Shown here: positions 1 to 64,000 of the stretch, piece by piece | How the letters are laid out: every line of letters begins with the position of its first letter | Numbering within the stretch: position 1 is the first letter of the stretch | Sequence record: OM362897.1 | Length of the DNA stretch: 64,000 nt | Strand: one strand, 5' to 3' | Source of the DNA: Escherichia phage SKA64 | Translations under genes and position numbers: made by a program | The notes under the pieces: model-generated | Seen by the model: the letters and a program-made list of their open reading frames with translations, nothing else | What the model was told of the DNA's origin: nothing | Databases searched by the model: none

Positions 1-6960: not shown

Positions 6961-7284
6961 ATGAGATTTACAAGACAAGAGGTAGTTGTGCTGGACGAAG
7001 CAATGACAATGATCGTCTTTTACTATGAAGATATCTTCTGTGCAGCATATCATTTAAATGACATTCAGATTGAATGGCAGCAGATAGCATTCCTGTTGGA
7101 CAAGAGTAATCATTTGGATGGCTTTGAGTATTTGGAGTGGGATGGTGCAAAGGAAGTTAAAATTGTAGGGTTAAATCACGATCAGATTGTTGACATGCAA
7201 TGTAAGTTGTGTCATTATCAGTTCTCAAACAAAGTCAAACTCGAAAGGCAATTGGAGGTGGTTAAAGATGATAGCACTAATTAG
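6961..7284 (+). CDS. hypothetical protein (first gene of the plus-strand block)
   Basis: 107-aa ORF with RBS-like aggaggct upstream. Confidence 0.4.
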   Translation: MRFTRQEVVVLDEAMTMIVFYYEDIFCAAYHLNDIQIEWQQIAFLLDKSNHLDGFEYLEWDGAKEVKIVGLNHDQIVDMQCKLCHYQFSNKVKLERQLEVVKDDSTN

Positions 7285-8114
7285 TGAGAACCCAATCCTG
7301 GCAACAATTGTTCTGATTTTTGCCATGTGTGTGGTTCACGATGTTCTGGTAAGCTACTTTGACAACAAAGGAGGTAAGAAATGAAAGACGTTATTCAAAT
7401 GGTATTCCGTGTAACACTAGATGGTATACACGTTGTTAAAGGCACACAGAACTACACAGAAGCGAAAGAACACTTCTTAGAGTGGATTGATACATTGAAG
7501 ACACAAGATGTGTCCTACAGCCGTGTTACGCTTACTGGCGACCATACCCCAATCATGGAGTACGTAAAGAAATGAGCAACTATCCAATTACAGGCGTAAC
7601 CTATTCTTGTGTAGCAAAAGGTGGTTTATATACAGTAGTGGAATTTCCAAAACCTGCCGGAATATCTAAAGTGTTTGATCCTGTGGTTATCTATGAAGAT
7701 CTTAGAACAGGTCAACGTTACTGGAGATTTGTGAATGACTTTTTAGATCGTATGGAGGTAGTAAGTGGCGAAAACACCGAAGAAGTTATCAAAGCCAAAG
7801 AACGTTACTAAGAAACCGAAAAACGAGGTTCTCAAAGTAGCCAAATCAGTTCCTAAGAAAGATAAATTTGATACGGAGGCATTCGTCTTTGACACACCAA
7901 TCGAGAAGATTGAAGAAGCGTTGCAACGTCTTGAGGAGCAGGAGGCAGATCCAATGGCTGAACCACTCACGGCAGACCAAATTTATTGGTGGGGAATATG
8001 GACTTTGCAACTACCAGAAGCAAAAAGAAGAGGAATGACTTCAGTTCCTACTTGTGCAAAAGAAGCGGCTGTGTTAGGTTTGTATGAGAAATCTAAAAAG
8101 AGGAGCAAAAAGAA

Positions 8115-8396
8115 ATGATCAAGACTTTCCTGAAGTGTGTAAAAGCAACAGATAATGAGTGGTACTCTGGATTATTCACTGCTGGCAAGAAATACGAGAT
8201 CCTCAACGGGACAGGCAAGAAGTTTTCTCTCGTTGTAAACGATGAAGGCACGAAGCAAATGGTATTTGCTGAAAGTTCTGTTTATGGTATCTTTGAAGTA
8301 GTGCAAGAAGGCTCTCCAATGATTCTGGAGTATCATGGCACTAATAAACCATATACTGCTATGGATGTTATCAACAACAAGAGGAATGCAAAATGA
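8115..8396 (+). CDS. hypothetical protein
   Basis: 93-aa ORF, start overlaps the stop of the upstream ORF. Confidence 0.35.
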   Translation: MIKTFLKCVKATDNEWYSGLFTAGKKYEILNGTGKKFSLVVNDEGTKQMVFAESSVYGIFEVVQEGSPMILEYHGTNKPYTAMDVINNKRNAK

Positions 8397-8774
8397 TTTT
8401 ACTCTATTCCGGTAAGGCAAAATACATGCAAGGTGTTAAACGTGTAGAGGTTACTAAGACAGTAACAATCGGGAAATCTTTTATCGTTTATTATTTCCTT
8501 GTTAATGGGAAGGAGTATGCTGTAGCAAAGACCTTGGTTGATAAGGGTAAAACGTGGAAAGTGGAGGCACTATGATCCCTGTAGCTGGATGGGTGGTATT
8601 GGCAACACTTAATGGGAATGTTACTGTGGAGACTAAAACCATCTTCAAAGCACCAGAAGATTGCTATAACTCCTTGGTAACTTGGCCTCGTGATGAGGAT
8701 GATAAGGCAGAGTATCATTGTTTTTACATTGAGGGTAAGCCTGTAGAATTTGAGGTTAAAGTGAAGGAGGAAAA

Positions 8775-9245
8775 ATGAGAATTAAAGTAACTAAAGCTTA
8801 CGATGATAACCCGAAGTTTATCTCTTTGAATAAGAGTTATGGTGTCGAAAACGGCGATGAGTTCGAGGTTATCGATCTTTTTGAGGATCACGGGTATATT
8901 GTCAAAGCCCCAATCACAGAGCAGGCTATTATCATCTTACGTACAGAGGCTGTTGAGGTAGGTTCTGATGAACCTCAATATGAAAGCCCATACATGACAG
9001 AGTGGATTGTGGCTGTAGATGTTGGAGGCAGGGTTTCTGTATTGAAAGCTCCTAATCTCCATCCTAGTTTTACAGAGAACGGTTTGACAGCTTTGGATTA
9101 CGGGTTGCCAGAAGATGTTGAGAATACACCGCCAGGTATGTACCGTTGGATTTGCTCTTTCCATGAAGAGAAGGATTGGGAATCAGGGCTTGTAGATGAT
9201 TGGCATTTTGAAGTGGAGAGTTCTTTTTTAATCATGCCAGCTTAG
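8775..9245 (+). CDS. hypothetical protein
   Basis: 156-aa ORF with RBS GGAGG, tightly packed. Confidence 0.4.
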   Translation: MRIKVTKAYDDNPKFISLNKSYGVENGDEFEVIDLFEDHGYIVKAPITEQAIIILRTEAVEVGSDEPQYESPYMTEWIVAVDVGGRVSVLKAPNLHPSFTENGLTALDYGLPEDVENTPPGMYRWICSFHEEKDWESGLVDDWHFEVESSFLIMPA

Positions 9246-9255
9246 AGGAGGTTAT

Positions 9256-9864
9256 ATGAAACTTGTGCACGGTGTTGGTGTTAATGATGCAAACTATCCG
9301 ATCAGGGTGCAAGATAAGGTTACGGGGAAGAGAGTCATGTGTCCTTTCTATCTAACATGGTCAAATATGTTAGGCAGGTGCTACCTTAAAAATAAGAGAT
9401 TTGAAGCTTATACAATGGCAGAAGTTTGTGACGAATGGAAGATCTTCAGTAACTTCAAAAGCTGGATGGAAAAACAAGATTGGCGGGATAAATTTTTAGA
9501 TAAAGATATCCTCTTTGAAAATAATCTTATATACTGTCCAGAAGCGTGCATTTTTGTTCCTCGTGAAATAAACAATTTCATTGTAGCAAGGAAGCCACAA
9601 AGGGGAGAGTGTTTGATGGGAGTAAGAACAAAAGGTCCATCTTTTGCTGCCAATTGCAGAGATGGGATTAAGGATACTCTTGTTTACCTTGGAACCTTCC
9701 CTACACAGATTGAAGCACATATGAAATACTTAGAGTATAAACTACAACTTCTTAGAGACTTGATTAGAACCGTAGAAGATGATAGATTACTTTTAGGATT
9801 ACGAAGAATTGAAAATAAGATAATCTTAGCCTTATCTTCAAAAACACCAATAGAAAGTTTTTAG
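9256..9864 (+). CDS. AP2-domain DNA-binding protein, possible homing-endonuclease-associated
   Basis: Segment GVRTKGPSFAANCRDGIKDTLVYLGTFPTQIEAH looks like an AP2 domain of the kind found in phage HNH-AP2 endonucleases. No clear nuclease motif seen. Confidence 0.4.
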   Translation: MKLVHGVGVNDANYPIRVQDKVTGKRVMCPFYLTWSNMLGRCYLKNKRFEAYTMAEVCDEWKIFSNFKSWMEKQDWRDKFLDKDILFENNLIYCPEACIFVPREINNFIVARKPQRGECLMGVRTKGPSFAANCRDGIKDTLVYLGTFPTQIEAHMKYLEYKLQLLRDLIRTVEDDRLLLGLRRIENKIILALSSKTPIESF

Positions 9865-9872
9865 GGGGTTAT

Positions 9873-10217
9873 ATGAAAGTTTGGATAGATGATATGAGGA
9901 ACCCAGCCGACTACGGACAGGCAGATGCAATTTGGTTTAAAACGTCACAAGAAGCTATGGCGTTTCTCAATGATCCTGCTAAACTGTATCGAAGAGTAAC
10001 CGAGTGGTCCTTTGACAACGATTTGGGTGAAGATTCTGACCAAGATGGGTATGATGTTTTCCTGTGCTTGGAAGAACTTCTGGCGTTTGGTAAACCTTGC
10101 TTTGGTTCACCTACCATTTTCGTGCATACTTCTAATCCCGCCGCTGGGGATAAATTCATGCTTGCAAAAGAATCCATGCTGCGTTATGGTATTAAAATGA
10201 TTCGTGTGCACTATTAA
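9873..10217 (+). CDS. hypothetical protein
   Basis: 114-aa ORF in the operon-like array. Confidence 0.35.
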   Translation: MKVWIDDMRNPADYGQADAIWFKTSQEAMAFLNDPAKLYRRVTEWSFDNDLGEDSDQDGYDVFLCLEELLAFGKPCFGSPTIFVHTSNPAAGDKFMLAKESMLRYGIKMIRVHY

Positions 10218-10376
10218 GGAGAGAACATGCATCATTCGGTTTGGTCGGAACAAGAAGAGGACGAAGGTTATTTTATCTACCGAGAAGAAGAGGATTGGCC
10301 CGACACAAGTAATGATCTTTTACTTCCAGATACTAGTTTTATCGAGGATAACTTAAGAGAGGAGGATTAGGAAACA

Positions 10377-10733
10377 ATGAGTGGTATTGAAAACAATATT
10401 TGTTACCAACCTCTTACCTGGATGGGTGAGGGTCATTATGCGCAACGTGTTATCGTCTGTGCTGCAAATAAGTATATTTTGAATAATGGTGAAGAGTTAA
10501 TTATTCCTTGTGTTCGACATGCAAATCCTGTATTATCTGCACAATTGAACGTATTGAAAGAAGCAGGTGTTCTTGATAAAGTGCATTGTCTTCCAAACAA
10601 TCAAGGTTTTATTGATCAATACTACAATTGGTGGAGTCGTGAAGATGCATACATTATTGCAAAACACGCAGACCAGATTGACTACGAACGTAATGGTCAT
10701 GATCGTGACCTATTTAGCGAGGGATTATACTAA
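10377..10733 (+). CDS. hypothetical protein
   Basis: 118-aa ORF. Its stop overlaps the next gene's start. Confidence 0.35.
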   Translation: MSGIENNICYQPLTWMGEGHYAQRVIVCAANKYILNNGEELIIPCVRHANPVLSAQLNVLKEAGVLDKVHCLPNNQGFIDQYYNWWSREDAYIIAKHADQIDYERNGHDRDLFSEGLY

Positions 10734-11284
10734 TGTTTATTACAAGCGATTTGCATTTTATGCACAAACGTATACGAGAGTTTGCTCCTGAATATCGACC
10801 GTGGGAAGATATGGACCACATGACAGAAGCACTGATCGAAGCATGGAATAAATGCGCTACGAGTCCAGGTGTCAAGATGTGGCATTTGGGTGACTTCTGT
10901 TTCGGGACTGAAGAAGATACCCGTAAGATTGCTTCCCGCCTCCAAGGTGATATCACTTATTGTGTTGGGAACCATGATTACAGCAAACACCGAGAAGTGC
11001 TTGCAGAGTATGGAGAAGTGGTGTATTATGACGAAGTGAAATATCAGAAGCTGTTCTTCGTCTTAAGCCATTACCCTATGGCCTCCTGGAATAAGCAAGG
11101 TCGTGGATCAATCATGCTACACGGGCATTCCCACGGATCTTTCCCTGATGAAGCTTATGGTAAAATGTTAGATGTGGGTTGGGATGCACACGGAAAAATC
11201 TTACATTTTGATGAGATAATTTCTATGATGAGTAAACGAGATATCGTAACTGTAGACCATCACAAAATAATCAAAGGAGAGTAA
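10733..11284 (+). CDS. calcineurin-like metallophosphoesterase (candidate RNA 3'-phosphatase)
   Basis: Motifs SDLHF, GDF, GNHD, GHSH. Sits directly upstream of the RNA ligase and kinase genes. Confidence 0.6.
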   Translation: MFITSDLHFMHKRIREFAPEYRPWEDMDHMTEALIEAWNKCATSPGVKMWHLGDFCFGTEEDTRKIASRLQGDITYCVGNHDYSKHREVLAEYGEVVYYDEVKYQKLFFVLSHYPMASWNKQGRGSIMLHGHSHGSFPDEAYGKMLDVGWDAHGKILHFDEIISMMSKRDIVTVDHHKIIKGE

Positions 11285-11285
11285 T

Positions 11286-12218
11286 GTGGCTAAATTTAAT
11301 TGCGACGATTTAGTTGAAAAAGGTTTAGTTCATAAGAAAACATATAAAGAAGGAGAGTATTCTGGTCTATCTGTTCTTAAGTATAAGAACAAAGTTTTCT
11401 GGGATAACCTATGGAACATTGATTCTCGTCTTCTAGAATGTCGCGGAATCGTTGTTGACGCTGATGACAATGTTGTTATTTGGCCTTTCACTAAGATTTT
11501 TAATCGTTTTGAGAATGGCACAGATCTACCAGCGGATGAATTTGTAGATGTTGTTCGTAAAGTAAATGGTTTTATGGCCTCTGTAGGTGTATATAAAGGT
11601 CAACTTATCGTATCGACAACAGGAAGCCTTGAATCAGATTTTGCAAGTATTGCAAAGAATCGTATTGTTTCAGAGTGCGATGACATAGAACATTTCATCA
11701 AATGGACAGAGAGTGCAAAAGCAACTTTCCTTTTTGAAATCTGTGATCCTTCTGATCCGCATATTGTCGAAGAAGAACCAGGTGCATACTTAATTGGTGC
11801 CAGAATTCAAAATCCTGACGGGACAAGTTTTATGTTACCTGAAGGTGCTCTTGATGGAATTGCTTCTGTCACCAAATTTAAGCGTCCTGAAGTTCATCCA
11901 ATGGTTAAGTTTTCAGATGTTGTTGAAATGTCTAAACATTGTAAACACGAAGGGTTTGTAGTTCGTGAAACAAACTATCCGTTCAACTTACTTTTAAAAA
12001 TTAAATCACCACACTATCTTACTAAGAAGTTTCTTATGCGCGGTGGAGATAAAAAGTGGGATCTGATTTGGGATAATCCACAAAATGCCAAACAAATTGT
12101 TGACGAAGAATATTACGCTTTGTTAGAATGGATTCGAAATAACTTTACGAAGACTCAATGGGCTGCTTTAAATCAGCAAGAGCGACGTGAAAAAATCGAA
12201 AACTTCTTTGGAGGATAA
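11286..12218 (+). CDS. RNA ligase, T4 Rnl1-like
   Basis: LLECRGIVVDADDNVV, PFTKIFNRFEN and lysine motif VRKVNGF resemble T4 Rnl1 (from memory). GTG start. Confidence 0.6.
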   Translation: MAKFNCDDLVEKGLVHKKTYKEGEYSGLSVLKYKNKVFWDNLWNIDSRLLECRGIVVDADDNVVIWPFTKIFNRFENGTDLPADEFVDVVRKVNGFMASVGVYKGQLIVSTTGSLESDFASIAKNRIVSECDDIEHFIKWTESAKATFLFEICDPSDPHIVEEEPGAYLIGARIQNPDGTSFMLPEGALDGIASVTKFKRPEVHPMVKFSDVVEMSKHCKHEGFVVRETNYPFNLLLKIKSPHYLTKKFLMRGGDKKWDLIWDNPQNAKQIVDEEYYALLEWIRNNFTKTQWAALNQQERREKIENFFGG

Positions 12219-12623
12219 ATGAAACAACTTATCATTTTACGTGGCGTTTCAGGTGCTGGTAAATCTACGGTAGCAGAAATTATTTCTGAAGGTTATTGGC
12301 CTATCTGTGAGGCAGATCAATATCATTACACAGAAAGTGGTGTTTACGATTGGAAGCCAGAAAATGTAGGTAAAGCACACGCATGGTGTCAGAGTATTGT
12401 TCGTGATGCTATGGCATCTAATCTTAACAAGATTATTGTTTCTAACACTTCAACCACAGAGAAAGAACTTAAACCTTATTTAACTCTTGCTGAAGAGTTT
12501 GGTTATCAAGTTATCTCTTTAGTTGTTGAAAATAGGCACGGTAATGATTCAATTCACGAGGTTCCACAATATATTCGTGATCAGCAAGAGAAGCGTCTTC
12601 GTGGTTCACTTAAACTTCAATAA
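12219..12623 (+). CDS. P-loop polynucleotide kinase-like protein
   Basis: N-terminal Walker A ILRGVSGAGKST. Size and context match a 5'-kinase module of a Pnkp-type repair set. Confidence 0.55.
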   Translation: MKQLIILRGVSGAGKSTVAEIISEGYWPICEADQYHYTESGVYDWKPENVGKAHAWCQSIVRDAMASNLNKIIVSNTSTTEKELKPYLTLAEEFGYQVISLVVENRHGNDSIHEVPQYIRDQQEKRLRGSLKLQ

Positions 12624-12632
12624 GGAGAAATA

Positions 12633-12956
12633 ATGCAGATTTATACAGATGATCGTAAATATGAGACAATTTTAGATGAAGATACTGGACGAATTACCGT
12701 TCTCCGCCACGGTGAAGAGTGGCGTGATGAAACGGGAGATAATTACATCTTGTCTCTGATTCATCTTATTGAACAAATGCGCGATGATTACGCTGAACTC
12801 CATTATGAAAATGAGGCGAATAAAGTAAAATTTGAAAATGAGTTAGAAGAGAAAGAATCCGAAATGGTATATCTAAAAGAAGAGATCTCTCGTTTGGAGG
12901 AAGAGATTGATGCTCTTCAGGAAGAGATTTACGAACTCATTAAGGACGGATTATGA
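12633..12956 (+). CDS. hypothetical acidic coiled-coil protein
   Basis: 107-aa ORF rich in E/L heptad-like repeats. Confidence 0.35.
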   Translation: MQIYTDDRKYETILDEDTGRITVLRHGEEWRDETGDNYILSLIHLIEQMRDDYAELHYENEANKVKFENELEEKESEMVYLKEEISRLEEEIDALQEEIYELIKDGL

Positions 12957-13144
12957 AAAAAGATATCGTTGTTGTTGGTTGGCTGACTTGCCCTTGTGGT
13001 AGTAATGACATAACTGTAAACACAGAGGGTGATAAAAATTATTTATTCTACGGTGATAAAATCACTTGCAATACCTGCGGACGTGTTGGTATTATAGAAA
13101 CCGATGATTGCTGCGTTTTTGAATCTTGGGATGAAGATGAATGA
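12953..13144 (+). CDS. hypothetical zinc-ribbon protein
   Basis: 63-aa ORF with CPCG...CNTCG. Confidence 0.35.
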   Translation: MKKDIVVVGWLTCPCGSNDITVNTEGDKNYLFYGDKITCNTCGRVGIIETDDCCVFESWDEDE

Positions 13145-13349
13145 GTACTGCATTTTATGTTCGTAGTGGGGACGAGGATTTTCTAGCTACTTTTGATGAC
13201 GGTGATCTTGAAGATATGTATGAAGATATGTTTGACTATGCCAAAGGGCAAGGTTTCACAAGCATTGATTATATGTTGGCAACATCTACAACGTTACTCG
13301 ACGCAGATTTGGATGAAGTGTGTAACAGATTGAAAATTTCAGTTTTTAA

Positions 13350-14477
13350 ATGGGAGGACTAATGCAACAAACAAATCAAACGCTGTATGGTAAAGATTCA
13401 AAAGGAAAACTTAAACAGTGGACAGTGTATACAGATGGTGCAGTTGTTACTGTAGCTCATGGAAGGGTAGGTGGAAAAATCACAGAAAAATCTTATACAG
13501 CAGAAGCAAAAAACATTGGTCGTTCCAATGAAACAACACCGGAAGAACAAGCTGAACTTGAAGCTTTTGCCAAATGGACAAAACAGTTAAAGAATGGCTA
13601 TTATAAAACAAAAGAAGAAGCTGAAAACCATGTTCCTTCCACACCAATGAAATGCCAGGATTATAAAGATTATCCTGAAAGGGTTGTGTTCCCTGGTTAT
13701 GCACAATACAAACTGAACGGGTTACGTTCTATGATTAACATGAAAGGGGAGTGTTTATCAAAAGCTGGGGAAGTGTATAACCTGCCACCTCATTGGAAAG
13801 GTATTCCAAACTTTATTAGTGAAGTTGTTGGTCATCCTCTTGATGGTGAAGTGTTTGCTGGGTTAGGTGTCCTTAGTCTGCAACAAATTAACAGTGCCTG
13901 GAAGAAGCATAATGCAAATACACCTTTGCTGAATTATTACGTATATGATATTCCAGTTCCAGATCTACCGTTTGAAAAACGTGTTGATGTTCTTGCTGCT
14001 CTTAAGGCAGTAGTTGAAGATTATGGTCTTGACGAGCTTATTTGCGTAGTTCATACAGAGTATATTGAAAACCAAGAACAGTTTGATGCTTTCTATGAAA
14101 AAGCTTTACTTGAGAAAGCTGAAGGTGTAGTATATCGTAATGCTCACGGAGTTTACGAATTTGATAAACGTTCTTATGACGTTATTAAACGTAAGCCTCG
14201 CCACACCCTTGAAGTTAAAGTAACAAATTCAAAAAGTGATAAAAATGGTGATGGAGTGTTGACAGGTGAGATGGAAAATGGTAAAGTAGTCGAATTCTTA
14301 ATGCGTAAAGATGCTCATGAGACTATCAATTATCGTAAAGCAGAGAATGCTTCTACCTTGATTAATCAGTTCGTTGAAATAGAGTATGAAGAATTTTCAG
14401 ATGAAGGTATTCCAACAAAACCTGTTGGTGTTCGTATTCGAGAAATGATCCCAGGCACTTGGGAACCAGCAGAATAA
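13350..14477 (+). CDS. ATP-dependent DNA ligase (nucleotidyltransferase superfamily)
   Basis: Motif I-like KLNGLR, and a C-terminal GVVYRNAHGVYEFDKRSYDVIKRKP segment resembling T7-type ligase motif V (from memory). Confidence 0.55.
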   Translation: MGGLMQQTNQTLYGKDSKGKLKQWTVYTDGAVVTVAHGRVGGKITEKSYTAEAKNIGRSNETTPEEQAELEAFAKWTKQLKNGYYKTKEEAENHVPSTPMKCQDYKDYPERVVFPGYAQYKLNGLRSMINMKGECLSKAGEVYNLPPHWKGIPNFISEVVGHPLDGEVFAGLGVLSLQQINSAWKKHNANTPLLNYYVYDIPVPDLPFEKRVDVLAALKAVVEDYGLDELICVVHTEYIENQEQFDAFYEKALLEKAEGVVYRNAHGVYEFDKRSYDVIKRKPRHTLEVKVTNSKSDKNGDGVLTGEMENGKVVEFLMRKDAHETINYRKAENASTLINQFVEIEYEEFSDEGIPTKPVGVRIREMIPGTWEPAE

Positions 14478-14869
14478 GGAGGAAAAATGTTCTTAGCCAT
14501 TTTAATCGTTTTCAGTGTGCTTTCTTTTTATTGTATGAATGCTTCTGAAAACTTTCCTAAGAATTCAAAGAAAAGAACCATATGTGTTGCGATTGATTCA
14601 TGTATGTCTGGAGTTGGGTATGCGGTAGTTTCTTGTTTCTTAGCTTATCATTGTGCAAAATACCTGGAGGCATTTTTATGATAATTTTAGCAACAATTCT
14701 TATGATGTTGATAGCAATTGCTATTGTAATTCTGGCATCTTTTCCGGCGGATAAATGGTATTTCAATATTCCACGTATGCTTGTTTTCGGTTTCGCAGGA
14801 ATTTACATGGGTGAGACTGTAGTAAATATTAGCAACTTTCTAGAAAGCTATTTTAAATAAGGAGTTATA

Positions 14870-15595
14870 ATGATCGAGAATTTTTTTAAAGATATTAAAT
14901 TCGATATTGAATTTTTCAAAAATGCAGCAAAGCACGTAATTGATTGGAATGCCAAAGCACGAGGTGGTGAACAACCTGAATTCACTCAAGAGCTATTTAT
15001 GTCCCAAATCGGGTTCGTTCGTGAAGAGCTTAAAGAGTATGAAACAGCCGCGAAAGTAAACGATCATGTAGAACTCTTGGATGCAGCAGCGGATATTTTT
15101 GTAGTATCCAGTTATCTTACTTACATGTTCTTTGGTGAAGAACATACGATGAATTTCTTGGACTATGCTGTAGGCGATGTTTTTACTCCAACTGTGTATA
15201 CTGATTTTGATGCTTTGGAACAAACATTTACAGAGCCAGTTCAAATGGCACTAATGGCTGCTGGTATTATGCGTATGTCTCGTGACACTCTAATCCGTTC
15301 AAAATATCCAGAAAAGAAAGTTATTAAAGAGGTATTGAAAAGTAATGATTCCAAGTATCCAACTAAACAACAGTTGCTGAAAACTTGGAAAACTTCGGAT
15401 ATCGATTCAGCCATTGCACAAGAATGCGCTGCAATTGAAGAACGAAATGCCAATCGTCCAGAAGGGGCATACACTGGTGTTCATGCTGTTTATAATGAAA
15501 AACAGAAAGTATATGTGTTCTTTGATGATAAAGGTAAGATCATGAAACCATCGACCTTTGTCAAACCTAATATTGCAGGTATTATTAACAAGTAA
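14870..15595 (+). CDS. putative MazG-like nucleotide pyrophosphohydrolase
   Basis: Acidic pattern REELKEYE...LLDAAADIF in a helical context. Weak assignment. Confidence 0.3.
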   Translation: MIENFFKDIKFDIEFFKNAAKHVIDWNAKARGGEQPEFTQELFMSQIGFVREELKEYETAAKVNDHVELLDAAADIFVVSSYLTYMFFGEEHTMNFLDYAVGDVFTPTVYTDFDALEQTFTEPVQMALMAAGIMRMSRDTLIRSKYPEKKVIKEVLKSNDSKYPTKQQLLKTWKTSDIDSAIAQECAAIEERNANRPEGAYTGVHAVYNEKQKVYVFFDDKGKIMKPSTFVKPNIAGIINK

Positions 15596-15651
15596 TGTTG
15601 TAAGCCGCCCTTTATGGGCGGTAATGTGAGATGTATTAAATAGGAGGAAAC

Positions 15652-16530
15652 ATGTTTGTAAAATCTTTTAAATCCGCTCTGCCTATGGTTGTTGGTGACA
15701 ATGCTTCTGTAGCATCCCTTAACAGCATTACAGATATTCCTCTGGAATTTGTAACAGCAGAAGGCTCCCAGTCACACACTATCGGTCTTGTTCGTTTCGA
15801 AGATGACTCTAAATTTGTAAAAGAGTTTTCAGACCTTGAACTGCTTAATGTAGGTCAATCTGTGAAGAAGGTAGATAAAAAGAAAGTTAAACGTATTTTG
15901 AATGAACGTCTAGAAGAAATGCGTCAGGACATGGAGAGCGAAGGTAAAGAGTTTTATGTCGATAAAGAAGTAGTCAAAGCAATGAAGGAAGATATTGAAT
16001 TTGCACTATTGCCTGAAACAGAACCTGAAGATTTTTTTAACTATGTTGTCTTGGATAAAACTACGAATCTTCTTTATGTTCTTAATGGAAGTAAAAAGGT
16101 TGCAGAAGAGATTACTTCTTTCCTCCGTTCCGTTCTGGGGACTTTCCCTTCGGTAGGTTTTAGTGTGCATGAAGAAGCTATTGTAAAAGGTTTTGGTGAA
16201 TTGCTGGAGAATCACGAAGCAGATCGTATTACTCTCGGAAATTATATCAAAATGGAGGATAGCGAGGGCGTTGTTGTTTGGAGTAAAGAATCCCTATACG
16301 AGTCTAAAGCTGTCGAACTAAAAGAAGATGGTAAAGATGTTGTTGCAATCGGTCTTGAATATGACGGTGTTGTAGATTTTGTAGTGGATAAAGAGTTTAA
16401 ACTTTCTAAACTACGTTTTCCGAAATATTTTGCAGACGAAGAAGGTAGTATTGAAGCTTCGGTCCTTCTGTGCTTCAATGAGATTCGAGGTCTGATGGAA
16501 GATTTAACCAAAGCAACAATCCTTAAATAA
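15652..16530 (+). CDS. RdgC-like recombination-associated protein (tentative)
   Basis: About 290 aa. C-terminal DFVVDKEFKLSKLRF resembles the RdgC C-terminus recalled from E. coli. Confidence 0.4.
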   Translation: MFVKSFKSALPMVVGDNASVASLNSITDIPLEFVTAEGSQSHTIGLVRFEDDSKFVKEFSDLELLNVGQSVKKVDKKKVKRILNERLEEMRQDMESEGKEFYVDKEVVKAMKEDIEFALLPETEPEDFFNYVVLDKTTNLLYVLNGSKKVAEEITSFLRSVLGTFPSVGFSVHEEAIVKGFGELLENHEADRITLGNYIKMEDSEGVVVWSKESLYESKAVELKEDGKDVVAIGLEYDGVVDFVVDKEFKLSKLRFPKYFADEEGSIEASVLLCFNEIRGLMEDLTKATILK

Positions 16531-16534
16531 GTTC

Positions 16535-16563
16535 TTGACTTGCGGGATTAGTTATGATATTAT
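16535..16563 (+). promoter_or_regulatory. sigma70-like promoter
   Basis: TTGACT, 17-nt spacer, TATTAT. Followed by hairpin GCCTACCT...GGTAGGC-TTTTT at 16564-16592. Confidence 0.4.
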
Positions 16564-16602
16564 GCCTACCTACTTAATGAGGTAGGCTTTTTAGGAGGCG
16601 TT

Positions 16603-16812
16603 ATGAAAAAGATTCTGACAGTCGTTCTTTTAGCTTTTAGTTTCACAGTAGCAGCAGGTCAAATTACTTTAATCTTGTCTGATTCTGAAGTTAATGGCAA
16701 TACAAAATATTGCTACTATTCTAACGCTAACCAAGATGAAGTTATAGCAATCCCGAAAAGTCGTCAATGTCCGTATACTAAAACATTCTCAACAGAGGAT
16801 GACGATGAATAA
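16603..16812 (+). CDS. small secreted protein with signal peptide
   Basis: 69 aa, N-terminal MKKILTVVLLAFSFTVAAGQ, two Cys, acidic C-terminus. Confidence 0.45.
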   Translation: MKKILTVVLLAFSFTVAAGQITLILSDSEVNGNTKYCYYSNANQDEVIAIPKSRQCPYTKTFSTEDDDE

Positions 16813-17253
16813 TTAGGGGGAAATATTAGCGGTTATATTTTAATTAAACCTGAAGATCTTCATTTATATGTCAACGAAGAAACAATAGCTGCAATTGATT
16901 ATGATCAGATCGCTTTCCAAGCAGCGTCTGCATTAGAGAAAAGAACAATCATTGCGAAGCACATCCCTTCAGGTGCTCAAAAGGAATTTAAAAATAAGAC
17001 AGAGTTTTGGGGTAAAAGCAAGACTAAAATTGGAGGTTGGCTAGGAGATACAAATGCAGAAAGAGCCTCCAAAAACAAACGTCCCTTCACAAAGGAAGAG
17101 TTCGAAATCATTGATAAGCAATACCCGCCAGAAGATATCGGACACACCTTCCAAGCAGCTAAAACAAAAGTCTTAGGTATTCTAAAACATCTACGTTTAG
17201 AAAAATATTGCGGAGTTATTGGCGTAGGAAAAACTTTCAGACACGCCTTCAAA

Positions 17254-17943
17254 ATGCCTGTAGAATATAAATCTGAACGATTAGATATCAAACCACTTCA
17301 GCTTTCAGAAACCAAAGATTATCTTGTGGAGTTCCACAATGGTGATGTTGTTACTGTAATAGAAGCTGATGATGAGTTAGAGAAGTATGGTTTCCAAGGT
17401 TATAAAGATTATAAAAGGACGGGTAAATTTTCTTATATCGTAGTATCTATAGATAAAGATAGTTTACATACTCCTAGTATCCTTTTTAATTTCTACAAAG
17501 AGGATGGAGTATTTAAAAATCCAGATATAATTCTTATTGACGAGTCTATTGGCGATATATGGATCGTAGATAAAGGTAAAAAGAAAGAAGTTAAAGGTTG
17601 GGGCAGTTACTGGTTAGCATACCAGATGCTAATGGGAGATAAAACAGATAGTATCCGACCTTATCAAGATTTTGATATTAAGTTCGGAGATATTACTTGT
17701 TTTAATCTTCTTTCAGCTTGTAAAACTCAAGCAGAACTTTTCCAAACAGTTAAAGATACTTACTACTCATGGTTCCCAGATGGTGTTAATTTTACTTCTT
17801 GGGATGGAGAAGAAGTCCATATGACAACAGATGAATGGATAGAAACAATTTTCCAGTTGGTATACATGAAACGCTGGGATAATGACGATACAACATTTGA
17901 GAGTATGCTTCAGTCATACATCTCGCAACAGGAGGCAGAGTGA
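17254..17943 (+). CDS. T4 RNase H-like 5'-3' exonuclease (FEN family), ATG-delimited part only
   Basis: VIEADDE, IVVSIDKD and LMGDKTDSIRP match FEN/RNase H motifs. The conserved N-terminal region appears to be encoded upstream in the same frame (see findings). Confidence 0.55.
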   Translation: MPVEYKSERLDIKPLQLSETKDYLVEFHNGDVVTVIEADDELEKYGFQGYKDYKRTGKFSYIVVSIDKDSLHTPSILFNFYKEDGVFKNPDIILIDESIGDIWIVDKGKKKEVKGWGSYWLAYQMLMGDKTDSIRPYQDFDIKFGDITCFNLLSACKTQAELFQTVKDTYYSWFPDGVNFTSWDGEEVHMTTDEWIETIFQLVYMKRWDNDDTTFESMLQSYISQQEAE

Positions 17944-18899
17944 GCAGATTAACAGAAGAGCAGAAAGCAGATATCCTTAGTATGAGTGCAGAGGGTATGT
18001 CTTCTCGCAATATTGCAGCAATTGTTTTAGGTAGTCCAACAAGAAAAAGCACAGTGAACGATTTCCTTGCACGATTCGGAGCAAGTAAACAAGAGCCAGT
18101 TAAAAAGAAACAACCAGTTATTAAAATTATTGATGTTGAAACTGCACCAGAGATTGCATATACTTTCCGTCGATTCAAAGCCTTCATTTCTCCAGATCAA
18201 GTAATTCGTAGGGGTTATTTGTTATCTTACTCTTCTGCTGACCTGTATACTGGTGAAGTGGAAGGTAAGAACTTGTCTTCTTATCCTCTTTTTGATATTG
18301 ATCATACAGATGATTGGGAGCTTTGCCAAGATCTTTGGAACCTTCTGAATGAGGCAGATGTAGTTGTGGCACACAACGGATATAAGTTTGACCGTGCATA
18401 CATTAACCAACGATTTGCATATCACGATATGGCTCCTCCTTCTAATTATGTAGTTGTTGATACATTGAAGGCAGCTAAGAAACAATTTGCACTTCCTTCC
18501 AACTCCCTTAAAGAAATGGGAGCATATTTCGAAACAGAAAGTGAAAAACTGGATAACGAGGGGTTCCCTTTATGGAAAGCATGTTGTGAAGGTGATCGTG
18601 ATGCTTTTGAACGTATGCAGATTTACAATGATGGTGATGTTGTTTCACTCCGTGATTTGTATATGAAAATCCTTCCGTGGATTCCACAGCATCCTAACTT
18701 ATCCGCTTATTACCCAGATGAGAAGGTCCGTTGTTCTCGTTGTGGCAGTGATCACGTTCACGTCGTTACTGGTAAACAATACCACACTGCGGTAAGTTCT
18801 TTCGATATCATTCGTTGTGAATCTTGCGGCGGTTTGTCACGTAGTAGAGCAAACACCAGATCCAAGGATAAACGAGCAGCAACTATCATTGGAATCTAA
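17940..18899 (+). CDS. DEDD-family 3'-5' exonuclease with N-terminal HTH and C-terminal zinc ribbon
   Basis: IDVETA, VVAHNGYKFD and YNDGDVVSLRDLY exonuclease motifs, plus CSRCGS...CESCGG. Confidence 0.5.
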   Translation: MSRLTEEQKADILSMSAEGMSSRNIAAIVLGSPTRKSTVNDFLARFGASKQEPVKKKQPVIKIIDVETAPEIAYTFRRFKAFISPDQVIRRGYLLSYSSADLYTGEVEGKNLSSYPLFDIDHTDDWELCQDLWNLLNEADVVVAHNGYKFDRAYINQRFAYHDMAPPSNYVVVDTLKAAKKQFALPSNSLKEMGAYFETESEKLDNEGFPLWKACCEGDRDAFERMQIYNDGDVVSLRDLYMKILPWIPQHPNLSAYYPDEKVRCSRCGSDHVHVVTGKQYHTAVSSFDIIRCESCGGLSRSRANTRSKDKRAATIIGI

Positions 18900-18905
18900 T
18901 AATCA

Positions 18906-18930
18906 GGGAGCTTATTGCTCCCTTTTTTAT
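18906..18930 (+). terminator. rho-independent terminator
   Basis: GGGAGC-TTATT-GCTCCC followed by TTTTTT. Confidence 0.6.
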
Positions 18931-18958
18931 TGACAAAAATTTTATATTAGTGTATACT
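18930..18958 (+). promoter_or_regulatory. sigma70-like promoter
   Basis: TTGACA, 17-nt spacer, TATACT, just after the terminator. Confidence 0.5.
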
Positions 18959-19205
18959 CTGCTAACCACAATAAAAGGAGGAAATATGAGCATTACATTA
19001 ACAGGTAACGAAATTTTCGAACTGTTTGAAATGTTAGGTCTAAACTATACCATCGAGAAAGACCCAGATTTACTTGACGTTGAAATAACAATTCAAGAAG
19101 ATACAGCAATCTACAATGATGATGGTGATGTTATCTATCAAGGTAGGGTAGCTTATTATACAGACTACCCAGAAGAAGGCGCAGTAGGAATTCAGGAGGA
19201 AAATT

Positions 19206-19607
19206 ATGTCTAATGCTTTTGATAATCAGGTTGACGGTGATCACTACACAAAAATGGCAATGCAACCTATTGAACTAGCTTATTTGGTTGGTGGCACACC
19301 TTGTTTTTGCAAATTGGCAAAATACGCAACACGTATTAAAGGTGAACGTCAGATTAACCTAGATAAAGCTATTCATTGTATTGAACTAGAAAGAACTCTT
19401 ATGCAAAATAACACGTATATGGTTCGTGAAAATTATCCATCTATGACAAATGCAGCTAAACATGATCAAGCTATGCTTCTTATTGATTTCTTCACAAAAG
19501 ATCCTTTAGTACGAGTAGCACTGAAACACATGTATAACTCTTCTTATGTAGATGCAATCGAAGCTATTAAACAACTTAAGGAACGTATTAGTGGCGAGCA
19601 ATACTAA
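19206..19607 (+). CDS. hypothetical protein
   Basis: 133-aa ORF overlapping the upstream stop. Confidence 0.35.
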   Translation: MSNAFDNQVDGDHYTKMAMQPIELAYLVGGTPCFCKLAKYATRIKGERQINLDKAIHCIELERTLMQNNTYMVRENYPSMTNAAKHDQAMLLIDFFTKDPLVRVALKHMYNSSYVDAIEAIKQLKERISGEQY

Positions 19608-19774
19608 ACAATATGGAGCAGGAGAAGTTTATAAAATATTCAACCGAAAAGGTGATAAACTTTTACTAACTTTGACTATTCCAGAAACAATGTGCAAGGC
19701 GGGGTTAGACCGCCTTTTGTTTTTTAAACACAATATCCCACCAGGGGAATATACAGCTAAAAAGGTGAGCAATA

Positions 19775-20350
19775 TTGGCAGGTGAACCAAAAATAATGTG
19801 GGGTGAAGGAACACCCTGGAAAACACAAGCTGAATTTTATACTTATCTTAGGGGATGTTTTAGAAAAGCATGGATGAGACACCCTAATAAAATTAAGGTT
19901 ATCAATGCAAGGCGTTTTAAAGTTGATCGTGTAGATAAAGACGGCAATGTGATGATAGACAAGAAAACTGGAAAACCAAAACAAGTTTGGAATTGTGAGT
20001 GCGAAATATGTGGACACAGAGGAGGAATGAAAGACTTCCAAGTGGATCATATTCACGCAGCAAAACAACTTCAATGTTTTGAGGATATTCCCCTTTTTGT
20101 TTTCCGTTTGATCTATGTGAAAGAAGAAGATTTGCGAATGGTTTGTAAATTGTGCAACTCTATTCTTGCTTATGCAGACAAGCAAGGCATATCTTTTGAA
20201 GAGGCAAAAGCTGAAAAAGAAGCGATAGCTTTGTGTAGAGCTAAGAAAGATAAAGCGTGGCTGAAGAAGCGTAAAATAGAACCTGAAAGCACAGTAGCAA
20301 AACGCCGTAAACAAATAGTCAAAATCCTATTGCAGGAAATTGAAAGTTAG
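19775..20350 (+). CDS. HNH endonuclease
   Basis: CECEICG...QVDHIHA...CKLCNS: two Cys pairs bracketing a DH...N core. Confidence 0.5.
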   Translation: MAGEPKIMWGEGTPWKTQAEFYTYLRGCFRKAWMRHPNKIKVINARRFKVDRVDKDGNVMIDKKTGKPKQVWNCECEICGHRGGMKDFQVDHIHAAKQLQCFEDIPLFVFRLIYVKEEDLRMVCKLCNSILAYADKQGISFEEAKAEKEAIALCRAKKDKAWLKKRKIEPESTVAKRRKQIVKILLQEIES

Positions 20351-20386
20351 TATAAGATAACTATACTAAAAGAGAGAGGAGGTTTT

Positions 20387-20995
20387 ATGCAGATAGTATG
20401 TGATTGGGATTTAGTTGTGGCTCCATTAGATGTTGCTTGGTTAGAATGGTTGAATAAGATTAGTGGACTTGGTGTTAAGATAGACACATTCACAAAAAAT
20501 GCAGACTATGATCTTACCAACTACTTTCCTGGTTTCAGGGAGGAGTTCAATATAGATCCTTACGGATTTCTGGATAATCCTCATCTCTATGATACAATGG
20601 GTTTTGTTCCAGGTATGCCAGATTTCTTAAAGTATGTTTCAAGGAAAGGTAGCAATCTTTTGATCGCAAGTGTGACAAAAGGTGGTCACTTAAGTTCTAA
20701 ACATAAGCATGTTTTAAGAACATTAGATACGATTGATTTTAGCAAAGGATCTGGCAACGGCTTTTTTGCTACGAAAGAAAAATACTTATTGCCTTGTGAT
20801 ATAGCAATAGATGACAGGGCTGATAACCTACTATATTTTCCAGATGAAGTGGTTAAAATATATTTTAATACGCCTTATAAAGATAACCATCTAGAAGAAC
20901 TAAAGAAAAAACCAAATGTTGTGATCACAGGTTTAGAAGATCAGTGGCTAACATGTTTGGATGTTTTTAACACTTTGAACAATTTTAAAAACTAA
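20387..20995 (+). CDS. HAD-like hydrolase, possible 5'-deoxyribonucleotidase
   Basis: N-terminal IVCDWDLVVA fits HAD motif I (DxDxV). Weak assignment. Confidence 0.3.
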   Translation: MQIVCDWDLVVAPLDVAWLEWLNKISGLGVKIDTFTKNADYDLTNYFPGFREEFNIDPYGFLDNPHLYDTMGFVPGMPDFLKYVSRKGSNLLIASVTKGGHLSSKHKHVLRTLDTIDFSKGSGNGFFATKEKYLLPCDIAIDDRADNLLYFPDEVVKIYFNTPYKDNHLEELKKKPNVVITGLEDQWLTCLDVFNTLNNFKN

Positions 20996-21004
20996 GGAGA
21001 AAAA

Positions 21005-22003
21005 ATGACAAAACAGATTTCGGCTAGTATTATTGCGCATTCCATTACTGAAGACGGAAAAGAGATTGTAACTTTTGAACTAGAATATCCACGTATTATT
21101 CATTCAGAATTGATGACTCACCGCCTGTTCAGTCGTAATGCTGCTTCTAGCCGTGCTATACCTGTTAAAACACTGATTGAAATGGTGCGAAATCAACCTG
21201 CTCGTCCTTATCGTTTTGGGGCTAACCAACCTGGTATGCAGGATAAAGGTGTTGATCATGACGCTCTTATTGATGCAGGTTATACTGCTCAAGAGTGGTG
21301 GGATCTTGCCGCGCTTAGTGCAGCACGTTTTGCAGAAGAATTCTCTTTGGCAGGGTACCACAAACAAGTTGCAAACCGTCTTCTGGAACCTTTCCAACGA
21401 ATTAAAACAGTTCTGACAGCAACAGAATATGAAAATTTTTGGTGGCTACGTGATGACAAAGAAGCCGATCCTACTATCGAAGCTTTGGCTAAAGAGATGC
21501 ACAAAGAGTATGAAGGATCTACACCAGAAGTGCTGAAACCAGGGCAATGGCACACACCTTATGTAGACCATTTCTATGATAATATTGGTACAGAAGGTGA
21601 CGATCATTTTGTTTTTGGTGGATACTACGTTCAAGATGAATCTGGAGAAGTTGTTGTGCTTACTTTGGAAGAAGCCAAAGCTATTTCAGCTTCGTGTTGT
21701 GCACAGGTTAGCTATCGTCGTTTAAATGCAACTAAAGATAAAGCTTTAGATATCTATGGTCGCTTGCTGACTGGGCGCAAGGTTCATGCTTCTCCGTTTG
21801 AACATCAAGCCACTCCAATTCAAGAAACATGCGAACAATATGGAGAGAACTGTTTTGAAGATTTGTTTATCAATGCTCCTTGGGATTTTAACTCTTGGGA
21901 ACCAGGTATTACCCATGTAGATCGTAATGGTAAGTTTTGGTCTGGCAATTTCAAAGGCTGGATTCAACATCGTCAACTTTTAACAAATCATACTAAATGG
22001 TGA
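21005..22003 (+). CDS. thyX: flavin-dependent thymidylate synthase (ThyX-like)
   Basis: ELMTHRLFSRNAASSRAIP resembles the ThyX RHR-x7-S signature. ORF is longer than a typical ThyX. Confidence 0.55.
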   Translation: MTKQISASIIAHSITEDGKEIVTFELEYPRIIHSELMTHRLFSRNAASSRAIPVKTLIEMVRNQPARPYRFGANQPGMQDKGVDHDALIDAGYTAQEWWDLAALSAARFAEEFSLAGYHKQVANRLLEPFQRIKTVLTATEYENFWWLRDDKEADPTIEALAKEMHKEYEGSTPEVLKPGQWHTPYVDHFYDNIGTEGDDHFVFGGYYVQDESGEVVVLTLEEAKAISASCCAQVSYRRLNATKDKALDIYGRLLTGRKVHASPFEHQATPIQETCEQYGENCFEDLFINAPWDFNSWEPGITHVDRNGKFWSGNFKGWIQHRQLLTNHTKW

Positions 22004-22019
22004 TCTGTTTAAATAGTTA

Positions 22020-22047
22020 TTGACTTTAGTATTAGTTTTAGTATAAT
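22020..22047 (+). promoter_or_regulatory. sigma70-like promoter
   Basis: TTGACT, 16-17 nt spacer, TATAAT. Confidence 0.5.
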
Positions 22048-22068
22048 ATAGCACAATACTGGGAGGAG

Positions 22069-22512
22069 GTGAGTCCTCCCATTCAAAATGAAGGAGAAAA
22101 TATGTCATTAGTAAATACTACAACTTGGGCTACCGTAAGCATGTCTACTGTAATGTCTACCCCTATCTGGAAACTAGAATCAAATAAACACAATGGTAAT
22201 ATCCCACACGAGAAACAAAATGCTGTTATTAGAGCGTCGCTTGTAATGCTGGGTATGGCTGAAGATTCACACTATTCTGTTGAGCGTAATGTGAATATCC
22301 GAAGCAATAACGATAAGCGAGTAGTGTTTGCAAATACAACGCTTTTCACTTTCCCTGTTTCACCTAATTGTGGTTTTAAACGAATCTATCAAGAAAATGA
22401 TATTTTTCATTTTGGTGATGAAGAATTTACAGGTTGGGGTGCGTCACATATTAAGATGGATGATTTCGGTAACTCTTATGATCCTGCGAAAGCAGATGAT
22501 ACTAATCAATGA
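22069..22512 (+). CDS. hypothetical protein
   Basis: 147-aa ORF downstream of the promoter. Confidence 0.35.
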   Translation: MSPPIQNEGENMSLVNTTTWATVSMSTVMSTPIWKLESNKHNGNIPHEKQNAVIRASLVMLGMAEDSHYSVERNVNIRSNNDKRVVFANTTLFTFPVSPNCGFKRIYQENDIFHFGDEEFTGWGASHIKMDDFGNSYDPAKADDTNQ

Positions 22513-22779
22513 GAGGGACAATGACTGATAATAAATATGAAGGCTGTGAAATCGAAGTCTATTTTGATGAAACTGTTGGTTGTAATGTAACTGTAATTCT
22601 AGACACTTCAAAACGTTTATCTCCTAAAAGACAAGAAGCAGACCGTCGAGCAAAAGCAAAAGGGTTTGATGACATAACTCATTTTGAAGGTTTTCTATAT
22701 GCTAATGGACTTTTTAATGAAATGAAGTTCGGTTATGATGTAGATGTTTTGAATATGCATTAATAATAGGGAGGAGAAG

Positions 22780-25020
22780 TTGATTCGTTTTGTAACTAAA
22801 TCTAACGGTAAGACAGAGGAGTTTAATCCAGAAAAACTTCGCAAGTGGTCTGAATTTGCAGCAGGTAAACTAAACTGGTCTGAAATTGAATTAGAAGCTG
22901 TGAAGCGGTGTTATGACGGTGTGTCTACGCGTGATCTGCATAAAGCAATGATTGCAGCGTGTATTGACAAGAAAACACAAGCTTACAGTGATATGGCAGG
23001 AAGACTTCTTCTGGGTATGATTTACAAACAGGCTCATGGGGGATACCACAGTATCCCTTCACTGAATACCTTTTATCATGATATGGTAGAACGTGGACAT
23101 TGGGCTAAAATGGATTATACTGATGAAGAGATCAAAGAAATAGGTAAGATTGTAAAGCATAATAAAAATCTAACTTATGGTTATTCTGTTTTACGTCAGA
23201 TGGTAGATAAATATCTTATTCGAGATGCAGTAAACGATGTGGTGCATGAGTCTCCACAGTTTCTTTTCATTGGTATCGCAATGAAGGTTATGGAGATCCA
23301 ACCAAAAGAACGCCGTATAGAAGATATTAAAAAACTTTATACTTATGTTAGCGATCTTAAGATTAATCTGCCATCGCCGTATCTGACAACTCTACGAACT
23401 CCAATCAAAGGAAGTGCGTCTTGTTGTTTATTCCGTGCAGACGATACGGCAGAATCTTTAGCCATTGCTAATTACTTAGCTCATGAGTATACGTTGAATA
23501 ACGCAGGTATTGGTGTTAATCTTCAAACTCGTGCCACAGGTCAAGGTGTTAAGAATAATCGTATTATTCATGGTGGTCTTCTTCCGTATCTGAAATGGAT
23601 GGAAGATAGTGTTGGAGCTTCGAAGCAAGCAAGCCGTGGAGGTAGTGCTACAGTTACCTTTACCATACTTGAACCAGACTTCGACGATCTGATTCGACTG
23701 AAGAATCCAACAACACCTATAGATAAACGAGTAGACAAACTGGATTATTCTATTGTTGTTAACCGTTCGTTCTTGCGTCGAGCAGCAAAAAACGAAGATT
23801 GGATGTTAGTTAGTTGTGATGATGCTCCTGAACTTTATGAAGCTTTGTATAAAAGTGAAGAAGAGTTTGATGCAGTTTATGACAAAGTAAGCCGTCGTCG
23901 CATTAAGAAAAAATTTGTTAAGGCTCGTGATCTTCTGACAGAGATTATTGTTCAACGTGCAGAAACAGGACGTATTTACATGTTCTTTGCTGACAACGTT
24001 AACAACCATACACCTTTCCTGGATACGGTGTATCAATCAAACCTGTGTCAAGAGATCTTCTTACCAACTAAAGCTTTCCACAGTATGCCGGATCTCTTTA
24101 CTGGTGAGAATACAGAAGATCAAGAATTGGCTTTATGCTTCTTATCTTCTATTGTTGCTGGTCGTGTCTTACCTGAAGAATATGAGGATGTTGCATATTA
24201 CACTGTATTGACAATTGACAACGTTATTGAAACAATGGATTATCCATTTAAACATAACGAAATAACTGCTAAAGCACGTAGATCTATTGGTGTAGGCATT
24301 ACAAACTTAGCGCATTACTTGGCAAGTAATTTTGTAAATTATTCAGATGCTTATGCTAAAAAATTAATGCATGAACTTGCAGAACGTCATTACTTTTGGT
24401 TGGCAAAAGCCTCTCTGCGTCTGGCTAAGGAAAAAGGTAATGCGGAATGGATCGATAAGACCAAATGGCCTCAAGGTTGGCTACCAATTGACACTTATGC
24501 TAAAACAGTAGATAGTATCGGTAATTTTGATCTTAAAATGGATTGGGAAGGCTTACGTGCTGAAATCATTGAACAAGGTGGTATCCGTAACAGTGTCTTG
24601 GCTGCTATTGCACCTAATGAGTCCAGCAGTTTGGTAAGCAATACTACTAACTCTCTGTATCCTGTTCGTGATACTATTATGTATAAACAAAGTCAGAAAG
24701 GTAGTGTATTATTTATTGTCCCAGACTACGAAAAACTGAAGATGTTTTACCAGTCTGCCTGGGATACTCCGGCTAAAGATCTTGCAGAAATGTATGGTAT
24801 CTTTACCAAGTTTACGGACCAAGGGATTTCTTGTGATTCTTGGCTAGATTATTCTAAATTGGTAGGGGGACGTTTATCAGTTAAAGAAGAGATGAAATTT
24901 ATTTTGAACTTTGCTAGACTGGGTGGTAAGTCATTGTATTACCTTAATAGTAGAACAAAATCAGCAGATTCTTTAGCACAAGAAGATTCTGATGGTGGTT
25001 GTGAAGCTTGCAAGATGTGA
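22780..25020 (+). CDS. nrdA: ribonucleotide reductase class Ia alpha subunit
   Basis: 746 aa. N-terminal ATP-cone-like region, catalytic SNLCQEIFLP, C-terminal Cys pair CEAC. TTG start after gggaggag. Confidence 0.85.
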   Translation: MIRFVTKSNGKTEEFNPEKLRKWSEFAAGKLNWSEIELEAVKRCYDGVSTRDLHKAMIAACIDKKTQAYSDMAGRLLLGMIYKQAHGGYHSIPSLNTFYHDMVERGHWAKMDYTDEEIKEIGKIVKHNKNLTYGYSVLRQMVDKYLIRDAVNDVVHESPQFLFIGIAMKVMEIQPKERRIEDIKKLYTYVSDLKINLPSPYLTTLRTPIKGSASCCLFRADDTAESLAIANYLAHEYTLNNAGIGVNLQTRATGQGVKNNRIIHGGLLPYLKWMEDSVGASKQASRGGSATVTFTILEPDFDDLIRLKNPTTPIDKRVDKLDYSIVVNRSFLRRAAKNEDWMLVSCDDAPELYEALYKSEEEFDAVYDKVSRRRIKKKFVKARDLLTEIIVQRAETGRIYMFFADNVNNHTPFLDTVYQSNLCQEIFLPTKAFHSMPDLFTGENTEDQELALCFLSSIVAGRVLPEEYEDVAYYTVLTIDNVIETMDYPFKHNEITAKARRSIGVGITNLAHYLASNFVNYSDAYAKKLMHELAERHYFWLAKASLRLAKEKGNAEWIDKTKWPQGWLPIDTYAKTVDSIGNFDLKMDWEGLRAEIIEQGGIRNSVLAAIAPNESSSLVSNTTNSLYPVRDTIMYKQSQKGSVLFIVPDYEKLKMFYQSAWDTPAKDLAEMYGIFTKFTDQGISCDSWLDYSKLVGGRLSVKEEMKFILNFARLGGKSLYYLNSRTKSADSLAQEDSDGGCEACKM

Positions 25021-25028
25021 TGAAACTA

Positions 25029-25050
25029 GGGGCTTCGGCCCCTTTTTATT
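25029..25050 (+). terminator. rho-independent terminator
   Basis: GGGGC-TTCG-GCCCC followed by TTTTT. Confidence 0.6.
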
Positions 25051-25064
25051 GAGGAGAATTTTAA

Positions 25065-26150
25065 ATGGCAGCAATTAATTTACACAATGAAGTTTACAAA
25101 ACAGGAAAATATCCAGTATTTTTGGGGGAGCAATTAGGGATCTTTGATTCTGTTAACGTAACTTATCCAGAAATGCACAAACTCTACAAACTTCAAAAAG
25201 CACAAGATTGGGATGAAAACGAAGTTAATCTGGATCAGACACGTAAAGATTTCGTAGCTTGTTCTAAAAACAACTATGATGTTATGATTAAAAACTTATC
25301 GTTCCAATGGGAAAATGATTCTCTTGCAAAATCAATCATCACTTTGTTCTCTCCATTCTTGAGTAACAATGAAGCCTGTGCTATGATGATGAAGCAGAGT
25401 GAAATGGAAGTTCTCCATGCGTTAACGTATTCTGAAATAATCCGCCAATGTACTCCAGATCCAATTGAAGTCATCAATCAGATTATGGTTAATGATAAAA
25501 TTTTCAATCGTATGGGTATCATTGCTGATATCATGGGTCAGTTGGAAGAAGCTGGTCATAAGTATGCTCTAGGATTGATTGAAGCTAACGATGAACTTCG
25601 ATTGCTGATTCTTAAAGGGATGGTAGCCCTGATTGGATTAGAAGGTATTCAGTTTATATCTTCCTTCTCTGCTACTTTTGCTATGGCAGAACAACAACTG
25701 TTTGTTGGGGCTTGTAAACTGATCCAGAAAATTATGCTAGATGAAATCTTGCATGTTAAGATGGATTATGCTGTAATTGATGCATTGATGCATGACCCAA
25801 TTTGGCGTAAAATTTACGAAGACAATATTGAAGAGTTGACTTTGATCCTCGACACTGTTGTTGAACAAGAGGAACAGTGGTGTGACTACCTGTTTAGTGA
25901 AGGTCGTTTTATTGTAGGTCTTAACGCCGAATTGTCTAAACAGTGGGTTTATTTCAATGCTGCTCCTATTTATCGTCGATTGAAAATGAAAGCCAAGTTT
26001 AAAGCACCTAAACATAGTCCTTTAGCTTGGATGGAAAAATGGTTGAATCCTGATTTGATTCAGTCAGCAGCCCAAGAGATTCAGTTAACTAATTACAAAT
26101 TGAATTCAGCTAACAAAGATCTCTCTGATGATGAGGAGCTTGACTTCTAA
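25065..26150 (+). CDS. nrdB: ribonucleotide reductase beta subunit
   Basis: 361 aa. Iron-ligand region EMEVLHALTYSE and acidic C-terminal tail DDEELDF. Confidence 0.8.
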   Translation: MAAINLHNEVYKTGKYPVFLGEQLGIFDSVNVTYPEMHKLYKLQKAQDWDENEVNLDQTRKDFVACSKNNYDVMIKNLSFQWENDSLAKSIITLFSPFLSNNEACAMMMKQSEMEVLHALTYSEIIRQCTPDPIEVINQIMVNDKIFNRMGIIADIMGQLEEAGHKYALGLIEANDELRLLILKGMVALIGLEGIQFISSFSATFAMAEQQLFVGACKLIQKIMLDEILHVKMDYAVIDALMHDPIWRKIYEDNIEELTLILDTVVEQEEQWCDYLFSEGRFIVGLNAELSKQWVYFNAAPIYRRLKMKAKFKAPKHSPLAWMEKWLNPDLIQSAAQEIQLTNYKLNSANKDLSDDEELDF

Positions 26151-26654
26151 TGATTTTGAGATGTGTTGGTATAATCGACACATTCAAAGACGTTTTTGAT
26201 AAAGGGGCTTCTTATGAAGCCTCCGAAATGAAGAATGGTTTTTGTGATGTATTCGGTAAACGCCTGAAGAAAAACGGCGATCCTTGGCTAGGAGTTATGT
26301 CTTGTGGTCATATTATTGTAAATGGTGTTGCCAAGTTTGAAATAATTAAGGAGGAATAATGGCTGAAAAACTTATTTTTTGTCCTGTGTGCGGTGGGACT
26401 GGACAGATGGAAGTGGAAATTATGGTAACATTTCCTTGCCTGAATTGTCATGGTGAAGGACGAGTAGTAATCTTTGAAAAAGAAGGGTTGGAGGTAGAAG
26501 ATGGAGAGTGAAAAAGAGTATGTTCGCATTCCACGAGAATTAACAGATCACATTGCAGAAGCAATAGCTTTCGAAGCTAGATGTTGTGGAGGCATTGCTT
26601 ACGATATTTATGAAGCAATTATTAAAGCTGCTCAAGAAGAGGAGGAGATGAAAA

Positions 26655-26981
26655 ATGGGTATTGATATCGAATGGCGTATGTTACAGGGTGCACCTTTTA
26701 ATAAGTGGGAAGAGGCTGTAGGAGAAGATCCTAGAATTGAAGAAGAATTTGACGGAGATTTTAACTGGTTCTTACAAGAAGGTCTTGACTTAAGCCGCAT
26801 CTCTCCTTTCTACGATGCGGATGAGTCTTATTGCATATATGGCCTTGATTTAGAAGGCGGAGAAGGAAGCATAGCTGTAGATCTTGAGCAATTGAATGAG
26901 AATGCAAAAGAAGCCTATGCAAAGCTACTTGAAAAATATAACATTAAAACGGAAACTATTATTTCTCAACATGTTTGGTAA
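26655..26981 (+). CDS. hypothetical acidic protein
   Basis: 108-aa ORF just upstream of the rfb block. Confidence 0.35.
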   Translation: MGIDIEWRMLQGAPFNKWEEAVGEDPRIEEEFDGDFNWFLQEGLDLSRISPFYDADESYCIYGLDLEGGEGSIAVDLEQLNENAKEAYAKLLEKYNIKTETIISQHVW

Positions 26982-26990
26982 GGAGAACTG

Positions 26991-27983
26991 ATGCGCTATC
27001 TGGTAACAGGTGGTCTTGGTTTTATTGGGAGTGCCGTGGTGCGCTCTCTTTGTCAAGATCCCAATAACGAAGTTTTTGTCGTTGATAAGATGGGCTATGC
27101 AGCAGACATTGAGAATGTAGGCGATATCACTCACGTTAAACTAAGCATAACAGATTTGGCAAACGAAACCCAGGTCAAAAGTTTAGTAGTAGAGTGCAAT
27201 CCTGACTTCATCATTCACTTAGCGGCAGAAAGTCATGTGGATAATTCTATCAAGAATCCACGAGTTTTCATCGACTCCAATATTATTGGTACATACAATT
27301 TATTGGAAGCTGCAAGGCTCCTCCCAAAAAATAAACTGAAGATGTTCGTACACGTCTCCACAGACGAAGTGTACGGCGATATGGCAGACTCTGGCGTTCC
27401 CTTTACTGAAGAGACAGCTTATGCCCCTTCAAGCCCGTACAGCGCGTCTAAGGCAGCATCTGACCATCTTGTGAAAGCTTGGCACCGTACCTACGATTTG
27501 CCTGTTGTGATAACCAACTGCTCCAATAACTTTGGGCCTTATCAACATCCAGAAAAGCTGATCCCAAAAATCATCACAAGTATCTTGACGAATAAAGAGA
27601 TTCCGGTGTATGGTAAAGGCGATCAGGTGCGAGACTGGCTTTTTGTTGAGGATCATGCGCGAGCTATTCTTCAAGTGGCAACAGGTGGAGAACCAGGTCA
27701 AACGTATAATGTTGGAACACGTAATCCCAAAACCAATATGGAGATCATCTATATGGTTTGTGACTACATGGATGCTGTACATCCAGAGGCAGGAACCTAC
27801 CCTTCTTCCAACTTGATAACTTTTGTTGAAGATCGTAAAGGACATGACTTGCGTTATGAAATCAATCCTTCTAAAATAGAGTCTGAACTGGGTTGGAGTG
27901 CAAACTCTACATTTGAACAAGATCTCTACTCAACGATTGAATGGTACTTAAACAACCCTCAATGGTGGAGTGAGAAAATTTAA
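26991..27983 (+). CDS. rfbB: dTDP-glucose 4,6-dehydratase
   Basis: N-terminal [15 protein letters not shown] Rossmann motif; length and overall pattern as in RmlB. Confidence 0.85.
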
Positions 27984-27991
27984 GGAGGGTT

Positions 27992-28870
27992 ATGAAAGGT
28001 ATTATTTTGGCGGGAGGAAGTGGAACCCGCCTTCATCCAGTAACACGCAGTGTGAGCAAGCAATTACTCCCTGTGTATGACAAACCCATGATCTACTACC
28101 CTTTATCGGTATTGATGTTGGCTGACATTAAGGATATTTTAATAATCACCACACCAGGCGATCAGGAAGACTTTGAGTATCTTCTCGGAGATGGATCTAT
28201 GTTTGGGATAAAACTCACTTACGCAATCCAATCTGAGCCACGAGGTCTTGCTGACGCTTTCATCATCGGTAAAGATTTTATCGGAGAAGACTCTGTTGCT
28301 CTTATTTTAGGTGACAACCTATTCTTCGGACAAAGCTTTGGTAAACTACTGATTAACGCTAGTGAGATGGTAGATGTTTGGGGTGGAGCTTGTATCTTCG
28401 GGTATTTGGTGAAAGATCCTGAACGATTCGGTGTGGTTGAATTTGGGAGTAATCGTCAAGCTATTTCTATTGAAGAGAAACCTGAAAATCCTAAATCAGA
28501 TTATGCTGTCACAGGTTTGTATTTCTATGATAACTCTGTTATTCAACGTGCATTAGAAGTAACCCCTTCCGCGCGTGGAGAACTGGAGATCACTGATATC
28601 AATCGCAGCTACCTAGAAGACAGCAAGTTACAAGTGGAAGTTCTCGGACGAGGATTTACTTGGCTTGACACAGGAACACACGCCAGTCTGATGGAAGCTG
28701 GTCAATTCGTGCAGACTATTGAGAACCGTCAAGGATTGAAGATTGCGTGCCTGGAAGAAATTGCTTTCAAAAAAGGGTGGATTTCTTTAGAGACTTTGGT
28801 GTATCATGGAAACTCACTGAAGAAAACAGAGTACGGGCAATACCTACTCAAATTAGCGGAGAGAAAATGA
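27992..28870 (+). CDS. rfbA: glucose-1-phosphate thymidylyltransferase
   Basis: [18 protein letters not shown]...[16 protein letters not shown], a classic RmlA N-terminus. Confidence 0.85.
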
Positions 28871-29433
28871 AAGTAGAAAAAACAAAAATTGAAGGTGCGG
28901 TAATTATCGAACCAGACGTTTATAAAGATGATCGTGGTTTCTTTCTAGAAACATATAATGAACAAAAATACGAAGATATTATTGGTAGACAAACTTTCGT
29001 TCAAGATAACATGTCTAAATCAAACTTCGGTGTTTTGCGAGGAATGCACTTTCAAACAAATAACCCGCAAGGTAAGCTTGTTCGTTGTGTAAGTGGGGAA
29101 GTATTGGATTTCGCTGTAGATTTACGTAAAGATAGTCCAACTTACGGTGCTTGGGACGGTGTTGTTCTTCGTGCACGACACCATACGCAGTTTTGGCTTC
29201 CACCTGGTTTGGCACATGGTTTTATAGTTTTGAGTATGGATGCTATCTTTGAATACAAATGCACAACTCCATACGACCCTTCTAGTGAACAAAGTTTACG
29301 TTGGGATGATCCTGATATAGGGATCGATTGGGGCTTCGATATGATTTTTGATGAAGGTTTTAAACCTATTCTATCAACAAAAGATGCAATGGCTAAATCT
29401 TTTCAACAGTTACGTAGCGAGGGTGTATGCTAA
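28867..29433 (+). CDS. rfbC: dTDP-4-dehydrorhamnose 3,5-epimerase
   Basis: Cupin-type RmlC pattern. ATG at 28867 overlaps the rfbA stop (ATGA). The track ORF extends further upstream in the same frame. Confidence 0.8.
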
Positions 29434-30269
29434 CATATCTGGTATTGGGCGGTAATGGACAACTGGGACAAGCTTTACGTAAAGTGGCTCCTTCAAATGT
29501 ATCTTTAATTTATCCTAAAGAACGTGTAGATATTACAAATTTTGAAGCTGTGCGAAACGCTATTATTGAAGATTATGTAGATGGTGTTATTAATTGCGCC
29601 GCTTATACGGCTGTAGATAAAGCAGAACATGATTTTGCTACTGCTTTGGCTGTTAATGCGTATGGACCTGCAAATATTGCGGCAGTGTGCAGCAAACTTA
29701 AAATTGATTTTGTGCATATTTCTACAGACTATATTTTTAATTATTCTCATCCTATTTTTGAAGATACTACACCTAACCCAATAAACAATTATGGGTATAC
29801 GAAAGAACTTGGTGAAAAAATGGTGCGAGGAGTTAACCCAAATGCATATATTATTCGAACAGCCTCGGTATATAGCGAATTTGGAAATAACTTTCTAAAA
29901 ACCATGTTGTCTCGCTATAATGATGGACAACGTGATTTTATTATTGTTGCTGATCAGTTCTCTTGTCCAACATATGCTCCAGATTTAGCAGAAGCTATTT
30001 TTGAAGTATTAAAAACAGGTTGGTCAAGGTCTGTTAAGACTTACCATTTTGCAGGAAGCCATCTTATTTCTTGGGCGGAGTTTGCGGAAAAGATCTTGAC
30101 ACAGATGCCAGAACCTGTTAAGATATCGGCGGTATCAGCTTCAACCTATAATGCTCCAGCAGCACGTCCGGTGAAGTCACAACTAGTAACCAGTCACTAT
30201 CTTACAAAATCAGATTTAAATAAAGGTATTGAACAGTCTTTAGCAGTATTACTTAATAAGGAGAGGTAA
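29427..30269 (+). CDS. rfbD: dTDP-4-dehydrorhamnose reductase
   Basis: LVLGGNGQLGQAL N-terminus, about 280 aa. Completes the four-enzyme pathway. Confidence 0.75.
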   Translation: MLTYLVLGGNGQLGQALRKVAPSNVSLIYPKERVDITNFEAVRNAIIEDYVDGVINCAAYTAVDKAEHDFATALAVNAYGPANIAAVCSKLKIDFVHISTDYIFNYSHPIFEDTTPNPINNYGYTKELGEKMVRGVNPNAYIIRTASVYSEFGNNFLKTMLSRYNDGQRDFIIVADQFSCPTYAPDLAEAIFEVLKTGWSRSVKTYHFAGSHLISWAEFAEKILTQMPEPVKISAVSASTYNAPAARPVKSQLVTSHYLTKSDLNKGIEQSLAVLLNKER

Positions 30270-30529
30270 TGGAATTTGTAATTTTTGGTAAACCTAACTG
30301 TCAATTTTGTGAAATGTCAAAACAACTATTAACCATGCGCAATAAACAGTTTGAATATTTAAGTCTTGATCAAGACTATGATTTAGAATCAATGACTAAA
30401 ACAGTTGTTGATCTTACCGGAGTTCCTCCACGCACATTTCCACAAATTCTGTCCGAAGTGAACGGGGAGGTAACATACGTAGGCGGTTTTACCGAACTGC
30501 GTGATCTCATGGCTCAAATTGCGGAGTAA
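30269..30529 (+). CDS. glutaredoxin/NrdC-like redoxin
   Basis: CQFC active site, and VGGFTELRDL resembling the T4 NrdC C-terminus. Confidence 0.65.
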   Translation: MEFVIFGKPNCQFCEMSKQLLTMRNKQFEYLSLDQDYDLESMTKTVVDLTGVPPRTFPQILSEVNGEVTYVGGFTELRDLMAQIAE

Positions 30530-30691
30530 CAATTATGAAAAGTAAACAGAAACGTAAGATCTTTTCTCGTGCTTTGGCAAATGAGCTGAAGTCCAACATA
30601 AAGAAAACGAAACCAAAACGTGAAACTTCTCCAGAACATCTGTTGTTTAACGAGTTGGATCACGGAGTAGGAGACGACGAATAGGAAGTAA

Positions 30692-31192
30692 ATGGCTAAA
30701 GTAGTAGATGAGTTCGATATGCTACGAGTCGATGAAGGACTGAAGCTTACTGTTTATCAAGACCATCTTGGTTATTGGACAGTCGGCATAGGACACCTTC
30801 TGACTAAAATAAAAGATAAAGCAAAGGCTATTCAAATCTTAGATAATCTTCTTGGTCGTAAGACTAATGGAGTTATCACAGAAAAAGAAGCCCGTCAAAT
30901 CTTTGCTGACGATGTTGCAAAAGTGAAGAGAGACATAAAAAACAGTGCTATCTTATCACCAATCTATGATAAGGTTAGTGATACTCGTAAATTGGGAATA
31001 ATCAACATGGTTTTCCAGTTGGGGTTAAAAGGTGCTGAAGGGTTTCAAAATAGCTTGACTTTAATCAGCAATGCATATTATACTCAAGCAGGTAAAAACA
31101 TGCGTAAAAGCCGATGGTATAGCCAGACGCCAAACCGTGCTGAACGAGTAATTAAAGTTCTGACTTCTGGAACTTTAGATGCTTACAACTAA
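30692..31192 (+). CDS. e: T4-type lysozyme (GH24 endolysin)
   Basis: FDMLRVDEGLKLTVYQDHLGYWTVGIGHLLTK closely matches the T4 lysozyme N-terminus. Confidence 0.85.
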   Translation: MAKVVDEFDMLRVDEGLKLTVYQDHLGYWTVGIGHLLTKIKDKAKAIQILDNLLGRKTNGVITEKEARQIFADDVAKVKRDIKNSAILSPIYDKVSDTRKLGIINMVFQLGLKGAEGFQNSLTLISNAYYTQAGKNMRKSRWYSQTPNRAERVIKVLTSGTLDAYN

Positions 31193-31229
31193 TAAAGGGG
31201 CTTCGGCCCCTTCTAAAAGGAGTGCTACT

Positions 31230-31988
31230 ATGGGAAATAAAACCGCAGCTAAAACACAACGGCAGAAACTGGCTAATTCAGCAAAGATTGAAAGCCGTTA
31301 TGCAGCAAAAGCGGTAGGTAATGACGATTACCGTTTAGATGAATTTATGCCTGAAGGGGACCAAAATAAGATTGTTCAAAGCATGATTTGGAATGATCTG
31401 ACTGTTGTAAATGCTCCGGCAGGGACTGGTAAAACCTCTGTTGCTTTATGGAAAGCTTTGCAGATGCTTCGTTCAGGAGACTTCCGTAAACTACTTTTTA
31501 TCAAGAACCCTACTGAAGTCGGAGATGACCAGATTGGTTTCTTGTCTGGAGATAAAACAGATAAACTAGCAGCACACTATGAATCTACAAAACGTATTTT
31601 CCAGCAATTCATGACAGCCAACAAATTGGAAAACGATATTGGATCAGGTAAGATCGAATTGAATATTCCTAACTATTTGTTGGGGGCCACCCTGGATAAT
31701 ACAATCGTCATTATTGACGAAGCACAACTTATGTCAACAGAAACACTTAAACTTCTTATTGAACGTGCAGGTATTAATACGCATGTTATTGTATTAGGCG
31801 ATGTTCGCCAGACATATGCAATTAAAAAACGTAGCAATGGTCTGCATCAAATTTTGGAACTTTTATATCCAGAAAATGAAGAAGGTGTTCGTGAGCCAAT
31901 TGTAGATTTTATTGGATACGTTGAACTGACAACGGACGATAATAAACGTGGACGTTTGTCTAAACTGATTACTGAAGTGTTTATTTAA
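31230..31988 (+). CDS. phoH: PhoH-like ATPase
   Basis: Walker A VNAPAGTGKTSVAL. Start chosen at the in-frame ATG 31230 after a hairpin and RBS. Confidence 0.7.
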   Translation: MGNKTAAKTQRQKLANSAKIESRYAAKAVGNDDYRLDEFMPEGDQNKIVQSMIWNDLTVVNAPAGTGKTSVALWKALQMLRSGDFRKLLFIKNPTEVGDDQIGFLSGDKTDKLAAHYESTKRIFQQFMTANKLENDIGSGKIELNIPNYLLGATLDNTIVIIDEAQLMSTETLKLLIERAGINTHVIVLGDVRQTYAIKKRSNGLHQILELLYPENEEGVREPIVDFIGYVELTTDDNKRGRLSKLITEVFI

Positions 31989-32020
31989 TAACATGGCAGG
32001 GAAGCCATTTATAAGGAGGA

Positions 32021-32524
32021 TTGATGGGTGTAGCAACAATAGCTATCGGAAGAAGCGGTATAGATGAGTGCTATCAAACGGGACTCGTAAAACCTAACGA
32101 ATTTCGTCAAATTTGTGTAAACCATATTGAAAAAGAGATTGCTCTTACTTTAGAGAATATGACCCTCCGAGATAAGCTGGAAATGTTTAAATGTTGGTGT
32201 CTAGGAGAAGATTGGCTTTTAAACCATTTTCAAGAACTTTCTGATAGTAAAGAAAGCTTGTTTGATTGTATAATAGGAATAGCTGGCTCCGATCCTAGCC
32301 TTCTGCACATAACAGAAGAAGAGGCGAAGTTACTGTTCTTAAGTAATTTGTTTAATAAGAAAGCACTGCTTGTTCGTGATTGCAGTGATCTTCTTAATAA
32401 CCCGCTCGCAACGTCTGATCAAATTTTTGTTGACAAAGAGACACTACGTGCGATAGAATACATCTGCAAATATGTGAATGGCGGGAAAGCGGTTCTTAAA
32501 ACATTAACAGAGGAGGAAGAATAG
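32021..32524 (+). CDS. hypothetical protein
   Basis: 167-aa ORF immediately upstream of the HslV-like gene. Confidence 0.35.
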   Translation: MMGVATIAIGRSGIDECYQTGLVKPNEFRQICVNHIEKEIALTLENMTLRDKLEMFKCWCLGEDWLLNHFQELSDSKESLFDCIIGIAGSDPSLLHITEEEAKLLFLSNLFNKKALLVRDCSDLLNNPLATSDQIFVDKETLRAIEYICKYVNGGKAVLKTLTEEEE

Positions 32525-33216
32525 TGACGACAATTATTGCAACCAAAAATAAGATTTTGAGTGACGGTAAGGTAACTTTTGGTGGACGTGTAGATTCTAT
32601 TAATTTCAAAAAGGTCCGAAAAATTGGAGATTACCTTGTAGGTGGTGCTGGTCGTCTGACCTCCGTGCTTTCTTTCTTTCAATGGTTTGAACAAAATCTA
32701 CAGTGCGAAGCAGCACGTGATGCTGTCCCTGGTTTGATGATTCACTCTGATCCAGACAAAGAAGATGAAGAGTTTATTGCACTTGTTGTTCATCCAGACG
32801 GACGTATTTTCCTGCACGAGGGTAACAACCCAACACGTGCATATCCGATTGATGAAGAATATTATGCAGTAGGGAGTGGGTCAGACTTTGCTTTAGCTGC
32901 TCTTGATGCAGGGGCAACACCAGAACAGGCTATGGAAGTAGCTAAAAAGCGAGATGCTTTTTCTGGTGGTGAAACATTTATTGAAGAACAAGACGAGATT
33001 ATTGAATTAACAGACGATGATTTAGAAAACTTCTCCAAAGAAGAATTGATCAATCTTTTGAAATTCGGTAATCCCTACGGTGAAGAAGAACCTCGTAACG
33101 TGGCAGGTAACGAGGCGGATACTGAAGAAAAATCTGTTGCAGAAAACAACTTGACTTCTAAATCTGAAAATATTAATCTCGTAAATGTGGCGGATTTCGA
33201 AGGAACCGCTATTTAA
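32524..33216 (+). CDS. HslV-like proteasome-type peptidase (Ntn hydrolase) with acidic C-terminal extension
   Basis: MTTIIATKN... with Thr at position 2, FKKVRK, GGAG, AVGSGSDFALAA align with E. coli HslV as recalled. GTG start. Confidence 0.6.
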   Translation: MTTIIATKNKILSDGKVTFGGRVDSINFKKVRKIGDYLVGGAGRLTSVLSFFQWFEQNLQCEAARDAVPGLMIHSDPDKEDEEFIALVVHPDGRIFLHEGNNPTRAYPIDEEYYAVGSGSDFALAALDAGATPEQAMEVAKKRDAFSGGETFIEEQDEIIELTDDDLENFSKEELINLLKFGNPYGEEEPRNVAGNEADTEEKSVAENNLTSKSENINLVNVADFEGTAI

Positions 33217-33261
33217 CAAACTGCCCCTTCGGGGGCATTTCTTAAACATAGGAGATTAATA

Positions 33262-33696
33262 ATGTTACAAGTTCCTGCTAAGTTTGTTGAAGGCGCTATC
33301 CACTCTTACCGTCAAACATGTAAGAGGGCAAGAAACTGTTTAGATGGTCTGGTGGCAAAAACCTATACTGTTGAAAAGAAGAAACGTTGGTTTGGCAAAG
33401 ATGTTTACGAAGTTAATATTTTTGGTGAACATAAACTAAACCACGATACTCCTGAAAACATGTTAGAAATATTTCTAAGAGATGACAAAATATCTCCTAT
33501 GGATTACCAACTTTTAAAATTTTATGATTCTTCTTTGGCTATTGATAAGTTTGTTGAAGATATTCTGTCTAGAAAAACAGATAAAAACACTTATCCTCTA
33601 GAAGCTGATCAAATAGGATTATTAAACGAGATTTCATCCTTTAAAGAGTTGGATAATATTACAAAAGAGGAGATTTTAGATGGCATTAGATTATGA
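33262..33696 (+). CDS. hypothetical protein
   Basis: 144-aa ORF. Confidence 0.35.
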   Translation: MLQVPAKFVEGAIHSYRQTCKRARNCLDGLVAKTYTVEKKKRWFGKDVYEVNIFGEHKLNHDTPENMLEIFLRDDKISPMDYQLLKFYDSSLAIDKFVEDILSRKTDKNTYPLEADQIGLLNEISSFKELDNITKEEILDGIRL

Positions 33697-34189
33697 TCGC
33701 CCAACGAGCGATTATTATCCAACACCGCAAAAAGCAATCAATAGTTTGTTTAGTGTTATAGATTTCAAAAATCTAAAGGAAGAAGGTTGGGTTTTTGCAG
33801 AACCTTGCAGAGGTGAAGCTGAAGCGATTTATCGCCATTTTCCTGAAGGTTCAGAATATTGCGAACTTGAAGAAGGTAAAGATTATTTTAGTCATGAATG
33901 GGAAAATCGTCCCGACATTATAATCACAAATCCTCCATTTAAGTTAGCAATGGAGTTCTTGGAAAAGAGCTTAAAAGAGGCGGATGTTTGTATTTATCTT
34001 CTTCGGTTGGGCTTCTTGGAGTCAAAGAAACGACGAGAGTTCCATCAAAAGAATCCACCAACAAACCTTATAGTCCTTTCAGAACGGCCTTCGTTTGTTG
34101 CAGGTGGAACAGATAAGACAGCATACGCTTGGTATGTATACGACCCAAAGAATCGTTTGGGCCTCTCTCAACCATTTTATTTTGTTTAA
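33680..34189 (+). CDS. small N6-adenine DNA methyltransferase-like protein
   Basis: IITNPPF (motif IV) and N-terminal YYPTP. Confidence 0.5.
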   Translation: MALDYDRPTSDYYPTPQKAINSLFSVIDFKNLKEEGWVFAEPCRGEAEAIYRHFPEGSEYCELEEGKDYFSHEWENRPDIIITNPPFKLAMEFLEKSLKEADVCIYLLRLGFLESKKRREFHQKNPPTNLIVLSERPSFVAGGTDKTAYAWYVYDPKNRLGLSQPFYFV

Positions 34190-34877
34190 GGAGTGTGAAC
34201 TATGGGTAAACTAATTATGACAGTGGCTATTGATTTTGATGAAGTAGATGAAAGCCTCAACCTTTCACTTTCTACTGACGTAGATGGCGAAATGGATAAT
34301 ATTGAAGCAGCTACTGCTCTTTTCTTCAAAAAAGCCATTGAAGTTTATGCCGAACATGCTGCAAATCAGGCAGTAGATTACGGTGGTATCGTGCGAGCTT
34401 TAGTTCACTCTACCGAGGGCAATGACTGGGAAGATTAATGGCTTACAATTATTACTGCATTTATGCACATGAAAAGAAAAAAGGTGACACTGGGACTAAC
34501 GTTTATGCGGAGTCCGAATCTCATGCAAAAGAGATTGGTGCTATCCTTTTATCACGCTGGACTGGAAATAATTACAGTGCAGAAGATATGTTTGCAGAAG
34601 TGGATTCTAGAATCCAAGAAGACAACATAACAACTACGTGATATACTTATACTCCCTTTTCGGAGGGAGTATTTTAAGGAGGGATTATGCAGAGCGGAGA
34701 AGAACTTTTAGAGAAACAATTCTCAACGCGTCAACAAGCTTTAAGTTATATGGTTTTTCTAAGCAATCTTGATGTGAATGAGATACTTTTACGGCGCGAA
34801 GGTAATTTCTGGAGCGTTAAATATCATGCAACAAGGTCTGTAATCTACCTGGAAGAGGCGGAATTCTCTTTGGTAGA

Positions 34878-35468
34878 ATGATCCGAGGAGTAGTTATGCG
34901 TTCAACTTTCACTGGCAAAATAAATGCTGGTTTGATTTTTACAGCAGTAAGCATTCTTAGCAAAAAGTTTAAAGTTGTTAACTTACCTGTGTGTGTCGAT
35001 TTCGATCATGTTTTTGATCCTTCGAACCCCACTCGTTGCATAGTAAGGAGTAATGTTGAAAACCCAACAGAAAATCTTTTTTATGTAACAAAACCATCTC
35101 AAAGCATACTTAACCAGGTTGAGGCGAAATTGATACCTAACGGTAAATATTACTCCTTTTTACCTTGTAAGTCGGTTGAAGTAGAGAATAGCAATACTTT
35201 CGCTAATAACTTGTCTGTATTCGTTTTCTTTGTTTCACAGGAAGACGAAACAGATGAAATGGTAGCAACAGTGAGATCACTTTATGACTCTTTAGGGGTT
35301 GTTTATAGTCAACAAGTGTGCGAAAATAATAAAGCCTGTGTAGATTTCATTATCAACGGTATTTGTGTTTGTAGAGTAGAATCTTTTTGGCTGCACGATA
35401 CATATGTGACTGTAGCAGAGGTTATATCTGAACCAAGATTTAGTCATGCGGTTTCGTTAATAATTTGA
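34878..35468 (+). CDS. hypothetical protein
   Basis: 196-aa ORF. Confidence 0.35.
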   Translation: MIRGVVMRSTFTGKINAGLIFTAVSILSKKFKVVNLPVCVDFDHVFDPSNPTRCIVRSNVENPTENLFYVTKPSQSILNQVEAKLIPNGKYYSFLPCKSVEVENSNTFANNLSVFVFFVSQEDETDEMVATVRSLYDSLGVVYSQQVCENNKACVDFIINGICVCRVESFWLHDTYVTVAEVISEPRFSHAVSLII

Positions 35469-35478
35469 GGAGGAAGGA

Positions 35479-35808
35479 ATGGAAATTACTACAGAACAAG
35501 CCCTTATCGATGAGGGTCGTAAAATCTTAGAAAAGTATTTAGGGGAGATTCATAAAACCCCTGGCTATTTGGGTTGGAGAATTGTTGAAGCTGTAGATTT
35601 CCTTCCTCGTAACAGTAAAAACGTCGAAATGCGATCTCTTTTCTTATTAGTAAAGGTGGATGGGGATACGCCTTTTAAAGATGCCGCAGAACATATTGAA
35701 AAAGTTGAAGAGAAAGCTTATGCAGAATTTGCCGATCTTGTTTTAGAACAAGAGATTGAAGGAAAGGTGAATATTTTTATTTTCTTAGATTTTGAGGAGG
35801 ATAAGTGA
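35479..35808 (+). CDS. hypothetical protein
   Basis: 109-aa ORF with RBS ggaggaagg. Confidence 0.35.
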   Translation: MEITTEQALIDEGRKILEKYLGEIHKTPGYLGWRIVEAVDFLPRNSKNVEMRSLFLLVKVDGDTPFKDAAEHIEKVEEKAYAEFADLVLEQEIEGKVNIFIFLDFEEDK

Positions 35809-36548
35809 TCATACACAGAGAAATTACTGTTAAAAGCGATCAAGATCTTTTTATAATTGGAGATCTACACGGTTGTTATAATTTGTATGAAAAAGGAAAG
35901 GCAAAGTTAGGTATCCGAGATACAGATGTGGTTGTATCTCTAGGAGATCTTACTGACCGTGGAAAGCAAAACTTTCGTTGTGTTTTAGAATTTACTCGTA
36001 AACACAATCGCTACGCTATTCGTGGCAATCATGAAGACATGATGATTAAAGGTATGCTGGAAGGAGATCGTAGCTACTACGAGTGTTGGTATCAAAATGG
36101 AGGATATACGGTCTTTGAAGAATGTGGTGAAGAAGGAGCTACAGCCTTAGCAATGATGACAGAAGATTTACCTGTTGTTCTCATTGTTAACTACAGAGGC
36201 ATGAAACTTGCGTTTATTCATGGTGGGTATCCATCTTCTTTGGAATATCTCCCTGTAACAGATATTCCAGAATACATTTCGAAGATGACAAAAACACAGG
36301 AAAACCGTTTTGCTGAAGCACTTATGTGGGACAGAGATATGGTAGACTGTGCTAAAGAGGGAATGAAACTTCCTGTTGTGATGGGTGTGGATTATGTGTT
36401 TCATGGACACTCTTATGTAAAAACACCTATTATCAATGCGAATCGTGTTTATATGGATACTGGATCTGTGTTCAATAATAACTTAACATTTGCTTATTTC
36501 GATATGGACGGTGGTCTTCAATTTTATTCAACTCTTGAGGAGGATTAA
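35805..36548 (+). CDS. Ser/Thr protein phosphatase (lambda-PPase-like metallophosphoesterase)
   Basis: IIGDLHGC, GDLTDRG, GNHEDM motifs. Confidence 0.75.
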   Translation: MIIHREITVKSDQDLFIIGDLHGCYNLYEKGKAKLGIRDTDVVVSLGDLTDRGKQNFRCVLEFTRKHNRYAIRGNHEDMMIKGMLEGDRSYYECWYQNGGYTVFEECGEEGATALAMMTEDLPVVLIVNYRGMKLAFIHGGYPSSLEYLPVTDIPEYISKMTKTQENRFAEALMWDRDMVDCAKEGMKLPVVMGVDYVFHGHSYVKTPIINANRVYMDTGSVFNNNLTFAYFDMDGGLQFYSTLEED

Positions 36549-36863
36549 TGTATAAGATTACAATTATTCAAAGTGTAGGTAATATCCGTAAAGAAGTTAT
36601 CTTAGAAACAGAAGATGTTAATCTTGTTCGTGAGATTGTTCTTAAGGAAGATAACCTGCAAGCTGTAGAATCAGATGCACCGAATCTTATGGTGGATCAA
36701 GAATATTCTGAACTTCGTCGTATTTTTGAAGAGATTCAGAAGAAAGAAACACAACCGACCATAAAACCTTTTGGTCCTTATGATCCGAGCAATCCTAGCA
36801 GTCCTTGGATCATGAGAAATACGGAACCGTATACACCTTTTGAAATTACTTGTTGAGGTGATT

Positions 36864-37445
36864 ATGGCAGAACTGTTCTATACGGGAGTTGGAAGTAGAG
36901 ACATATCCGAAGAAGAGTGGGCTTTGATGGTAGGCATAGGGAAATGGCTTTCAAACCTTGGGTTTAAATTAAGGTCTGGGAAGGCAGAGGGTAGTGATTC
37001 TGCTTTTGAAACAGGTGTCCAAGAGTCTGAAAATCCTACTAACAAGGAGATTTATGTTCCTTGGGAAAATTTCAAAGGTAATCAGATTCCAGGGGATGTT
37101 ATTGTTCTTGCAAAACCAGATACAATGAACTATGCTATCTCTGTGCAATGGATCAAAGATGTTCACCCAGCCTATGAAAAGCTTAAGCAGGGTGCTAGAA
37201 AATTGCACCAACGTAATGTGCATCAAGTGTTAGGTAGAGATTTGGAGAATCCTGCTCCATCATGTTTCTTGTTGGCTTGTGCTAATACTGATAAACATGG
37301 AGATGCAAAAGGTGGAACAGCTACGGCTTGGAAGATAGCTAAAGCCAATAATGTTCCTTGTTTAAATATTCGTGGGAAAACAAAACAAGAGATTTACGAT
37401 TTTCTACGACCTTTGGTAATGAGGGCAATAACAAGTGATTCCTAG
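36864..37445 (+). CDS. DprA/Smf-like (SLOG-type) Rossmann-fold protein
   Basis: YTGVGSRDIS...LRSGKAEGSDSAFETG. ATG 36864 with RBS gaggtg; the track ORF begins at an upstream TTG. Confidence 0.4.
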   Translation: MAELFYTGVGSRDISEEEWALMVGIGKWLSNLGFKLRSGKAEGSDSAFETGVQESENPTNKEIYVPWENFKGNQIPGDVIVLAKPDTMNYAISVQWIKDVHPAYEKLKQGARKLHQRNVHQVLGRDLENPAPSCFLLACANTDKHGDAKGGTATAWKIAKANNVPCLNIRGKTKQEIYDFLRPLVMRAITSDS

Positions 37446-37947
37446 ACGTAAACGTGGTGAACAAAGAACAAACTTGGCAGAAATCTTAGATTACAACATG
37501 GTTAATGATGTGACAAAAGAAATTCTCCCTGTTGTAGAAGATATTCTTCGTAGAGGGTTACGATTCTGCTCGGATCGGGTGCATTTCATGTGGACACATA
37601 AAAGTGACTCCTCTTTGAATTTTTATCCTTTAGACTATACTCTGAACAATACGGAGATGAAAGATATCAACAAATATTTAATGGGATATAAAGATATAAC
37701 CGAAACTGTTCTTGGAGAATTGGCAGAAATCTTGGCTAATGATATCCTTAGAAATATTAATAAGGCTCTTGACAGAAGCCCAGCAGGAGTAGTAGTATCT
37801 TTTGCTGTGCCAGATATGGTTAAATATGAGTCTACAATACCTAATAAAGCTTATGCCTTTCTTCGGAGAGACGTTCGTGGAAATGTGTTGGAGATGGAGT
37901 CAAACTACAAGATTGAGGAGGTTTTATGGCAGAGTTCGGATCAGTAA
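37435..37947 (+). CDS. hypothetical protein
   Basis: 170-aa ORF. Confidence 0.35.
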   Translation: MIPRRKRGEQRTNLAEILDYNMVNDVTKEILPVVEDILRRGLRFCSDRVHFMWTHKSDSSLNFYPLDYTLNNTEMKDINKYLMGYKDITETVLGELAEILANDILRNINKALDRSPAGVVVSFAVPDMVKYESTIPNKAYAFLRRDVRGNVLEMESNYKIEEVLWQSSDQ

Positions 37948-38199
37948 CAAGTTTTGAAAGTAACTTCGTTACCGCTTGGGAAGCTTGGGATGAAATGGGT
38001 GTTGGGGAACTTTATTTTTACAATGTAACACTACGTCCAGAGTATGCTTACCTGGTACCAGAAGGAACAGTTCAAATTGGCATGTATTTGTCTTCTCAAG
38101 ACGGTGTTGTTCAATTTGAGTTTTATTCTAACACAACGGACAACGAATTTACATACCGCGCATTTCATGTCAACATGTCTTTAGGAGAGGAGAAATTTT

Positions 38200-38397
38200 A
38201 TGACGACCAAGTTTAAAACAGTAGAAGAAGCCGTAAAAGCAGCTTATGAGGCTTTAGCGGAAGCAGAACAGTTAGCAGACGAGACTGGTGAAGGTTTCAG
38301 TTTCTCCCCTGAATATGGGATGGGTGGTTATTATGATCCAGAAGATGAAAATGAGAATACTGGAACAAATTGGCATCCATCTTCTTTAAGTTGTTAA
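38200..38397 (+). CDS. hypothetical small acidic protein, C-terminal W-H-x-SS-x-x-C motif
   Basis: Ends ...GTNWHPSSLSC. Confidence 0.35.
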   Translation: MTTKFKTVEEAVKAAYEALAEAEQLADETGEGFSFSPEYGMGGYYDPEDENENTGTNWHPSSLSC

Positions 38398-38635
38398 TAG
38401 GAGGTAAAGTGGGAATCGAAGATATCAAAGGTTATAAACCGCATACCGATGACAAAATTGGTAAAGTGAATGCTATTAAAGATGCTGAAGTTCGATTAGG
38501 ATTAATCTTTGATGCTCTAATGTCTGAATTGTGGGCTGAACTGGATGATTGTGAAGATTTGGAAGAGTCTACCAATATATCCACCCGCCTTGACCAAATT
38601 TCAATAGCAAAGACTAAGTTGAAAGAAGCTTCTAT

Positions 38636-38896
38636 GTGGGCCTGTCGTTCCGTTTTCCAACCAGAGGAGAAATACTAATGAGTTATCGTAATGTTGAAGA
38701 ATTAACTGAAAAAGCCCAAGCTATTATGGCTTTGGTGGACGAACTTACAAAAGAAGCTGAAGATGCTGGTTTTGGTCTTAGTTTAGAAGATGACGCAATC
38801 TGTTTTGAAGATTGGCAATCCTCTTCTTGTTATGGTGAAGGTGATGATGGTTTCGTTGTTAATTCTCAAGGCGTTTGGCACAGTAGTAGCTGTTAA
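38636..38896 (+). CDS. hypothetical small acidic protein, C-terminal GVWHSSSC
   Basis: Ends ...QGVWHSSSC. Paralog-like with the next ORF. Confidence 0.35.
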   Translation: MGLSFRFPTRGEILMSYRNVEELTEKAQAIMALVDELTKEAEDAGFGLSLEDDAICFEDWQSSSCYGEGDDGFVVNSQGVWHSSSC

Positions 38897-38905
38897 GGAG
38901 AGATT

Positions 38906-39178
38906 GTGGAGTCTGAAGGTGAACTGCTGATAAAAAAGAAAGTTAAAGAGATGGAACAAGCACAAAGAAAGTTTCGTAAGGAAATTGAAGAACTTTGTGA
39001 ACAGTTTCAGGAACAAGCTTGGATAGGTGACTACGGTAACGGAGAAACTTATTACCCTACAGGAACGCCAGCCGCAGATCACTATATTGATTTCATTTGT
39101 GAAGATTATGGTGTAGAGTTGGATGAAAATGGTTTAACCACAAGAGGTGTTTGGATCTCTTCTTCCTCAATGTGTTAG
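38906..39178 (+). CDS. hypothetical small acidic protein, C-terminal GVWISSSSMC
   Basis: Ends ...RGVWISSSSMC. Followed by terminator and promoter. Confidence 0.35.
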   Translation: MESEGELLIKKKVKEMEQAQRKFRKEIEELCEQFQEQAWIGDYGNGETYYPTGTPAADHYIDFICEDYGVELDENGLTTRGVWISSSSMC

Positions 39179-39188
39179 TAAATAATAA

Positions 39189-39208
39189 CCCGCTTCGGCG
39201 GGTTTTTT
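39189..39208 (+). terminator. rho-independent terminator
   Basis: CCCGC-TTCG-GCGGG followed by TTTTTT. Confidence 0.6.
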
Positions 39209-39209
39209 A

Positions 39210-39238
39210 TTGACAGGAATCTGGAAGCCTGATAAACT
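39210..39238 (+). promoter_or_regulatory. sigma70-like promoter
   Basis: TTGACA, 17-nt spacer, TAAACT. Confidence 0.45.
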
Positions 39239-39268
39239 TAACCTATCAACCAATAGAGGAGAAATATT

Positions 39269-40210
39269 ATGGTGTTAATTGGTAGCCGTGCATTACAAAT
39301 TCATGCTATGGACATGGGAAAAGACTTGTATCGCCCTTGTGTAGATTTAGATTACCTGTGTACAGAACAAGAGTGGGAAGAATTATCAAAAATGTTCTCT
39401 CAAGACGAGTTTGTTGAACTTGTAGAACGTAAAGGGAGCAAAGGCCATGTCAAAATGATAGCTGGTGCACATTTGGAATACGATATTGCTTCTCAAGGAG
39501 ATAGCACAGAAGCTTTGATTAGTTATTGTGAAGATTCTGATGATGTTCGTCGAACTTACGCTGGACATGTTGTTGCTCCTTTAGATGTGCTCTACCTTCT
39601 TAAAATGAGTCATCGTTTTAAAAAGGATAGTCCTCACTTCTTTAAAACTATGAAAGATATTCATTTCATGCGGTCACTGGGCGCAAAGATCCCAGAAAAT
39701 CTTAAGAGTATTTATGAGTTGCGTGAGAAAGAAACATACACTTACTCTCATCCGAACTTAAACGTAAAAAGTAAAGAGTTCTTTAAAGGTGACGAGGTTC
39801 CGTATGTTTATGATCATGATTCTATCCATGAAGCAATCGCGTTAATGGATGCTCCAGCATATAAATCTTATATGAAAGATGGAAGTGAAGTTATGACCAG
39901 CAAAGAAAAGTTTTTTGCTCAACCAAAACATGTGCGGCTGTTAGGTGTTTATGAAGAAGCGTGTGTTTTGGCTTTGGAACGTTCACAAATTCCTTTCGGT
40001 GAAGAGATCGGAGGTCCAACCCCTAAGCAAAGTTTTATAATGGCTTTATCTAAAGTCTGCACATCCATCACTAGTGGTTGGTTTAGGGAATATGCTTGGG
40101 AAAACTTTTATGTTGTTATTAAGCTATATGAAAACATGGGCGAAAACGACTATGTTGAACGTTTTAAAGCTAATCAACATGTAGTAAAGCCTTTTGAAGG
40201 AGGTTATTAA
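39269..40210 (+). CDS. hypothetical protein
   Basis: 313-aa ORF. Confidence 0.4.
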   Translation: MVLIGSRALQIHAMDMGKDLYRPCVDLDYLCTEQEWEELSKMFSQDEFVELVERKGSKGHVKMIAGAHLEYDIASQGDSTEALISYCEDSDDVRRTYAGHVVAPLDVLYLLKMSHRFKKDSPHFFKTMKDIHFMRSLGAKIPENLKSIYELREKETYTYSHPNLNVKSKEFFKGDEVPYVYDHDSIHEAIALMDAPAYKSYMKDGSEVMTSKEKFFAQPKHVRLLGVYEEACVLALERSQIPFGEEIGGPTPKQSFIMALSKVCTSITSGWFREYAWENFYVVIKLYENMGENDYVERFKANQHVVKPFEGGY

Positions 40211-40607
40211 TATGTGTGGATATCTTTCAGAAAGTTATTTCAAAGTGACGCATGAGGATTTAGAAAAAGCACGATTGAAACTGACAGCTATTATTGAATA
40301 CTCTAATACTGTTGAACACAGATTAAAGACTACTAAAGTATCTGTTCCTTGTTGGTTAGGTTTACGGCATAAAATAATGTCTCAACATGACCATGTTGTT
40401 CGAGAGATGCATGGTTGGTGTTGGTTTCACGATGTGGCTCTGCATTTTGGTTATATTACAGAAGAAGAGCATAGATTCTGTGAACTAACATATCGTATTC
40501 CAACCCTTCACGATTTAGATTTGTGGAAGAAAGCAAACGAGATTTTTCTTACAGAAAGTGATTGGCGTAAAGTTATGGCTTGTCTTGAATGGAGGGGTAA
40601 TGAGTAA
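40194..40607 (+). CDS. hypothetical protein
   Basis: 137-aa ORF. Confidence 0.35.
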   Translation: MKEVINMCGYLSESYFKVTHEDLEKARLKLTAIIEYSNTVEHRLKTTKVSVPCWLGLRHKIMSQHDHVVREMHGWCWFHDVALHFGYITEEEHRFCELTYRIPTLHDLDLWKKANEIFLTESDWRKVMACLEWRGNE

Positions 40608-41283
40608 AACAGTTTTGTCTATGTTTGACGGATCTGGGATCATGGTGTTACGTTATGCCGAAGCAGGTCACAAGTGTTTTTGTGTAAACGCTGATGAAGG
40701 GGATCACGGTAAATACGAGGTTAGGATGGAGCACCCAAACATAACCTATGTGAATGCCTGGATAGATTCTACATTCAACCCTGAAGATCATGGGATACCT
40801 AAACCCGATATTATTTTTGGATTTCCACCTTGTACTATGTTAGCAGGTAGTGGTAGCAAACACGAACGTAGCACAGAGGAATTAGATGAAGCTTTAGCTA
40901 ATATTCGTGTAGTGGAAGCTTTGGGTAACAAATATAATGTTCCTTGGATGATTGAGAACCCAGTAGGTAAACTTTCAACCTTATGGCGTAAACCCGATTT
41001 TTACTTTGATCCTTATGAATATGGTGGGTATTTGTTTGAAGAGGAAGGAAGCTTTCATCCTAAAATGCCTACCCGTGATGGGTATACAAAGAAAACTTGT
41101 ATTTGGCACGGCAATGGTTTTGTTCAACCAGTGAAGAAACCAGTAGATCATATAGGCTGCTTCTGGGGTTGGAAAAGCTTAGGTGGAGCTAGTGCAAAAA
41201 CAAAACAACTTAGATCCCTAACCGCACGTGGTTTTGCTCGTGCCGTGTTTTTGTCTAACAATCTTCTAGATAAGGAGAAATAA
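40600..41283 (+). CDS. DNA cytosine-C5 methyltransferase-like protein (compact)
   Basis: LSMFDGSG (motif I-like), GFPPCT (PC motif), WMIENPVG (ENV-like). ATG 40600 after ggagggg. Confidence 0.45.
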   Translation: MSKTVLSMFDGSGIMVLRYAEAGHKCFCVNADEGDHGKYEVRMEHPNITYVNAWIDSTFNPEDHGIPKPDIIFGFPPCTMLAGSGSKHERSTEELDEALANIRVVEALGNKYNVPWMIENPVGKLSTLWRKPDFYFDPYEYGGYLFEEEGSFHPKMPTRDGYTKKTCIWHGNGFVQPVKKPVDHIGCFWGWKSLGGASAKTKQLRSLTARGFARAVFLSNNLLDKEK

Positions 41284-41933
41284 TGTCAAATTCAAAACCA
41301 GTAGTTGCTTATCAAGTAGATCGTAATGATGGTGAAGGAAGTGTTGTTATTTTCAGTACACACGGTCTTGAGGCTCGTCGAAAAGGTGCATATCGTTTAG
41401 AATGTGAGTTTGAAGACTGCACAAGCCACCGTGTGAAACAATTCGATCAATATGCTGATAAAGGCTTCGTCCCTATCAAAGCCTTACTGGAAGATGGTTG
41501 GTGGGTATATTCTGCTTTTGATGGTGTTAGACTCGACGAACCTGTAGGAGGTCTTGAGGCAGATTTTGACGAATGCGAAGATGGCTTGTATATTGAAGAG
41601 GATCTTGTATTTTCCCTTGACGAGAAAAGCGTGTGGAAGAACTGGGAAGAAATGGAACGTCACGCGCATTTTATCAACAATGCTTTGATTCGTAAAGCTT
41701 GGTTTATGGAGGCGGTGAAGGTAGCGTATCCGCAGTTCACCTTTACAGAGGTTTGGGGCGGTCCACACCACATCACCCATACAGCATTTTTCGACTTCCC
41801 TGGTTCACGTTACAAAGGTAATATAATGTGGGACTGGGATGAGAATAAAGTACCATCTGTTAAAGACTTTCGTTGTTATGTTTGCCAAGGCGATCAAGAA
41901 GCCCTTGACAAATACCTACAAAGTCTGGTATAG
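41283..41933 (+). CDS. hypothetical protein
   Basis: 216-aa ORF. Confidence 0.35.
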   Translation: MSNSKPVVAYQVDRNDGEGSVVIFSTHGLEARRKGAYRLECEFEDCTSHRVKQFDQYADKGFVPIKALLEDGWWVYSAFDGVRLDEPVGGLEADFDECEDGLYIEEDLVFSLDEKSVWKNWEEMERHAHFINNALIRKAWFMEAVKVAYPQFTFTEVWGGPHHITHTAFFDFPGSRYKGNIMWDWDENKVPSVKDFRCYVCQGDQEALDKYLQSLV

Positions 41934-41949
41934 TGCCAGCATCTGAACA

Positions 41950-41979
41950 AAGCCTCCTGTTTCAGGGGGCTTTTCTTTT
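41950..41979 (+). terminator. rho-independent terminator
   Basis: AGCCTCCTG-TTTC-AGGGGGCT followed by a T-rich run. Confidence 0.55.
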
Positions 41980-42483
41980 ATGGGAGGAAATATGTTTCAA
42001 GTAGAAATTCATGTGCACAACAGTTGTTCAAATTGCGAGACTTGTGGTTACAATAGTTCAACCATGATCACTATTAGCGGAGACTTAGGAGATGCCAAGT
42101 TTGGCGAAGTCGCAAGCTGCTTCAGCGGAGAGGATGCAGATTGGCATGATATTGCACACTGGTTGGTGAGCAAACTAAAAGAAAAAGAGAAACCATTTCC
42201 TACTCTGCTTGATCGTTCTCTTGTGGAAGATGCAGGTAAAGCATATGCAGACTATGCGTATGCAGACGGGAAATATTTGGAAGATGATAAGGCTAACCAT
42301 TTGCTTTATGTTTACTATGAAGCTGAATCTGCCTACGATAATTATTACAGCATGTCCAACATTCTACGTTTGTTTGCGGAGTTTGATATTTACTTTGAAG
42401 TGAGTTATTCTCAAGACGAAGTGTACGATTTGGATGACGAAGATTATGATGATTATGAGGAGGAAGAATGCCAAGACGATTAA
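41980..42483 (+). CDS. hypothetical acidic protein with CxxC pair
   Basis: 167-aa ORF, CSNCETCG near the N-terminus, very acidic C-terminus. Confidence 0.35.
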   Translation: MGGNMFQVEIHVHNSCSNCETCGYNSSTMITISGDLGDAKFGEVASCFSGEDADWHDIAHWLVSKLKEKEKPFPTLLDRSLVEDAGKAYADYAYADGKYLEDDKANHLLYVYYEAESAYDNYYSMSNILRLFAEFDIYFEVSYSQDEVYDLDDEDYDDYEEEECQDD

Positions 42484-43268
42484 TAGTGATCAGCGGCGCG
42501 GGTCTAAGCGCCGATAGCGGTGTACGTACTTTCCGCACTGACACAGAAAGTGGCAAAGCTTTGTGGGATGAATACGACCTTTCTGAAGTGTGCGACATTT
42601 TCAACTTCCGTGCTGGATACCAACAAGAACAGTGTGTTCCTGGGGCTGTTGGCGGATTAGATGCAGAGGGATACAACCTCTACCGTAAAACTCATGACTT
42701 CTACAATAAACGTCGCGTAGAGATGGATAGTGTAACTCCTAACGCTGCGCATTACCAGATCGCGGAATGGTTCCAAGAGTACGGCTGTGATCGTGTTATC
42801 AACATCACGACAAACGTAGATGATCTTCTGGAACAAGCAGGTGTTGTTCATGAAGATGTTCTACATGTTCACGGCTTCCTGCCTGAAGTGATCGTAGACA
42901 ATAGAATCATCAAAGATGTTGGCTATGCTGCTATCGATGTGGATGATTACAAGTATGTGAAGCCCAATGTAGTGTTCTTTGGGGAGACTGCCCCATTGTA
43001 TAACGATATGTACCACATCTTAGACGGCTTGACGGCTCAAGATATGGTGATTGTAGTGGGTTGCTCTAATCAAGTTATCAATTTTAACTGGGAGCTTTTT
43101 CCTGCTCTTAACATCGGAACAAAAATGGTTGTAGTTAACCCTGGAGTTAATTACGAAGAAACACTTCTCTATGAAGATCGTGGAGTTTTTGTTTACCGAG
43201 AAAAAGCTGCAACAGCCTTCAGCAATGAAGGTTTCATTAAAATGGTCGAAGACCACTTAAACAAATAA
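42468..43268 (+). CDS. Sir2-like (sirtuin family) NAD-dependent protein
   Basis: ISGAGLSADSGVRTFR near the N-terminus resembles the sirtuin NAD-binding signature. Confidence 0.55.
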   Translation: MPRRLIVISGAGLSADSGVRTFRTDTESGKALWDEYDLSEVCDIFNFRAGYQQEQCVPGAVGGLDAEGYNLYRKTHDFYNKRRVEMDSVTPNAAHYQIAEWFQEYGCDRVINITTNVDDLLEQAGVVHEDVLHVHGFLPEVIVDNRIIKDVGYAAIDVDDYKYVKPNVVFFGETAPLYNDMYHILDGLTAQDMVIVVGCSNQVINFNWELFPALNIGTKMVVVNPGVNYEETLLYEDRGVFVYREKAATAFSNEGFIKMVEDHLNK

Positions 43269-43277
43269 ACCACTCAA

Positions 43278-43300
43278 GGGGCTTCGGCCCCTTTCTTATT
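43278..43300 (+). terminator. rho-independent terminator
   Basis: GGGGC-TTCG-GCCCC followed by TTTCTTATT. Confidence 0.55.
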
Positions 43301-43311
43301 AGGAGAATAAA

Positions 43312-43584
43312 ATGACTGAAGAAATCCGTGATTACTACCTTGCACATTACGTTTACTACTTTGCCAATGCTACACAAAAAGGGGAAGGTAATCTTTACTT
43401 GGCAACAGGGCATGGAACAGGCGTTAGGAAATCAAATATTGATAACGCCTTGGCTCAAGTGGCTGCTGGGCTAGAAGATAAACTTCAAACACCTGTAGTT
43501 GTAGTGATGCAAAACATAAGTTACCTAGCAAGCTGTACTGAAACCGAATTTAACGCGTCTGAAACGCAATCTAACGAAGAATAA
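43312..43584 (+). CDS. hypothetical protein (last gene of the plus-strand block)
   Basis: 90-aa ORF followed by a strong terminator. Confidence 0.35.
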   Translation: MTEEIRDYYLAHYVYYFANATQKGEGNLYLATGHGTGVRKSNIDNALAQVAAGLEDKLQTPVVVVMQNISYLASCTETEFNASETQSNEE

Positions 43585-43587
43585 AAC

Positions 43588-43619
43588 AAAGGCACCCAAG
43601 TGGGTGCCTTTTCTATTTT
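43588..43619 (+). terminator. rho-independent terminator at the convergence point
   Basis: AAAGGCACCC-AAGT-GGGTGCCTTT followed by TCTATTTT. Strand switch occurs here. Confidence 0.6.
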
Positions 43620-43975
43620 AGAGCGTCTCTGTTCGATTTAGGTGGGTTCTAGCTTACTTGTGCAGTGCTCTCTCGTATAACTCAATGATCAATTCATCCT
43701 CTACTGTAATACGCGCCATTTGATCCGTCTTGAGTATTGTTGGTTGGTAGTGGTGCATTTCACTATTGATACTACAATCCCATTCGTCATAACCTAAATA
43801 CTCTCCTACATGGACCTTAACCATAAAGGGAAACGGGTTATCTACCAAAAATGCCATACAACCTTCTTCGATTTTATTTAACACACGACCTCCTATTGCT
43901 ACAGATATGAAAAAACCCGCCGAAGCGGGTTCTATTGCTACGATAGGATCACTATCCTATAGTATTGTTTCTGTG

Positions 43976-44257
43976 TCAAGCCTTAGCGTAGAAAAACTTC
44001 TCATATTCAGATTTTGTTACGATTGTGGGGCAACCTTTTGTTCCATCCTCGATAACAGGGGCTTCTACCATTCTGGTGTTGAATAAGCAATAAGTTCCAC
44101 GCATGTAAATACCCAGTTTTGTTTCTACGATGTGCTCTTTACTTACGCTTGAAAACTTAATCTCACCATCGGAGTCTCTTATAGCAATAAGCGCATGTTC
44201 GGGCCAATCTTTTCCTTTTGCTCCTAAAGCATTATACAATTCTTGAACGAGTTCCAT
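43976..44257 (-). CDS. hypothetical protein
   Basis: 93-aa ORF. Confidence 0.3.
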   Translation of the reverse strand: MELVQELYNALGAKGKDWPEHALIAIRDSDGEIKFSSVSKEHIVETKLGIYMRGTYCLFNTRMVEAPVIEDGTKGCPTIVTKSEYEKFFYAKA

Positions 44258-44606
44258 ATGACCTCCTTATTAAATAACAAATTTTTCTTCTTCTGGCTTA
44301 TCGTAATCTGGAGAATAAACATGTGCGGGATTAAAACCTTTAAAATTTCCGCGACCTTTACGTGGACAGTTGAATGTGCGAGCTTGATGATCCCCAAAAG
44401 ATTTCCCACAATGCATACATTTAAAATCAGTGCGTTTAGTCATGCCATATCTCCTTTTAAAAGGCTGCACCTATTGAAGATGCAGCTTTGATAGATTATT
44501 TAGATGAGTCTAAAATGTCTTTTACTTTTGCCGTGATAACGTCTTGATATTTGTTAATAAGATAGCCTACAACTACACCTACGATAAATGAAACCATTAT
44601 TTCTCC

Positions 44607-45215
44607 TTATTTAAGTGGTGAGAGAACAATCTCTCGGTTTTTTAAGAACCAAAGCATGTCATCTTGATCATAGTCTGATCCCTCTGTAGTAGAATTTTTG
44701 ATAGAATCAAAAAACCAACGAGGTATACCAAAACAACTTCCAGATGACTGCATGTCTTTCTGCGACATTTTAAATGTGATTGGAAAATCACAATTATCAA
44801 TCTCTCGTATATCTGCTGAAGATAAGATTGTAACTTCAACCAGTTCGTCGTTAGATGTAGTATCGTTGTCTTCCTGAATAATGTCAAATGCTTTTTGCAC
44901 ATCTTTTGCATCTAATGTTAAACCTGTGGCTTTCTGAAAAGCCGAAACAAAAATTAGAGCTTCTTCAGAGCAAGGGGCTTCCAGCAAATGAGCCATAATA
45001 GGTGACAAGCAAATGTTAAGATCTTTGTCATACCAACGAACAATCCACACAGGCGTTGCTCCGTTTTGTTTGTCACGAGCCAAAATTGTAACGTGCTGAC
45101 CTTCTTCTGGTATATGATACAAACCAGAAAAACCAGGGCCTGTAGTAGATTTTTTGACACGTGCTACGTGTCCCACTTCTAAAGGATCTTTACCATCCCA
45201 AATCTTCTCTTCCAT
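44607..45215 (-). CDS. hypothetical protein
   Basis: 202-aa ORF. Confidence 0.4.
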   Translation of the reverse strand: MEEKIWDGKDPLEVGHVARVKKSTTGPGFSGLYHIPEEGQHVTILARDKQNGATPVWIVRWYDKDLNICLSPIMAHLLEAPCSEEALIFVSAFQKATGLTLDAKDVQKAFDIIQEDNDTTSNDELVEVTILSSADIREIDNCDFPITFKMSQKDMQSSGSCFGIPRWFFDSIKNSTTEGSDYDQDDMLWFLKNREIVLSPLK

Positions 45216-45647
45216 ATAACCTCCTAAATAACATCTTTGAAATAGTGAATCACTTCAATATTATGGTACAAAGTGCTTCGCTCTTTTGTGTACTCTGTTT
45301 TAGTAACAAACACTTTTGCAATACCGTACTTATGTGCTGGTAGGTTTGGATTGGTTTGCATAATTTCTTTCACTACACTTATAGTTTCGTGCTCGGATTC
45401 CCAATAAGTGAAGTAACCCTCACTATCAACGATTAAAGACTCGTTTTCAAGATCTACAAAACAGAAAAATATTGACGGATGGCTCATTCTTTTTCTTCAA
45501 CCTTCCTCAAAGCTTTTTGATCGAATATAGCGTGTTGCAACTCGCCGTTTTCATCAAACCAAGTTACTTTACAAGATTCACCATAACTTTCTATTACTGT
45601 CATTTGTTTGTTTGCACCTTTAAGACAAACCACATCACCTACTTGCA

Positions 45648-46097
45648 TCATGATTGAGTTCCTTTTTGTTTTTCAATAGCTGCACGAATTTCTGCTAAAG
45701 GCTCTGCTACCAGATCTTCAACTTCTTGGATTTGTTCATTCATTACGTCACGAACCATTTGAATCCGCTCTTCAAGGGAAACAGCAAGTTCATCTGCATA
45801 AGCCATATTAAGAACGTGGTAGAAATTTTCTTGTGCACTTAAAGCACCAGATAACAAATAATCCTGATCTTCCTCTGGTAAAAGCATGTGTTGCTCATAT
45901 TCAGCAAAAGTGTTTTTGTTAATCTCAAGCAAAGCACCCATCATAACATCATACTGATAATCTTTATGACCAGGGTTGTTTAAAATAACATCTTCAAAGA
46001 TATTAAGAAGAATCTTAGTAACAAAAGCATTGTTTTCGGCACCTTCCATCTGACGGATTACCGTGATTACTTCTTTTTCTTTAGCGTTTTGGCTCAT
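45648..46097 (-). CDS. hypothetical protein
   Basis: 149-aa ORF. Confidence 0.35.
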   Translation of the reverse strand: MSQNAKEKEVITVIRQMEGAENNAFVTKILLNIFEDVILNNPGHKDYQYDVMMGALLEINKNTFAEYEQHMLLPEEDQDYLLSGALSAQENFYHVLNMAYADELAVSLEERIQMVRDVMNEQIQEVEDLVAEPLAEIRAAIEKQKGTQS

Positions 46098-47291
46098 AGT
46101 GTTTCTCCTCTGATTCTATTTGGATATAACCTGTGGTTTTGCACGGGTTACACTCGTAAATTTGACCTACATCCGCCATAACATATCCTGCACCACCACA
46201 ATAGGGGCAAGACATAGGAGGACAAGGTATGGACGTAGTGATTGTTACGACATTATCAATTTTCAACATTTTCGCCATTATTACCATTCCGCTATTAACG
46301 TCAAACCAAGTGCATCGTTAAAACGCTCAACATTTGAGTATAGGTATGGAGGGGTTATTTGCTCTAAAATTTGTGCTGCTTCCACTTGGTGCTCTATGTT
46401 TTGAGAAGTTCGGGCATAAACTAAGACACCCATTTTATTCAAAATAAAAACAGAATCAGACCCATCCAGCTTATCAACGGCTGCATACATTTTAGTCATA
46501 TCTTCTCCTGGATTACCATTCAGCAACAAGACTAGGATTCATAGCAAAAGCTTTGAAAGTTGTTATATCATGACTAACATTAAAACTAACACCTTTTACT
46601 TTCTCTAGTATTTGAACTTTCGTCTCTCCGTCCCACGGTAGGATGATAACACCATCTTCTGTGATCAACCACCAATGGTTCTCTCCATCTCGTGAATCTT
46701 TTGCTTTGTATAGAAAATTGGAACTCATTCTTCCTCCTGTTCGGTATTATTCACTTGTGAGACACAATGTAACACAAGCTTTGTGAGTTTGTCAAGGATC
46801 TAATTACATTCTACAGAAGAAGAGGGTTAATAACTATAGGAATAGTCTTACTATAGGTGCAATACTAGTTAAGAGTTAGATTGATAGGTAAGATTTATCT
46901 TAAACAGATAATTGATAGGTGAATCAGCATTGACTTTTTCAAAAAAATATGGTACCCTAAACATATGTTTACGAGCGATAGCGAGTAGTAGATTTCTATA
47001 TAATAATGTTTCATGTTACTCACGATAGTGAGGTATGAAACGTAAGTGAAGGTAGATAAACTATGATCATCTATCTACCATCTATTAATCAATATAGATC
47101 TAATGTTAGACTAACAGTTATCCAACAAACAATAGCAGTCCATATAACAAGTAATGATCTACAAACTACATCCCATTCAAATACATTGTATGTTAACCAT
47201 TCTCCCATCACAACAGAAGAACCCAACCAACATCCAACAACAACTATAATCCAATAAAAGAATCCTACAGTAGAGTATACAGCAAAAGCTT

Positions 47292-47711
47292 TTAACATCT
47301 TTCCTCCAGAAGTTGTTCAACAGTTTGACGAGTATGATTGTCCCAGTAAACCTTAGTGAAGTCAAGAGTTCCTTGTTCGTTTCTCTTAGTTTCGAAGAAG
47401 TATCCACCTTCTCTTTCTACTCTGTCTCTAATGTGCTCTATGAGATGCTTTTTACAAGGCGCTGATAAACAATAGTCATACTCCCCACGAAGCAATGCTA
47501 TAGCTGCAAGTCTGTTATCCCCAACTTGAGATATTGTCCAAGAAAGCATACTACCTTCTATACCTAAAGGTGTTTGTTTAATTGAATATCCACCATACCG
47601 ACTGATAGAAATTATGGCAAGTGGTTCTCCTGTTAGAGATCTTCCTAATGCACCTTCTGTTGGACTTCCTTCAACAATACGTTTGAAAAAAGCTTTGATC
47701 TTACCTAACAT
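47292..47711 (-). CDS. hypothetical protein
   Basis: 139-aa ORF. Confidence 0.35.
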   Translation of the reverse strand: MLGKIKAFFKRIVEGSPTEGALGRSLTGEPLAIISISRYGGYSIKQTPLGIEGSMLSWTISQVGDNRLAAIALLRGEYDYCLSAPCKKHLIEHIRDRVEREGGYFFETKRNEQGTLDFTKVYWDNHTRQTVEQLLEERC

Positions 47712-48045
47712 AAGTCCCCCTTAAAAATTTACTTGTTTAAAGTATCTCTTACTTGTTCTGCTTGACGTTTAGTAATAAAAGTCCCAACCGAAACGTTAAA
47801 CTCATTGACTACAGAGAACGATCCATCACGGTTCTCACGAATATTAAACAATTTCTTACTCATTTCTACCTCCTTCAATGCTTTGTGCCGTACCATCCCA
47901 AGCCATTAGAATGTTTTCCAATAGTTCACGAGGCTCTTTAAACCAAACTTCCATTTCATCAAGAATCTCGTCCGTGTCGTAAGTATAACCTGGAACACCA
48001 AGTTCACATTTCTTAAGATAGCTTTCTAACCAGCGGTGATAATTC

Positions 48046-48432
48046 TTAACCCCATTCATACTGTGCTACCTTTTCTTTTACCCAATCTACACGATCTTTA
48101 TCATAATGTTGAGTGCCAAGGAAAAGACCATTGTGGAAACTTTCCTCACCGAAAGGATAAATTAGATCTAAACCATCTTCTTCAAACAACATTTTTAATC
48201 TGTTTGATGTAGATTTCTTAGTTTCTGAATTGTAGTTTGTGGTTATAAGCCAATCTTCCAAACAACGACACAAGCCTTGACGAGAATCCCAAGGAAAAAC
48301 ACAATCTCCGACAGGAGCTTGTTCCGCCCATTTCAACCAACCTTTAAAAAAGTTATACAATATGTAGTCTTCAGTGTAATACATTAGCGCCTCCTTTACA
48401 TATACAATAACACCCCGCAGAACGGGGTGCAA
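48046..48432 (-). CDS. hypothetical protein, paralog family A member
   Basis: Shares W...GLC-x-CL...YPF...R-x-x-WV pattern with five other ORFs in the block. Confidence 0.4.
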   Translation of the reverse strand: MHPVLRGVIVYVKEALMYYTEDYILYNFFKGWLKWAEQAPVGDCVFPWDSRQGLCRCLEDWLITTNYNSETKKSTSNRLKMLFEEDGLDLIYPFGEESFHNGLFLGTQHYDKDRVDWVKEKVAQYEWG

Positions 48433-48435
48433 CTG

Positions 48436-49047
48436 TTATTTAATCTGTTTGAAAATTTCGTTTGGAACAGTACCGTTTAAAATACCTTCTACGATCTCCT
48501 GTGCAGACGTGTAAGAGAGTCCAAAAGAAGCTACGCCTAAAATTGCCTCCTTCAAAGGATCTGGCAGGGGTTCAAAGTTACCTGCAACAAAGCCACCTGC
48601 ACAAGCAGCGCCTTCATCATCCCAGAAAACAACTGCTACATCGTTACCATGCGAAGTCGTGCGATGTGCAATAACTTCAACTTCGGTGCCTTCTTTAGGA
48701 ACAGAATAAGAACTGTCCCAAGAATATCTTTCCAAATCAGGAACAAAGATAACCTTTTCACCTACTGGCGGCAGTTCACAACGATAATACCAAGAATTTT
48801 TTTCGTTCATTGTTTTATTTTCCTCCACGTCTTCAAAAGTAACGATCCAATCGTAGCCGTAAGAAAACGGATATTTTAGATCTAAAGAATAAGTTTGACC
48901 CAGATCGTCCTCAACAAGAACCATCCTATCAAAGTTTGCGATGTTAGGATTATGTTTAATGACAGGGTATGTTTCCCCTACAGTAAATTGTCCCAAATGG
49001 TAAAGTTCATCTCTCCAAGTAATTTGGATATGAGTGCATTGAATCAT
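48436..49047 (-). CDS. hypothetical protein
   Basis: 203-aa ORF. Confidence 0.4.
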   Translation of the reverse strand: MIQCTHIQITWRDELYHLGQFTVGETYPVIKHNPNIANFDRMVLVEDDLGQTYSLDLKYPFSYGYDWIVTFEDVEENKTMNEKNSWYYRCELPPVGEKVIFVPDLERYSWDSSYSVPKEGTEVEVIAHRTTSHGNDVAVVFWDDEGAACAGGFVAGNFEPLPDPLKEAILGVASFGLSYTSAQEIVEGILNGTVPNEIFKQIK

Positions 49048-49323
49048 AAAATCACCCCCAAGAAATATTTATATATCTTACAATGTTTGCACTGTCTAAA
49101 GCCATGTTTGCACCACACCCACGCTCGCGCCAGTAACTAACAATACCTTCACAGATACTCTCTTGTATCTTCTTATCACTTGGCATTTCTAGTATAAGAT
49201 TTGGGTTATGGATGTTTATGTTATAATATCCTTCCTCTGCGGCTTGAGCTACCAATTTACTTACTTTTTCAAAGTACGGGGAATTAGTGGCATCTGCTAT
49301 TGTTTTTAAGGTTTGTCTATCCA

Positions 49324-49722
49324 TTATTCTGCCTCATCATAGAAGAAATCCAACTCTTGTTCCAGTTGTTTAACTCGATCCTTAACCCACTGTACACGTT
49401 TTTCATTAAACATGCAACGTTTTTCCTTACACTCTTGCTCAAAAGATTTTGCTGTGTTAAATGGGAAAGTTGTATCTAAGCCAGCGTTTTCAAAACTGGC
49501 TAATTGCATACCATAAACAGAATATGCTAAAGAATGCTCGGCCCGAAATTCATCACTTATATACATACGTAGACCTCGGCATAAGCCAACATCAGCGTAA
49601 CCACTTTCTCTTGGAAAGAGACGGAGGTGTTCTAACCAATTATTATAGAAATCTAAAAGAATCCTCTTACACTTCAAATCGATTGTCATAAAAAGTTTCT
49701 CCTTCATCGAACAAGTTGGCAA
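49324..49722 (-). CDS. hypothetical protein, paralog family A member
   Basis: FYNNWL...GLCRGL...AGLD..FPFN...RVQWVKDRV. Confidence 0.4.
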   Translation of the reverse strand: MPTCSMKEKLFMTIDLKCKRILLDFYNNWLEHLRLFPRESGYADVGLCRGLRMYISDEFRAEHSLAYSVYGMQLASFENAGLDTTFPFNTAKSFEQECKEKRCMFNEKRVQWVKDRVKQLEQELDFFYDEAE

Positions 49723-50089
49723 GATTGTTCACGGCAATCTGGGTGGAAAGAAGACAACTGTTTGCAGACACATAAGCACGAGCTATTTTGTAAACATAGG
49801 CTTTCGTATTACAATTGTCTAGGATCGGAAGACTTTCGTCGATAGCATCTATAACACTAAACATCACATCTAAAACTTTAATGGTGAGTGTTGTATTTGT
49901 ATCTTCGTAACCTTTTTCAATCCGACCTGAATAGAAAGCATAGTCCTCAACAGTTCGTCGTTTAAACTGGCGCATAAAATCGGAACCATCTGTAGCAGAA
50001 TTGAACAAATTTTCAAAAAATACGTCCCATCCGGCAAAAAGGGCTGACAGCATGATTAAGTGATCTACAGATTCATTTTCTTGTTTCAT
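49667..50089 (-). CDS. hypothetical protein
   Basis: 140-aa ORF. Confidence 0.35.
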   Translation of the reverse strand: MKQENESVDHLIMLSALFAGWDVFFENLFNSATDGSDFMRQFKRRTVEDYAFYSGRIEKGYEDTNTTLTIKVLDVMFSVIDAIDESLPILDNCNTKAYVYKIARAYVSANSCLLSTQIAVNNLANLFDEGETFYDNRFEV

Positions 50090-50097
50090 ATCCTCTC

Positions 50098-50775
50098 CTA
50101 TTTAATGTTCAGTCTGGCACACAAACGAGAAACAGTTTTAGCATCCCATTTACCACCACGTGCTGTTGCTATTTTCTTACTATTGAATTTTTCAGCAATA
50201 GTTTTGTAAGGTGTATTTAAATCTCTAAGGATCTCCAAGCGTTCACGGAATGTCTCTGCAAAAGCGTCTGCTTTAACAGAGTTGTATTCCATTTTTCCTT
50301 TTCTACGTGCAGCGGCAGTTTTAGGATTAGCACTGCCTAATAAAACACCTTTGCTTTTTGCTACAGCAAGACCCTTTTTAATACGATCAGCAATACCTCT
50401 AACTTCTTGTTCAGCCAGAACAGACAGAAGCTGTATAACCATTTTATCTGCGTCTGGCATAATGGCTATCTTAACATCGATCATTTCTAGAAGAGTTGCT
50501 ACGGAGGCGTTATTACGACCCAAGCGGTCAACTTTAGCTACCAATAAAGTTGCTCCGGTAGCTTTACACATTTCAACCGCTTTAACCAGTTCCTTACGTT
50601 GCTTCCAATCGCCCTTACCCGAATAGTATTCAGAAAATTGACCAATAACTTCCGCATCAGGCACAGAGTCTAAGAAGTAACGGATATCATTCTCTTGGCT
50701 CTCCATACCATATTGTGCCTCACCTTTTTTCTGTTTAGAAAGACGACTGTAAACAACAAACTTTTTCATAACCAC
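50098..50775 (-). CDS. small serine recombinase (resolvase/invertase family)
   Basis: VVYSRLS (catalytic Ser region), LLVAKVDRLGRN, LLSVLAEQEVRGIADRIKKGL, C-terminal HTH-like region. 225 aa. Confidence 0.65.
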   Translation of the reverse strand: MVMKKFVVYSRLSKQKKGEAQYGMESQENDIRYFLDSVPDAEVIGQFSEYYSGKGDWKQRKELVKAVEMCKATGATLLVAKVDRLGRNNASVATLLEMIDVKIAIMPDADKMVIQLLSVLAEQEVRGIADRIKKGLAVAKSKGVLLGSANPKTAAARRKGKMEYNSVKADAFAETFRERLEILRDLNTPYKTIAEKFNSKKIATARGGKWDAKTVSRLCARLNIK

Positions 50776-51052
50776 TCCTAAACCATTGCTGTATTCTCAC
50801 TTTACAAAACGAATAAACACTTGTCAAGGTATTTATTATTTACAGCCATTCTACTCTTAAGCAGTATTCCTCGACATGTTGTTTACGCTTGTTTTTGTCT
50901 ATGTAAGTGTATTCAACAAATGTCCCAAGATAGTCCTTGTCTACAGTGTGTGGGCTATTGATTGGACATTTAGTACGACAAACCCGTTGCCACTGACGAA
51001 GAATTACGGCTTTGTTTTTAGGATCAAATGGATGAGGGTAATGTACCTTCAT

Positions 51053-51376
51053 TCACGCCCCCTGTTTTAGTCGAAAAATATTTTGAATAACTAGAGATGT
51101 ATAGTTATCACCTAGTCCCATAAGTTCTACTTCCAAGTTTCTAATATCTTCCACCGTAGGAGGATATGTTGGTAAAAATGCTTGAGCATTGCCAGATCCA
51201 ACCTCATTGCTGTAAGCAGTTGTAAAATTGTAAGATACAAAACATGAAACACCTTTTTGTCGGTACCCGATTAATCGACGAATACACCAGATAAGAGCTA
51301 AACCTATGAGAACACCTCCTAAACCAGCTAACAAGAAGGATAAGTTCATAATAGCTTCGTTAACAACTGCTTGCAT
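51053..51376 (-). CDS. hypothetical membrane protein
   Basis: 107-aa ORF with hydrophobic N-terminal segment NLSFLLAGLGGVLIGLALIW. Confidence 0.35.
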   Translation of the reverse strand: MQAVVNEAIMNLSFLLAGLGGVLIGLALIWCIRRLIGYRQKGVSCFVSYNFTTAYSNEVGSGNAQAFLPTYPPTVEDIRNLEVELMGLGDNYTSLVIQNIFRLKQGA

Positions 51377-51696
51377 TCTTTTCTCCTTAGTTATGTAAAC
51401 CCAAATGCGCTACAACTTCCCTACGATAAGATAACTGCATAGCGATTTTATAGCCAGGATGAAAACCATTTACATCAATGTCATCAAACCAAACCTCAAA
51501 CGAACCGTGCTTAAGGGTCATTAAGTTGATATACCATTCGATAGTATAATGATCGTTAGCAATACCTTCGATGTAAAACTCTCGGCAACAATGAGATAAA
51601 TCTTCACTTGTTTCACGTTTCCAGTCTTTGATAGCACCCTTCTCTTTAGCTTTATTCAGAATGTGGATCAGGTCTTCAACTTGCATATTCTCTCCT

Positions 51697-52251
51697 TTAG
51701 TTCCAACTAATAATGATGTGTTTGATAATCCCAAAAACACTGTGCTCTGCGGTTGCCAATGTTACATCCAAACCTTTTGCACGTAGCATTGTAGCTACAA
51801 CATTTGCCCCTCTTTTCTGCTCACTTATCTGTTCATAAGAAGAAGGGTTATTGCACAAACCAAAACTGGAAGGTTCAAAGTATTTTTCAAACTTCCCTTG
51901 TTCCGCACAATCTTCAATCTCTAATAGAACGGCGTCTACCATTTCAGTAAAATGGGAATTTGCTTGCAGTGCTTTATTACGCAGTTTATCACGTAAACTT
52001 CCCGTAGATTCTTCCTGCTCTTCTGTCTGTCCATCTTCACAGAAAGGATGAAGTTCAGCCCAGTCCCAAGCATCTCCTTCTAAAGCAAATGGAGTGTTGT
52101 AATTGAAGAAAGTGCAGCGCGGATATTCCCCGTTGAAAGAATCTTTCAGCAGAATATATTTCTTACCGTTTGCATGGAAGAGTTCTCCTTTGATAACCTT
52201 ACCTACAAGGATATCACTGTTAGTGGAACGGGTGCAAATAAATTTTTTCAT
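51697..52251 (-). CDS. hypothetical protein
   Basis: 184-aa ORF. Confidence 0.35.
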   Translation of the reverse strand: MKKFICTRSTNSDILVGKVIKGELFHANGKKYILLKDSFNGEYPRCTFFNYNTPFALEGDAWDWAELHPFCEDGQTEEQEESTGSLRDKLRNKALQANSHFTEMVDAVLLEIEDCAEQGKFEKYFEPSSFGLCNNPSSYEQISEQKRGANVVATMLRAKGLDVTLATAEHSVFGIIKHIIISWN

Positions 52252-52758
52252 GATTTTCTCCTCTTTGTTTCGATGAGATGATTATGACAAAGACAGATCC
52301 TTCTGTCAACTATTTATTTCCATTCCCCTTGGTGTTCTTTGATCTCATAAGAGTAGTATTCGAACATGCTCATACAAACCACACCAGACATTTCTAAACA
52401 AAGAGGTTTACTATTATAAAAGGCACTTATCATTCTTCCAGCTTTATCTGCTGACTCTTTAGTATCACATCCGCAAACTGTTCTCACCCAAGGATTAGGG
52501 CCATCATACTTAAGACGCACAATCCACATGATCATTCTTCCATCTCAAACCATTCAGGGAACACTTTGCGGAAGACCCGCGTGTTTTCTAAGAGAAATTC
52601 CAACTCTTTTTCCAAATCTGCGTTCCAACCGTTTATTTTAACACGGATTGCCAATGCACTTGCACGGCGACTCAATTCTTGACAGATTGGATCACGCAGA
52701 ACTATTGAGTCATAAAACTGACAAACAGCCTCAAGTTCATACCAGTTATAATCTGACA

Positions 52759-53085
52759 TTATTCATCCTCCTCTGCAATACGATCTCTTACCCAATTAAT
52801 CCTGTCCACGTTCAGGTGACATACCTCTGCATCTGATTCTAAGACATATGCATCGTAGTTCTCATTGAAAGGGAGTGCTTGACTCAACCCTTTATAGTGG
52901 AACTGCGCGTGCATTTCATCTGATAAGGTCGTTATAATGGGGTTGTAATTGCCTCTGTGCACATAGTCGAATAAGTTGGCACACAAACCGCAATCCCGCC
53001 GAAAAGGTTTACCATCAGGAGCACCAACATCAATCCATGCTAGATAAATTTTATAAAACTCTATCAACCTTGCGCTTGTTTTCAT
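52759..53085 (-). CDS. hypothetical protein, paralog family A member
   Basis: FYKIYLAW...CGLCANL...KGLSQALPFN...RINWVRDRI. Confidence 0.4.
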   Translation of the reverse strand: MKTSARLIEFYKIYLAWIDVGAPDGKPFRRDCGLCANLFDYVHRGNYNPIITTLSDEMHAQFHYKGLSQALPFNENYDAYVLESDAEVCHLNVDRINWVRDRIAEEDE

Positions 53086-53582
53086 TTAGCCACCTCGTTA
53101 GTTTTTCTTGCTCTTTGTTTGCGCGTTCTAAGCTTCTGAACTTTAAACAGAGGGAACGAGAATCCCTACCCATGCACAAGCTTTCATCTAAGCTGTGCTC
53201 CCCAACCAACCAAAGAGAGTATGTTTGAACATCTAACCCATAGTTTCTGTCTTTCCATAATCTCACCCCAAGAACATCAAAAGGAGCTTCCGTGACTAAA
53301 GAAAGAAACCGATCTTTATTCATATTACACCACCTTACTCACGTTGATAATGTATGTATACCATACATAAAATAAATGTCAAGGCTTATCGACACAGATA
53401 GTTGTAACGATCTGCTTTATCCTCTGCTTCAGCAAAGTCAGCAATCAAGGAAGTTTTAAGTTCTTCCAACTCTTTCACCCAAGAGTCGTAATCGTCCTGT
53501 GTTTCTCCAATAGTTTGGAGAAAACAATCGTCGTAGCCAATAGACATGGCTAACTCGATAATACGTTCCAGTTTTTCTTCCA

Positions 53583-54065
53583 TCACTTCTCTCCTTCTAC
53601 AGACTTCTGTTTAACATAAAAGTAAGCACCACGGGCAAGATACAAATCATGTTCAATATCGCTCACAGGAAAACCATCTGGATTTTTAAAACCATCTTCT
53701 ACAGCCAAAATGAGAGATCGTAAACTGATAGCTAACAACTCCATTTGATCTTGTAGTTTTCTATTTTCTGCGTAAAGGTTTTTGCATTTTTGTTCTGCAT
53801 TTTTCCATTGTTCTAATGCATGATCATAGCGGTGCATAAGAATAGCTTTTTCTTGTTCACGCTTAAAAGTTTCTTCGCAAATGAAACCTGTGCCTAAACC
53901 AGTTTCTTCGTCTTTGACAAACACTTCAACAAAATCTTTAGACATATTATCTCCTATTTGCTTTCGGATACTCCCAACCCTCTGGGAGATCTTCTTTACA
54001 CATCCACTCAAAAGGCCAGCGACAATAACTGTGCCACTTTCCATTGAGATACAAACAATCTTCAT
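53583..54065 (-). CDS. hypothetical protein
   Basis: 160-aa ORF with a charged helical C-terminal half. Confidence 0.35.
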   Translation of the reverse strand: MKIVCISMESGTVIVAGLLSGCVKKISQRVGSIRKQIGDNMSKDFVEVFVKDEETGLGTGFICEETFKREQEKAILMHRYDHALEQWKNAEQKCKNLYAENRKLQDQMELLAISLRSLILAVEDGFKNPDGFPVSDIEHDLYLARGAYFYVKQKSVEGEK

Positions 54066-54214
54066 CTATTGGTCCACAAGGGTTGATAACTACAACACAC
54101 CCTTTTGCTCGCCAATATTGAACTATTTCAGGGTAAAAACAAGAAACGTCGGTCCACTCCCAAATACGTTCATCATTCAAACGGTATGCTGCTGGCAATG
54201 TCTCTTTCATATTA

Positions 54215-54661
54215 TTAAACCTCTGTCAAAGAGAAACGCCAATCCTTACTACTACCTACGCCAAGGAAGATATAGTCTCCGGTACTAACGGAAATACGCC
54301 AAGCGGGAATCCAATCAGGAATCTCTGGCTTATGGCTGTAACCATAACGATCACCATCCGAGTCTGTTGCAATATAATTAACAAATTCAGGAACATCTAA
54401 AGTTTCACCTTGATACTCTACACGCTTGAAGCCATCTTCCACTTCTTTCTCACCTTCTACCAGACAAGCAAGAAGTTTGATGTGAGGGCAAGTGAAATCT
54501 TGTCCTGGATAACGTGAACGGATATCGGTTAACAATGCGATCACAGCATCCGATAACTCTTTATAATCCTCATATCTTACAAATGTGCCTTCTGTCGGAT
54601 CATCAGGACACAAACGCCAAGCATCGTTGCAGTTTACAGCATAATGTCTCACTTTAGTCAT
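54215..54661 (-). CDS. hypothetical protein
   Basis: 148-aa ORF. Confidence 0.35.
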   Translation of the reverse strand: MTKVRHYAVNCNDAWRLCPDDPTEGTFVRYEDYKELSDAVIALLTDIRSRYPGQDFTCPHIKLLACLVEGEKEVEDGFKRVEYQGETLDVPEFVNYIATDSDGDRYGYSHKPEIPDWIPAWRISVSTGDYIFLGVGSSKDWRFSLTEV

Positions 54662-54670
54662 AAATCCCCC

Positions 54671-55069
54671 TTATCGTTGCGTACAATCAGCTTCTAGAGT
54701 AAGAACATTCGTTATTGTTTTATCATTTTTTAGAAATGCAAACCAAGCTAAAGTGTCTCGATACTCTGTGCGCATCATCACAACTTCAGTAGTGCCAATA
54801 AACTGTTGTGAACCGTACATAGCACTACCATCTTTACTTTTTTCTCCTGTGTGTTGCAGAATGCCACTCATCAAAGCACCACCTGAATTTTTAAGGATAA
54901 AGGAGTTATCTTTATTAATGACAACAGAAGCCATTTTCTTAGGACCAGAAATAACTTCACCTTTCAGATTTTTAACAACCACATCTGACACACACTCATA
55001 AACTTGAGACGCATTTGCTGTTCCAAGTGATGCAATGAGTAACAATAAACCTACGATGATCTTTTTCAT
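54671..55069 (-). CDS. hypothetical secreted protein with signal peptide
   Basis: MKKIIVGLLLLIASLGTANAS N-terminus. Confidence 0.4.
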   Translation of the reverse strand: MKKIIVGLLLLIASLGTANASQVYECVSDVVVKNLKGEVISGPKKMASVVINKDNSFILKNSGGALMSGILQHTGEKSKDGSAMYGSQQFIGTTEVVMMRTEYRDTLAWFAFLKNDKTITNVLTLEADCTQR

Positions 55070-55373
55070 ATAAACTCTCCTCTTTATTTACCCGACGCGC
55101 CCCTGTTGGGCGGAAAGGGTTGTACGCAAAATTTTTAGCTCCAATCGTCGGGTGTCCCGACTCCTTACGCTTTTAATGTTTTAACAGAATGACAAGCTTT
55201 GCAAACCATAACCGGAACAAGTTCGTCTCCACTATCCGCATAAATCACTGTTTTCTTCATTCTGCCACCACATGAACAATACTCTGTATGATCCACTGGA
55301 ATATTAAATATTCCGTAATCACTTTCATACTGTTTCTTACATATGGACACTGCTTTTGTAAAACAAGACATAC

Positions 55374-55595
55374 CTACTCCGAAAGAACATTCACTTCATC
55401 AGAGAAAAATACGTAATCACAACCTTCCCAAACATCTTCTTCAAACCACTCCCATCCCTCAACTTTGGACATTTCTTCTATCGTAACAAAGAATGTTGTC
55501 ATGTCATCGCTAACAAGATGTGCTTCAACAACAAAAGGAATCTGAACATTCTCAAAACCAACATAACCCAATACATCACAAACTCTAATTTTCAT
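55374..55595 (-). CDS. hypothetical protein, paralog family B member
   Basis: MKIRV...EGWEWFEEDVWEGCDYVFF, paralogous to 58970-59200. Confidence 0.35.
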   Translation of the reverse strand: MKIRVCDVLGYVGFENVQIPFVVEAHLVSDDMTTFFVTIEEMSKVEGWEWFEEDVWEGCDYVFFSDEVNVLSE

Positions 55596-55990
55596 ATTAT
55601 GCTCCTTTGTAGATTATGTTGGTGCGTTCACACTCTGCTACCAGCAAGCGATTAGCAATGTTATCCATAGGAACATTAATCTCTACACTCCAGGCATTGA
55701 TACACACTTCTTCAATCTTTGCTCCCAACATTTGTGCGATCAGGGCAACAGCCCCAGCATATTCAAGTTTAATCTCAATTACCATTTTGCACCTCAAGGT
55801 TATTTATCTTGCTTGTATCTTACAAGGCGATCACACTCTAGGTCAAGAAATTTCTCCGCATTTCGTTCATGTTTGAGCACAATACATTGTTCTTTCCAGT
55901 CTGTAGCTCTTTGCTGCGCTGCTCCTGGGTCAAAATCCCAAAGCCATGCCGCGAAAAGAACAACCATAACAATCACTAAGAAACTAAACA

Positions 55991-56305
55991 CTATTGGCAT
56001 TGCACATCCTCCTGTGTAGCATGGTCTTTTACCCATTTTATACGGGCAGCATTCAAATGCAATAGCCCGTTTCTTTGTGCAAAATCATATTTAAACCAGT
56101 CTCCGTCATCAAACGGGTATTCTTCAGACAATCCTGCCTCACGGAATTGCATTTGCATTTCATAATTTAGATCATCATAACCTCCAGTCCAAAGGTAGAG
56201 GCAACTACATAATCCTTTATCATGCCAGAAAGGATTATTATCTGGAGCACCAGCTAACAGCCAGTTATGATATGCTTGATAAAATTCTTTAAGTTCTTCT
56301 GACAT
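55991..56305 (-). CDS. hypothetical protein, paralog family A member
   Basis: FYQAYHNWL...KGLCSCL...AGLSEEYPFD...RIKWVKDH. Confidence 0.4.
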   Translation of the reverse strand: MSEELKEFYQAYHNWLLAGAPDNNPFWHDKGLCSCLYLWTGGYDDLNYEMQMQFREAGLSEEYPFDDGDWFKYDFAQRNGLLHLNAARIKWVKDHATQEDVQCQ

Positions 56306-57357
56306 TTAACCTCCTGTGTACAGGGTTGAAAGATACACAGCAAAAGCATTCTCGGCTGTTTTCACCTCCTCTTCAAGATCTTCACGCTCTGCTGGCGTTA
56401 ATGCATTCCGCACAGCAGCGTCTGCTTCTCGGATTTTTCTTACTAAACGTGAAACATCTTTCAATTGTTGAAAAGTAGCCATAATCTTTCTCCTGTTTTA
56501 GTGAGTATCACGCCATTCGGCAATCTCTTCGGCTAAACGATCACAAGAATCGAAAGCCACTTTACCTTTAGTCTGATTTTCATATCGCACTTCCTTCAAT
56601 GCGAGTAATGCATTCACCAGATTATCAACACCTTGATCATCCAGTGCGATAACATCGAAGTTAAACCCTGTGTCAGTTGGGACTTTACGTTTTATGGTGT
56701 AATAGTCCCCTTCATGACGTTCAACATACACGTATGGGTAACTGCTGTTCGGATCATGTTTTACGCGAATAGATGTTTTCATGTTTTGTTCTCCTCTTTA
56801 GTCAAACCAGTTGTATTCAGAAGGGTAACGAGCGTAGTTTGGCTTATACCCCAACCTTTTCATCTTAACAGACATACGAGTGAAGCCAAAGGTTGTTTTG
56901 CCCTTAGACATAAACTTCTTCCCGCTCTTCATTGGCTTCTTAGGGTTTTTGATCGTCTGGTGTAACGCTCGCGCAAGCCACAAAGTGTATGCGCTCGGCA
57001 CTTGATTAACTTTCATCTTGTTACCTTTCATCATTTCACCTCGGACCAATCAATAGTGATCCACTCGTATGCCCCGTTCAGATCCATTTCTTTATAAACA
57101 ATAAGCCCACGCTCACGAAGAATTGCTACTGCTTCATCCATCCACTTCACCTGATTGTAGATCTGCTCTGGGTGGGTGGGAGAATTATTCAGACCAAAAT
57201 CAGATGGCGTGAAATTTCTTGAAGAGTTTCCCGCTCGTGCTTCAGCAAAACATGTCTCGATCACTTCTTCAACAGGGAAGTTGAAGGAAGCTTCTTTTGC
57301 AATACGGCGTAACTGTTCGGTCAGATTCATCTTATTCTCCTTTCGTTGTGCGAAACA

Positions 57358-57861
57358 TTATAACAGATCTAATGCTTTCAACTCTTCTTTCAATGATTCA
57401 GGCAGGTCACATTCAATGTCAATCAGAGATAACAAGTGACCAACAATGCCTTCCAGATGTTGATACTCACTATAACTTATAAATTCAGAATTGTAAACAG
57501 AAACATCCTTAGTTTCTTTCACAACTTCCCCCGCAGACACGCACATAAAAAAGTTACGCTCTCCGCGAGCTAACAATATCTCCCAACTCCTGAACGGATA
57601 CTGTCCAGCTTCAATAATATCCCCGCTGTCCAATAAAGTCAATGAGCAAACAGACCCTGATTCACTAACATCCTCGACGCGGAAACAAGACCCTTCAATC
57701 AAAGCTGCCATTTTGAAATTTTCATCAGAGATCATAGAGAAAGCTTCACAGGCAGCTTTACTTTTGAAACAATAAACAGCATTAACTTTAAACATAACAT
57801 TCCCCTTTTTAAACAAAAGATACGCCGATGGTAGCAACAACCAAACGTTTATAAACTTCAA
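57358..57861 (-). CDS. hypothetical protein
   Basis: 167-aa ORF. Confidence 0.35.
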   Translation of the reverse strand: MKFINVWLLLPSAYLLFKKGNVMFKVNAVYCFKSKAACEAFSMISDENFKMAALIEGSCFRVEDVSESGSVCSLTLLDSGDIIEAGQYPFRSWEILLARGERNFFMCVSAGEVVKETKDVSVYNSEFISYSEYQHLEGIVGHLLSLIDIECDLPESLKEELKALDLL

Positions 57862-58267
57862 CCTCTTCTGTAGGATTAGACATTTTATGCTCTGCTGCCT
57901 CTTTCAAAGCTTCTTCATAACTTTCAAATCCAGAAATACAGGTGTCATCAGTCATTACAACATACCACTCTTCTTTTGTTGTATCAACAGGTTCTTCTTG
58001 TGGTTTTCCACGACCACCACGAACACCACCGTCAACAAAATAATCTATATGAGCAGAATTGATTATGTAACGATCCCCATCACCAGCAGTGATAATACCG
58101 TCTCTCATACCTATTACAACCATTGACAAGATATTACCATTTGCATCAGTGCTCAACACCTCGAAAAAATTCTCTCCAATGATAGCAGCAATACTGTTAT
58201 CAAAGGTAGAATATAATCGCATATAATCCTCATCCTGGAAACGGTAGACATGACCTTCTTTAAACAT
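57809..58267 (-). CDS. hypothetical protein
   Basis: 152-aa ORF. Confidence 0.35.
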   Translation of the reverse strand: MFKEGHVYRFQDEDYMRLYSTFDNSIAAIIGENFFEVLSTDANGNILSMVVIGMRDGIITAGDGDRYIINSAHIDYFVDGGVRGGRGKPQEEPVDTTKEEWYVVMTDDTCISGFESYEEALKEAAEHKMSNPTEEVEVYKRLVVATIGVSFV

Positions 58268-58721
58268 TGTTCTCTCCTCCTAACTCATCATACCATTTCA
58301 AAGCGTCTTTTGGAAGCATACCAAAATCTTCTTTTAGTTCTTTTTCAATCTCTTCTTGCATTTCCATCAGCGTTTTCAGTTGACGGACTTTTTTGTGCAT
58401 AGCCACATTCCTTTCATTAAGGTTTGTCACTACATTATTTGCACGACTCGGTGGAAATGACAAAGGTTTCACGGGAAGATAATCTTCGATATTATCTAGT
58501 GCGTTACGAAAATTATGATCCAAGAAACGCACATCTACACGATTGTAATCGGCAGCTACAACAGTGAACACTTTAAACGGCACATTGGATAAAGTATGTT
58601 GCACATAGACAGTACCCATATTGCCTTCAATTTTACTATTAACTTCCAGCAAACCTGTATGAGCACTAACATAATCGTGAACACATTGCACATAAGCTGC
58701 CAGTATAGTGAATTGTCTCAT
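58260..58721 (-). CDS. hypothetical protein
   Basis: 153-aa ORF. Confidence 0.35.
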   Translation of the reverse strand: MRQFTILAAYVQCVHDYVSAHTGLLEVNSKIEGNMGTVYVQHTLSNVPFKVFTVVAADYNRVDVRFLDHNFRNALDNIEDYLPVKPLSFPPSRANNVVTNLNERNVAMHKKVRQLKTLMEMQEEIEKELKEDFGMLPKDALKWYDELGGENNV

Positions 58722-58969
58722 TTTCTACCTCCCCATAATGCTAACATTTTATTGAAAATGGAAACGCGTCGTGCGCGAGATGCCATATCATAATTCATTC
58801 TTTCCGTCCCTGCAAGAAATTGATCTACTGTAATCAACGCTTTTGTCTTCTCTTTCAGAGTTTGCATATTCATCCATTCACATTCAGAGTACCAATTATC
58901 GAAATACAAACTATCAAGAAGATCCATTGCTGCTTCGTTCTGCTGTGGTGTGATCATTGCACACTACCT

Positions 58970-59200
58970 TTAATAGACAATGTTATATTCGTGAGGAAAG
59001 AAAACATAATCTTCCCCTTCTCGTGCATCTATCTCGTCCCAAAACCATTCCTGCACTTCCATCATCTTCGAGAATCGCACATGAGCAAGCCCACTGTATT
59101 CCACCGTAGCTTCCAGCACAAGTGGAAATTTTGCATGTGCCAATCCTTTATAACCACCATCATTCTCAATACGAATTTTCATGCGTTTCATATTATGCAT
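58970..59200 (-). CDS. hypothetical protein, paralog family B member
   Basis: MKIRI...VQEWFWDEIDAREGEDYVFF, paralogous to 55374-55595. Confidence 0.35.
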   Translation of the reverse strand: MHNMKRMKIRIENDGGYKGLAHAKFPLVLEATVEYSGLAHVRFSKMMEVQEWFWDEIDAREGEDYVFFPHEYNIVY

Positions 59201-59461
59201 CCTTCAAACCCTTAATAAAGTAACGACCAACCGGATTCCCTCGGAAGTATTCGTTAATGAAATCGATAACACACGTTTCACTGCCTGTCACAACGGACGG
59301 TGCGAAGTTTCGGAACTGCACGAGTACACGACTTGCGTTAGCAAGGGTGTGCACACGATCAGTGTTAGCTAAATACAAGGATACAGTTTTCATATTTGAC
59401 ATTTCAATCTCCTCATTGGCTATCTGTTATGCGCGGTATGCAAACCACTATACAGACATTT

Positions 59462-59830
59462 TTATTCAATGCAAGCATTATTTGCATCTTCAATTCTGTC
59501 TTTCACCCATTGAAGACGTAACGTGTTGGTATGACACGCCAAGTTTATACACTCTGAAAGGTAATCCATGCAATCTGCATTGAACGGAAGATTGTAGTCC
59601 AGCCCTGCACATGTAAATTGTTTCCTCATTTCATATTTCAAGCGGTCCAACAAACTATCCCGCCATCTTCTATCTTCTTCTCTAGTTGTCTCACCAACAA
59701 AATCATTTACATAATCTACCAGACAACCACATAAGCCACTCGTTGTGCGATTCATTGCAGGATAGTTGGCAATCCATGCTTTATAGAAGCGAAGCAATGT
59801 TGCACTGCTCAACGGAATACTATTTGTCAT
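59462..59830 (-). CDS. hypothetical protein, paralog family A member
   Basis: FYKAWIANY...SGLCGCL...AGLDYNLPFN...RLQWVKDRI. Confidence 0.4.
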   Translation of the reverse strand: MTNSIPLSSATLLRFYKAWIANYPAMNRTTSGLCGCLVDYVNDFVGETTREEDRRWRDSLLDRLKYEMRKQFTCAGLDYNLPFNADCMDYLSECINLACHTNTLRLQWVKDRIEDANNACIE

Positions 59831-60164
59831 TTTTCTCTCCTTCGTAATCTTGAATTCTATCTAGCACCCATTGTATACGATGTTTGTTTTTATGGCAAAT
59901 ATGTTTTTTATGTTCGAAGGTGTATTCTTCATAACCACCTTCATTAAACGGGAAATTGTAATCCAATCCTGCACCAATAAACTGTGATTTCATCTCCTGT
60001 TGTAGACGAGGTAACAGTTCATCAGGATATGTTCCCTCTACATACTTAATCAAACATATACACAAGCCACTCGTTGTGTGACCTTCTACCTCACCAGCAA
60101 GCCAAGCTTTGTAAAACTTCATTAGACGTAAACTACTCAACGGAACATTTTTACTCTCTTGCAT
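59820..60164 (-). CDS. hypothetical protein, paralog family A member
   Basis: FYKAWLAGE...SGLCICL...AGLDYNFPFN...RIQWVLDRI. Tandem with 59462-59830. Confidence 0.4.
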   Translation of the reverse strand: MQESKNVPLSSLRLMKFYKAWLAGEVEGHTTSGLCICLIKYVEGTYPDELLPRLQQEMKSQFIGAGLDYNFPFNEGGYEEYTFEHKKHICHKNKHRIQWVLDRIQDYEGEKNDK

Positions 60165-61727
60165 GATAATCTCCTCTCATCGTTAGCCATCTTTCATGGC
60201 AATCATCAATCACCAACATCATACGATCAATCTTAGGGAATTACAATCGAATTATCATAGGGGATTCCTATCAATTATCCCATATATACCGATTATTTTT
60301 GACACCCCACTCTTGTATAAAAAGTAACCCAAAATATCTACGGGGAGAGATTATTTCGGGACACCCTGTTTCATGGCAATCATGGCAAGAATATCTAATA
60401 GAATCAATATCATATGGCAAAAATCATGGCGCATACGTAAGAAGTGCTTAACGCGAATTTTCGGGCCGTCAGGTCCACGCAGCGACAATTCCCAAATATC
60501 ATGAGAATGAGAATAATTATCATTCGTATTCAATGACTTATGCAAGGCTTATGCCAACGTAGCGACAAGGTGGGCCACTTGATTATAAATCACACAAACA
60601 CTTATTTATCAATGGTTTGGCAACCTCATCATATGACGGAACAATGTCAACTGATCCCGCTCATGACAAGCAGACTATTATTTATATGAGAATGATTATT
60701 ATTTAAACGTTTATTAGCATAAAAACTAAAATAAATCAAGAATTTTCTGATTTTATTTACGTTTAAGAGAAGATGCTCAACATATCGCTACGCGATAGTA
60801 TTCGCCCCCGAAAGATTAGCCTTTATTTTCTTGTATGTTTATACGCTATGTGCACACTATGCAACCTGTCGCTATTCGCTCATGTTGCTACGTGCTAATA
60901 CTTCACCGTGCTAATGATCTTTGAGCGATAGCGATTATTTCATCTTGTAATTACCACAATGATTATTGTTATTGCGCTAATGTTATGATCTTGGTAATTA
61001 CATATAATGCTAATAATAAGCCAGCGCAATAAGTGTAAGCGTATTACGCTTGCAATTATTGCAAGCTACGCAGTAACAAGAAATAACCATCACCGATGGT
61101 TATGATTGTTGGGGTGTAGTTGGCTTATTATTAGCTCGCTATGTGTCCGGCATAGCGTGCTAATGATGACTCTGTGAATGATTCGTTTTGTAATGATTTC
61201 ATTTAGTCACTATTATGGCAATAGTTATTATTTTAATGGTTTCGTTTGTTATTGTTCGTTAGTTGGTTGTTTTGTCGTGTTATCGTTATCTTGCTTAGTA
61301 TTCATCATGGTTTGATTGTTTGTTGTTATCAATCATCTTGCTATTATTCCTTTGATTATGATTAGTTTGCTTATTGTTTTATGTTGTTTGTTGGTTAGTT
61401 GTTGCGAACTATTATCAACATTATAGTTATGCACTTATATTGCATAGATAAACATGGATAGATGATAATGGTTATCATTGCACTAGAAAGGAGGTAAAAG
61501 GGTGTTTTTGATGGTTTGTTGTTGGTTGTTGATCGATTTTAACCGCTTTAAATGGCTCTCTAACAGCCTGTTACCCTGGGAGGTATGGTTATTCATTTAA
61601 TGGTTGATTAGCTCGATACCGCGATCTATTCAGTTTTGTTCTGTGTCGGTTTTTCATAGGCGGAATCTATCAACATTATTCAGGCAAAAAGAAAGGGCGC
61701 TTAGTGCGCCCCTTGTTTTGTTGTCAA
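60165..61727. repeat. about 1.5-kb non-coding region with short repeats, palindromes and a GT-skewed tract
   Basis: No ORF of 60 aa or more except one doubtful 64-aa ORF. Repeats TTTCATGGCAATCAT (x2), GTGCTAATGAT (x2), GCGATAG-like motifs; palindromes at 61037-61064; GT-rich 61200-61440. Confidence 0.5.
61693..61714 (-). terminator. hairpin terminator candidate downstream of 61728-62147
   Basis: GGGCGC-TTAGT-GCGCCC flanked by A/T runs. Same sequence recurs at 62260-62276. Confidence 0.45.
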
Positions 61728-62147
61728 TTATAACGCTTCATAGATTGAGTAGATCCGGTTCGCCAGGTCATTACGAAAGCGGAATTTTTCATCACGTTTA
61801 ATCATCAGATCCTTAAAACCGCATTCTTTCAAGGCTTCATTAACTTTACTGCGGCATACTTTCATATTGTCCTGCGCGTCACCAATAAACTTATTGCTAT
61901 GATGCATTGCTTTGATCTCTTCCTCTAATACCAGGGCAACTACACGGACCGGATCAAGCTGATATGCGGTAACATCCATGCGGCATTGTAAACGGCTTTT
62001 AACATCGTTTACCGGATATACTGCAACCTCTTCCCCGTCAACGTTCACGATAACCAATTTACCATCGATTTCGAAGCCTTTGGCGGCGCTACCGTGACAA
62101 AAAGCGTTATCGAAGGAGTAAGCTGGATTATTTGATTTAATGTTCAT
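61728..62147 (-). CDS. hypothetical protein (GC-richer module)
   Basis: 139-aa ORF. Visibly higher G+C than the rest of the window. Confidence 0.4.
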   Translation of the reverse strand: MNIKSNNPAYSFDNAFCHGSAAKGFEIDGKLVIVNVDGEEVAVYPVNDVKSRLQCRMDVTAYQLDPVRVVALVLEEEIKAMHHSNKFIGDAQDNMKVCRSKVNEALKECGFKDLMIKRDEKFRFRNDLANRIYSIYEAL

Positions 62148-62257
62148 GATGTTGTCCTTTGTTTCGTTTCGTTGTTTGCTGCCAGTGAGTTAAATATAAT
62201 ATAACGCCGATCCCCTGTCAATAGGGGATAGCGCATTATTTACATTTCTTTACGTTA

Positions 62258-62279
62258 AAGGGCGCTTAGTGCGCCCCTT
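62258..62279 (-). terminator. hairpin terminator candidate downstream of 62288-62655
   Basis: Second copy of GGGCGC-TTAGT-GCGCCC, directly after the gene's stop. Confidence 0.45.
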
Positions 62280-62287
62280 GTATAATC

Positions 62288-62655
62288 TTACTTTGTGCGG
62301 TTGTGAACGTTATCGCGTTCAACCATCAAGGCAAGGCGGATCAGTTGATCAGTTGTATCGCGTAAATTGTCGGGCCATGTTTTACTGTTCCAGCTATCCA
62401 TGTTTGATTGTATATAGGTTTCAATGGCTTGATCCATATTATCAAACAAGTTTTCCTCCAGGCTCTCGGCTGTTTCACACTGGAAAGCATTAGCGACACT
62501 ATTAATCAATAAGCAAGCCAGTAAATCAGCATTACGCCAATTTTTACGGATAGTTTCATCTTCCAGATAAGCTACCAAATTAATATTTGCGCCAGTGGTT
62601 GACGTTGCGATCACTTCTTGCGCTTTTTCAACTGCTTTAATTGCCGATTTGCTCA
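62288..62655 (-). CDS. hypothetical protein (GC-richer module)
   Basis: Start chosen at ATG 62655 (MSKSAIKAV...) with upstream aagaggaaaag RBS-like. The track ORF extends to 62734 through the promoter-like region. Confidence 0.4.
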
Positions 62656-63538
62656 TCTTCTTTTCCTCTTTGTGGGCTTGCTGTATTGCTCGCCCTACGT
62701 GATAAATAATAATAGAAAGGTGATCCGGTGTCAATAGGTAGAATTGTAAAGATTCGATAGTTTATCTCTTTGATGTTTTGTTGTTTGATAGGTGTTAGCT
62801 ATCAATATATAGCGGGGTCGTCCGGTGATTACCTCCCCCGTTGCCAGTGCCGCCCGTTGAATAAGCATAACAAAAAACAGGACAAAAGCAAGCCCTGTTT
62901 TTGTAAAGATTAGATGATTTGCATATCCTCCACGATAATTTCTAATTTCCAAACAAGATGATCTAAGCTCCCTGATAAAAATGATTCCGATACATAACCG
63001 CCATCGGACACCGTAGCAAGGATCTCGCCATTTGCTTGCTCTTTGATTTGAACATCCAGGCGGTTAGCCTTTGCTTTGTTCAGGACGGCGATCAGGCGGT
63101 TAGCTGTAGTCATGGTGTTTTCCTTCCAGTTGTGAGCGGCACCATTGCCGCCCTACGTGATACATCTTACACTATCAGATACATTGTGCAAGCTATTTTA
63201 GATCTCGTCACCTATATAATCAGATCTGTTCTTCTCTGTCATACGTTTAAACAATTCTTGCATATGGCTGATAGCTTGCAATGTGTCTTCTTCCAGGCTT
63301 GAATCGAGATAATCAGGATCATTCTTTACCTTGCTATGGTTGTGATACCGCAACGCTGCTAATACCTTTCTAACTTGTTCTGCATTCATTTTTATTACTC
63401 CTTAAAACCAGGTGCCAACCGTTTCCAATAGGTCACTGACTACCAGAACAACATTGATTAGCACATATTTAATCAGGAAGGGGATAAGCGCCAGCGTCGC
63501 TACTATGATCCCCATTGTGATGATTACCTTTCTCATCG

Positions 63539-63823
63539 TTAGCGGTTTACGTAAGCTTTACCGTTTACGGTCATCGGTATGGCTTCAAGGTCTGGATCTT
63601 CCTTAAGGTCGCGTGCAAGCTCACCGCACCGGACACCCTCGAATCCGTGGTATTCTGTTTCCCCGTCCTTAAAAGTTTTAGCGGCAAGGCATAGGCGATA
63701 ATTAACACCGATCCGGTTTACTGCGTTGATATCGGTTAACGTGATCGATTCCGGCAAATCGTTAGCCATGACAGGCGCGTTAATACCAACAACCAGGGCA
63801 ACTACTGCGATCATCTTTTTCAT
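63539..63823 (-). CDS. hypothetical secreted protein with signal peptide
   Basis: MKKMIAVVALVVGINAPVMA N-terminus, 94 aa. Confidence 0.4.
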   Translation of the reverse strand: MKKMIAVVALVVGINAPVMANDLPESITLTDINAVNRIGVNYRLCLAAKTFKDGETEYHGFEGVRCGELARDLKEDPDLEAIPMTVNGKAYVNR

Positions 63824-64000
63824 GTGTCTATCCTCTTCCTATTGCGTTTAATGGGGCGTTATTGATTGATGTTATGATGAAAGTTATTTTCTTCAACGGC
63901 TTTTAAAATAAAGGCTGTTACCGCTTTCGTGTCTACTTGTTCGAACGTATCAGAATAAGCCCAATAATGATCATCCCCTACTTTCGGCGGGTAAACCTGG

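Follow-up and report, generated by a model that had tools for sequence, protein, structure and literature searches.

The window, i.e. the whole stretch of 64,000 nucleotides of Escherichia phage SKA64 (OM362897.1) that was analysed, is the reverse complement of positions 3681-64726 of phage phAPEC8. It leads from a large terminase gene through a tRNA cluster and genes of nucleotide metabolism and replication to a block of early genes. A gene for a serine recombinase is encoded there on the minus strand, within a long unidirectional run of small early-type genes of a virulent myovirus, in agreement with an earlier reading of the sequence that had placed it in a lytic-type gene block. Its neighbours are small, closely packed and co-oriented, and all are without known function; for this reason they were dropped as candidate accessory or directionality factors. 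The mechanical open reading frame in the program-made list (50098..50775, minus strand) counts 225 aa from a GTG codon. Since a Shine–Dalgarno sequence, AGGAG, at 50779-50775 overlaps this GTG, the start is most likely the ATG found 5 nt further on, at 50769, which gives a product of 223 aa and a 6-nt correction to the reading frame. This start agrees with GenBank annotations (NC_052654, NC_020079) and with database cluster P0001 (223 aa), 100% identical to the recombinase. The features of the locus are the following.

50098..50769, minus strand: serine recombinase coding sequence, 223 aa plus stop codon, based on the open reading frame list, the AGGAG, annotated starts and cluster P0001
50344..50757, minus strand: catalytic (resolvase N-terminal) domain including the long E-helix, Pfam PF00239, aa 7-144
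50113..50325, minus strand: predicted DNA-binding module, all helices (aa 151-221), akin to the first part of the ‘Recombinase’ domain of large serine recombinases (LSRs) or to HTH_62, and not HTH_7
50799..50827, minus strand: sigma-70-type promoter-like site, TTGACA-17 nt-TAAAGT, with 10 of 12 matches, in the 64-bp spacer upstream of the gene
50812..50837, minus strand: imperfect 26-bp dyad, AATAAATAC-N8-GTGTTTATT, overlapping the -35 box

The motifs by which the gene had been recognized (VVYSRLS, LLVAKVDRLGRN and LLSVLAEQEVRGIADRIKKGL) all lie within 50098..50775. The claim of a resolvase/invertase-family recombinase of ~225 aa is borne out ‘far beyond chance’ by the match to Pfam Resolvase PF00239 over aa 7-144 (65.9 bits versus a cutoff of 23.3) and by the assignment to PHROGs family phrog_125, ‘DNA invertase’ (1e-32). 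By sequence, the best relatives of solved structure are Tn3 and gamma-delta resolvase. A family profile matches Gin, Sin and Tn3/gamma-delta at 1e-15 to 4e-18, with the top score for Gin (69 bits). The catalytic serine is S13, and R11, R60, D83, R84 and R87 are also catalytic (225-aa numbering). These residues, and Y9 and E124 with them, do not vary among 30 aligned homologs, which go down to 32% identity. They match the catalytic set of gamma-delta resolvase, which we take to be Y6, R8, S10, R45, D67, R68 and R71; therefore the catalytic serine is present, and its loss, named in the earlier reading as a finding that would refute it, is excluded. An AlphaFold model built on the homolog alignment (mean pLDDT 91.8) has the canonical fold, with the E-helix at 111-141. 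At the level of the superfamily, the protein has a resolvase-type catalytic domain with the Ser and Arg/Asp set, and its fold is backed by both the model and Foldseek. The gene is thus intact, and an active enzyme is part of the role tentatively proposed below.

The C-terminal module is of another type than that of the classical small enzymes. It contains the motif IA..(F/L)N..(K/G)..T.RGG.W....V.R, and positions 19-48 of PF07508 match aa 189-218 with 18.2 bits, under the 21.1 cutoff. Homologs P0046 and P0049 clear this cutoff (31 bits), and P0052 and P0057 clear that of HTH_62 (PF20552, ‘Recombinase-like HTH’). No match to HTH_7 (PF02796) is found in the recombinase even at E<=1, and none to PF13408. 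When the family profile is compared with PDB sequences, Gin, Sin and Tn3/gamma-delta align only to about position 160, and the alignment continues to position 216 only with the SPbeta large serine recombinase. The top Foldseek match is Bxb1 integrase, over 259 columns. Collectively, profiles and model identify the protein as a small serine recombinase with a predicted truncated LSR-type DNA-binding module. The original prediction that a large-integrase C-terminal domain is missing holds in part: the zinc ribbon and the coiled coil are indeed absent, but the ~70 C-terminal aa correspond to a shortened form of the first subdomain in the LSR ‘Recombinase’ domain. Because of these two absences, and of a size of only 223 aa, the protein is not an LSR. 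Nor is it an IS607-type enzyme, a distinction that had been left to HMM classification. In IS607-type enzymes a MerR-like HTH comes first, the catalytic domain is C-terminal and TnpB often accompanies them; here the catalytic domain is N-terminal (beginning at residue 7), with the DNA-binding domain C-terminal, and no TnpB-like gene is found next to the recombinase. The architecture is that of the Resolvase + HTH_62 family, i.e. ~205-245 aa, PF00239 followed by a helical domain of ~60 aa, and the motif IA..LN..G..T.RGG.W, which the homolog alignment shows to be conserved. Homologs at 33-43% identity clear the HTH_62 or PF07508 thresholds; the C-terminal score of the phage protein itself is sub-threshold, and membership in the HTH_62-type family therefore rests on full-length homology. 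No experimentally studied member of this family was found in the literature.

The gene is strongly conserved. Over the 5 kb around it, the phage is 96-99% identical to 64 records of Phapecoctavirus, the phAPEC8-like, virulent E. coli myoviruses of ~150 kb in the subfamily Stephanstirmvirinae. About 62 phage records encode the identical recombinase protein (100%; a listed value of 99.6% is due to the GTG codon alone), and the 13 nt differences to Ro121c4YLVW are all synonymous. Identity remains at 67-74% in diverged Phapecoctavirus-like phages (phiWec181, Citrobacter Tr1). In a comparison that included the neighbouring genes, the recombinase is at 75% and 67% in phiWec181 and Tr1, respectively, while the neighbours have mostly fallen to 26-57% or are undetectable; the recombinase is thus the best-conserved gene of its own neighbourhood. 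Silent-only changes, and an identity kept while the neighbours diverge, argue for strong purifying selection and for a selected, functional gene. Farther away, the protein is ~57% identical in Justusliebigvirus and 52-55% in large myoviruses of Klebsiella; Vibrio and Shewanella phages (127-149 kb) have versions at 35-38%, and some ICP1 isolates one at ~30%. Every matched Phapecoctavirus and Justusliebigvirus record contains the gene, and homologs are also carried by large virulent myoviruses of Klebsiella, Citrobacter, Shewanella and Vibrio. Its position is genus-specific. The ~71 Phapecoctavirus records all have it in one and the same syntenic place. In Justusliebigvirus and Shewanella phage 1/40, it is located between HslV-peptidase and DprA-like genes, an ancestral slot that is empty in Phapecoctavirus, where the recombinase is found in the early block instead. 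In ICP1, it belongs to an isolate-specific accessory block.

One record departs from this picture. The Schickermooser recombinase looks disrupted, with six deletions in the first 230 nt of the gene. The record has 15 deletion-only gaps over 3.65 kb, and PacBio RSII was used for part of the phages in the corresponding study (PMC6563267). As the gaps are deletion-only and also affect neighbouring genes, they most likely represent long-read indel error and not dispensability, and a ‘natural knockout’ was not retained.

Homologs outside these phages occupy a recurrent setting. Full-length homologs (35-40% identity) are found on 110 plasmids, 92 of them non-mobilizable, and plasmids of 5.8-6.4 kb contain little beyond RepA, a ParA-like gene and the recombinase homolog. 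The closest chromosomal homolog (Aeromonas, 42%) adjoins a 501-aa large serine integrase and a DUF5906 replication gene, and another resides on an island with a tyrosine integrase. At least 546 relatives are found in IMG/VR, many of them near contig ends; on a 33-kb phage contig, the homolog and a separate tyrosine integrase are two genes apart. The contexts examined suggest that the homologs are second, non-integrase, housekeeping-type recombinases of circular replicons. A second recombinase in a circularly replicating element is the classic setting of multimer resolution, and the context thus points to a resolvase role for the plasmid homologs.

Upstream of the gene, the promoter-like site has counterparts in six other ortholog lineages, each with a TTGACA/TTGACT-type element directly upstream, although promoter-like matches are not enriched in the region (44 versus 36.8 +/- 6.1 in shuffles). 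Because such an element directly precedes each ortholog examined, early transcription by the host RNA polymerase is probable. Recombination sites are another matter, and none was identified for this recombinase in the upstream-dyad and repeat searches. The 26-bp dyad is unique in the window; it was rejected as an operator or crossover site, as 24% of shuffles are equal or better and as it is not conserved in six ortholog lineages. Family-wide, upstream dyads occur at chance level (9 of 75 loci at p<=0.05, several of which are terminator hairpins), and no conserved non-coding block is found upstream of the orthologs. The surroundings of the gene (44-57 kb) contain only chance-level short repeats, and neither flanking inverted repeats nor target duplications are found over these 13 kb. 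Self-BLAST of the phAPEC8 genome for site pairs returned only promoter-like direct repeats and rho-independent terminators. A thrice-repeated 20-22-mer is of the form AAACCCGC-TTCG-GCGGGTTTT, and inverted pairs of >=18 nt, genome-wide, are terminators plus one chance-level 18-mer. Crossover sites were sought with a negative outcome upstream of the gene, on its flanks and as pairs across the genome. The word TGTTTAYT, common to the phage dyad and to the res-like repeats of the Aeromonas homolog, is considered a coincidence because all other orthologs are without it.

A further element of interest is found at the ends of the virion DNA.

60449..60777, minus strand: direct terminal repeat (physical genome ends), 329 bp, mapped from the ends of the Schickermooser record

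The terminal repeat of Schickermooser was given as 328 bp by Korf et al. (PMC6563267). In the record, the first 329 nt equal the last 329 nt and map to 60777..60449 of the window. The physical ends are therefore in this region, and the conserved block described below is the last kilobase before the right-hand repeat. The recombinase start is located 10.0 kb from the left genome end, and, apart from the terminal repeat, no sequence occurs in two direct copies on virion DNA. The phiWec181 and VEcB records were discarded as guides to the genome ends, being arbitrarily linearised or without the repeat. A stretch of 1.1 kb in this region (60545-61690) has no ORF of >=50 aa, no tRNA and no Rfam match; it displays a strong strand bias and is enriched in short words and palindromes. 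Equivalent gene-free gaps are found in phAPEC8, Ro121c4YLVW and the Justusliebigvirus phage muut. The distal part of this stretch, 61044-61700, is ~72% identical between Phapecoctavirus and Justusliebigvirus, contains a 29/29 invariant block and includes a palindrome, GCTTGCAA-N3-TTGCAAGC, whose arms are identical across the two genera and whose centre differs. The gene-free end region may equally be a packaging or an origin region.

Considering these data together, the most likely role for the recombinase, tentatively proposed, is the resolution of multimers or the circularisation of phage DNA at one site per genome. The enzyme would be made early, from a host-type promoter, and its substrate would be the DNA of the phage itself, with one site in each genome copy. 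Such a site would be doubled only in replicative multimers or concatemers, or in terminally repeated virion DNA. Recombination between the directly repeated copies would then release monomeric circles or close the incoming genome into a circle, as plasmid multimer-resolution systems or P1 Cre/loxP do. The early timing, the phage-DNA substrate and the single-site logic are parts that we infer. If one site per genome is needed, the absence of a repeated site in the assembly is expected; the same absence is unexpected under models of inversion or excision. The absence of paired sites is thus compatible with the class of multimer-resolution and cyclisation enzymes, and no site was located in the dyad searches. 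A single-site role on the phage's own genome is favoured because homologs occur in housekeeping contexts, selection is strong and expression is probably early. The 329-bp terminal repeat is also short, so that it would offer little substrate for homologous circularisation, which is counted for this role.

Some observations point the other way. Late resolution of concatemers would be counterproductive, because terminal-repeat phages package from concatemers. The Vequintavirinae are absent among the recombinase matches listed, despite similarly short terminal repeats (459 bp in Vequintavirus Gotham; PMC7471380), and related subfamilies appear to manage without the gene. In ICP1, moreover, the gene is accessory and isolate-specific. 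Of the three roles originally put forward, i.e. multimer resolution, an invertible switch or a small mobile element, the first is nevertheless the most plausible candidate.

It is tempting to go one step further and to place a hypothetical site in or beside the terminal repeat, so that recombinase and site would constitute a Cre/loxP-like module of strictly virulent phages, a specific version that we regard as unlikely. Early after injection, the two terminal copies would be recombined to give a circular genome or genomes joined head to tail. This would be independent of host RecA and would offset the very short terminal redundancy. If true, this would be the first description in a lytic phage of genome circularisation or concatemerisation driven by a serine recombinase, and the module would be common to Stephanstirmvirinae and to related Vibrio and Shewanella myoviruses.

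Other roles have to be weighed against single-site action on the phage genome. The target of the recombinase could lie outside the phage genome, in the host chromosome, a resident prophage or satellite, or a competing phage, where it would recombine, cut or rearrange a site; its function would then be early host takeover or counter-defence. The gene belongs to a group of dozens of small early genes, a class that often includes anti-defence genes; the phage genome is without a detectable target site, and the isolate-specific block of ICP1 resembles those carrying counter-defence genes. However, the protein is invariant across phages isolated on many strains of E. coli, Shigella and Klebsiella, its homologs are found on plasmids and in phages whose hosts differ widely, and PADLOC gives no match. 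We know of no precedent, and the proposal is considered doubtful. As a component of a defence system, the recombinase was dropped for want of a PADLOC match.

A selfish or moron-like cassette, constituted of the gene and its own promoter, that persists by spreading from one phage genome to another and is of little use to the phage, would account for the change of position between genera (HslV/DprA-like slot versus early block), for the accessory status in ICP1 and for the promoter-like element that travels with the gene. It is improbable in view of the fixed position, the zero amino acid changes in ~62 Phapecoctavirus genomes and the rank of best-conserved gene in the neighbourhood, and no repeats or target duplications flank the gene. 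The related idea of a small mobile element is likewise not supported in Phapecoctavirus, with its one syntenic position in ~71 records, whatever the accessory state in ICP1.

Alternatively, the protein may have lost its part in recombination and serve as a sequence-specific DNA-binding regulator or as a nickase at the genome ends or the origin. The absence of a crossover-site pair and the conserved, protein-binding-like cis region at the genome end would fit such a function. All catalytic residues are invariant, however, including the nucleophilic serine, and binding alone would not require them; a non-recombination role thus appears quite improbable.

The annotation ‘DNA invertase’, used by the PHROG family and by several GenBank records, suggests a Gin-, Cin- or Mpi-like enzyme that flips a tail-fibre cassette or a promoter for phase variation. 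The catalytic-domain profile, which scores best with Gin (69 bits), goes in the same direction, as do a weak NCBIfam match to Mpi (22.6 bits versus a cutoff of 272) and an inverted repeat of 13-24 nt that bounds a 97-bp segment at 61000-61144. Against this, HTH_7 is absent, the ~7 kb on either side of the gene consist of tightly packed, co-oriented genes without flanking inverted repeats, and no inverted-repeat site pairs occur genome-wide beyond terminators and the one chance-level 18-mer. The putative mini-inverton at 61000-61144 has one orientation in 70 of 70 records, and a tail-fibre switch was rejected since the 23-kb baseplate/tail-fibre module is colinear (138 places in 134 records). 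The surroundings of the gene (24.5 kb) are colinear in ~70 genomes, where records matching in two places are those that start or end inside the query; these comparisons used consensus assemblies, so that a minority orientation is possible. The Gin/Cin-like switch of the original prediction is therefore disfavoured, with no inverted-repeat pairs and no inversion in ~70 genomes, and an invertase is very unlikely.

Least probable of all is an integrase serving a cryptic lysogenic or pseudolysogenic option, as small serine recombinases can do (phiRSM) and as the position of many IMG/VR homologs near contig ends might suggest, because the gene and its flanks have no match in 5,426 complete E. coli genomes (sensitive blastn), no repressor or lysogeny module is annotated, and a separate integrase co-occurs with the homologs where checked.

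The gene itself is already known. Its annotation goes back to the phAPEC8 record (‘putative site-specific recombinase’), and Pfam includes its architecture. The identical protein occurs in >60 phage genomes under the names ‘putative site-specific recombinase’, ‘serine recombinase’, ‘resolvase’ or ‘DNA invertase’, and it is frequently mislabelled as ‘methionine ABC transporter ATP-binding protein’. No experimental work on it was found in the literature, where the sole published statement is a mention in passing as a presumed resolvase, a guess (PMC10282059). What deserves attention is that a whole subfamily of strictly virulent phages retains an invariant, strongly selected site-specific recombinase. 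Phages of the phAPEC8 type are candidates for therapy, and it is routine to flag genes for recombinases as markers of lysogeny. The present data speak against an integrase here. Since no copy was found in 5,426 E. coli genomes, homologs in temperate elements are accompanied by a separate integrase and no lysogeny module is annotated, the gene should not disqualify these phages for therapy. If circularisation or resolution at or near the terminal repeat proved true, it would add a new step to the replication cycle of large terminal-repeat myoviruses. In that case, a compact recombinase of 223 aa with an LSR-type DNA-binding module could also interest tool developers.

The recombinase can be compared with several known systems. 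With Gin, Hin, Sin, Tn3 and gamma-delta it shares the N-terminal catalytic domain, the same residues and the long E-helix. These enzymes are of 183-209 aa, versus ~220 aa here, and have HTH_7 where the phage protein has another module; an adjacent invertible segment, res site or transposase is missing, and the gene resides in a strictly virulent phage, unlike theirs. More specifically, resolvases of the Tn3/gamma-delta type are set apart by HTH_7, by an associated transposase and by a three-subsite res immediately upstream, whereas the 64-bp spacer of the phage contains no significant dyads; enzymes of the Gin/Hin/Cin/Pin type (~190 aa) also have HTH_7, together with an invertible segment next to the gene between inverted crossover sites of ~26 bp, and the PDB alignments to Gin end at about residue 159. 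LSRs (Bxb1, phiC31, TP901-1 and SPbeta SprA) share a signature that covers PF07508 positions ~3-52. They reach 450-600 aa (400-700 aa for the class of integrases, which use attP/attB sites), as compared with 223 aa, and the remainder of their recombinase domain, the zinc ribbon and the coiled coil are absent here. With P1 Cre/loxP, RK2 ParA/res, Sin and beta the analogy is functional only: each replicon has a single site and a single recombinase for it. In P1, Cre resolves dimers and closes the terminally redundant phage DNA into a circle; Cre, however, is a tyrosine recombinase and P1 is temperate, and no lox- or res-like site was located in the present phage. The recombinase belongs with the Resolvase + HTH_62 proteins of plasmids, integrative elements and phages, with which it shares full-length homology (33-42%), the same length and the same motifs.

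The genomic slot of the recombinase gene differs between genera. In Justusliebigvirus (alia, L002) and in Shewanella phage 1/40 (L010), the gene is flanked by the HslV and DprA-like genes, in a slot that is empty in Phapecoctavirus (phAPEC8, 32.5-33.0 kb), where the gene resides in the early block instead. Therefore, the recombinase gene has been relocated, with its own promoter along. A homolog roughly 30% identical occurs in ICP1 isolate 2017_DRC_48 (L008, MW794144 14744-23478), within an isolate-specific gene block that, in this Vibrio phage, separates the old GP30 from GP41. Thus, the recombinase is an accessory gene in ICP1.

The immediate upstream neighbor of the recombinase gene encodes a DUF7202 protein, and paralogs of one early family, with the common motifs GLC..L and R(V/I).WV+DR, lie on both sides of it. 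Further away, a tRNA cluster is bordered by terminase and lysis genes on one side and by the replication module on the other. These features of the window are as follows.

48046-48432, - strand: small early protein, phrog_2510 (one of three paralogs)
49324-49722, - strand: small early protein, phrog_2510 (one of three paralogs)
52759-53085, - strand: small early protein, phrog_2510 (one of three paralogs)
50840-51052, - strand: 70-aa protein, full-length DUF7202 (Pfam PF23832, 127 bits)
3579-5501, - strand: tRNA cluster, 10-11 genes (Met x2, Ile, Pro, Gln, Gly, Thr, Asn, Ser, Arg, the eleventh being a weaker tRNA match (Rfam) at 4720-4804)

In many deposited genomes (e.g. LR597654, OR352956, MT496970, MW175890 and OR062524), the recombinase gene (window 50098-50769) is labeled ‘methionine ABC transporter ATP-binding protein’, a mis-annotation that has been propagated. 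In the relative Schickermooser (L011, MK373788 9800-13452, equivalent to window 48596-52277), 15 gaps versus the window, all deletions, are spread over 3.65 kb and frameshift the recombinase and several genes nearby. Gene decay is disfavored as the cause, since the 15 deletion-only gaps also hit neighboring genes; the gaps are most likely long-read sequencing errors in the deposited record. Records with 79-98% identity to these coliphages are labeled as Campylobacter phages (e.g. B15 and A145), Acinetobacter phage ABPW7, Pseudomonas phage PsgM04F and ‘Dompiswa phage’; the assignment to these hosts seems doubtful; alternatively, contaminants may have been isolated.

The first 329 nt of the Schickermooser record are identical to its last 329 nt, and mapping from there locates the physical termini of virion DNA on the window, next to a gene-free region.

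60449-60777: direct terminal repeat, 329 bp
60545-61690: gene-free, strand-biased region, 1.1 kb, just inside the right genome end

Accordingly, the window crosses a concatemer-type junction with a single copy of the repeat, within which a strong sigma-70-like promoter (TTGATA...TATAAT) is directed into the early genes. The distal part of the gene-free region (61044-61700) is ~72% identical to its counterpart in the sister genus, Justusliebigvirus, and comprises a palindrome, GCTTGCAA-N3-TTGCAAGC, at about 61045-61070, the recurring words ATTAGCAC and ATGAGAATRATTATYATT, and an invariant 29-mer, TGAATAGATCGCGGTATCGAGCTAATCAA, at 61604-61632 within the part conserved with Justusliebigvirus. As candidate roles, the gene-free region could act in packaging, as an origin or in protein binding.

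Two families of repeats resembled paired recombination sites in the repeat scan, but are actually rho-independent terminators.

61692-61716 and 62257-62281: terminator AAAGGGCGCTTAGTGCGCCCCTTGT, two perfect copies
39187-39208 and 43910-43931: terminator AAACCCGCTTCGGCGGGTTTT, perfect copies, one per orientation; the phAPEC8 genome has a third copy at another position

A candidate crossover site is found on a 5.8-kb plasmid of Klebsiella aerogenes (L014), ~35 bp upstream of a homologous recombinase gene.

L014 4323-4356: tight 34-bp dyad, TATCATTTGTTTGCCG-NN-CGGCAAATTTATGATA

This dyad is a good starting point toward defining the site of the family experimentally, because its geometry fits that of a serine-recombinase crossover site.

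Follow-up and report, generated by a model that had tools for sequence, protein, structure and literature searches.

Two diverged members of a small phage protein family in Escherichia phage SKA64 and their probable turnover as single genes

Introduction

Two small genes of Escherichia phage SKA64, here called A and B, resemble each other, and each lies a short way downstream of a member of a second small-gene family, family A. Does this arrangement record the copying of a multi-gene block, or of a single gene? An earlier note on this DNA had taken it for a duplicated cassette. We examined the question in a window of 64,000 nucleotides (sequence record OM362897.1), the whole stretch of DNA analysed here, and in related phages.

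The genome that hosts A and B belongs to Phapecoctavirus, with about 97% nucleotide identity to ECO340P1 and Mt1B1_P17. Both genes sit on the minus strand of this phAPEC8-like E. coli phage, in a block of closely packed small genes, and from its position and strand we infer that the block is the early arm. A sigma-70 promoter scan of 54-64 kb showed no enrichment over shuffles, and tRNA, Rfam, promoter, and terminator scans of the same interval returned nothing particular to the A/B pair.

Results

We confirmed that A and B are homologous genes and corrected the coordinates of one of them. Gene A (55374..55595, minus strand) encodes 73 aa with a pI of 4.05 and a net charge of about -14, and gene B (58970..59191, minus strand) encodes 73 aa with a pI of 5.25 and a net charge of about -4; both open reading frames (ORFs) fall in phrog_15322. 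The ORFs had been described as both reading MKIR and sharing a motif near the C terminus. They are real minus-strand ORFs that carry the cited motifs (A, GWEWFEEDVWEGCDYVFF; B, EWFWDEIDAREGEDYVFF), but the start given for B, at 59200, is probably wrong. Read from 59200, B would have 76 aa and begin MHNMKRMKIRI, with MKIR internal; read from the ATG at 59191, it begins MKRMKIRI. We chose the ATG at 59191 because it is preceded by an AAGGA Shine-Dalgarno sequence at the proper spacing. The phAPEC8_ev052 record has a CDS of equal length, 222 nt, annotated at the position corresponding to B. The true start is thus probably 59191, and 59200 lies 9 nt too far upstream.

The two proteins share 27 of 71 aligned residues (38%; BLASTP, E=2e-14), with a Smith-Waterman score of 116 (z=19.8) that none of 500 shuffles reached, a significant pairwise alignment that bears out the claimed paralogy. 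The phrog_15322 HMM matches A over its full length (residues 1-73 of 73, E=2.5e-44) and B over residues 4-73 (E=7.9e-42), and both proteins also match phrog_13367 weakly. The dN/dS of A against its 74%-identical ortholog in the divergent relative L007 is 0.14, and that of B against L008 is 0.21, showing that each is an intact gene maintained by purifying selection (0.14-0.21). The small size of A and B, and nothing further, would speak for a chance resemblance between short ORFs, or for ORFs that are not genes. That reading, to which we give practically no credence, is refuted by the alignment statistics, the full-length PHROG matches, the dN/dS values, a confident fold prediction, and matches in more than 100 phage genomes, with a CDS at the site in nearly all annotated records among those listed. 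A and B are real, diverged copies within one small (~70-residue), uncharacterised phage protein family.

The pair family, whose members have about 70 aa and occur only in phages, corresponds to phrog_15322 and is linked remotely, by sequence, to phrog_13367 and phrog_20482. It comprises 57 clusters among 1.84 billion representatives, and an IMG/VR scan found a single contig. Its members either stand alone or serve as the N-terminal domain in proteins some 100-250 aa long. The AlphaFold2 model of B (pLDDT 96.8, pTM 0.83) predicts a compact five-strand beta-barrel that weakly resembles SH3. A BFVD search matched uncharacterised phage proteins only, and a PDB sequence-profile search with the family found no match. 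In Klebsiella-phage relatives, the domain is fused to a C-terminal helical tail. Compared with DUF7438 (PF24219), this tail scored 22.2 bits in P0051 and 15.1 bits in P0028, both below the 25-bit gathering threshold; an HMM of the tail did not match the standalone DUF7438 gene in L014, nor did it find a convincing standalone homolog in the 64-kb window, where we used it to test for gene fission. The fused relatives had no Pfam, NCBIfam, or PADLOC hit above threshold.

We then turn to the neighbours. Family A (phrog_2510) has six members in the arm, more than the two or three counted earlier, all on the minus strand. The member upstream of A (55991..56305) has its nearest paralog at 52759..53085. 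The member upstream of B (59462..59830) is the tandem partner, at 45% identity, of the gene at 59820..60164, which is the first of the minus-strand block and was assigned by homology and its PHROG match. Three members found by homology, at 52759..53085, 49324..49722, and 48046..48432, have no pair-family gene close by. The placing of 55991-56305 and 59462-59830 in one family was sound (E=2e-11). A PDB sequence-profile search with family A found no match, and Pfam, NCBIfam, and PADLOC scans returned nothing above threshold.

The members of the pair were said to lie two small genes downstream of family A, which is true of locus A, while locus B has one intervening gene. At locus A these are 55597..55785 (minus strand, 62 aa, phrog_26355) and 55800..56000 (minus strand, 66 aa, phrog_15662), the latter's product carries a hydrophobic segment at its N terminus, and the gene itself overlaps the family A gene 55991 at that gene's end and is missing from the A locus of L007. 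At locus B the intervening gene is 59193..59402 (minus strand, 69 aa, phrog_6496), which is retained in phage anhysbys, where B is missing, and whose position in SF1-1 and ZCKP1 is taken by a second pair-family gene. The intervening genes fall in different PHROGs (26355 and 15662 versus 6496) and show no detectable homology between the loci by Smith-Waterman (z <0.5). Comparison of 55597-55785 with 59193-59402 by hhalign gave 0.05% probability, a weak negative given the shallow profiles (Neff 1.2-2.0). Downstream of A lies 55165..55371 (minus strand, 68 aa, phrog_24734), with paired-cysteine (Zn-ribbon-like) motifs, and downstream of B lies 58718..58957 (minus strand, 79 aa, phrog_23033); these two are unrelated to each other.

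Comparison of the whole segments, 55100-56500 against 58650-60250, by blastn and tblastx recovered nothing beyond the pair genes, the family A genes, and a 19-nt match in the leader. At the protein level, the proposed correspondence therefore extends to the pair and family A genes and leaves out the intervening and downstream genes; at the nucleotide level, similarity is limited to the one 19-nt stretch at the start codons. With these genes unrelated and nucleotide collinearity absent, the idea that a block of several genes was copied and afterwards diverged fails on direct comparison. We also asked, by permutation over 53 genes of which six are family A, how often both pair genes fall no more than three genes downstream of a family A gene; with p=0.085, the linkage is not significant. 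Because there are six family A copies in the arm, the proximity could be due to chance. The evidence points to copying of a single gene over copying of a multi-gene block.

The 19-nt match covers the leader and start codon of each gene: AAAGGAGCATAAT ATG AAA for A (55590..55608, minus strand) and AAGGATGCATAAT ATG AAA for B (59186..59204, minus strand). The leader pattern occurs in the 64 kb solely at these two sites, against 0.11 expected. At locus A, the upstream ORF terminates on a TAA within A's leader. In relatives, the same leader precedes B-type genes whose upstream genes are unrelated. DNA common to both loci consists of the 13-19 nt leader and start codon only. Copying, loss, and movement appear to act on a single gene with its own 13-15 nt leader (GGAnGCATAAn-ATG), not on a multi-gene cassette. 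The common leader could stem from a constraint on translation initiation instead of ancestry.

Gene order in relatives bears on an older version of the cassette, in which family A, a short gene, and a pair gene were duplicated together long ago, and in which the genes in the middle and on the flanks have since been replaced or have become unrecognisable through divergence. The order in question does recur in the divergent relative L007/L008, in which both loci consist of a family A gene, a gene of ~65-70 aa, and a pair gene, and in Klebsiella phage phi1_175008 an A-type gene, a family A gene, and a second pair-family gene are contiguous, with 4-nt overlaps. Divergence is comparable in both families (38% identity for the pair, 30-36% for family A), and the neighbour-joining tree of family A separates 55991/52759 (bootstrap 77) from 59462/59820 (bootstrap 79). 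This two-clade tree, in which deeper nodes are unsupported, is compatible with ancient co-duplication but does not demonstrate it. Against such an event stand the dissimilarity of the middle genes by Smith-Waterman, PHROG assignment, and hhalign, the unrelated downstream genes and lack of nucleotide collinearity, and the non-significant adjacency of pair and family A (p about 0.085). No pair gene lies near 52759, which is the closest paralog of gene 55991. Phage alia keeps the pairing of family A with a small (phrog_15662-type) protein, yet this module stands without a pair gene, and the one B-type gene of alia is preceded by an unrelated gene of 105 aa. Pair-family genes outside the Stephanstirmvirinae (in PhiPLPE, Bragavirus phages, and KP2025) have no family A gene within the 4 kb examined on each side. 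We therefore consider an ancient cassette unlikely; across relatives, the shared order recurs in L007/L008 but single-gene events dominate.

The A-type protein of phi1_175008, which also encodes a second pair-family protein, is 47% identical to A and groups with it at 90% bootstrap; because a Klebsiella phage has an A-type copy, we take the A/B split to be old. Justusliebigvirus phages have a single copy, nearer to B (52%) than to A (37%). Tandem pair-family copies occur in SF1-1, ZCKP1, and T4-like Bragavirus phages, and P0006 and P0007 are chimeras, each with its N-terminal portion from one tandem copy and its C-terminal portion from the other. B is missing from anhysbys, and A is missing from DIJ07P2. 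In anhysbys, the two genes flanking the position of B are 68-74% identical to those of SKA64, amid surroundings of 96-100% identity.

This mosaic region, together with the finding that Justusliebigvirus has only a B-type copy, fits another history, in which A and B are xenologs and one type, probably the A-type, was brought into the Phapecoctavirus lineage from another phage by recombination instead of arising by duplication within the genome. The A-type clade takes in Klebsiella-phage proteins with the C-terminal tail, and in the unrelated phages PhiPLPE and Bragavirus the family is present as a small gene standing on its own. The tandem copies and chimeras, on the other hand, show that duplication within a genome occurs in this family; A and B have a leader sequence in common; and we found no donor lineage outside the Stephanstirmvirinae closer to the A-type than to the B-type. 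We regard a xenologous origin as doubtful.

Discussion

Our preferred reading, which we consider likely, is that A and B represent long-separated A-type and B-type lineages of one family that turn over as single genes. In relatives, this turnover takes the form of tandem duplicates, chimeric genes, the loss of either A or B by itself, and tail fusion. The paralog pair of the earlier note is thus confirmed with corrected coordinates, while "duplicated cassette" exceeds the evidence. The pair shows how small genes turn over in phAPEC8-like phages, as single genes with their own leader, and an uncharacterised family with members in T4-like and other phages now has a confident predicted fold and domain boundaries.

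As to function, the barrel domain may be a module for binding proteins, produced early in infection and directed at host factors, which would serve host takeover or counter-defence. The surfaces of the paralogs appear to have diverged, and because their net charges differ (-14 versus -4), A and B probably differ in targets. Taken by itself, a role as early host-binding modules is tentative and less likely than not. It is conceivable, but quite improbable, that the barrel is a widespread, hitherto undescribed phage module of which two copies work together as a hetero- or homodimer; hints of this are the tandem genes, the fusions with two domains (P0033, P0046, P0050), and the retention of two paralogs. 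In Stephanstirmvirinae it might then join family A as a recurring two-component takeover or counter-defence unit, with A- and B-types for different host variants. The pair family is a reasonable candidate for host-takeover and anti-defence screens.

We found no characterised relative of the pair family in Pfam, NCBIfam, PADLOC, the PDB, or the literature. Pfam, NCBIfam, and PADLOC gave no match for A or B, PADLOC covering defence systems and not anti-defence proteins, and the literature consisted of genome descriptions and host-range papers, none mentioning a gene of the arm.

In the record of Shigella phage SF1-1, the ortholog of A is labelled "ea8.5". Similarity to phage lambda Ea8.5 (PDB 2m7a) was rejected, given an hhalign probability of 0.2% and no PDB match for the family profile; the likeness of lambda Ea8.5 to A comes down to that one record's label and small size. 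Structurally, the nearest known systems are SH3-like barrels (for example, the SH3 domains of p40phox, Hck, and Grb2; PsaE; and the KOW domain of NusG/Spt5), with which ~46-50 residues superpose at 2.4-2.9 A. In deposited annotations, the anhysbys A ortholog and the alia B-type gene are labelled VOG6032 (pVOG). This entry and phrog_15322, phrog_13367, and phrog_20482 are computational clusters tagged "unknown function" and silent on mechanism, and they do not record the two lineages, the tandem copies, the chimeras, or the C-terminal tail fusions.

The comparison class for A and B is the multi-copy small-gene families in early or accessory regions of large lytic phages, family A (phrog_2510) among them. 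Like these families, A and B are small and packed on one strand, variably present, and represented by diverged copies and tandem duplicates, and their history is one of ordinary phage gene-family turnover.

Identification of A and B as paralogous genes

Genes A and B are real paralogs, as the earlier note proposed. Both open reading frames are present on the minus strand, A at 55374-55595 (73 aa), and their products share 27 of 71 residues (38%; BLASTP E=2e-14), with a Smith-Waterman score 19.8 SD above that of shuffled sequences and reached by 0 of 500 shuffles. The motifs cited for the pair are likewise there (GWEWF...WEGCDYVFF and EWFW...REGEDYVFF). Both are genuine genes, based on end-to-end matches to phrog_15322 (A, E=2.5e-44; B, E=7.9e-42) and on dN/dS against diverged orthologs (A versus L007, 0.14; B versus L008, 0.21; both loci from an IMG/VR contig). 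The two are already grouped in this one PHROG. The coordinates of B needed a slight correction. B had been placed at 58970-59200 (minus strand, 76 aa, MHNMKRMKIRI...), but its start is most likely the ATG at 59191 (MKRMKIRI, 73 aa), because its spacing from an AAGGA Shine-Dalgarno sequence is appropriate, whereas the ATG at 59200 abuts that sequence. At the matching place, the phAPEC8_ev052 record has an annotated coding sequence of 222 nt, equal in length to B from 59191.

Domain organization and predicted structure

When 1.84 billion representative proteins were searched exhaustively with a profile, only 57 clusters of the protein family to which A and B belong (the pair family) were recovered. 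Some members stand alone at ~70 aa, and in the others the domain makes up the N terminus of a protein of ~100-250 aa; a few have two domain copies, and most of the longer ones have in common a helical tail ending ...EEKRLLKEIIKMIEEGV. The DUF7438 score of this tail, which Klebsiella phages carry on the pair domain, was below threshold, and no counterpart of the tail was found in the window. In a metagenomic relative, locus L014 has two genes that the window lacks, a DUF7438 gene standing alone (3538-3732, 64 aa) and a 70-aa gene; they lie between homologs of 57031-57330 and 56798-57031.

Conservation, a compact barrel fold, and acidity characterise the products of A and B (net charges of about -14 and about -4, respectively). 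The AlphaFold2 model of B, built on a 31-sequence alignment (pLDDT 96.8, pTM 0.83; five of five models above 94), comprises five strands, a single short helix, and a long loop that is acidic and Trp-rich. In BFVD, Foldseek matched it over its full length (TM 0.7-0.87) to uncharacterised ~70-aa proteins from sources including Merlin, RB49, CS01, and SRT8. Searches of curated families, solved structures, and papers yielded no function for the pair family, and family A (phrog_2510) is equally uncharacterised. Several product names in the arm of the Shigella phage SF1-1 record (L003) look unreliable, among them "head decoration protein," "RNA ligase" (a 132-aa protein with a signal-peptide-like N terminus), and "distal tail protein Dit" (a 48-aa ORF); the only doubtful label that we tested, "protein ea8.5" on the pair-family ortholog, was wrong.

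Genomic setting

Phapecoctavirus comprises phAPEC8-like myoviruses of ~150 kb in the subfamily Stephanstirmvirinae, and many of its genomes, such as ECO340P1 and Mt1B1_P17, match window positions 55000-60200 at 96-98% nucleotide identity. Nearly all genes under this match are annotated as "hypothetical protein." GC skew and an ORF map delimit a minus-strand block of densely packed small genes from ~43 kb to 60.2 kb, with an ORF-poor stretch upstream. This stretch, 60165-61500 (~1.3 kb), is AT-rich, carries short degenerate repeats, lies upstream of the block's first gene, and had no match in tRNA or Rfam searches; alia, SF1-1, ZCKP1, and phi1_175008 have an unannotated gap of 1.5-2 kb at the equivalent position. 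The 25-nt sequence AAAGGGCGCTTAGTGCGCCCCTTGT, which can fold into a hairpin rich in GC, is present as a perfect direct repeat at 61692-61716 and 62257-62281, the former copy being upstream of the presumably early block and flagged as terminator-like on both strands.

An all-against-all search placed six family A genes in the arm (48046, 49324, 52759, 55991, 59462, and 59820). A third paralog pair, on the minus strand, consists of 57031-57330 (99 aa) and 51697-52251 (184 aa), the former matching the C-terminal half of the latter (33% identity, E=3.5e-9); an alia homolog matches both. The products of 57809-58267 and 57358-57795, neighbouring genes on the minus strand, are very acidic (~150 aa each) and appear to be remote paralogs, since one alia protein matches both (E=4e-14 and 2e-7). 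Their homologs are labelled "goF mRNA metabolism modulator" and "RNA metabolism moderator" in one public record, and anhysbys has a further adjacent copy of this type, 26% identical.

Extent of the duplication

The earlier note suggested that A, B, and the neighbouring family A genes (55991-56305 and 59462-59830) form a duplicated multi-gene cassette, each pair gene following its family A gene at a distance of two small genes. These family A genes are indeed homologous. Comparison of 55100-56500 with 58650-60250 (blastn at word size 7, plus tblastx) returned the pair genes, the genes of family A, and a single 19-nt match in the DNA at the two start codons, but nothing else. Two genes intervene at locus A, 55800-56000 (66 aa, hydrophobic N-terminal segment, phrog_15662) and 55597-55785 (62 aa, phrog_26355), but only one at locus B, 59193-59402 (69 aa, phrog_6496). 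Between loci, pairwise scores of intervening genes were at or below the shuffle mean, and profile-profile comparison, with shallow profiles, gave a probability of 0.05%. The genes downstream of A and B are also unrelated (a Zn-ribbon-like protein of 68 aa and a protein of 79 aa). When positions were permuted over the arm's 53 genes, 8.5% of trials placed a family A gene at most three genes upstream of each pair gene; a limit of two genes would not take in both A and B. The pair genes and the multi-copy family A are thus the only features of the window that support a segment duplication.

Could a family A-plus-pair unit have been duplicated as a linked block long ago? Both loci of a divergent relative (the IMG/VR contig with L007 and L008) consist of a family A gene, one gene of ~65-70 aa, and a pair gene. 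The family A tree separates a 55991/52759 clade (bootstrap 77) from a 59462/59820 clade (bootstrap 79), a split expected from a very old duplication of the unit, and the two families show similar levels of divergence. These observations are compatible with ancient linked duplication without demonstrating it, which leaves the cassette claim partly supported, as a possible ancient linkage only. With unrelated intervening and downstream genes, and no other shared DNA than the leader described next, we consider such an origin unlikely.

The sole DNA common to A and B is this leader, AAAGGAGCATAAT-ATG-AAA in A and AAGGATGCATAAT-ATG-AAA in B, whose pattern occurs at no other site in the 64-kb window (chance expectation, 0.11 matches). 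Variants (GGAnGCATAAn and GGAnGCATAGn) precede the ATG of B-type genes in two other genomes, alia, whose upstream gene is an unrelated one, and SF1-1, where the preceding annotated gene stops ~60 nt upstream. Three unrelated upstream ORFs, in the window and alia, enter the leader and stop at its TAA, and their products have Gly-Ala or Asp-Ala as the last residues. This pattern fits movement of a single gene together with its own ribosome-binding leader. Alternatively, strong constraint on the initiation region could account for the likeness; the leader differs at the L007 A gene and the Klebsiella genes and is not retained everywhere.

The pair family in related phages

By tblastn, the pair family was found in 111-121 records of the phage collection. 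Many Phapecoctavirus genomes keep both copies, some lack B (e.g., anhysbys) or A (DIJ07P2), and Justusliebigvirus genomes have a single copy, 52% identical to B versus 37% to A. In anhysbys (L004 6330-6787 versus window 58718-59402), no pair-family gene occupies the B position; the two neighbours of B in the window are present as 68-74% identical alleles within surroundings of 96-100% identity, which looks like mosaic replacement. SF1-1 and ZCKP1 carry a second pair-family gene at the position of the window's phrog_6496 gene, giving two tandem, overlapping copies. In the metagenomic proteins P0006 and P0007, the N-terminal part comes from one tandem copy and the C-terminal part from its partner, with a different junction in each protein, as would be expected of unequal crossing-over. 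Another metagenomic protein, P0019 (141 aa), is an apparent deletion fusion of the ~50 first pair-family residues to a C-terminal segment resembling that of the goF-like proteins (cf. 57809-58267).

In alia, an unrelated 105-aa gene precedes the single B-type gene, and the module of family A gene plus small protein (cf. 55991/55800) is present with no pair gene after it. In this module, conserved between Phapecoctavirus and Justusliebigvirus, a small gene overlaps the 3' end of the family A gene (window 55991-56305 and 55800-56000; alia, L002, 5400-5768 and 5761-5970); the small proteins, with a hydrophobic N-terminal segment, are 40% identical. Klebsiella phage phi1_175008 has three contiguous genes that overlap by 4 nt: one for an A-type protein (122 aa, 47% identical to A), one of family A, and one for a further pair-family protein (152 aa). 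A neighbour-joining tree has an A-type clade (bootstrap 90%), in which window A is joined by its ortholog from IMG/VR and by two long proteins of the Klebsiella type, apart from an E. coli B-type clade (81%), placing the A/B split before the E. coli/Klebsiella separation within Stephanstirmvirinae.

Proposed role and comparison with other phages

A and B lie in a block of small genes whose presence varies. As a tentative reading, their products would be made early in infection and bind host proteins as putative takeover or counter-defence modules, both lineages being kept because A-type and B-type proteins bind different targets. The domain may act in pairs, as hinted by tandem genes and two-domain fusions.

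Outside Stephanstirmvirinae, the family occurs in Iodobacter phage PhiPLPE, where tail genes border the small islet of five genes that contains it, and in T4-like Bragavirus phages, as adjoining 70-aa and 237-aa copies between alc and pseT; no family A gene lies within the 4 kb examined on each side of either. The history of A and B is unremarkable: small accessory genes turning over in a large lytic phage.

Follow-up and report, generated by a model that had tools for sequence, protein, structure and literature searches.

The non-coding gap at 60165–61727 of phage SKA64 is most probably the chromosome-end region, or concatemer junction, of a phage with short direct terminal repeats. In close relatives the virion DNA starts at the position equivalent to 60450, runs rightward around the whole genome and finishes at 60777, and therefore the 328 bp at 60450–60777 are present at both ends. 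The SKA64 sequence contains this direct terminal repeat as a single collapsed copy, and its ends are placed here from relatives of 90–97% identity. The first-pass annotation had offered packaging as one reading of the gap, which is borne out by the genome ends and the 328-bp repeat found inside the interval.

The window, the whole 64-kb stretch that was analysed, belongs to Phapecoctavirus and shows ~96–97% identity to phAPEC8. The gap is flanked on the left by the homolog of phAPEC8_0018 (59820–60164, − strand), with which inward transcription from the right genome end starts, and on the right by the homolog of phAPEC8_0017 (61728–62147, − strand). The two genes to the left (59462–59830 and 59820–60164) are paralogs of each other and GC content rises somewhat to the right, in agreement with the earlier description of a border between a paralog-rich block and a GC-richer module. 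The statement that the interval holds no convincing ORF was likewise confirmed, as the longest ORF within 60165–61727 does not exceed 65 aa and none of the ten small ORFs of the gap matched a PHROG family. A scan for tRNA and tmRNA genes found none in the gap. Seven small gap ORFs are annotated in each of two records (ETEC-TG and PsgM04F), and the ORF at 61502–61600 has a strong Shine-Dalgarno ribosome-binding site, which would fit a gap made of unrecognised small protein genes. However, a TAG codon interrupts the reading frame of this ORF in 6 of 10 relatives and its start codon is missing from the phiWec lineage, the gap ORFs are not preserved in Justusliebigvirus, and nearly all of the 138 related records leave the gap without annotation. 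Together with the missing PHROG matches, these observations make the protein-coding explanation highly improbable.

Genome ends, terminal repeat and cut sites

The ends of related database records were compared with the gap. The Mt1B1_P17 and Schickermooser records start and end at the positions matching 60450 and 60777, with the 328 bp at both ends; the records of BI-EHEC, WPEC1, WPEC2, WPEC4 and KKP 3954 begin or end at 60450 or a few bases from it, and the 3A1_SA_NWU record stops at 60778. In these relatives the left virion end is at 60450 (60449 in one record). In total, at least seven record ends fell at or near 60450 and three at 60777/60778, although these are not counts of independent measurements because some GenBank records may copy the orientation of an earlier record; two independent published end determinations remained after this caveat. 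A 328-bp terminal repeat was published for Schickermooser by Korf et al. (PMC6563267), and PhageTerm assigned a homologous 342-bp repeat to BME3 of the sister genus (PMC12210895), whose record begins at the homologous AACGCG and finishes at the homologous ...GGCT. The check for genome termini, which was made through the ends of related records and published repeats, placed the ends inside the gap. The two properties of short-direct-repeat phages were both found: in close relatives the same 328-bp sequence stands at both virion-DNA ends, and the ends occupy equal nucleotide positions across isolates, including the homologous positions of BME3. The repeat length had already been published for the genus. 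Repeats of 458–514 bp and T7-type packaging are described for Vequintavirinae; against fixed ends, older papers termed rV5 and phiTE circularly permuted. The large-subunit terminase at the left edge of the window was considered as a marker of packaging class and set aside, as its only match, the generic Terminase_6N domain, does not tell the packaging classes apart.

Both borders of the repeat share TGCT^YAAC followed by TTCG(G/C)CCC in every relative examined (10 Phapecoctavirus-like genomes and BME3), with the two copies of the motif 329–332 bp apart. The left cut-site module, AGAAG-TGCT^TAAC-GCGAA-TTTTCGGGCC (60440–60467, + strand), was kept in 10 of 10 relatives and in BME3. The right module (60769–60809, + strand) reads GAAGA-TGCT^CAAC-AT, followed by the variable hairpin TATCGCTACGCGATA (60783–60797) and TTCGCCCCC (60801–60809), with the virion DNA ending at 60777; DE16 and SF1-1 carry an extra copy of this right module 58–80 bp further right. 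The 8-mer TGCTYAAC by itself was not rare, with 5 occurrences in the window where 4.8 were expected. Between lineages, the identity of the repeat falls to only 65%.

Despite this divergence, three Fur-box-like sites lie at homologous places in the two genera. Site 1 (60503–60527) is found in the repeat 54–78 bp from its left end and matches the 19-bp hexamer-array Fur consensus GATAATGATAATCATTATC at 16 of 19 positions (17/19 in the phiWec lineage). Site 2 (60688–60706), 71–89 bp from the right end of the repeat, matches at 14/19, and the equivalent position in BME3 and muut matches at 17/19. Site 3, GATAATGGTTATCATTGCA (61464–61482, 15/19), lies outside the repeat; it does not vary within the genus and persists in Justusliebigvirus, and phage TH18 of the Vequintavirinae shares its core AATGGTTATCATT. 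The matches of 14–16/19 here and up to 17/19 in relatives are as close as expected of a Fur box. Six of the 11 sites in the 64-kb window matching the consensus at 14/19 or better fall in the 1.5-kb gap, as do three of the four occurrences of the core AATGnTTATCATT (1.1 expected in the window). Our best guess is that a dimeric protein, host Fur judging by the sequence or a phage protein of the same specificity, may bind these sites. If the phage recruits host Fur, the symmetrically placed sites in the repeat would link packaging or early events with the iron state of the host; to our knowledge, use of the host iron sensor by a lytic phage, should Fur really bind, is undescribed.

Short repeats and the replication-origin reading

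The repeats on which the first-pass annotation had based its origin reading are real. The 15-mer TTTCATGGCAATCAT occurs exactly at 60192–60206 and 60369–60383, a coincidence with an estimated chance expectation of about 0.001 in 1.56 kb, and the 12-mer CGTGCTAATGAT occurs exactly at 60907–60918 and 61156–61167; the other statements of the first-pass annotation about the sequence hold as well. Both copies of the 15-mer lie in a stretch of unique non-coding DNA (60165–60449) that separates gene 0018 from the terminal repeat and also contains a 24-bp tandem of two copies (60230–60279) and two copies of GATTATTTnnGACACCC (about 60290–60308 and 60350–60367). This stretch is presumably the promoter or leader of the early operon read inward from the right end. 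A scan for sigma-70-like promoters did not exceed chance (14 found, 10.9 expected from shuffling).

The description of these repeats as iteron-like was upheld only in part: repeats are present, but the 15-mer and the 12-mer have two copies each. The repeat families of the gap are two-copy or loosely three-copy, with irregular spacing of 76–800 bp, and Tandem Repeats Finder returned only trivial arrays. No array of the iteron type, with at least three direct repeats of about 17–22 bp at regular spacing, was present. In addition, the 15-mer was not kept in the phiWec/PsgM04F lineage.

An origin would combine iteron repeats, a T/G tract as unwinding element and a folded + strand serving as a single-strand priming signal. 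In its favour, the tract at 61176–61439 is about 71% A+T and strongly strand-asymmetric, an asymmetry kept across genera, and the strand-specific fold described below forms with DNA parameters too. Secondary origins adjoin the terminal repeats of T7, which also counts for this possibility. Against these points, the gap contained no consensus DnaA box and its one-mismatch sites were at chance level (7 found, 5.3 expected), the cumulative GC skew tracked gene orientation with no genome-scale inflection at the gap, and no recognisable initiator gene adjoins it. Clustering of GATC in the gap showed nothing origin-like. With only two-copy repeats, one of them not conserved, the origin reading did not hold up, and we regard it as unlikely. 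The authors of the rV5 genome were likewise unable to place an origin by skew (PMC3606486).

A strand-specific fold and other elements right of the repeat

To the right of the repeat lies a series of non-coding elements. The first is a hypervariable spacer (60778–60994), which is rich in indels and module swaps, holds the first copy of CGTGCTAATGAT and shows 53–58% identity even to phages that are 96–98% identical on both sides. The spacer is followed by a block (60995–61715) that is nearly invariant within the genus. We rejected this invariance as evidence of selection and consider the block a mosaic segment, because the flanking genes are ~96% identical in the same phiWec179 comparison.

Within this block, consensus folding and covariation identified a conserved, strand-specific folded element of roughly 150 nt (61009–61157, + strand). 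Its helices pair 61009–61023 with 61121–61135 (helix 1), 61026–61042 with 61046–61062 (helix 2), 61065–61079 with 61106–61120 (helix 4), 61083–61091 with 61095–61103 (helix 5) and 61137–61144 with 61150–61157 (helix 6). The two adjacent palindromes noted earlier, AAGCGTATTACGCTT (61037–61051) and TTGCAATTATTGCAA (61050–61064), are exact; helix 2 contains both, and they are predicted to be parts of one arm of the larger fold, not two independent protein-binding sites. The element comprises 61 pairs with 98.5% of cells paired, and 9 pairs across 5 helices show changes on both sides, a covariation that rests on roughly four lineages. Its covariation score was reached by none of 500 shuffles, and shifted-partner controls fell to 25–53% paired. 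Helices with compensatory changes are what is expected of a structured functional RNA. The consensus fold energy was −76.4 kcal/mol on the + strand compared to −49.3 on the − strand. The + strand counts of 69 G.U cells and no A.C cells have to be read with the fact that prediction on this strand by construction allows G.U and disallows A.C pairs. Single-sequence z-scores were −8.4 with RNA and −9.8 with DNA parameters.

All nine Stephanstirmvirinae sources containing the region gave a + strand match to a covariance model of the element. Two scans of IMG/VR and one of metagenomes returned 3–4 loci each, all of them close relatives, with no distant homologs. Rfam 15 gave no match with E ≤1 in 58000–64000 on either strand, and the best match in a sensitive run on 60950–61220 reached 18 bits against a threshold of 55; we also found no published description of the element. 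TH18 and Av-05 were dropped as a source of covariation, since they are too similar to carry covariation information, and the TH18 gap could not be aligned to typical rV5-type genomes.

The fold would act on the + strand, at the level of either a transcript or the folded DNA itself. One possibility, which we hold tentatively and which is compatible with the terminal-repeat finding, is a trans-acting ncRNA gene on the + strand, perhaps including the downstream U/G-rich tract; antisense to all neighbouring genes, it would target host or defence systems rather than take part in end processing. The strand-specific fold with its many G.U pairs and compensatory changes would suit such a gene, as would a perfect TATAAT just upstream (61003–61008; TACAAT in the phiWec lineage) and, in BME3 and muut, a TTGCAT-N18-TATTAT about 40 nt upstream, recognised by eye. 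However, these candidate promoters are weak and differently positioned in the two genera, leaving no + strand RNA promoter conserved between them, and a start 7 nt past the TATAAT would cut away part of helix 1. The 3′ side is similarly divided: the hairpin at 61695–61711 has a T-run on the + strand too in most Phapecoctavirus genomes, but helix 6 is not directly followed by a terminator and the + strand T-run at 61711 is absent in ZCKP1, SF1-1, BME3 and TH18. The lack of an Rfam family also speaks against this gene. A precedent exists in the related phage group, where phiTE expresses the intergenic small RNA pseudo-ToxI (PMC3475682). As a match for the fold, pseudo-ToxI was rejected, as it occupies a different intergenic locus and the gap contains no ToxI-like tandem units. 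It is conceivable, though we would not presume it, that the fold founds a new phage family of structured nucleic acids, either an antisense-oriented ncRNA or a single-stranded DNA signal for end processing, and that the phage recruits Fur inside its terminal repeat.

Besides Fur-box-like site 3, three further elements lie between the fold and gene 0017. The C-poor, T/G-rich tract (61176–61439, + strand) has 10% C and 52% T; a tract with 6% C occupies the same place in Justusliebigvirus with no recognisable sequence similarity (39% in alignment). A conserved island (61529–61691; GATCGATTTTAACCGC...; TTAGCTCGATACCGCG) shares 82% identity with Justusliebigvirus, and no other part of the gap could be aligned with TH18 of the Vequintavirinae. 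The island gave no convincing consensus fold on either strand. Islands B and C, tried as RNA, folded weakly on both strands (−24 versus −20 kcal/mol) and were treated as sequence signals, not structures. An intrinsic terminator (61692–61714, − strand), with a T-run conserved only on that strand, ends the leftward operon of gene 0017 and the genes upstream of it, and its hairpin recurs identically at 62257–62279.

Proposed mechanism and comparison with known systems

Under the chromosome-end reading, a terminase complex would recognise one bipartite signal, TGCT^YAAC ... TTCG(G/C)CCC, at both borders of the repeat and cut there, so that the repeat would be duplicated in the fashion of T7-type packaging. 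The DNA to the left of the repeat (60165–60449) would provide the leader and promoter of the early operon read inward from the right end. The DNA to the right, just inside the left end, would form a set of cis-acting signals consisting of the spacer, the 150-nt + strand fold, the C-poor tract, the third Fur-box-like palindrome, the island and the terminator. We can only suggest roles for these elements: the terminator would keep transcription of the neighbouring operon out of the end region, and the signals as a whole may, as a best guess, serve packaging in its recognition and initiation steps, prime DNA synthesis at the left end, or do both. A dimeric protein of Fur specificity would bind 55–90 bp inside each cut site.

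Roughly 140 genomes of this group are public, most of them deposited with arbitrary starts and an unannotated 1.5-kb hole; placing the true ends and the repeat in the gap would fix both orientation and annotation. The group is used in phage-therapy work, and engineering or in-vitro rebooting must keep the end-region DNA intact. We know of no work on concatemer recognition or processing in the phage group of SKA64; the cut-site motif, the strand-specific fold and the Fur-box-like sites offer handles on concatemer processing in a large T7-ended myovirus.

Single elements of the region have counterparts elsewhere. The complementary-strand origins of G4 and M13 and plasmid sso elements resemble the fold in being about 150 nt long with several hairpins on one strand only, but they act on naturally single-stranded intermediates and share no common sequence motif, and priming in SKA64 is putative. 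The parallel with the pRNA of phi29, also structured, about 120–170 nt long and close to a genome end, is only conceptual: the SKA64 fold has no Rfam pRNA match, and phi29, with its protein-primed ends, lacks a terminase small subunit. The lambda cos region combines the nicking site cosN with the binding site cosB, which includes a site for host IHF. As is proposed for SKA64, the cut site adjoins a recognition region of several parts located just inside the end, and the Fur-box-like sites may, like the IHF site, join a host DNA-bending protein to the signal. Unlike the 12-nt cohesive ends of lambda, the ends of SKA64-type phages are a duplicated repeat.

The untranslated repeat regions of the left terminal repeat of T5 ("injection stop signal"; Davison, bioRxiv 10.1101/866236) resemble the whole gap. 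Both are gene-free stretches of 1.2–1.7 kb that straddle a repeat border and contain many palindromes and nested inverted repeats. Over 85 nt, the homologous gap of TH18 reaches 76% identity to the T5-type Repeat Region 1. Both are also better conserved than nearby genes, yet the flanks of the gap are themselves ~96% identical in the phiWec179 comparison. The T5 repeat, in contrast, is 10 kb long and carries the pre-early genes A1/A2, whereas that of SKA64 is 328 bp and gene-free, with no A1/A2 genes beside the gap; the T5 region has paired DnaA boxes, which the gap lacks, and two-step DNA transfer is not known for SKA64-type phages.

T7 offers a comparison for the organisation of the ends. 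SKA64-type phages differ from it as 150-kb myoviruses that use host RNA polymerase and have no sequence similarity to T7. Beside its repeat, T7 carries heptamer arrays and phage-polymerase promoters, in place of which SKA64 has a multi-helix fold and Fur-box-like palindromes. Nevertheless, in both the ends are fixed and carry a short direct repeat (160 bp for T7 and 328 bp for SKA64) in gene-free DNA, with conserved non-coding signals next to it, and transcription of the early genes runs inward from one end. The relative KPP-1 was placed in the T7-type class by PhageTerm.

Gene content, repeats and genome ends of the gap

The gap (60165-61727) is bounded by two − strand genes, the homolog of phAPEC8_0018 at 59820-60164 and that of phAPEC8_0017 at 61728-62147. 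Gap and flanks share 96-97% identity with Escherichia phage phAPEC8 and with numerous further genomes of Phapecoctavirus, a genus of the subfamily Stephanstirmvirinae. It is unannotated in nearly all of 138 related records, and small ORFs are annotated across it in two. The first-pass annotation had seen no convincing ORF here, and our analysis agreed: the longest ORF encodes 65 aa, none is credible as a gene, and 10 small ORFs gave no PHROG match. The ORF at 61502-61600 has a good ribosome-binding site, but it contains an in-frame TAG in 6 of 10 relatives and lacks its start codon in the phiWec lineage. The seven small + strand ORFs annotated within the gap in each of the PsgM04F and ETEC-TG records lack conservation and for this reason were probably overcalled by gene-finding software. 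To the left of the gap, two adjacent paralogous small genes (59462-59830 and 59820-60164, − strand; 122 and 114 aa) overlap by 11 nt and have the motifs YKAW, SGLC and GLDYN.PFN in common; at 3579-5501 (− strand), ten tRNA genes are clustered (Met ×2, Ile, Pro, Gln, Gly, Thr, Asn, Ser and Arg). Campylobacter phage B15 (MG065650), Pseudomonas phage PsgM04F (OR584014) and other records, including Acinetobacter-named ones, are 78-96% identical over the gap, and on this similarity their host labels look doubtful.

To locate genome ends, we used the gap alone as query and checked related records for starts or ends inside it. Records of Mt1B1_P17, BI-EHEC, WPEC1, WPEC2 and WPEC4 start or end at window position 60450, Schickermooser one base earlier, the KKP 3954 record starts 8 bases further in, and the 3A1_SA_NWU record ends at 60778. 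When the two termini of each of the Mt1B1_P17 and Schickermooser records were aligned to the window (alignment A1), their start, AACGCGAATTTTC, fell at 60450 and their end, ...AAGAGAAGATGCT, at 60777, with the intervening 328 bp found at either end of both records. Since the relatives' ends map inside the gap, the window's record must have been opened elsewhere and holds one collapsed repeat copy at 60450-60777. The same length, 328 bp, was reported for the Schickermooser terminal repeat by Korf et al. (PMC6563267). For BME3 of the sister genus Justusliebigvirus, a 342-bp direct terminal repeat was determined by PhageTerm (PMC12210895). In its record, the first bases are the homologous AACGCG and the last the homologous ...GTAGGCT, at a distance of exactly 342 bp. 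Genomes of Stephanstirmvirinae are stated to have direct terminal repeats at their ends (PMC12695924), and related Vequintavirinae have 458-514 bp repeats and T7-type packaging. The terminal repeat is already published for the genus, and the core of our finding is known biology that is seldom annotated. The right end of BME3 record PP239276 (2727-4000 of its locus L004) additionally repeats ~860 bp, made up of 82 bp, the terminal repeat and DNA to the helix 6 loop, followed by a second repeat copy with N bases and a feature labelled 'DTR-L'; this duplication looks like an assembly or finishing artefact. An ORF running from the first base of the window (1-2076, − strand) matches the terminase large subunit domain Terminase_6N, and therefore the packaging enzyme gene lies ~58 kb away from its cut ends.

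The first-pass annotation had proposed a candidate origin or control region with iteron-like repeats, remarking that packaging or regulatory hubs often look this way too. The repeats are there: an exact 15-mer at 60192-60206 and 60369-60383, and the 12-mer CGTGCTAATGAT at 60907-60918 and 61156-61167. The term iteron is too strong, since each has two copies at irregular spacing; the suggested tandem-repeat detection (Tandem Repeats Finder) returned nothing but trivial arrays, and the genus alignment showed loss of the 15-mer pair in more distant Phapecoctavirus members. The candidate origin was not supported, the gap being devoid of iteron arrays, DnaA boxes or a skew inflection, and a classical replication origin is the weakest reading of the gap. 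The proposal was partly right, its packaging and terminus side being the one that stood. Judged from its sequence, the gap is a packaging and terminus hub, and on features testable in sequence the phage belongs among those with short direct terminal repeats.

Border modules of the terminal repeat, and Fur-box-like sites

One bipartite sequence recurs in direct orientation at the two ends of the repeat, reading AGAAG-TGCT^TAAC-GCGAA-TTTTCGGGCC at the left (60440-60467) and GAAGA-TGCT^CAAC-AT-hairpin-TTCGCCCCC at the right (60769-60809). The pair is kept in 10 of 10 aligned Phapecoctavirus-like genomes at a spacing of 329-332 bp and in BME3 at 342 bp, and the right-module hairpin varies in sequence between phages but is constant in form. 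The 8-mer is not rare by itself (5 in the window versus 4.8 expected), and what argues for a cut site is that it is conserved and sits at each of the two ends, which were defined independently, not how often it occurs. In the T7 model, staggered cuts are followed by duplication of the repeat, which requires the same nuclease at both borders; we infer that here, too, one nuclease recognises both. DE16 and SF1-1 contain a third copy of the right-type module, TGCTCAACAT-hairpin-TTCGCCCCC, located 58-80 bp beyond the right border of the repeat (equivalent to window ~60780-60870), which could provide alternative ends or mark the evolution of the hypervariable spacer.

Members of the gap's longest repeat family, ATGAGAATAATTATCATT among them, are similar to the E. 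coli Fur operator. Scored by matches to the 19 positions of GATAATGATAATCATTATC, 11 sites in the 64-kb window reached the cut-off of at least 14/19, and six of them fell inside the gap, including the best one (16/19 at 60503-60521). The core AATGnTTATCATT occurs 4 times in the window versus 1.1 expected, three times in the gap. Three Fur-box-like sites occupy homologous places in every genome examined: one within the repeat, 54-78 bp from its left end, another also within it, 71-89 bp from its right end, and the third in a conserved island (B) further right. They score up to 17/19 in phiWec phages, BME3 and muut, while the repeat itself is 65% identical between lineages. Their binder may be host Fur or a phage protein of similar taste, and we found no literature on anything similar to these conserved sites.

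Conserved islands and a folded element right of the repeat

Within the genus, the stretch from ~60995 to the terminator is almost invariant. This invariance was rejected as special, because in the phiWec179 comparison the flanking genes out to 63900 were equally conserved (~96%); the stretch is a mosaic block with an edge near 60995. The 217-bp spacer right of the repeat (60778-60994) is hypervariable, with 53-58% identity to DE16 and ZCKP1 versus 96-98% on either side of it. Against Justusliebigvirus, only islands survive in the gap right of the repeat: island A (60995-61175; 65% overall with long invariant runs), island B (around 61440-61480) and island C (61585-61715; 82%), the spacer (30%) and a T/G-rich tract (39%) giving no alignment. 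Island C is the sole part of the gap in common with TH18 (Vequintavirinae), a phage with a 1.6-kb gap of its own, likewise gene-free and in the same context; the rV5 genome map has a box marked 'non-coding' (PMC3606486). For islands B and C, consensus folding was unconvincing on both strands, and the two resemble sequence-level signals. The tract at 61176-61439 contains 52% T and 10% C on the + strand, and its non-homologous Justusliebigvirus counterpart contains 6% C, versus 19% in the window as a whole; this C-poor strand asymmetry is conserved. The terminator hairpin of the leftward operon (61692-61714, − strand) has an invariant T-run on its − strand side, the + strand side T-run being found only in some genomes. 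An identical hairpin, AAAGGGCGCTTAGTGCGCCC, stands at 61692-61714 and 62257-62279, behind two consecutive small genes.

The two perfect 15-bp palindromes noted earlier, at 61037-61051 and 61050-61064, were confirmed, and both fall in island A. RNAalifold on 12 sequences (10 Phapecoctavirus-like and two Justusliebigvirus) predicted a 15-bp closing helix (61009-61023 with 61121-61135) around two long arms, with one more hairpin (61137-61157) after it. The first palindrome forms the tip of arm 1. The second forms the 3′ side of that arm, and its pairing partner is 61026-61042, not itself; its two central positions covary with their partners in 61030-61031, Justusliebigvirus having C-G in place of U-A and the phiWec lineage U-A in place of A-U. 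In the consensus, 98.5% of cells were paired and 9 pairs in 5 helices had changed on both sides, a covariation score reached by none of 500 shuffles, for sequences representing about four lineages; sliding the partners by 1-3 columns lowered pairing to 25-53%. Consensus energy was −76.4 kcal/mol on the + strand versus −49.3 on the − strand, and there were 69 G.U and no A.C cells, with 4 of 4 one-side-variable pairs kept by G.U, which the prediction on the + strand favours by construction. Single-sequence folds gave z of −8.4 (+) and −7.6 (−) against shuffles as RNA, and −9.8 (+) and −8.2 (−) as DNA. A covariance model built from the fold alignment matched the + strand in 9 of 9 Stephanstirmvirinae sources containing the region (148-214 bits) and found nothing comparable in TH18 or Av-05, in which other long, nested inverted repeats take the equivalent place; Rfam gave no match for the element. 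These patterns argue that the palindromes are parts of one folded, strand-specific element. Its action in trans as a + strand RNA is a tentative possibility, a role in cis, as an RNA or single-stranded DNA signal for end processing or for priming, deserves similar weight, and the rest goes to something else.

Proposed mechanism and relation to known systems

From the observed features (where the repeat lies and how long it is in close relatives, the motif at its borders, and the conserved palindromes and strand-specific fold), we propose that packaging would involve site-specific cuts at both border modules with T7-type duplication of the repeat. The segment 60165-60449 would serve an early operon transcribed from the right end inward, cis signals for packaging start and/or priming would come from the block that adjoins the left end on its inner side, and a palindrome-binding protein may place the machinery at about 55-90 bp from each cut. 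For none of the following did we come across an earlier account: the border motif, the + strand fold with its covariation support, the hypervariable spacer, and, both conserved, the C-poor tract and the Fur-box-like sites.

In the TH18 gap, 85 nt of non-coding sequence (2433-2516 of its locus L018), homologous to window ~61535-61620, are 76% identical to part of 'Repeat Region 1', which T5-like phages carry in their left terminal repeat (in FFH1, record 5114-5195; 2501-2582 of its locus L028). The shared piece appears to be a cis element common to different phage families. As a separate observation, CACGTAGGGCGGCAATGGTGCCGC stands directly behind strong sigma-70 early promoters at window 63136-63156 (− strand), at 9166-9185 of locus L001 and at other sites; annotated as a 'PHIRE promoter' in phAPEC8, it nevertheless looks like a conserved leader hairpin. 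The unrelated FFH1 has the near-identical CACGTAGGGCGGCAATG in its pre-early region, likewise behind a promoter (L028 ~2781-2797).

In appearance, the gap is closest to the untranslated repeat region at the T5 terminal-repeat border, an unexplained 1.2-1.7 kb region of nested inverted repeats and palindromes that is better conserved than its neighbours (Davison, bioRxiv 10.1101/866236), although the paired DnaA boxes and the 10-kb gene-bearing repeat of T5 have no counterpart here. In function, its closest analogue is the terminal-repeat and concatemer-junction region of T7.

Follow-up and report, generated by a model that had tools for sequence, protein, structure and literature searches.

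A tract of DNA at 61168-61427 of the Escherichia phage SKA64 sequence (record OM362897.1; 64,000 nt of one strand, hereafter the window) carries the strongest strand skew in these 64 kb and, by homology, in the whole 147.7-kb genome of phage phAPEC8. Because the skew is real, the DNA is non-coding and the tract lies a few hundred bases inside the right terminal repeat, it is most likely part of the DNA signals with which the phage cuts, packages or copies its genome ends. We tentatively read it, from comparison of related sequences, as a possible cis element that acts at the DNA level in a packaging or end-processing assembly at the concatemer junction; both the binding of protein to the tract and its role in packaging or end processing are what we infer.

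The initial annotation had described 61200-61440 as a strongly strand-skewed, GT-rich tract made almost entirely of T and G. The skew itself was confirmed, as this interval contained 70.1% G+T (T 126, A 47, G 43, C 25), corresponding to a z-score of 4.4 relative to all 241-nt windows of the 64 kb (mean 50.5%, SD 4.4%), and the top 241-nt window for G+T was 61164-61404 (73.4%). G and T were in the majority, but the wording was too strong for a stretch in which A or C accounted for 30% of bases; similarly, T was in excess but G (18%) was only at the genome average, and the skew is better described as surplus T with depleted C and A. Under +1/-2 scoring, the maximal-scoring G/T segment was a core at 61224-61404 (77% G+T) with a score of 58, compared to 24 ± 2.6 in second-order Markov simulations (n = 60, largest 32) and to 33 for the runner-up real G/T segment on either strand of the 64 kb. 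The extremes of the whole 64 kb per 200 nt for T (maximum 55.5%), A (minimum 16%) and C (minimum 7.5%) all fell in the tract. The homologous tract of phAPEC8, at 5802-5982 of the complete 147,737-bp record, scored 55 against 30 for the next-best segment, and no other part of that genome was as extreme in G+T fraction (z about -5.3 on the strand of the record). Quantitative skew analysis thus placed the tract as an outlier within both the window and the phAPEC8 genome. A weaker skew extended from ~61099 to 61658 (68-74% G+T per 80 nt), with a break at 61419-61498. The G/T string quoted by the initial annotation is located at 61244-61285, and the second-strongest skew in the 64 kb, at 47204-47269, is the antisense of a 69-aa hydrophobic ORF.

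SKA64 belongs to Phapecoctavirus, the phAPEC8-like coliphages. Homology to two linear records identified the 1.5-kb gene-free gap that holds the tract as the concatemer junction (Table 1): the exact terminal repeats of the Schickermooser and Mt1B1_P17 records (329 and 328 bp) mapped to 60449/60450-60777, and gp001 is annotated at 614-958 of the linear Schickermooser record. A terminal repeat of 328 bp has been reported (PMC6563267). Phage phi92 has an annotated right terminal repeat of 343 bp at the homologous place, and BME3, for which packaging was analysed with PhageTerm, has a 342-bp repeat. The tract starts ~390 bp inward of the right terminal repeat and spans 390-630 bp from it. On the other side of the repeat, the leader contains a 24-nt tandem repeat at 60230-60279. 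Most deposited records, including that of phAPEC8, have no gene annotated in the gap, small hypothetical ORFs being called there in the EP57, ETEC-TG and WPEC records, and the literature searched assigned no function to the region.

Table 1. Features of the concatemer junction and its flanking genes, in window coordinates.
Feature	Position	Strand	Basis or remarks
First left-arm gene	59820-60164	-	114 aa; homologue of phAPEC8_0018 / Schickermooser gp001; ORF list
Leader, terminal repeat to first left-arm gene	60165-60449		Relatives have no annotated gene
Direct terminal repeat, 328 bp	60450-60777		One copy in assembly; physical genome ends placed at 60450 and 60777
Variable non-coding sequence with many GCTAAT/ATTAGC repeats	60778-61019		Many indels between close relatives
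Palindrome cluster / hairpin 1, GCTTGCAA-TTA-TTGCAAGC	61026-61066	+	Inverted repeat; invariant in 10 sequences from 5 lineages
Hairpin 2, 9-bp stem, 3-nt loop	61083-61103	+	Compensatory double changes in 6 of 9 pairs across lineages
Hairpin 3, ATTAGC..CTATG / CATAG..GCTAAT	61127-61167	+	Inverted repeat; 3 compensatory pairs
Skewed tract, T-rich, C/A-poor on + strand	61168-61427 (core 61224-61404)		Composition, statistics
Hairpin 4, TATGCA-N7-TGCATA	61428-61446	+	Read from sequence
Fur-box-like palindrome ATGATAATGGTTATCATT	61462-61479		Same place in other lineages
Second, weaker G+T-rich patch (68%)	61499-61578		Composition; strong Shine-Dalgarno-like AGGAGG and GTG opening a non-conserved 32-codon ORF
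Conserved non-coding block TTGATTAGCTCGATACCGCGATCTATTCA...	61580-61691		~80% identity in Justusliebigvirus; also matched in Avunavirus and in Klebsiella phages
Intrinsic terminator of last right-arm gene	61692-61714	-	Terminator scan; ARNold annotation in phAPEC8 and Schickermooser
Last right-arm gene	61728-62147	-	139 aa; homologue of phAPEC8_0017; ORF list, annotation

Protein coding on either strand was rejected on account of stop codons, broken reading frames and a missing period-3 signal. In each lineage, all six frames of the tract were interrupted by stops (5-23 per frame in other genera), and the search for a period-3 signal in it found none. All four small + strand ORFs were disrupted in close relatives: ORF45 had a frameshift or stop in 6 of 12 of them, ORF36 had a stop in phiWec179, and ORF32 had lost its start in 3 relatives and was truncated by an early stop codon in 8 of 12 aligned genomes, being intact in only 5, the SKA64 window counted. 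Variable sites in the small ORFs were distributed over codon positions as 7/11/8, 4/2/4 and 5/8/5; the third position was not enriched.

Comparison with related phages covered five Stephanstirmvirinae lineages, namely Phapecoctavirus, the phiWec179 group, Justusliebigvirus, the Klebsiella phages KP13-26/KP2025/FKP3 and Citrobacter phage Tr1, and the tract kept its position in all of them. One module order was shared by the five (three covarying hairpins, the C-poor tract, a fourth hairpin, the Fur-box-like palindrome, the conserved block and the terminator), with a tract of ~240-380 bp (237 to 384) in which C made up 5-12% in each lineage. Outside Phapecoctavirus, the conserved property was this C depletion and not G+T richness, with tracts of 31-36% A, 5-8% C, 13-21% G and 41-48% T relative to genome averages of A 31, C 19, G 20 and T 31%. 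The majority of the tract could not be aligned between genera; its composition is more conserved than its sequence. A conserved cross-genus island, TTAGTTGRTTGTTTT, was found at 61259-61273 within a ~34-nt stretch that is ~80% identical to Klebsiella phage KP13-26. Short words were also enriched when the tracts of four lineages were pooled and compared to first-order Markov expectations: GTTA (35 vs 13.5, z = 6.3), AATGA (13 vs 2.3, z = 7.4) and TAGTT (21 vs 7.3, z = 5.1). Identity within the genus was dismissed as evidence of constraint since it extends well beyond the tract: the entire 61050-62700 segment is 93-99% identical, even in comparison with the phiWec179 group. The right-hand part of the region, including the Fur-like palindrome and G+T-rich patches, was present in Avunavirus Av-05, a phage of the same subfamily as rV5.

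The tract is flanked by inverted and direct short repeats. The hairpin 1 cluster also holds 18-nt arms at 61026-61043 and 61045-61062, hairpin 2 includes G-U variants that can pair on the + strand only, and the compensatory changes in hairpin 3 were GC/CG, CG/GC and UA/CG. Phages phi92, KP13-26 and KP2025 have the same hairpin 4 in the corresponding position, and Tr1 keeps it in part. In the tract flanks, 9 copies of GCTAAT/ATTAGC were counted for an expectation of 0.4 (P about 1e-9), with GCTAAT copies in the variable stretch at 60815, 60894, 60910, 60976 and 61009, and AATGAT occurred 8 times against 1.5 expected; GTTA favoured the + strand 14 to 4 in the terminal region. The palindrome ATGATAATGGTTATCATT matched the 19-bp Fur consensus GATAATGATAATCATTATC at 15/19 positions (a site at 60503 matched at 16/19) and the Fur core AATGATTATCATT at 12/13. 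The three top Fur-core matches in the 64 kb were this palindrome and two sites inside the terminal repeat, and 6 of the 11 best Fur-consensus matches in the 64 kb fell in 60503-61482. Regular spacing or helical phasing was sought in the tract of four lineages and no significant periodicity was found, so a regular tandem array or helically phased bending was dismissed; Tandem Repeats Finder reported only a weak 7-nt repeat in the tract (four copies, 61374-61403).

The initial annotation had suggested, without ranking, that the tract may mark a feature of replication or of packaging or a protein-binding array. The setting of the tract is compatible with this class of explanation, but the tract has no regular spacing, is not the least stable DNA and does not lie at a skew switch. 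In replicating concatemers, the tract lies between the last right-arm terminator and the single junction copy of the 328-bp repeat. If it acts in packaging or end processing, the ~900-bp right flank, comprising the GCTAAT repeats, four hairpins (the first three covarying), the C-poor tract and the Fur-box-like palindrome, would form a nucleoprotein assembly at which the terminase recognises the junction and begins cutting and packaging. Further end-processing proteins may also work on this flank. The tract itself would provide 240-380 bp of AT-rich DNA with a low capacity for secondary structure, along which many weak, co-oriented sites (GTTA, TTAGTT, AATGAT) could let a multimeric DNA-binding protein wrap or spread; C-free sites in one orientation would explain why C is depleted on one strand.

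The packaging reading is favoured by the place of the tract in the junction gap ~390 bp inside the terminal repeat, by its non-coding status and the module order kept in five lineages, and by the short words enriched in it together with the ~34-nt island shared with a Klebsiella phage. The flanks resemble a binding region in view of their GCTAAT and AATGAT enrichment and the three top Fur-like palindromes. Arguing against this reading, the motifs are short, degenerate and irregularly spaced, and since composition was kept without alignment, a constraint at the level of composition (unwinding, RNA or mutation bias) fits at least as well as specific binding. The nearest cut site is also 390-630 bp from the tract, which is beyond the distances usual for known pac or cos binding sites, and the counterpart of the tract in phage T7 has no skew.

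In T7, the packaging signal in the concatemeric genome consists of PacB, which is bound by the small terminase, and a cleavage site, PacC (PMC9860248). The T7 junction and the SKA64 gap are both stretches of non-coding DNA that separate the last gene from the right-hand short direct terminal repeat. Chung and Hinkle reportedly found in 1990 that T7 concatemer processing is affected by an inverted repeat and other sequences located immediately inside the right repeat, and in both phages short repeats and an inverted repeat lie no more than a few hundred bases from the boundary of the terminal repeat. The T7 signals are needed in cis on concatemers, and by analogy the SKA64 region would be expected to be so too. 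The two regions share no sequence similarity and no similar words, and they differ in size (~240 bp in T7, ~900 bp in SKA64); unlike the SKA64 tract, T7 39539-39777 has a G+T content of 47%, carries repeats of the CCTAAAG type and shows no strand skew. Function in T7 was established by plasmid transduction assays, whereas the SKA64 region is known here from its sequence. A gene-free stretch is also present in rV5, a related large myovirus whose genome map has a 'non-coding' box with no function or skew given (Kropinski et al. 2013, PMC3606486), a likeness seen at the level of the genome map. Chi-like protection from RecBCD was rejected: an enzyme entering from the right would find the G+T richness on the wrong strand, and GCTGGTGG was not seen on reading the sequence by eye.

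The region may also, with considerably lower probability, be a replication origin in which the GCTAAT repeats serve as iterons for an initiator and the tract as the adjacent unwinding region, its T-rich + strand held single-stranded and the hairpins helping to load primase or helicase. As in known origins that combine iterons with AT-rich DNA (lambda ori, plasmid origins and the unwinding element of oriC), clustered, enriched short repeats directly adjoin a tract that is T-rich on one strand, and its G+C content of 27% is the third or fourth lowest within the 64 kb. The composition of the tract equals the genome average with C changed to T on the + strand, as deamination of an often single-stranded + strand would yield, and the adjoining hairpins covary with G-T wobble pairs that suit the + strand only. 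However, nearest-neighbour energies placed the tract outside the six least stable stretches of the 64 kb, and the tract, with its 240-380 bp, exceeds known unwinding elements several-fold in length and has no adjoining initiator gene. No DnaA-box cluster was apparent on reading the sequence (only two 8/9 matches, TTATCAACA). Cumulative G-C and T-A skews tracked gene orientation with no extreme or switch at the tract, the cumulative skews of phAPEC8 turning at 23.7, 57.9, 100.7 and 135.9 kb and not at 5.8 kb, where its tract lies, and the genes on either side of the gap are co-oriented rather than divergent.

A broader conjecture, which we regard as unlikely, is that the one-strand C-free tract and the covarying hairpins constitute an undescribed genome-end signal of Stephanstirmvirinae and some Vequintavirinae. 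One strand would act single-stranded, for example in loading the phage primase-helicase or terminase while the terminal repeat is duplicated, or else a structured junction RNA would be immune to Rho, and the skew would be a direct readout of the single-stranded state.

Three further explanations appear improbable to a similar degree. According to the first, the tract is part of a + strand non-coding RNA that runs from upstream of hairpin 1 through the tract towards the terminator (61695-61720), and C depletion makes the RNA a poor Rho substrate or reflects transcription-associated deamination of the non-template strand. The hairpin block folded better on the + strand (consensus -46 vs -35.6 kcal/mol), and its U-G and G-U wobbles, present at several positions, would be A-C mismatches if read from the - strand; + strand C depletion with positive G-C skew is conserved. 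The Phapecoctavirus terminator looks bidirectional and has a usable + strand T-run, but this is not kept outside the genus, as phi92 and Klebsiella phage KP13-26 lack it. Further arguing against such an RNA, no conserved sigma-70-type promoter was found upstream, and a cluster of such promoters was dismissed because counts of promoter-like sites were at or below shuffle expectation in four lineages (SKA64 window, phi92, KP13-26 and Tr1). The 'PHIRE' promoter-associated hairpin motif of phAPEC8, the phage's own, occurred in the right arm only and was missing from the gap. A scan of 59500-62500 against Rfam 15 returned only a chance-level snoRNA match (E = 0.8), and the tract, whether as RNA or as single-stranded DNA, had no structure beyond that expected from composition on either strand (z 0.08 to -0.67).

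The second of these explanations concerns the - strand, where the tract would be a zone for Rho loading and termination: read-through past the last right-arm terminator would give an untranslated, G-poor and unstructured RNA, on which Rho would load and so stop transcription ahead of the terminal repeat. This terminator closes a block with strong sigma-70-type promoters (that of the last right-arm gene, at 62221-62193, has 11/12 matches), and the tract follows downstream at a distance of 264-524 nt. The - strand RNA of the tract resembles rut sites in being untranslated, essentially unstructured (minimum free energy -3.4 kcal/mol per 150 nt) and G-poor, with G at the 0.25th percentile of - strand windows and a C/G ratio of 1.85 at the 95th percentile. 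Conservation of composition rather than sequence also suits this explanation, and in T7 polymerase pausing at a concatemer-junction signal is needed for DNA maturation. Rut sites, however, are C-rich and YC-rich RNA of 60-90 nt or more, whereas C on the - strand of the tract was only average (49 vs a mean of 52 per 261 nt) and YC dinucleotides, the units bound by Rho, were depleted (13 vs 27 ± 9). A-rich RNA is poorly bound by Rho, and this RNA would be 52% A; an efficient-looking intrinsic terminator is, moreover, already present upstream.

Third, the tract may be a spacer that is functionless or matters only for its length, with a composition produced by strand-biased C to T mutation pressure on the + strand and not by selection on sequence. 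Outside Phapecoctavirus its composition would be the genome average if most C became T, it is mostly unalignable between genera with a length that varies from 237 to 384 bp, and the flanking genes have the same high identity within the genus. Nevertheless, 240-380 bp were kept at the same place in 5/5 lineages in otherwise tightly packed genomes, conserved islands and enriched words are present, a C-to-T change leaves the extra A depletion of Phapecoctavirus unexplained, and no process was identified that exposes just this stretch and strand. Far less probable than any of these, and largely refuted by the broken frames and starts, the absence of enrichment at codon position 3 and the stops in other genera, is that G+T richness reflects genes for very small hydrophobic + strand peptides, even though T at codon position 2 yields Val, Leu, Ile, Phe or Cys, the + strand has frames of 32-45 codons whose products would be hydrophobic (a strong AGGAGG precedes one of them), small ORFs are annotated in some records and the second-strongest skew is indeed antisense of such an ORF.

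Large coliphages of the rV5, phi92 and phAPEC8 types are widely used in therapy cocktails, and a literature search of limited extent found no description of how their short terminal repeats are recognised, cut and duplicated. The physical genome ends are now placed in the SKA64 window, and the ~900 bp inside the right repeat constitute a conserved, multi-part non-coding module with exact coordinates. If the tract is necessary in cis, it would supply a packaging or replication signal for building transducing particles or minimal genomes; if it is dispensable, it would be a clean case of strand-biased decay in phage spacer DNA.

The initial annotation had claimed a strongly strand-skewed tract, almost entirely T and G, at 61200–61440. 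The skew was borne out: this interval (T 126, A 47, G 43, C 25) is 70% G+T, with z = 4.4 relative to all 241-nt windows of the 64 kb, although "almost entirely T and G" was an overstatement: G does not exceed its genome-wide level, and the skew consists of T excess together with C and A depletion. The string quoted there sits at 61244–61285, and the 64-kb maximum of G+T (73.4%) falls at 61164–61404. Maximal-segment scoring (G/T +1, A/C −2; null of 60 second-order Markov simulations) gave 58 for the segment 61224–61404, compared to 24 ± 2.6 in the simulations and 33 for the runner-up real segment on either strand. The T maximum, A minimum and C minimum of the whole window all lie in the tract (61168–61427), and weaker skew spans ~61099 to 61658, interrupted at 61419–61498. 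Scoring the whole genome of phAPEC8, a close relative, likewise put the counterpart of this tract first (score 55; runner-up 30); thus the tract is an outlier in both and the claim withstood this quantitative check.

The second-strongest keto/amino skew of the window, at 47204–47269, is the antisense of a hydrophobic 69-aa ORF, and a coding cause was therefore worth testing; that segment exemplifies how a coding-caused skew appears. In the tract, stops interrupted all six frames in every lineage, and no period-3 signal was detected. Four small hydrophobic + strand ORFs in or beside it were broken in close relatives by frameshift, stop or start loss, and their variable sites by codon position (7/11/8, 4/2/4, 4/4/2 and 5/8/5) were not concentrated at position 3. 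Protein coding by the tract was rejected on these grounds.

The SKA64 window belongs to Phapecoctavirus (phAPEC8-like, Stephanstirmvirinae), with 95–96% identity to several deposited genomes. Records labelled as Campylobacter, Acinetobacter, Pseudomonas and Serratia phages showed 72–97% identity to this region, and some of these host labels look doubtful. Ten clustered − strand tRNA genes (3579–5501) are the counterpart of the phAPEC8 tRNA cluster. Two − strand genes bound the 1.5-kb gap that holds the tract, and a terminator is the sole annotation there in most deposited records. Linear records carry exact end repeats of 329 bp (Schickermooser; described as 328 bp, PMC6563267) and 328 bp (Mt1B1_P17), both mapping to window 60449/60450–60777. 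In the record of phi92, a Justusliebigvirus, the corresponding position is annotated as a right terminal repeat of 343 bp, and the repeat of BME3, whose packaging was analysed by PhageTerm, is 342 bp (PMC12210895). This identifies the gap as the concatemer junction, with the genome's own orientation on the window's − strand and the tract starting 390 bp inward of the terminal repeat. The lowest-G+C 100 bp of the whole window (18%; 60672–60771) is the repeat's inner end, at the 60777 boundary. Both repeat boundaries (window 60449/60450 and 60777/60778; phi92 positions 1 and 343) are conserved between Phapecoctavirus and phi92, and their sequences, GTGCTT/AACGCGA and TTTAAGA.AAG...CT/CAACA (slash, boundary), are candidate terminase cut sites.

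Features of the genome-end region and of the sequences compared with it (window coordinates unless stated)
Feature	Position	Strand	Remarks
First left-arm gene	59820–60164	−	First in layout along the window
Leader			Between first left-arm gene and terminal repeat
Terminal repeat	60450–60777		After leader
Right-end non-coding DNA			~900 bp, between terminal repeat and terminator
Terminator	61692–61714	−	Hairpin to 61716; before last right-arm gene
Last right-arm gene	61728–62147	−	139 aa
Fur-box-like palindromes	60503–60527, 60686–60706, 61462–61482
Fur-box-like palindromes, arall	about 2365–2385, 2560–2580, 3423–3440, 3480–3497		arall coordinates
Conserved order, first half			Palindrome cluster, 9-bp hairpin, longer hairpin, C-poor tract (237–384 bp)
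Conserved order, second half			TATGCA..TGCATA hairpin, Fur-box-like palindrome, conserved block, − strand terminator
69-aa ORF	47089–47298	−	Very hydrophobic, real-looking; antisense is skewed segment 47204–47269
PHIRE 20-mers, phAPEC8	556–575, 937–956, 1787–1806, 3202–3221 (L025); 43712–47561 (L027)		Coordinates of L025 and L027 (phAPEC8)

A single order of parts is common to five lineages, namely Phapecoctavirus, the phiWec179 group, Justusliebigvirus (phi92, arall, muut, phiWec187), Klebsiella phages KP13-26/KP2025/FKP3 and Citrobacter phage Tr1. Av-05 (Avunavirus, Vequintavirinae) has the right-hand part at its 2230–2480, comprising a Fur-like palindrome, G+T-rich patches, GATCGATTTTAAGCG, the conserved block and the terminator; the module is thus not confined to Stephanstirmvirinae. 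Across the five lineages, three adjacent hairpins (61026–61167) show compensatory double changes at 9 pairs. This block folds better on the + strand (−46 vs −35.6 kcal/mol), where alone the G-U/wobble variants and an enclosing CTACA/TGTAG helix are possible, which suggests a structure of single-stranded + strand DNA or RNA.

The property common to the tracts is C depletion (5–12%) and not G+T richness; A makes up 19–21% in Phapecoctavirus and the phiWec179 group and 31–36% in the other lineages. Within the genus, near-invariance of the tract is uninformative because all of 61050–62700 is equally conserved; between genera most of it does not align, except for a ~34-nt island around TTAGTTGRTTGTTTT with ~80% identity between Phapecoctavirus and a Klebsiella phage. 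Words over-represented in four divergent tracts pooled were GTTA (z = 6.3), AATGA (z = 7.4) and TAGTT (z = 5.1).

The flanks are rich in repeats. There are 9 copies of GCTAAT/ATTAGC within 1.25 kb (60713–61612; 0.4 expected, P about 1e-9), including the exact 12-mer CGTGCTAATGAT at 60907 and 61156, and 8 of AATGAT (1.5 expected). GCTAAT/ATTAGC recurs in phi92 and Klebsiella phages and so is a candidate repeated binding site. The window's three best AATGATTATCATT matches are all in this region, two inside the terminal repeat. Fur-like palindromes with this AATGATTATCATT core, possible binding sites for Fur or a phage protein, match the E. coli Fur consensus at up to 16/19 positions and cluster in the terminal repeat and right flank, with counterparts at the same positions in other genera; of the 11 best matches in the 64 kb, six fall within 1 kb.

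Ten sigma-70-type promoters, every one with a conserved hairpin after it, lie in the right arm of phAPEC8, and all are directed to this end. The annotated 20-mer "PHIRE promoters" are GC-rich hairpins (GCGGCA-ATGG-TGCCGC) directly after TTGACA/−10 promoters, confined to the right arm and directed to the right end. The last right-arm gene has its own sigma-70 promoter (62221–62193; 11/12 consensus matches), an A/C-rich leader and an identical − strand terminator hairpin (AAGGGGCGCACTAAGCGCCCTTT) on both sides (61692–61716 and ~62257–62280), and so resembles an insulated single-gene unit at the extreme genome end.

Mechanisms were ranked by fit to this evidence. Tentatively, we favour the tract as a DNA-level cis element of an end-processing or packaging assembly, which accords with its position, the conserved module order, co-oriented C-free words, repeat-rich flanks and the T7 precedent of a packaging signal within the concatemeric genome (PMC9860248). 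However, the tract lacks periodicity, what is conserved is composition, the cut site is 390–630 bp away and T7 has no comparable skew. An origin or unwinding element is unlikely: AT richness and adjoining repeats fit it, whereas stability ranking and genome-wide skews do not. Less likely still is a + strand non-coding RNA, to which hairpin strandedness and C depletion point but for which no conserved promoter or terminator was found. Equally doubtful is a − strand Rho-loading zone, given its average C content and depletion of YC dinucleotides, despite a suitable position and absence of structure. We give no more credence to a neutral spacer shaped by C-to-T bias; composition outside Phapecoctavirus would suit it, but tract retention and conserved islands would not. 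Small peptides are essentially refuted by the broken ORFs and the spread of changes over codon positions.

Among described systems, the T7 concatemer junction comes closest; it shares setting and logic with the tract but neither sequence nor skew, and the tract was thus not classed as its member. The rV5 genome paper draws an unexplained "non-coding" box (PMC3606486), a possible counterpart of this gap. The literature found assigned no function to this region, and the papers retrieved contained no description of the strand-skewed C-poor tract with its neighbouring hairpins. The tract is a real, statistically extreme and conserved non-coding feature at a biologically meaningful place, a location that a specialist would find sensible, not surprising. 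It is a candidate variant among the cis-acting genome-end signals of terminal-repeat phages, and its coordinates open this phage group's packaging signal to direct tests.

What the first reader, a model, noticed from the sequence alone, without database searches (positions are those of the whole stretch)
61690..64000. GC-richer terminal module with a repeated hairpin and a repeated leader motif
From about 61.7 kb the sequence is visibly more GC-rich than the rest. The hairpin GGGCGC-TTAGT-GCGCCC occurs twice (61695-61711 and 62260-62276), each directly after a minus-strand gene. The 14-mer CGCCCTACGTGATA (minus strand TATCACGTAGGGCG) occurs twice (62691-62704 and 63149-63162), each 36-49 nt upstream of a start codon. 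This points to a separately acquired or separately regulated module with its own terminator and leader or operator signals.
Basis: seen in the sequence. Interest (0 to 1): 0.5.

Follow-up and report, generated by a model that had tools for sequence, protein, structure and literature searches.

The report
Shuffled early-gene cassettes in a coliphage
The two repeated motifs are the shared terminator hairpin and the promoter/leader signal of single-gene cassettes at the end of the early-gene region of a phAPEC8-like E. coli phage, and natural relatives show that genes are gained or lost exactly at these repeats, much as already described for T4-type phages.

Summary
The window is a Phapecoctavirus (phAPEC8-like) genome. 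Positions 61690-64000 are the promoter-distal end of an ~11 kb array of ~30 small minus-strand ORFans, 0.9-3.5 kb from where a relative's virion DNA ends.

- **Hairpin.** It is a 25-nt exact repeat, the only direct repeat of at least 25 nt in the window. It flanks one cassette (hairpin, promoter, 420-nt gene). Phages anhysbys and nepoznato lack exactly this 565-bp unit and keep one hairpin.
- **14-mer.** Alone it is compatible with chance. It is the junction between a sigma-70 -10 box and a conserved leader, GTAGGGCGG plus a GC stem-loop. About 20 copies occur per relative genome, all in the early array on the coding strand. The copy at 62691 is a recombinant junction: relatives carry an extra 234-nt gene there.
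- **Indel survey.** Of 15 indels among seven relatives, 10-11 have junctions in these elements.
- **Composition.** The GC shift is modest in bulk but clear at third codon positions. Two blocks are 75-85% identical to rV5 (43.7% GC), against 65-67% for core genes. There is no bacterial or plasmid source.

This is a PeSL-like regulatory cassette system in another phage group. The RNA-level role of the leader hairpin (probably a 5' stabiliser) is inferred, not shown.

The parts
61682..61716 (-). Terminator hairpin T2. It comprises the 25-nt repeat copy 1 (61692-61716), a 9-bp stem AAGGGGCGC/GCGCCCTTT with a 5-nt loop, and then CTTTTTG. A T-run on the plus strand as well makes it look bidirectional. 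It is the last signal of the early array before the non-coding terminal region.
   Evidence: Annotated as an ARNold terminator at the homologous place in phAPEC8 and Schickermooser.
61728..62147 (-). 420-nt ORF (139 aa, phrog_12277, unknown function). It is the cargo of the cassette bounded by the two 25-mers. It is 85.3% nt and about 90% aa identical to rV5 gp159.
62193..62239 (-). Promoter of the 420-nt gene: TTGACA-17-TATATT, 11 of 12 matches. It is embedded in an inverted repeat with 15 paired positions centred on the -35 box (a PeSL-type stem-loop). The stem differs from rV5 and phita32 by compensatory changes.
   Evidence: (-18.7 kcal/mol, z -4.45).
62257..62281 (-). Hairpin T1, the 25-nt repeat copy 2. 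It has the same stem-loop but is followed by TTTAACG, with no U-tract. It is therefore an attenuator or RNA-end hairpin rather than a strong terminator.
   Evidence: It was not picked up by the terminator scan.
62288..62656 (-). 369-nt ORF (122 aa, phrog_15368, unknown function).
62668..62734 (-). Promoter (TTGACA 62729-62734, TATTAT 62706-62711) plus a chimeric leader (62668-62705) holding 14-mer copy 1 (62691-62704). The promoter and GTAGGGCG come from the unit that drives a 234-nt gene in relatives. They are fused to the AGCAATACAGCAAGCCC leader of the 369-nt gene.
   Evidence: (31 bits).
62735..62872 (-). 138-nt spacer with no annotated gene in relatives. Its promoter-proximal end repeats the sequence found at the end of the 204-nt gene (TTGTAAAGATT.GAT), so it is probably a relic of an earlier rearrangement.
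   Evidence: family D8.
62873..62902 (-). Intrinsic terminator after the 204-nt gene: an 11-pair stem, an 8-nt loop and a T-run.
   Evidence: Annotated as a terminator in Schickermooser and phAPEC8.
62910..63113 (-). 204-nt ORF (67 aa, phrog_14244). It is absent together with its promoter in PNJ1809-36 and tuntematon.
   Evidence: event B.
63127..63191 (-). Canonical promoter/leader unit. It has TTGCAC (63186-63191), a 16-nt spacer, TAAGAT (63164-63169) and the leader GTATCACGTAGGGCGGCAATGGTGCCGCTCACAACTG (63127-63163), which includes 14-mer copy 2 (63149-63162). The stem is GGGCGGCA/UGCCGCUC with loop AUGG.
   Evidence: (51 bits, best hit).
63198..63823 (-). Three ORFs: 192 nt (63198-63389), 135 nt (63402-63536, hydrophobic) and 285 nt (63539-63823, with an N-terminal signal-like segment). 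The block is 74.7% identical in nt to rV5 gp164-166.
60449..60777 (.). Context only. This segment is homologous to the exact 329-bp direct terminal repeat of phage Schickermooser, so it marks the physical ends of the virion DNA in that relative. It lies inside the 1.56-kb non-coding stretch 60165-61727.
   Evidence: Korf et al. 2019, PMC6563267.

Best explanation
The window comes from a phAPEC8-like virulent E. coli myophage (genus Phapecoctavirus). Positions 61690-64000 are the downstream end of its early-gene array.

**Layout.** The array is about 11 kb and holds about 30 small ORFs of unknown function, all on the minus strand. It is bounded by two long non-coding stretches and lies next to the physical end of the virion DNA. 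It is built from single-gene or few-gene cassettes. A typical cassette has:
- an A-rich upstream tract;
- a sigma-70-type promoter;
- a conserved leader, starting 6-8 nt after the -10 box with GTAGGGCGG, that folds into an 8-10 bp GC stem-loop at the very 5' end of the mRNA;
- a purine-rich Shine-Dalgarno sequence;
- a small ORF;
- in places, a GC hairpin that terminates or attenuates transcription.

**Recombination.** Because these elements are repeated many times in direct orientation, they act as short patches of homology. Recombination between them deletes, inserts or swaps cassettes, including exchange with rV5-like phages of higher GC. This explains the composition shift.

**Shown.** Identity of the phage, the architecture, the restriction of the motif to the array, and the junctions in natural variants.

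**Inferred.**
- The promoters are used early by host RNA polymerase.
- T2 terminates transcription and T1 attenuates it.
- The leader stem-loop protects the 5' end of the mRNAs from 5'-end-dependent decay. I put this specific RNA role at about 0.45.
For: **Identity.** The region is 93-96% identical to Phapecoctavirus genomes over 24 kb.

**Architecture.**
- 22 aligned upstream regions give the consensus AAAA..TTGACA-N17-TAAGAT-GTATCAC-GTAGGGCGGCAATGGTGCCGC-TCACAAC-AGAAGAGAGA-ATG.
- Model R1 finds 2 hits in the window, 21 in relative Ro121c4 and 10 in Justusliebigvirus alia. All lie inside the early arrays on the coding strand. There is none of significance in the other ~62 kb of the window and only one weak hit in rV5.
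- The motif occurs in 157 phage records, with up to 12 places per record, always intergenic.

**Stem-loop.**
- Every copy folds at -8 to -21 kcal/mol, except one divergent copy at -5.5.
- At least six different perfect stems exist. The covariation score is 0.229 against 0.112 +/- 0.015 in shuffles (0 of 500) and exceeds all slid controls.
- The stem starts 8-12 nt after the -10 box in 27 of 37 distinct copies.
- rV5 has differently sequenced GC hairpins at the same distance from its promoters.

**Recombination at the hairpin.** A synthetic deletion product matches anhysbys and nepoznato in one piece at 96% identity. The two window alignments overlap by exactly the 25-mer.

**Recombination at the leader.**
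- Relatives carry a 294-nt insertion (a 234-nt gene) whose flanks share TATTTATC.CGTAGGGC, and the window leader is the chimera.
- Three of three indels between Ro121c4 and Schickermooser overlap by 17, 66 and 65 nt of promoter/leader.
- Of 15 unique indels among seven arrays, 8 lie in promoter/leader units and 2-3 in GC hairpins.

**Exchange with rV5-like phages.** Identity is 85% and 75% nt in two blocks against 65-67% in core genes. rV5 is 43.7% GC. Module GC3 is 0.41-0.56 against 0.318 elsewhere.

**Phage-only origin.**
Against: - No transcript data exist. Start sites, termination efficiency and early timing are inferred from consensus matches. The promoter scan finds no more sites in 59-64 kb than in shuffles (18 against 15.6). 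The -35 of the unit at 63186-63191 (TTGCAC) matches only 3 of 6 positions.
- The 5' arm (GGCGG) and the loop (AAUGGU or AAUAGU) are more conserved than a purely structural stabiliser needs. This could mean specific recognition by a factor, or merely recent common descent of the copies.
- Sense and antisense strands fold almost equally well (-14.6 against -13.9 kcal/mol, p = 0.054). An RNA role is therefore not separated from a DNA-level role for the inverted repeat.
- Indel junctions are expected to fall between genes anyway, because only such variants are viable. Four of the 15 lie at stop-codon/Shine-Dalgarno microhomologies, not in the motifs.
- The direction of each event (gain or loss) is not established.
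Confidence: 0.8

Rival explanations
1. The conserved box plus hairpin (GTAGGGCGGCAATGGTGCCG) is itself a phage-specific promoter, recognised by a phage-modified or phage-encoded polymerase. This is how it is annotated in the phAPEC8 GenBank record ('putative promoter determined with PHIRE').
For: It is annotated this way four times in the part of phAPEC8 examined (sequences). It is a strongly conserved 20-mer restricted to one gene block.
Against: - It always lies at a fixed 7-nt distance downstream of a complete TTGACA-N17-TAnnnT promoter, and 20-30 nt upstream of the ATG. That leaves little room for a second promoter plus a leader.
- The stem varies with compensatory changes while hairpin potential is kept.
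- PHIRE only detects repeated words.
- The rV5 paper finds only sigma-70-like and T4-late-like promoters in this phage group (PMC3606486).
Confidence: 0.07
2. The leader box and hairpin are the binding site of a dedicated phage factor. This could be an RNA-binding repressor or nuclease, or a DNA-binding repressor. It would switch the whole early regulon off or on together, in the manner of T4 RegA/RegB or of a nut/N system. Recombination at the repeats would be a by-product.
For: - Sequence conservation of GGCGG and of the loop AAU(G/A)GU exceeds what a stem-loop alone requires. It holds across about 20 copies per genome and two genera.
- The motif is strictly restricted to the early array.
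- Terminators lie between cassettes.
Against: - No candidate factor was identified. All local ORFs are of unknown function.
- No boxA-like sequence occurs in the array.
- Each cassette has its own promoter, so antitermination is not needed.
- rV5 has hairpins of other sequence at the same place. That favours structure and position over a specific sequence.
- The copies may be similar simply through recent duplication and gene conversion.
Confidence: 0.2
3. The region is a foreign island acquired from a bacterium or plasmid (a moron-like insertion), as the first reader suggested might be checked.
For: The GC and GC3 are higher than in the rest of the window.
Against: - There is no match in 5,426 complete E. 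coli genomes.
- One 'plasmid' match (CP057073, 137.5 kb, non-mobilizable, 82% identical) has the size of an rV5-type phage genome.
- All six ORFs fall in phage-only PHROG families.
- The region is syntenic in about 250 related phages.
Confidence: 0.02
4. The repeats are chance matches or trivial low-complexity similarity with no shared function.
For: An exact 14-mer repeat is within chance expectation for 64 kb. Another exact 14-mer pair (61930 and 63792) lies in coding sequence with no evident meaning.
Against: - The 25-mer is unique in length in the window.
- Both hairpin positions are conserved in seven of the eight relatives checked.
- The 14-mer sits in the same register to the -10 box and the ATG in both copies, and belongs to a family of more than 20 members.
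Confidence: 0.01

Closest known systems
PeSLs (promoter-early stem-loops) of T4-type phages RB49/phi1, PST/T4 and nt-1/KVP40 (Arbiol et al. 2010, PMC2839356; Comeau et al. 2014, PMC4122927)
   Same: - Repeated composite elements made of a consensus sigma-70 promoter, an A/T-rich upstream tract and a GC stem-loop.
- Concentrated in a region of small ORFans.
- Indels between close relatives are bounded by the elements.
- Several positions of the stem-loop relative to the promoter occur here too: around the -35 box at 62201-62239, between -35 and -10 in some Ro121c4 units, and downstream of -10 for the main family.
   Different: - A different phage lineage (Stephanstirmvirinae/Vequintavirinae, not Tevenvirinae).
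- No sequence relationship was tested or expected.
- The main stem-loop lies just after the predicted start site, so it would be part of the mRNA. It also carries a conserved box (GTAGGGCGG) and loop.
- Separate hairpins at gene ends are used as junctions as well.
- Promoter and terminator activity and mini-circles were shown experimentally for PeSLs, not here.
Rho-independent (intrinsic) terminators
   Same: T2 (61682-61716) and the hairpin at 62873-62902 have a GC-rich stem followed by a U-run on the coding strand. Both are annotated as terminators in relatives.
   Different: T1 (62257-62281) has the same stem but only three U's followed by AACG. Identical stems thus occur with and without the tract that defines a terminator.
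5'-terminal stem-loop mRNA stabilisers of E. coli, such as the ompA leader hairpin (Emory, Bouvet and Belasco 1992; from my own knowledge, not checked here)
   Same: A stable hairpin predicted to begin within 0-5 nt of the transcript 5' end, in front of an otherwise unstructured leader and Shine-Dalgarno sequence.
   Different: The start site is not mapped and no half-life data exist. The sequence of the 5' arm and loop is conserved, which the ompA-type mechanism does not require.
Lambda-type nut sites (boxA plus boxB hairpin)
   Same: A short hairpin with a conserved loop, placed in the leader just after early promoters, in a region that also holds terminators.
   Different: There is no boxA. 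There are about 20 copies instead of two. Every cassette has its own promoter, and no N-like protein is known.
Integron gene cassettes with attC hairpins
   Same: Single-gene units bounded by imperfect inverted repeats. Presence or absence of exactly one unit occurs between relatives.
   Different: Junction overlaps range from 2 to 70 nt and fall at different places in the elements. This fits general homologous or microhomology recombination, not a fixed crossover point. The cassettes carry their own promoters, and no integrase is linked.

Membership tests
PeSL-type mobile regulatory cassettes | The repeated motif contains a sigma-70 consensus promoter with an A/T-rich tract upstream of -35. 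| tested here: met
   The consensus of 22 units is AAAA...TTGACA-N17-TAAGAT. TTGACA/17/TATTAT and TTGACA/17/TATATT score 11 of 12 in the window. The unit at 63164-63191 is weaker (TTGCAC, 16-nt spacer, TAAGAT).
PeSL-type mobile regulatory cassettes | A stable GC-rich stem-loop is adjacent to or overlaps the promoter. | tested here: met
   Leader hairpins fold at -8 to -21 kcal/mol, except one divergent copy at -5.5. The -35-centred stem-loop at 62201-62239 folds at -18.7 kcal/mol, z -4.45. Covariation exceeds the controls.
PeSL-type mobile regulatory cassettes | The elements are concentrated in a hyperplastic region of small ORFans. | tested here: met
   All model hits lie in the early arrays. 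The ORFs fall in PHROGs of unknown function. Gene content differs between isolates that are 93-97% identical.
PeSL-type mobile regulatory cassettes | Insertions, deletions and replacements between close relatives are bounded by the elements. | tested here: met
   25-mer junction in anhysbys and nepoznato. Leader-box junction at 62691-62708. Overlaps of 17, 66 and 65 nt. 10-11 of 15 unique indels fall in the elements.
PeSL-type mobile regulatory cassettes | Promoter and terminator activity are shown in vivo, and mini-circles are formed by recombination between neighbouring elements. | not testable with these tools
   This needs reporter assays and PCR or sequencing of lysates.
Intrinsic terminator | A GC-rich stem-loop is followed directly by a U-run on the transcribed strand. 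| tested here: met
   T2 (61714-61692 then CTTTTTGCCT) and 62902-62873 pass the scan. T1 at 62257-62281 does not (TTTAACGTAAAG), so for T1 the feature is not met.
5'-terminal stem-loop mRNA stabiliser | The hairpin begins within a few nucleotides of the transcript 5' end. | tested here: inconclusive
   The first paired base is 8-12 nt after the -10 hexamer in 27 of 37 distinct copies. That would be +1 to +5 for a start 7 nt after -10. The start site is only predicted.
5'-terminal stem-loop mRNA stabiliser | Removing the hairpin shortens the mRNA half-life in an RNase E/RppH-dependent way. | not testable with these tools
   Requires an experiment.
Lambda-type nut site | A boxA element (CGCTCTTA-like) lies upstream of the boxB hairpin. 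| tested here: not met
   No CGCTCTT(A/T)A or TGCTCTT(A/T)A occurs in 61690-64000 or in the Ro121c4 array.
Phage-specific promoter (PHIRE annotation in phAPEC8) | The conserved word lies upstream of the transcription start and is not preceded by another complete promoter. | tested here: not met
   In every unit the word starts 7 nt after the -10 box of a sigma-70-type promoter. The actual start sites are unmapped.

The most novel reading that the evidence does not exclude
The GTAGGGCGG box with its stem-loop is not just a promoter-proximal hairpin. It would be the recognition site of a dedicated phage-encoded factor. That factor would be either a regulator that controls the whole early regulon through its roughly 20 identical leaders, or a recombination protein that makes the array an integron-like, actively shuffled cassette platform shared between Phapecoctavirus, Justusliebigvirus and Vequintavirus.
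Probability: 0.12. Interest if true: 0.7.

Novelty: new member of a known kind. Interest (0 to 1): 0.4.

Why it matters
rV5-, phi92- and phAPEC8-like phages are among the most frequently isolated E. coli phages and are candidates for therapy, yet their early genes are almost all of unknown function.

- **Prediction.** Knowing that the early region is a set of self-contained cassettes that recombine at shared promoter/leader and hairpin elements explains why gene content differs between near-identical isolates. It also predicts where new genes (likely host-takeover or anti-defence functions) will appear.
- **Annotation.** It corrects a misleading annotation ('phage-specific promoter') that has been propagated in GenBank, and it flags start codons wrongly placed inside the hairpin.
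- **Generality.** The PeSL principle, so far documented for T4-type phages, would extend to an unrelated group of large myophages. That suggests a general route of modular evolution.
- **Engineering.** The unit (strong promoter, 5' hairpin, Shine-Dalgarno sequence) is a compact expression cassette that could be reused.

Tried and rejected
- **Rfam.** Permissive thresholds on 59500-64000 gave nothing.
- **Protein libraries.** Pfam, NCBIfam and PDB sequence searches of the ORFs gave only sub-threshold noise.
- **Bacterial or plasmid origin.** Rejected.
- **Lambda nut-like reading.** No boxA.
- **Plain MAFFT alignment of the leaders.** It misaligns the 3' arm of stems of different length. I built a covariance model and used its alignment instead. 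Even that alignment leaves some variants out of register, so the pair counts understate pairing. The per-copy folds and the list of distinct stems are the better evidence.
- **RNA or DNA structure.** Comparing sense and antisense folding energies was not decisive (p = 0.054).
- **Literature.** The phAPEC8 genome announcement is not in the library. No paper in the library mentions PeSLs together with rV5, phi92, Vequintavirus or phAPEC8, and searches on Phapecoctavirus promoters found only routine annotation statements.
- **Promoter scan.** Taken alone, it is not enriched over shuffles in this AT-rich region.

Full report
**What the window is.** Megablast of 60800-64000 and of 40000-64000 against phage genomes finds about 245 records. 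The best are Phapecoctavirus (phAPEC8-like, Stephanstirmvirinae) E. coli myophages at 93-97% identity over nearly the whole query. In annotated relatives the region is a run of small minus-strand 'hypothetical protein' genes with ARNold terminators. In phAPEC8 it also carries 'host-dependent promoters (MEME)' directly followed by 'promoters determined with PHIRE'.

**Checking the observation.**
- The hairpin is at both stated places. It extends to an exact 25-mer (61692-61716 and 62257-62281), the only direct repeat of at least 25 nt in the window.
- The 14-mer is exact at both stated places. Exact 14-mers recur 38 times in the window against about 11 in shuffles, so on its own it proves little.
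- Bulk GC of the region is 42.5% against 38.6% +/- 1.5%. That is the top 1.4% of windows, but two other regions equal it.
- GC3 of the ORFs is 0.41-0.56 for the annotated genes against 0.318 +/- 0.066 for 122 other ORFs (p = 7e-5).

**What the 14-mer belongs to.** I took the closest fully collinear relative, Ro121c4YLVW (locus L003), and printed the sequence upstream of every gene of the array.
- About 20 of about 32 genes are preceded by the same unit: A-rich tract, TTGACA, 17 nt, TAAGAT/TAAACT/TAATAT, GTATCAC, GTAGGGCGG, a GC stem-loop, TCACAAC, a purine-rich Shine-Dalgarno sequence and ATG (alignment).
- The 14-mer TATCACGTAGGGCG spans the last bases before the predicted start site and the first bases of the conserved leader.
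- The PHIRE 'promoter' of the phAPEC8 record is exactly GTAGGGCGGCAATGGTGCCG. It is the leader, not a separate promoter.
- A covariance model of the leader finds only 63127-63163 (51 bits) and 62668-62705 (31 bits) in the window. It finds 21 hits in L003 and 10 in Justusliebigvirus alia, all on the coding strand inside the early arrays, and one weak hit in the rV5 genome.
- BLAST with a 57-nt consensus finds 157 phage records with up to 12 places each, always intergenic.

**The stem-loop.**
- Each copy folds into an 8-10 bp hairpin (window copies -14.9 and -11.3 kcal/mol).
- Distinct stems include GGGCGGCA/UGCCGCUC, GGCGGGAA/UUCCCGCU, GGCGGGAAA/UUUCCCGCC and GCGGGGAAA/UUUCCCCGC, among others.
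- On 37 distinct copies the covariation score is 0.229 against 0.112 +/- 0.015 in shuffles (0 of 500), above every slid control.
- The first paired base is usually 8-12 nt after the -10 hexamer, which is about +1 to +5 of the predicted transcript.
- rV5 has hairpins of other sequence at the same distance from its sigma-70 promoters. It also has four copies of a stem-loop that encloses the -35 box (ATGGCC-TTGACTTCA-GGGCCAT).
- Sense and antisense strands fold about equally well (p = 0.054), so RNA and DNA roles are not separated.

**The hairpin repeat.**
- On the minus strand both copies form AAGGGGCGC-ACUAA-GCGCCCUUU. Copy T2 is followed by CUUUUUG, with a T-run on the other strand too, and passes the terminator scan. 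Copy T1 is followed by UUUAACG and does not.
- Between them lie the 420-nt gene and its promoter. The -35 box of that promoter sits in the loop of an inverted repeat with 15 paired positions (-18.7 kcal/mol, z -4.45).
- In rV5, A7_1 and phita32 the same gene has hairpins on both sides and a -35-centred stem with compensatory differences: ATCCCCT/AGGGGAT, ATCCTTG/CAAGGAT and ATCCTT/AAGGAT.
- Both hairpin positions are kept in seven of the eight Phapecoctavirus relatives checked, with one-base loop differences.

**The repeats as cassette boundaries.**
- I built the predicted product of recombination between the two 25-mers (window 61400-61716 joined to 62282-62700). It matches phages anhysbys and nepoznato in a single piece at 96% identity, whereas other relatives match in two pieces 565 nt apart.
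- The anhysbys sequence shows the upstream flank of T1, one hairpin, then the downstream flank of T2. The two alignments to the window overlap by exactly 25 nt.
- For the leader, Schickermooser, phiWec179 and tuntematon carry a 294-nt insertion (a 234-nt gene) relative to the window. The alignments overlap at window 62691-62708, and the window's leader is a chimera: the promoter and GTAGGGCG of one unit joined to the AGCAATACAGCAAGCCC leader of the next.
- Ro121c4 against Schickermooser gives three indels, all with junction overlaps made of promoter/leader sequence (17, 66 and 65 nt).
- A survey of seven arrays gives 15 unique indels of 175-571 nt. Eight have junctions in a promoter/leader unit, two or three in intergenic GC hairpins (overlaps of 16 and 25 nt), and four at stop-codon/Shine-Dalgarno microhomologies.
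- Junctions between genes are expected for viable variants. The informative part is the long overlaps formed by the repeated elements.

**Origin of the composition shift.**
- Against nearly the whole rV5 genome (Vequintavirus, 43.7% GC) only 4.3% of the window aligns.
- Core genes (ribonucleotide reductase, Sir2) align at 65-67%. Positions 61726-62153 align at 85.3% and 63195-63861 at 74.7%.
- The 139-aa protein is about 90% identical in many Vequintavirus genomes.
- In rV5 the gene is likewise the last of the array, next to a 2.6-kb non-coding region ('non-coding' box in PMC3606486).
- The genes between the two shared blocks differ between the two phage groups.
- This fits exchange of cassettes between co-infecting phage groups. 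It does not fit acquisition from a host: there is no hit in E. coli genomes, one phage-like 'plasmid', and the ORFs are PHROG-only.

**Position in the virion DNA.** Korf et al. report a 328-bp terminal repeat for Schickermooser (PMC6563267). The record has an exact 329-bp repeat at both ends, and it maps to window 60449-60777. In that relative the early array therefore ends 0.9 kb from the right physical end of the DNA and is transcribed towards it.

**Comparison with what is known.** The architecture and the behaviour match PeSLs of T4-type phages: sigma-70 promoter, A/T-rich tract, GC stem-loop in one of several positions, enrichment among ORFans, and recombination between copies causing indels (PMC2839356; PMC4122927).
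- The differences are the phage lineage, a stem-loop that lies just inside the transcript and carries a conserved box and loop, and the additional use of gene-end hairpins as junctions.
- No paper in the searched library links PeSLs to rV5-, phi92- or phAPEC8-like phages. The library is incomplete, so this is not proof of absence.
- I file this as a new member of a known kind.

**Most likely mechanism.**
- Host RNA polymerase starts at each cassette promoter as soon as the DNA enters (inferred).
- The transcript begins with a stable hairpin that limits 5'-end-dependent decay (inferred, about 0.45; established principle for ompA-type leaders, from my own knowledge).
- T2 and the hairpin at 62873-62902 terminate transcription, while T1 lets part of it through (inferred from the U-tracts).
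- The many direct copies of these elements serve as homology for the recombination that creates, deletes and exchanges cassettes (shown by natural variants; the enzymes are unknown).
- A dedicated factor that recognises the conserved box and loop remains possible (about 0.2 for a regulator; 0.12 for the stronger 'dedicated system' reading).

Noticed in passing
window 60165-61727: This 1.56-kb stretch has no credible ORF (36% GC) and separates the early array from the next minus-strand genes. Its part 60449-60777 is homologous to the exact 329-bp direct terminal repeat of phage Schickermooser. Several related GenBank records start or end here, so it probably holds the physical genome ends and packaging signals. 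rV5 has a 2.6-kb 'non-coding' box at the same place.
   Followed up: partly
window 60892-61165 (+): Four of the six window-wide matches to GYGCTAATR cluster here, against 1.4 expected in the whole window. They lie just beside the terminal-repeat homologue. They may be iterons or terminase or origin signals.
   Followed up: partly
L003 13401-14631 (NC_052654 134400-135630); L016 10769-12299: A second long non-coding stretch bounds the early array on its upstream side in Ro121c4, alia, tuntematon and anhysbys. It carries annotated repeat_regions and a lone opposite-strand ORF. It shares only 20-29-nt repeats with the downstream non-coding stretch.
   Followed up: partly
window 62735-62872: This 138-nt spacer between a terminator and the next promoter has no annotated gene in any relative. 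Its end repeats the 3' end of the 204-nt gene (TTGTAAAGATT.GAT, 85% over 20 nt). It is probably a relic of an earlier cassette rearrangement. A 46-aa ATG ORF without a Shine-Dalgarno sequence overlaps it.
   Followed up: no
L003 7228-7542 (JR319_gp131); L004 1228-1368 (rV5 gp168): The annotated start codons fall on the ATG inside the leader hairpin loop (GGCAATGGTGCC, GGTGGAATG). The true starts are almost certainly downstream, so this is a systematic misannotation caused by the motif.
   Followed up: no
L004 (rV5) around 2777-2870, 6200-6277, 6522-6612 and 7162-7243: rV5 carries four near-identical promoter elements in which the -35 box lies in the loop of a stem (TTTTTAGATGGCC-TTGACTTCA-GGGCCATC...TAAAGT). 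This is the commonest PeSL configuration. rV5 also shares several ORFs with the T4-type phage RB49, according to its annotation.
   Followed up: no
plasmid record CP057073.1, 6980-9310: This record is a 137.5-kb 'non-mobilizable E. coli plasmid' from cattle faeces. It matches the module at 82% identity and has the size of an rV5-type genome. It is probably a phage genome deposited as a plasmid.
   Followed up: no
hit lists: Records named Campylobacter, Pseudomonas, Acinetobacter, Klebsiella, Shigella and Serratia phages are 90-97% identical to these coliphages. The host labels of at least some of them look doubtful.
   Followed up: no
window 40000-64000 (relatives' annotation): Relatives annotate a serine recombinase/DNA invertase, a Sir2-like deacetylase, a DNA methyltransferase and a DNA ligase in this part of the genome. 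I did not examine whether the recombinase has any link to cassette shuffling.
   Followed up: no
L001 2222-2239 versus 2533-2550, and events A and D: Two independent insertions (361 and 571 nt) sit at the same TAAGGG stop-codon/Shine-Dalgarno junction in different phages. This suggests a second type of recurrent insertion point, between translationally coupled genes.
   Followed up: partly
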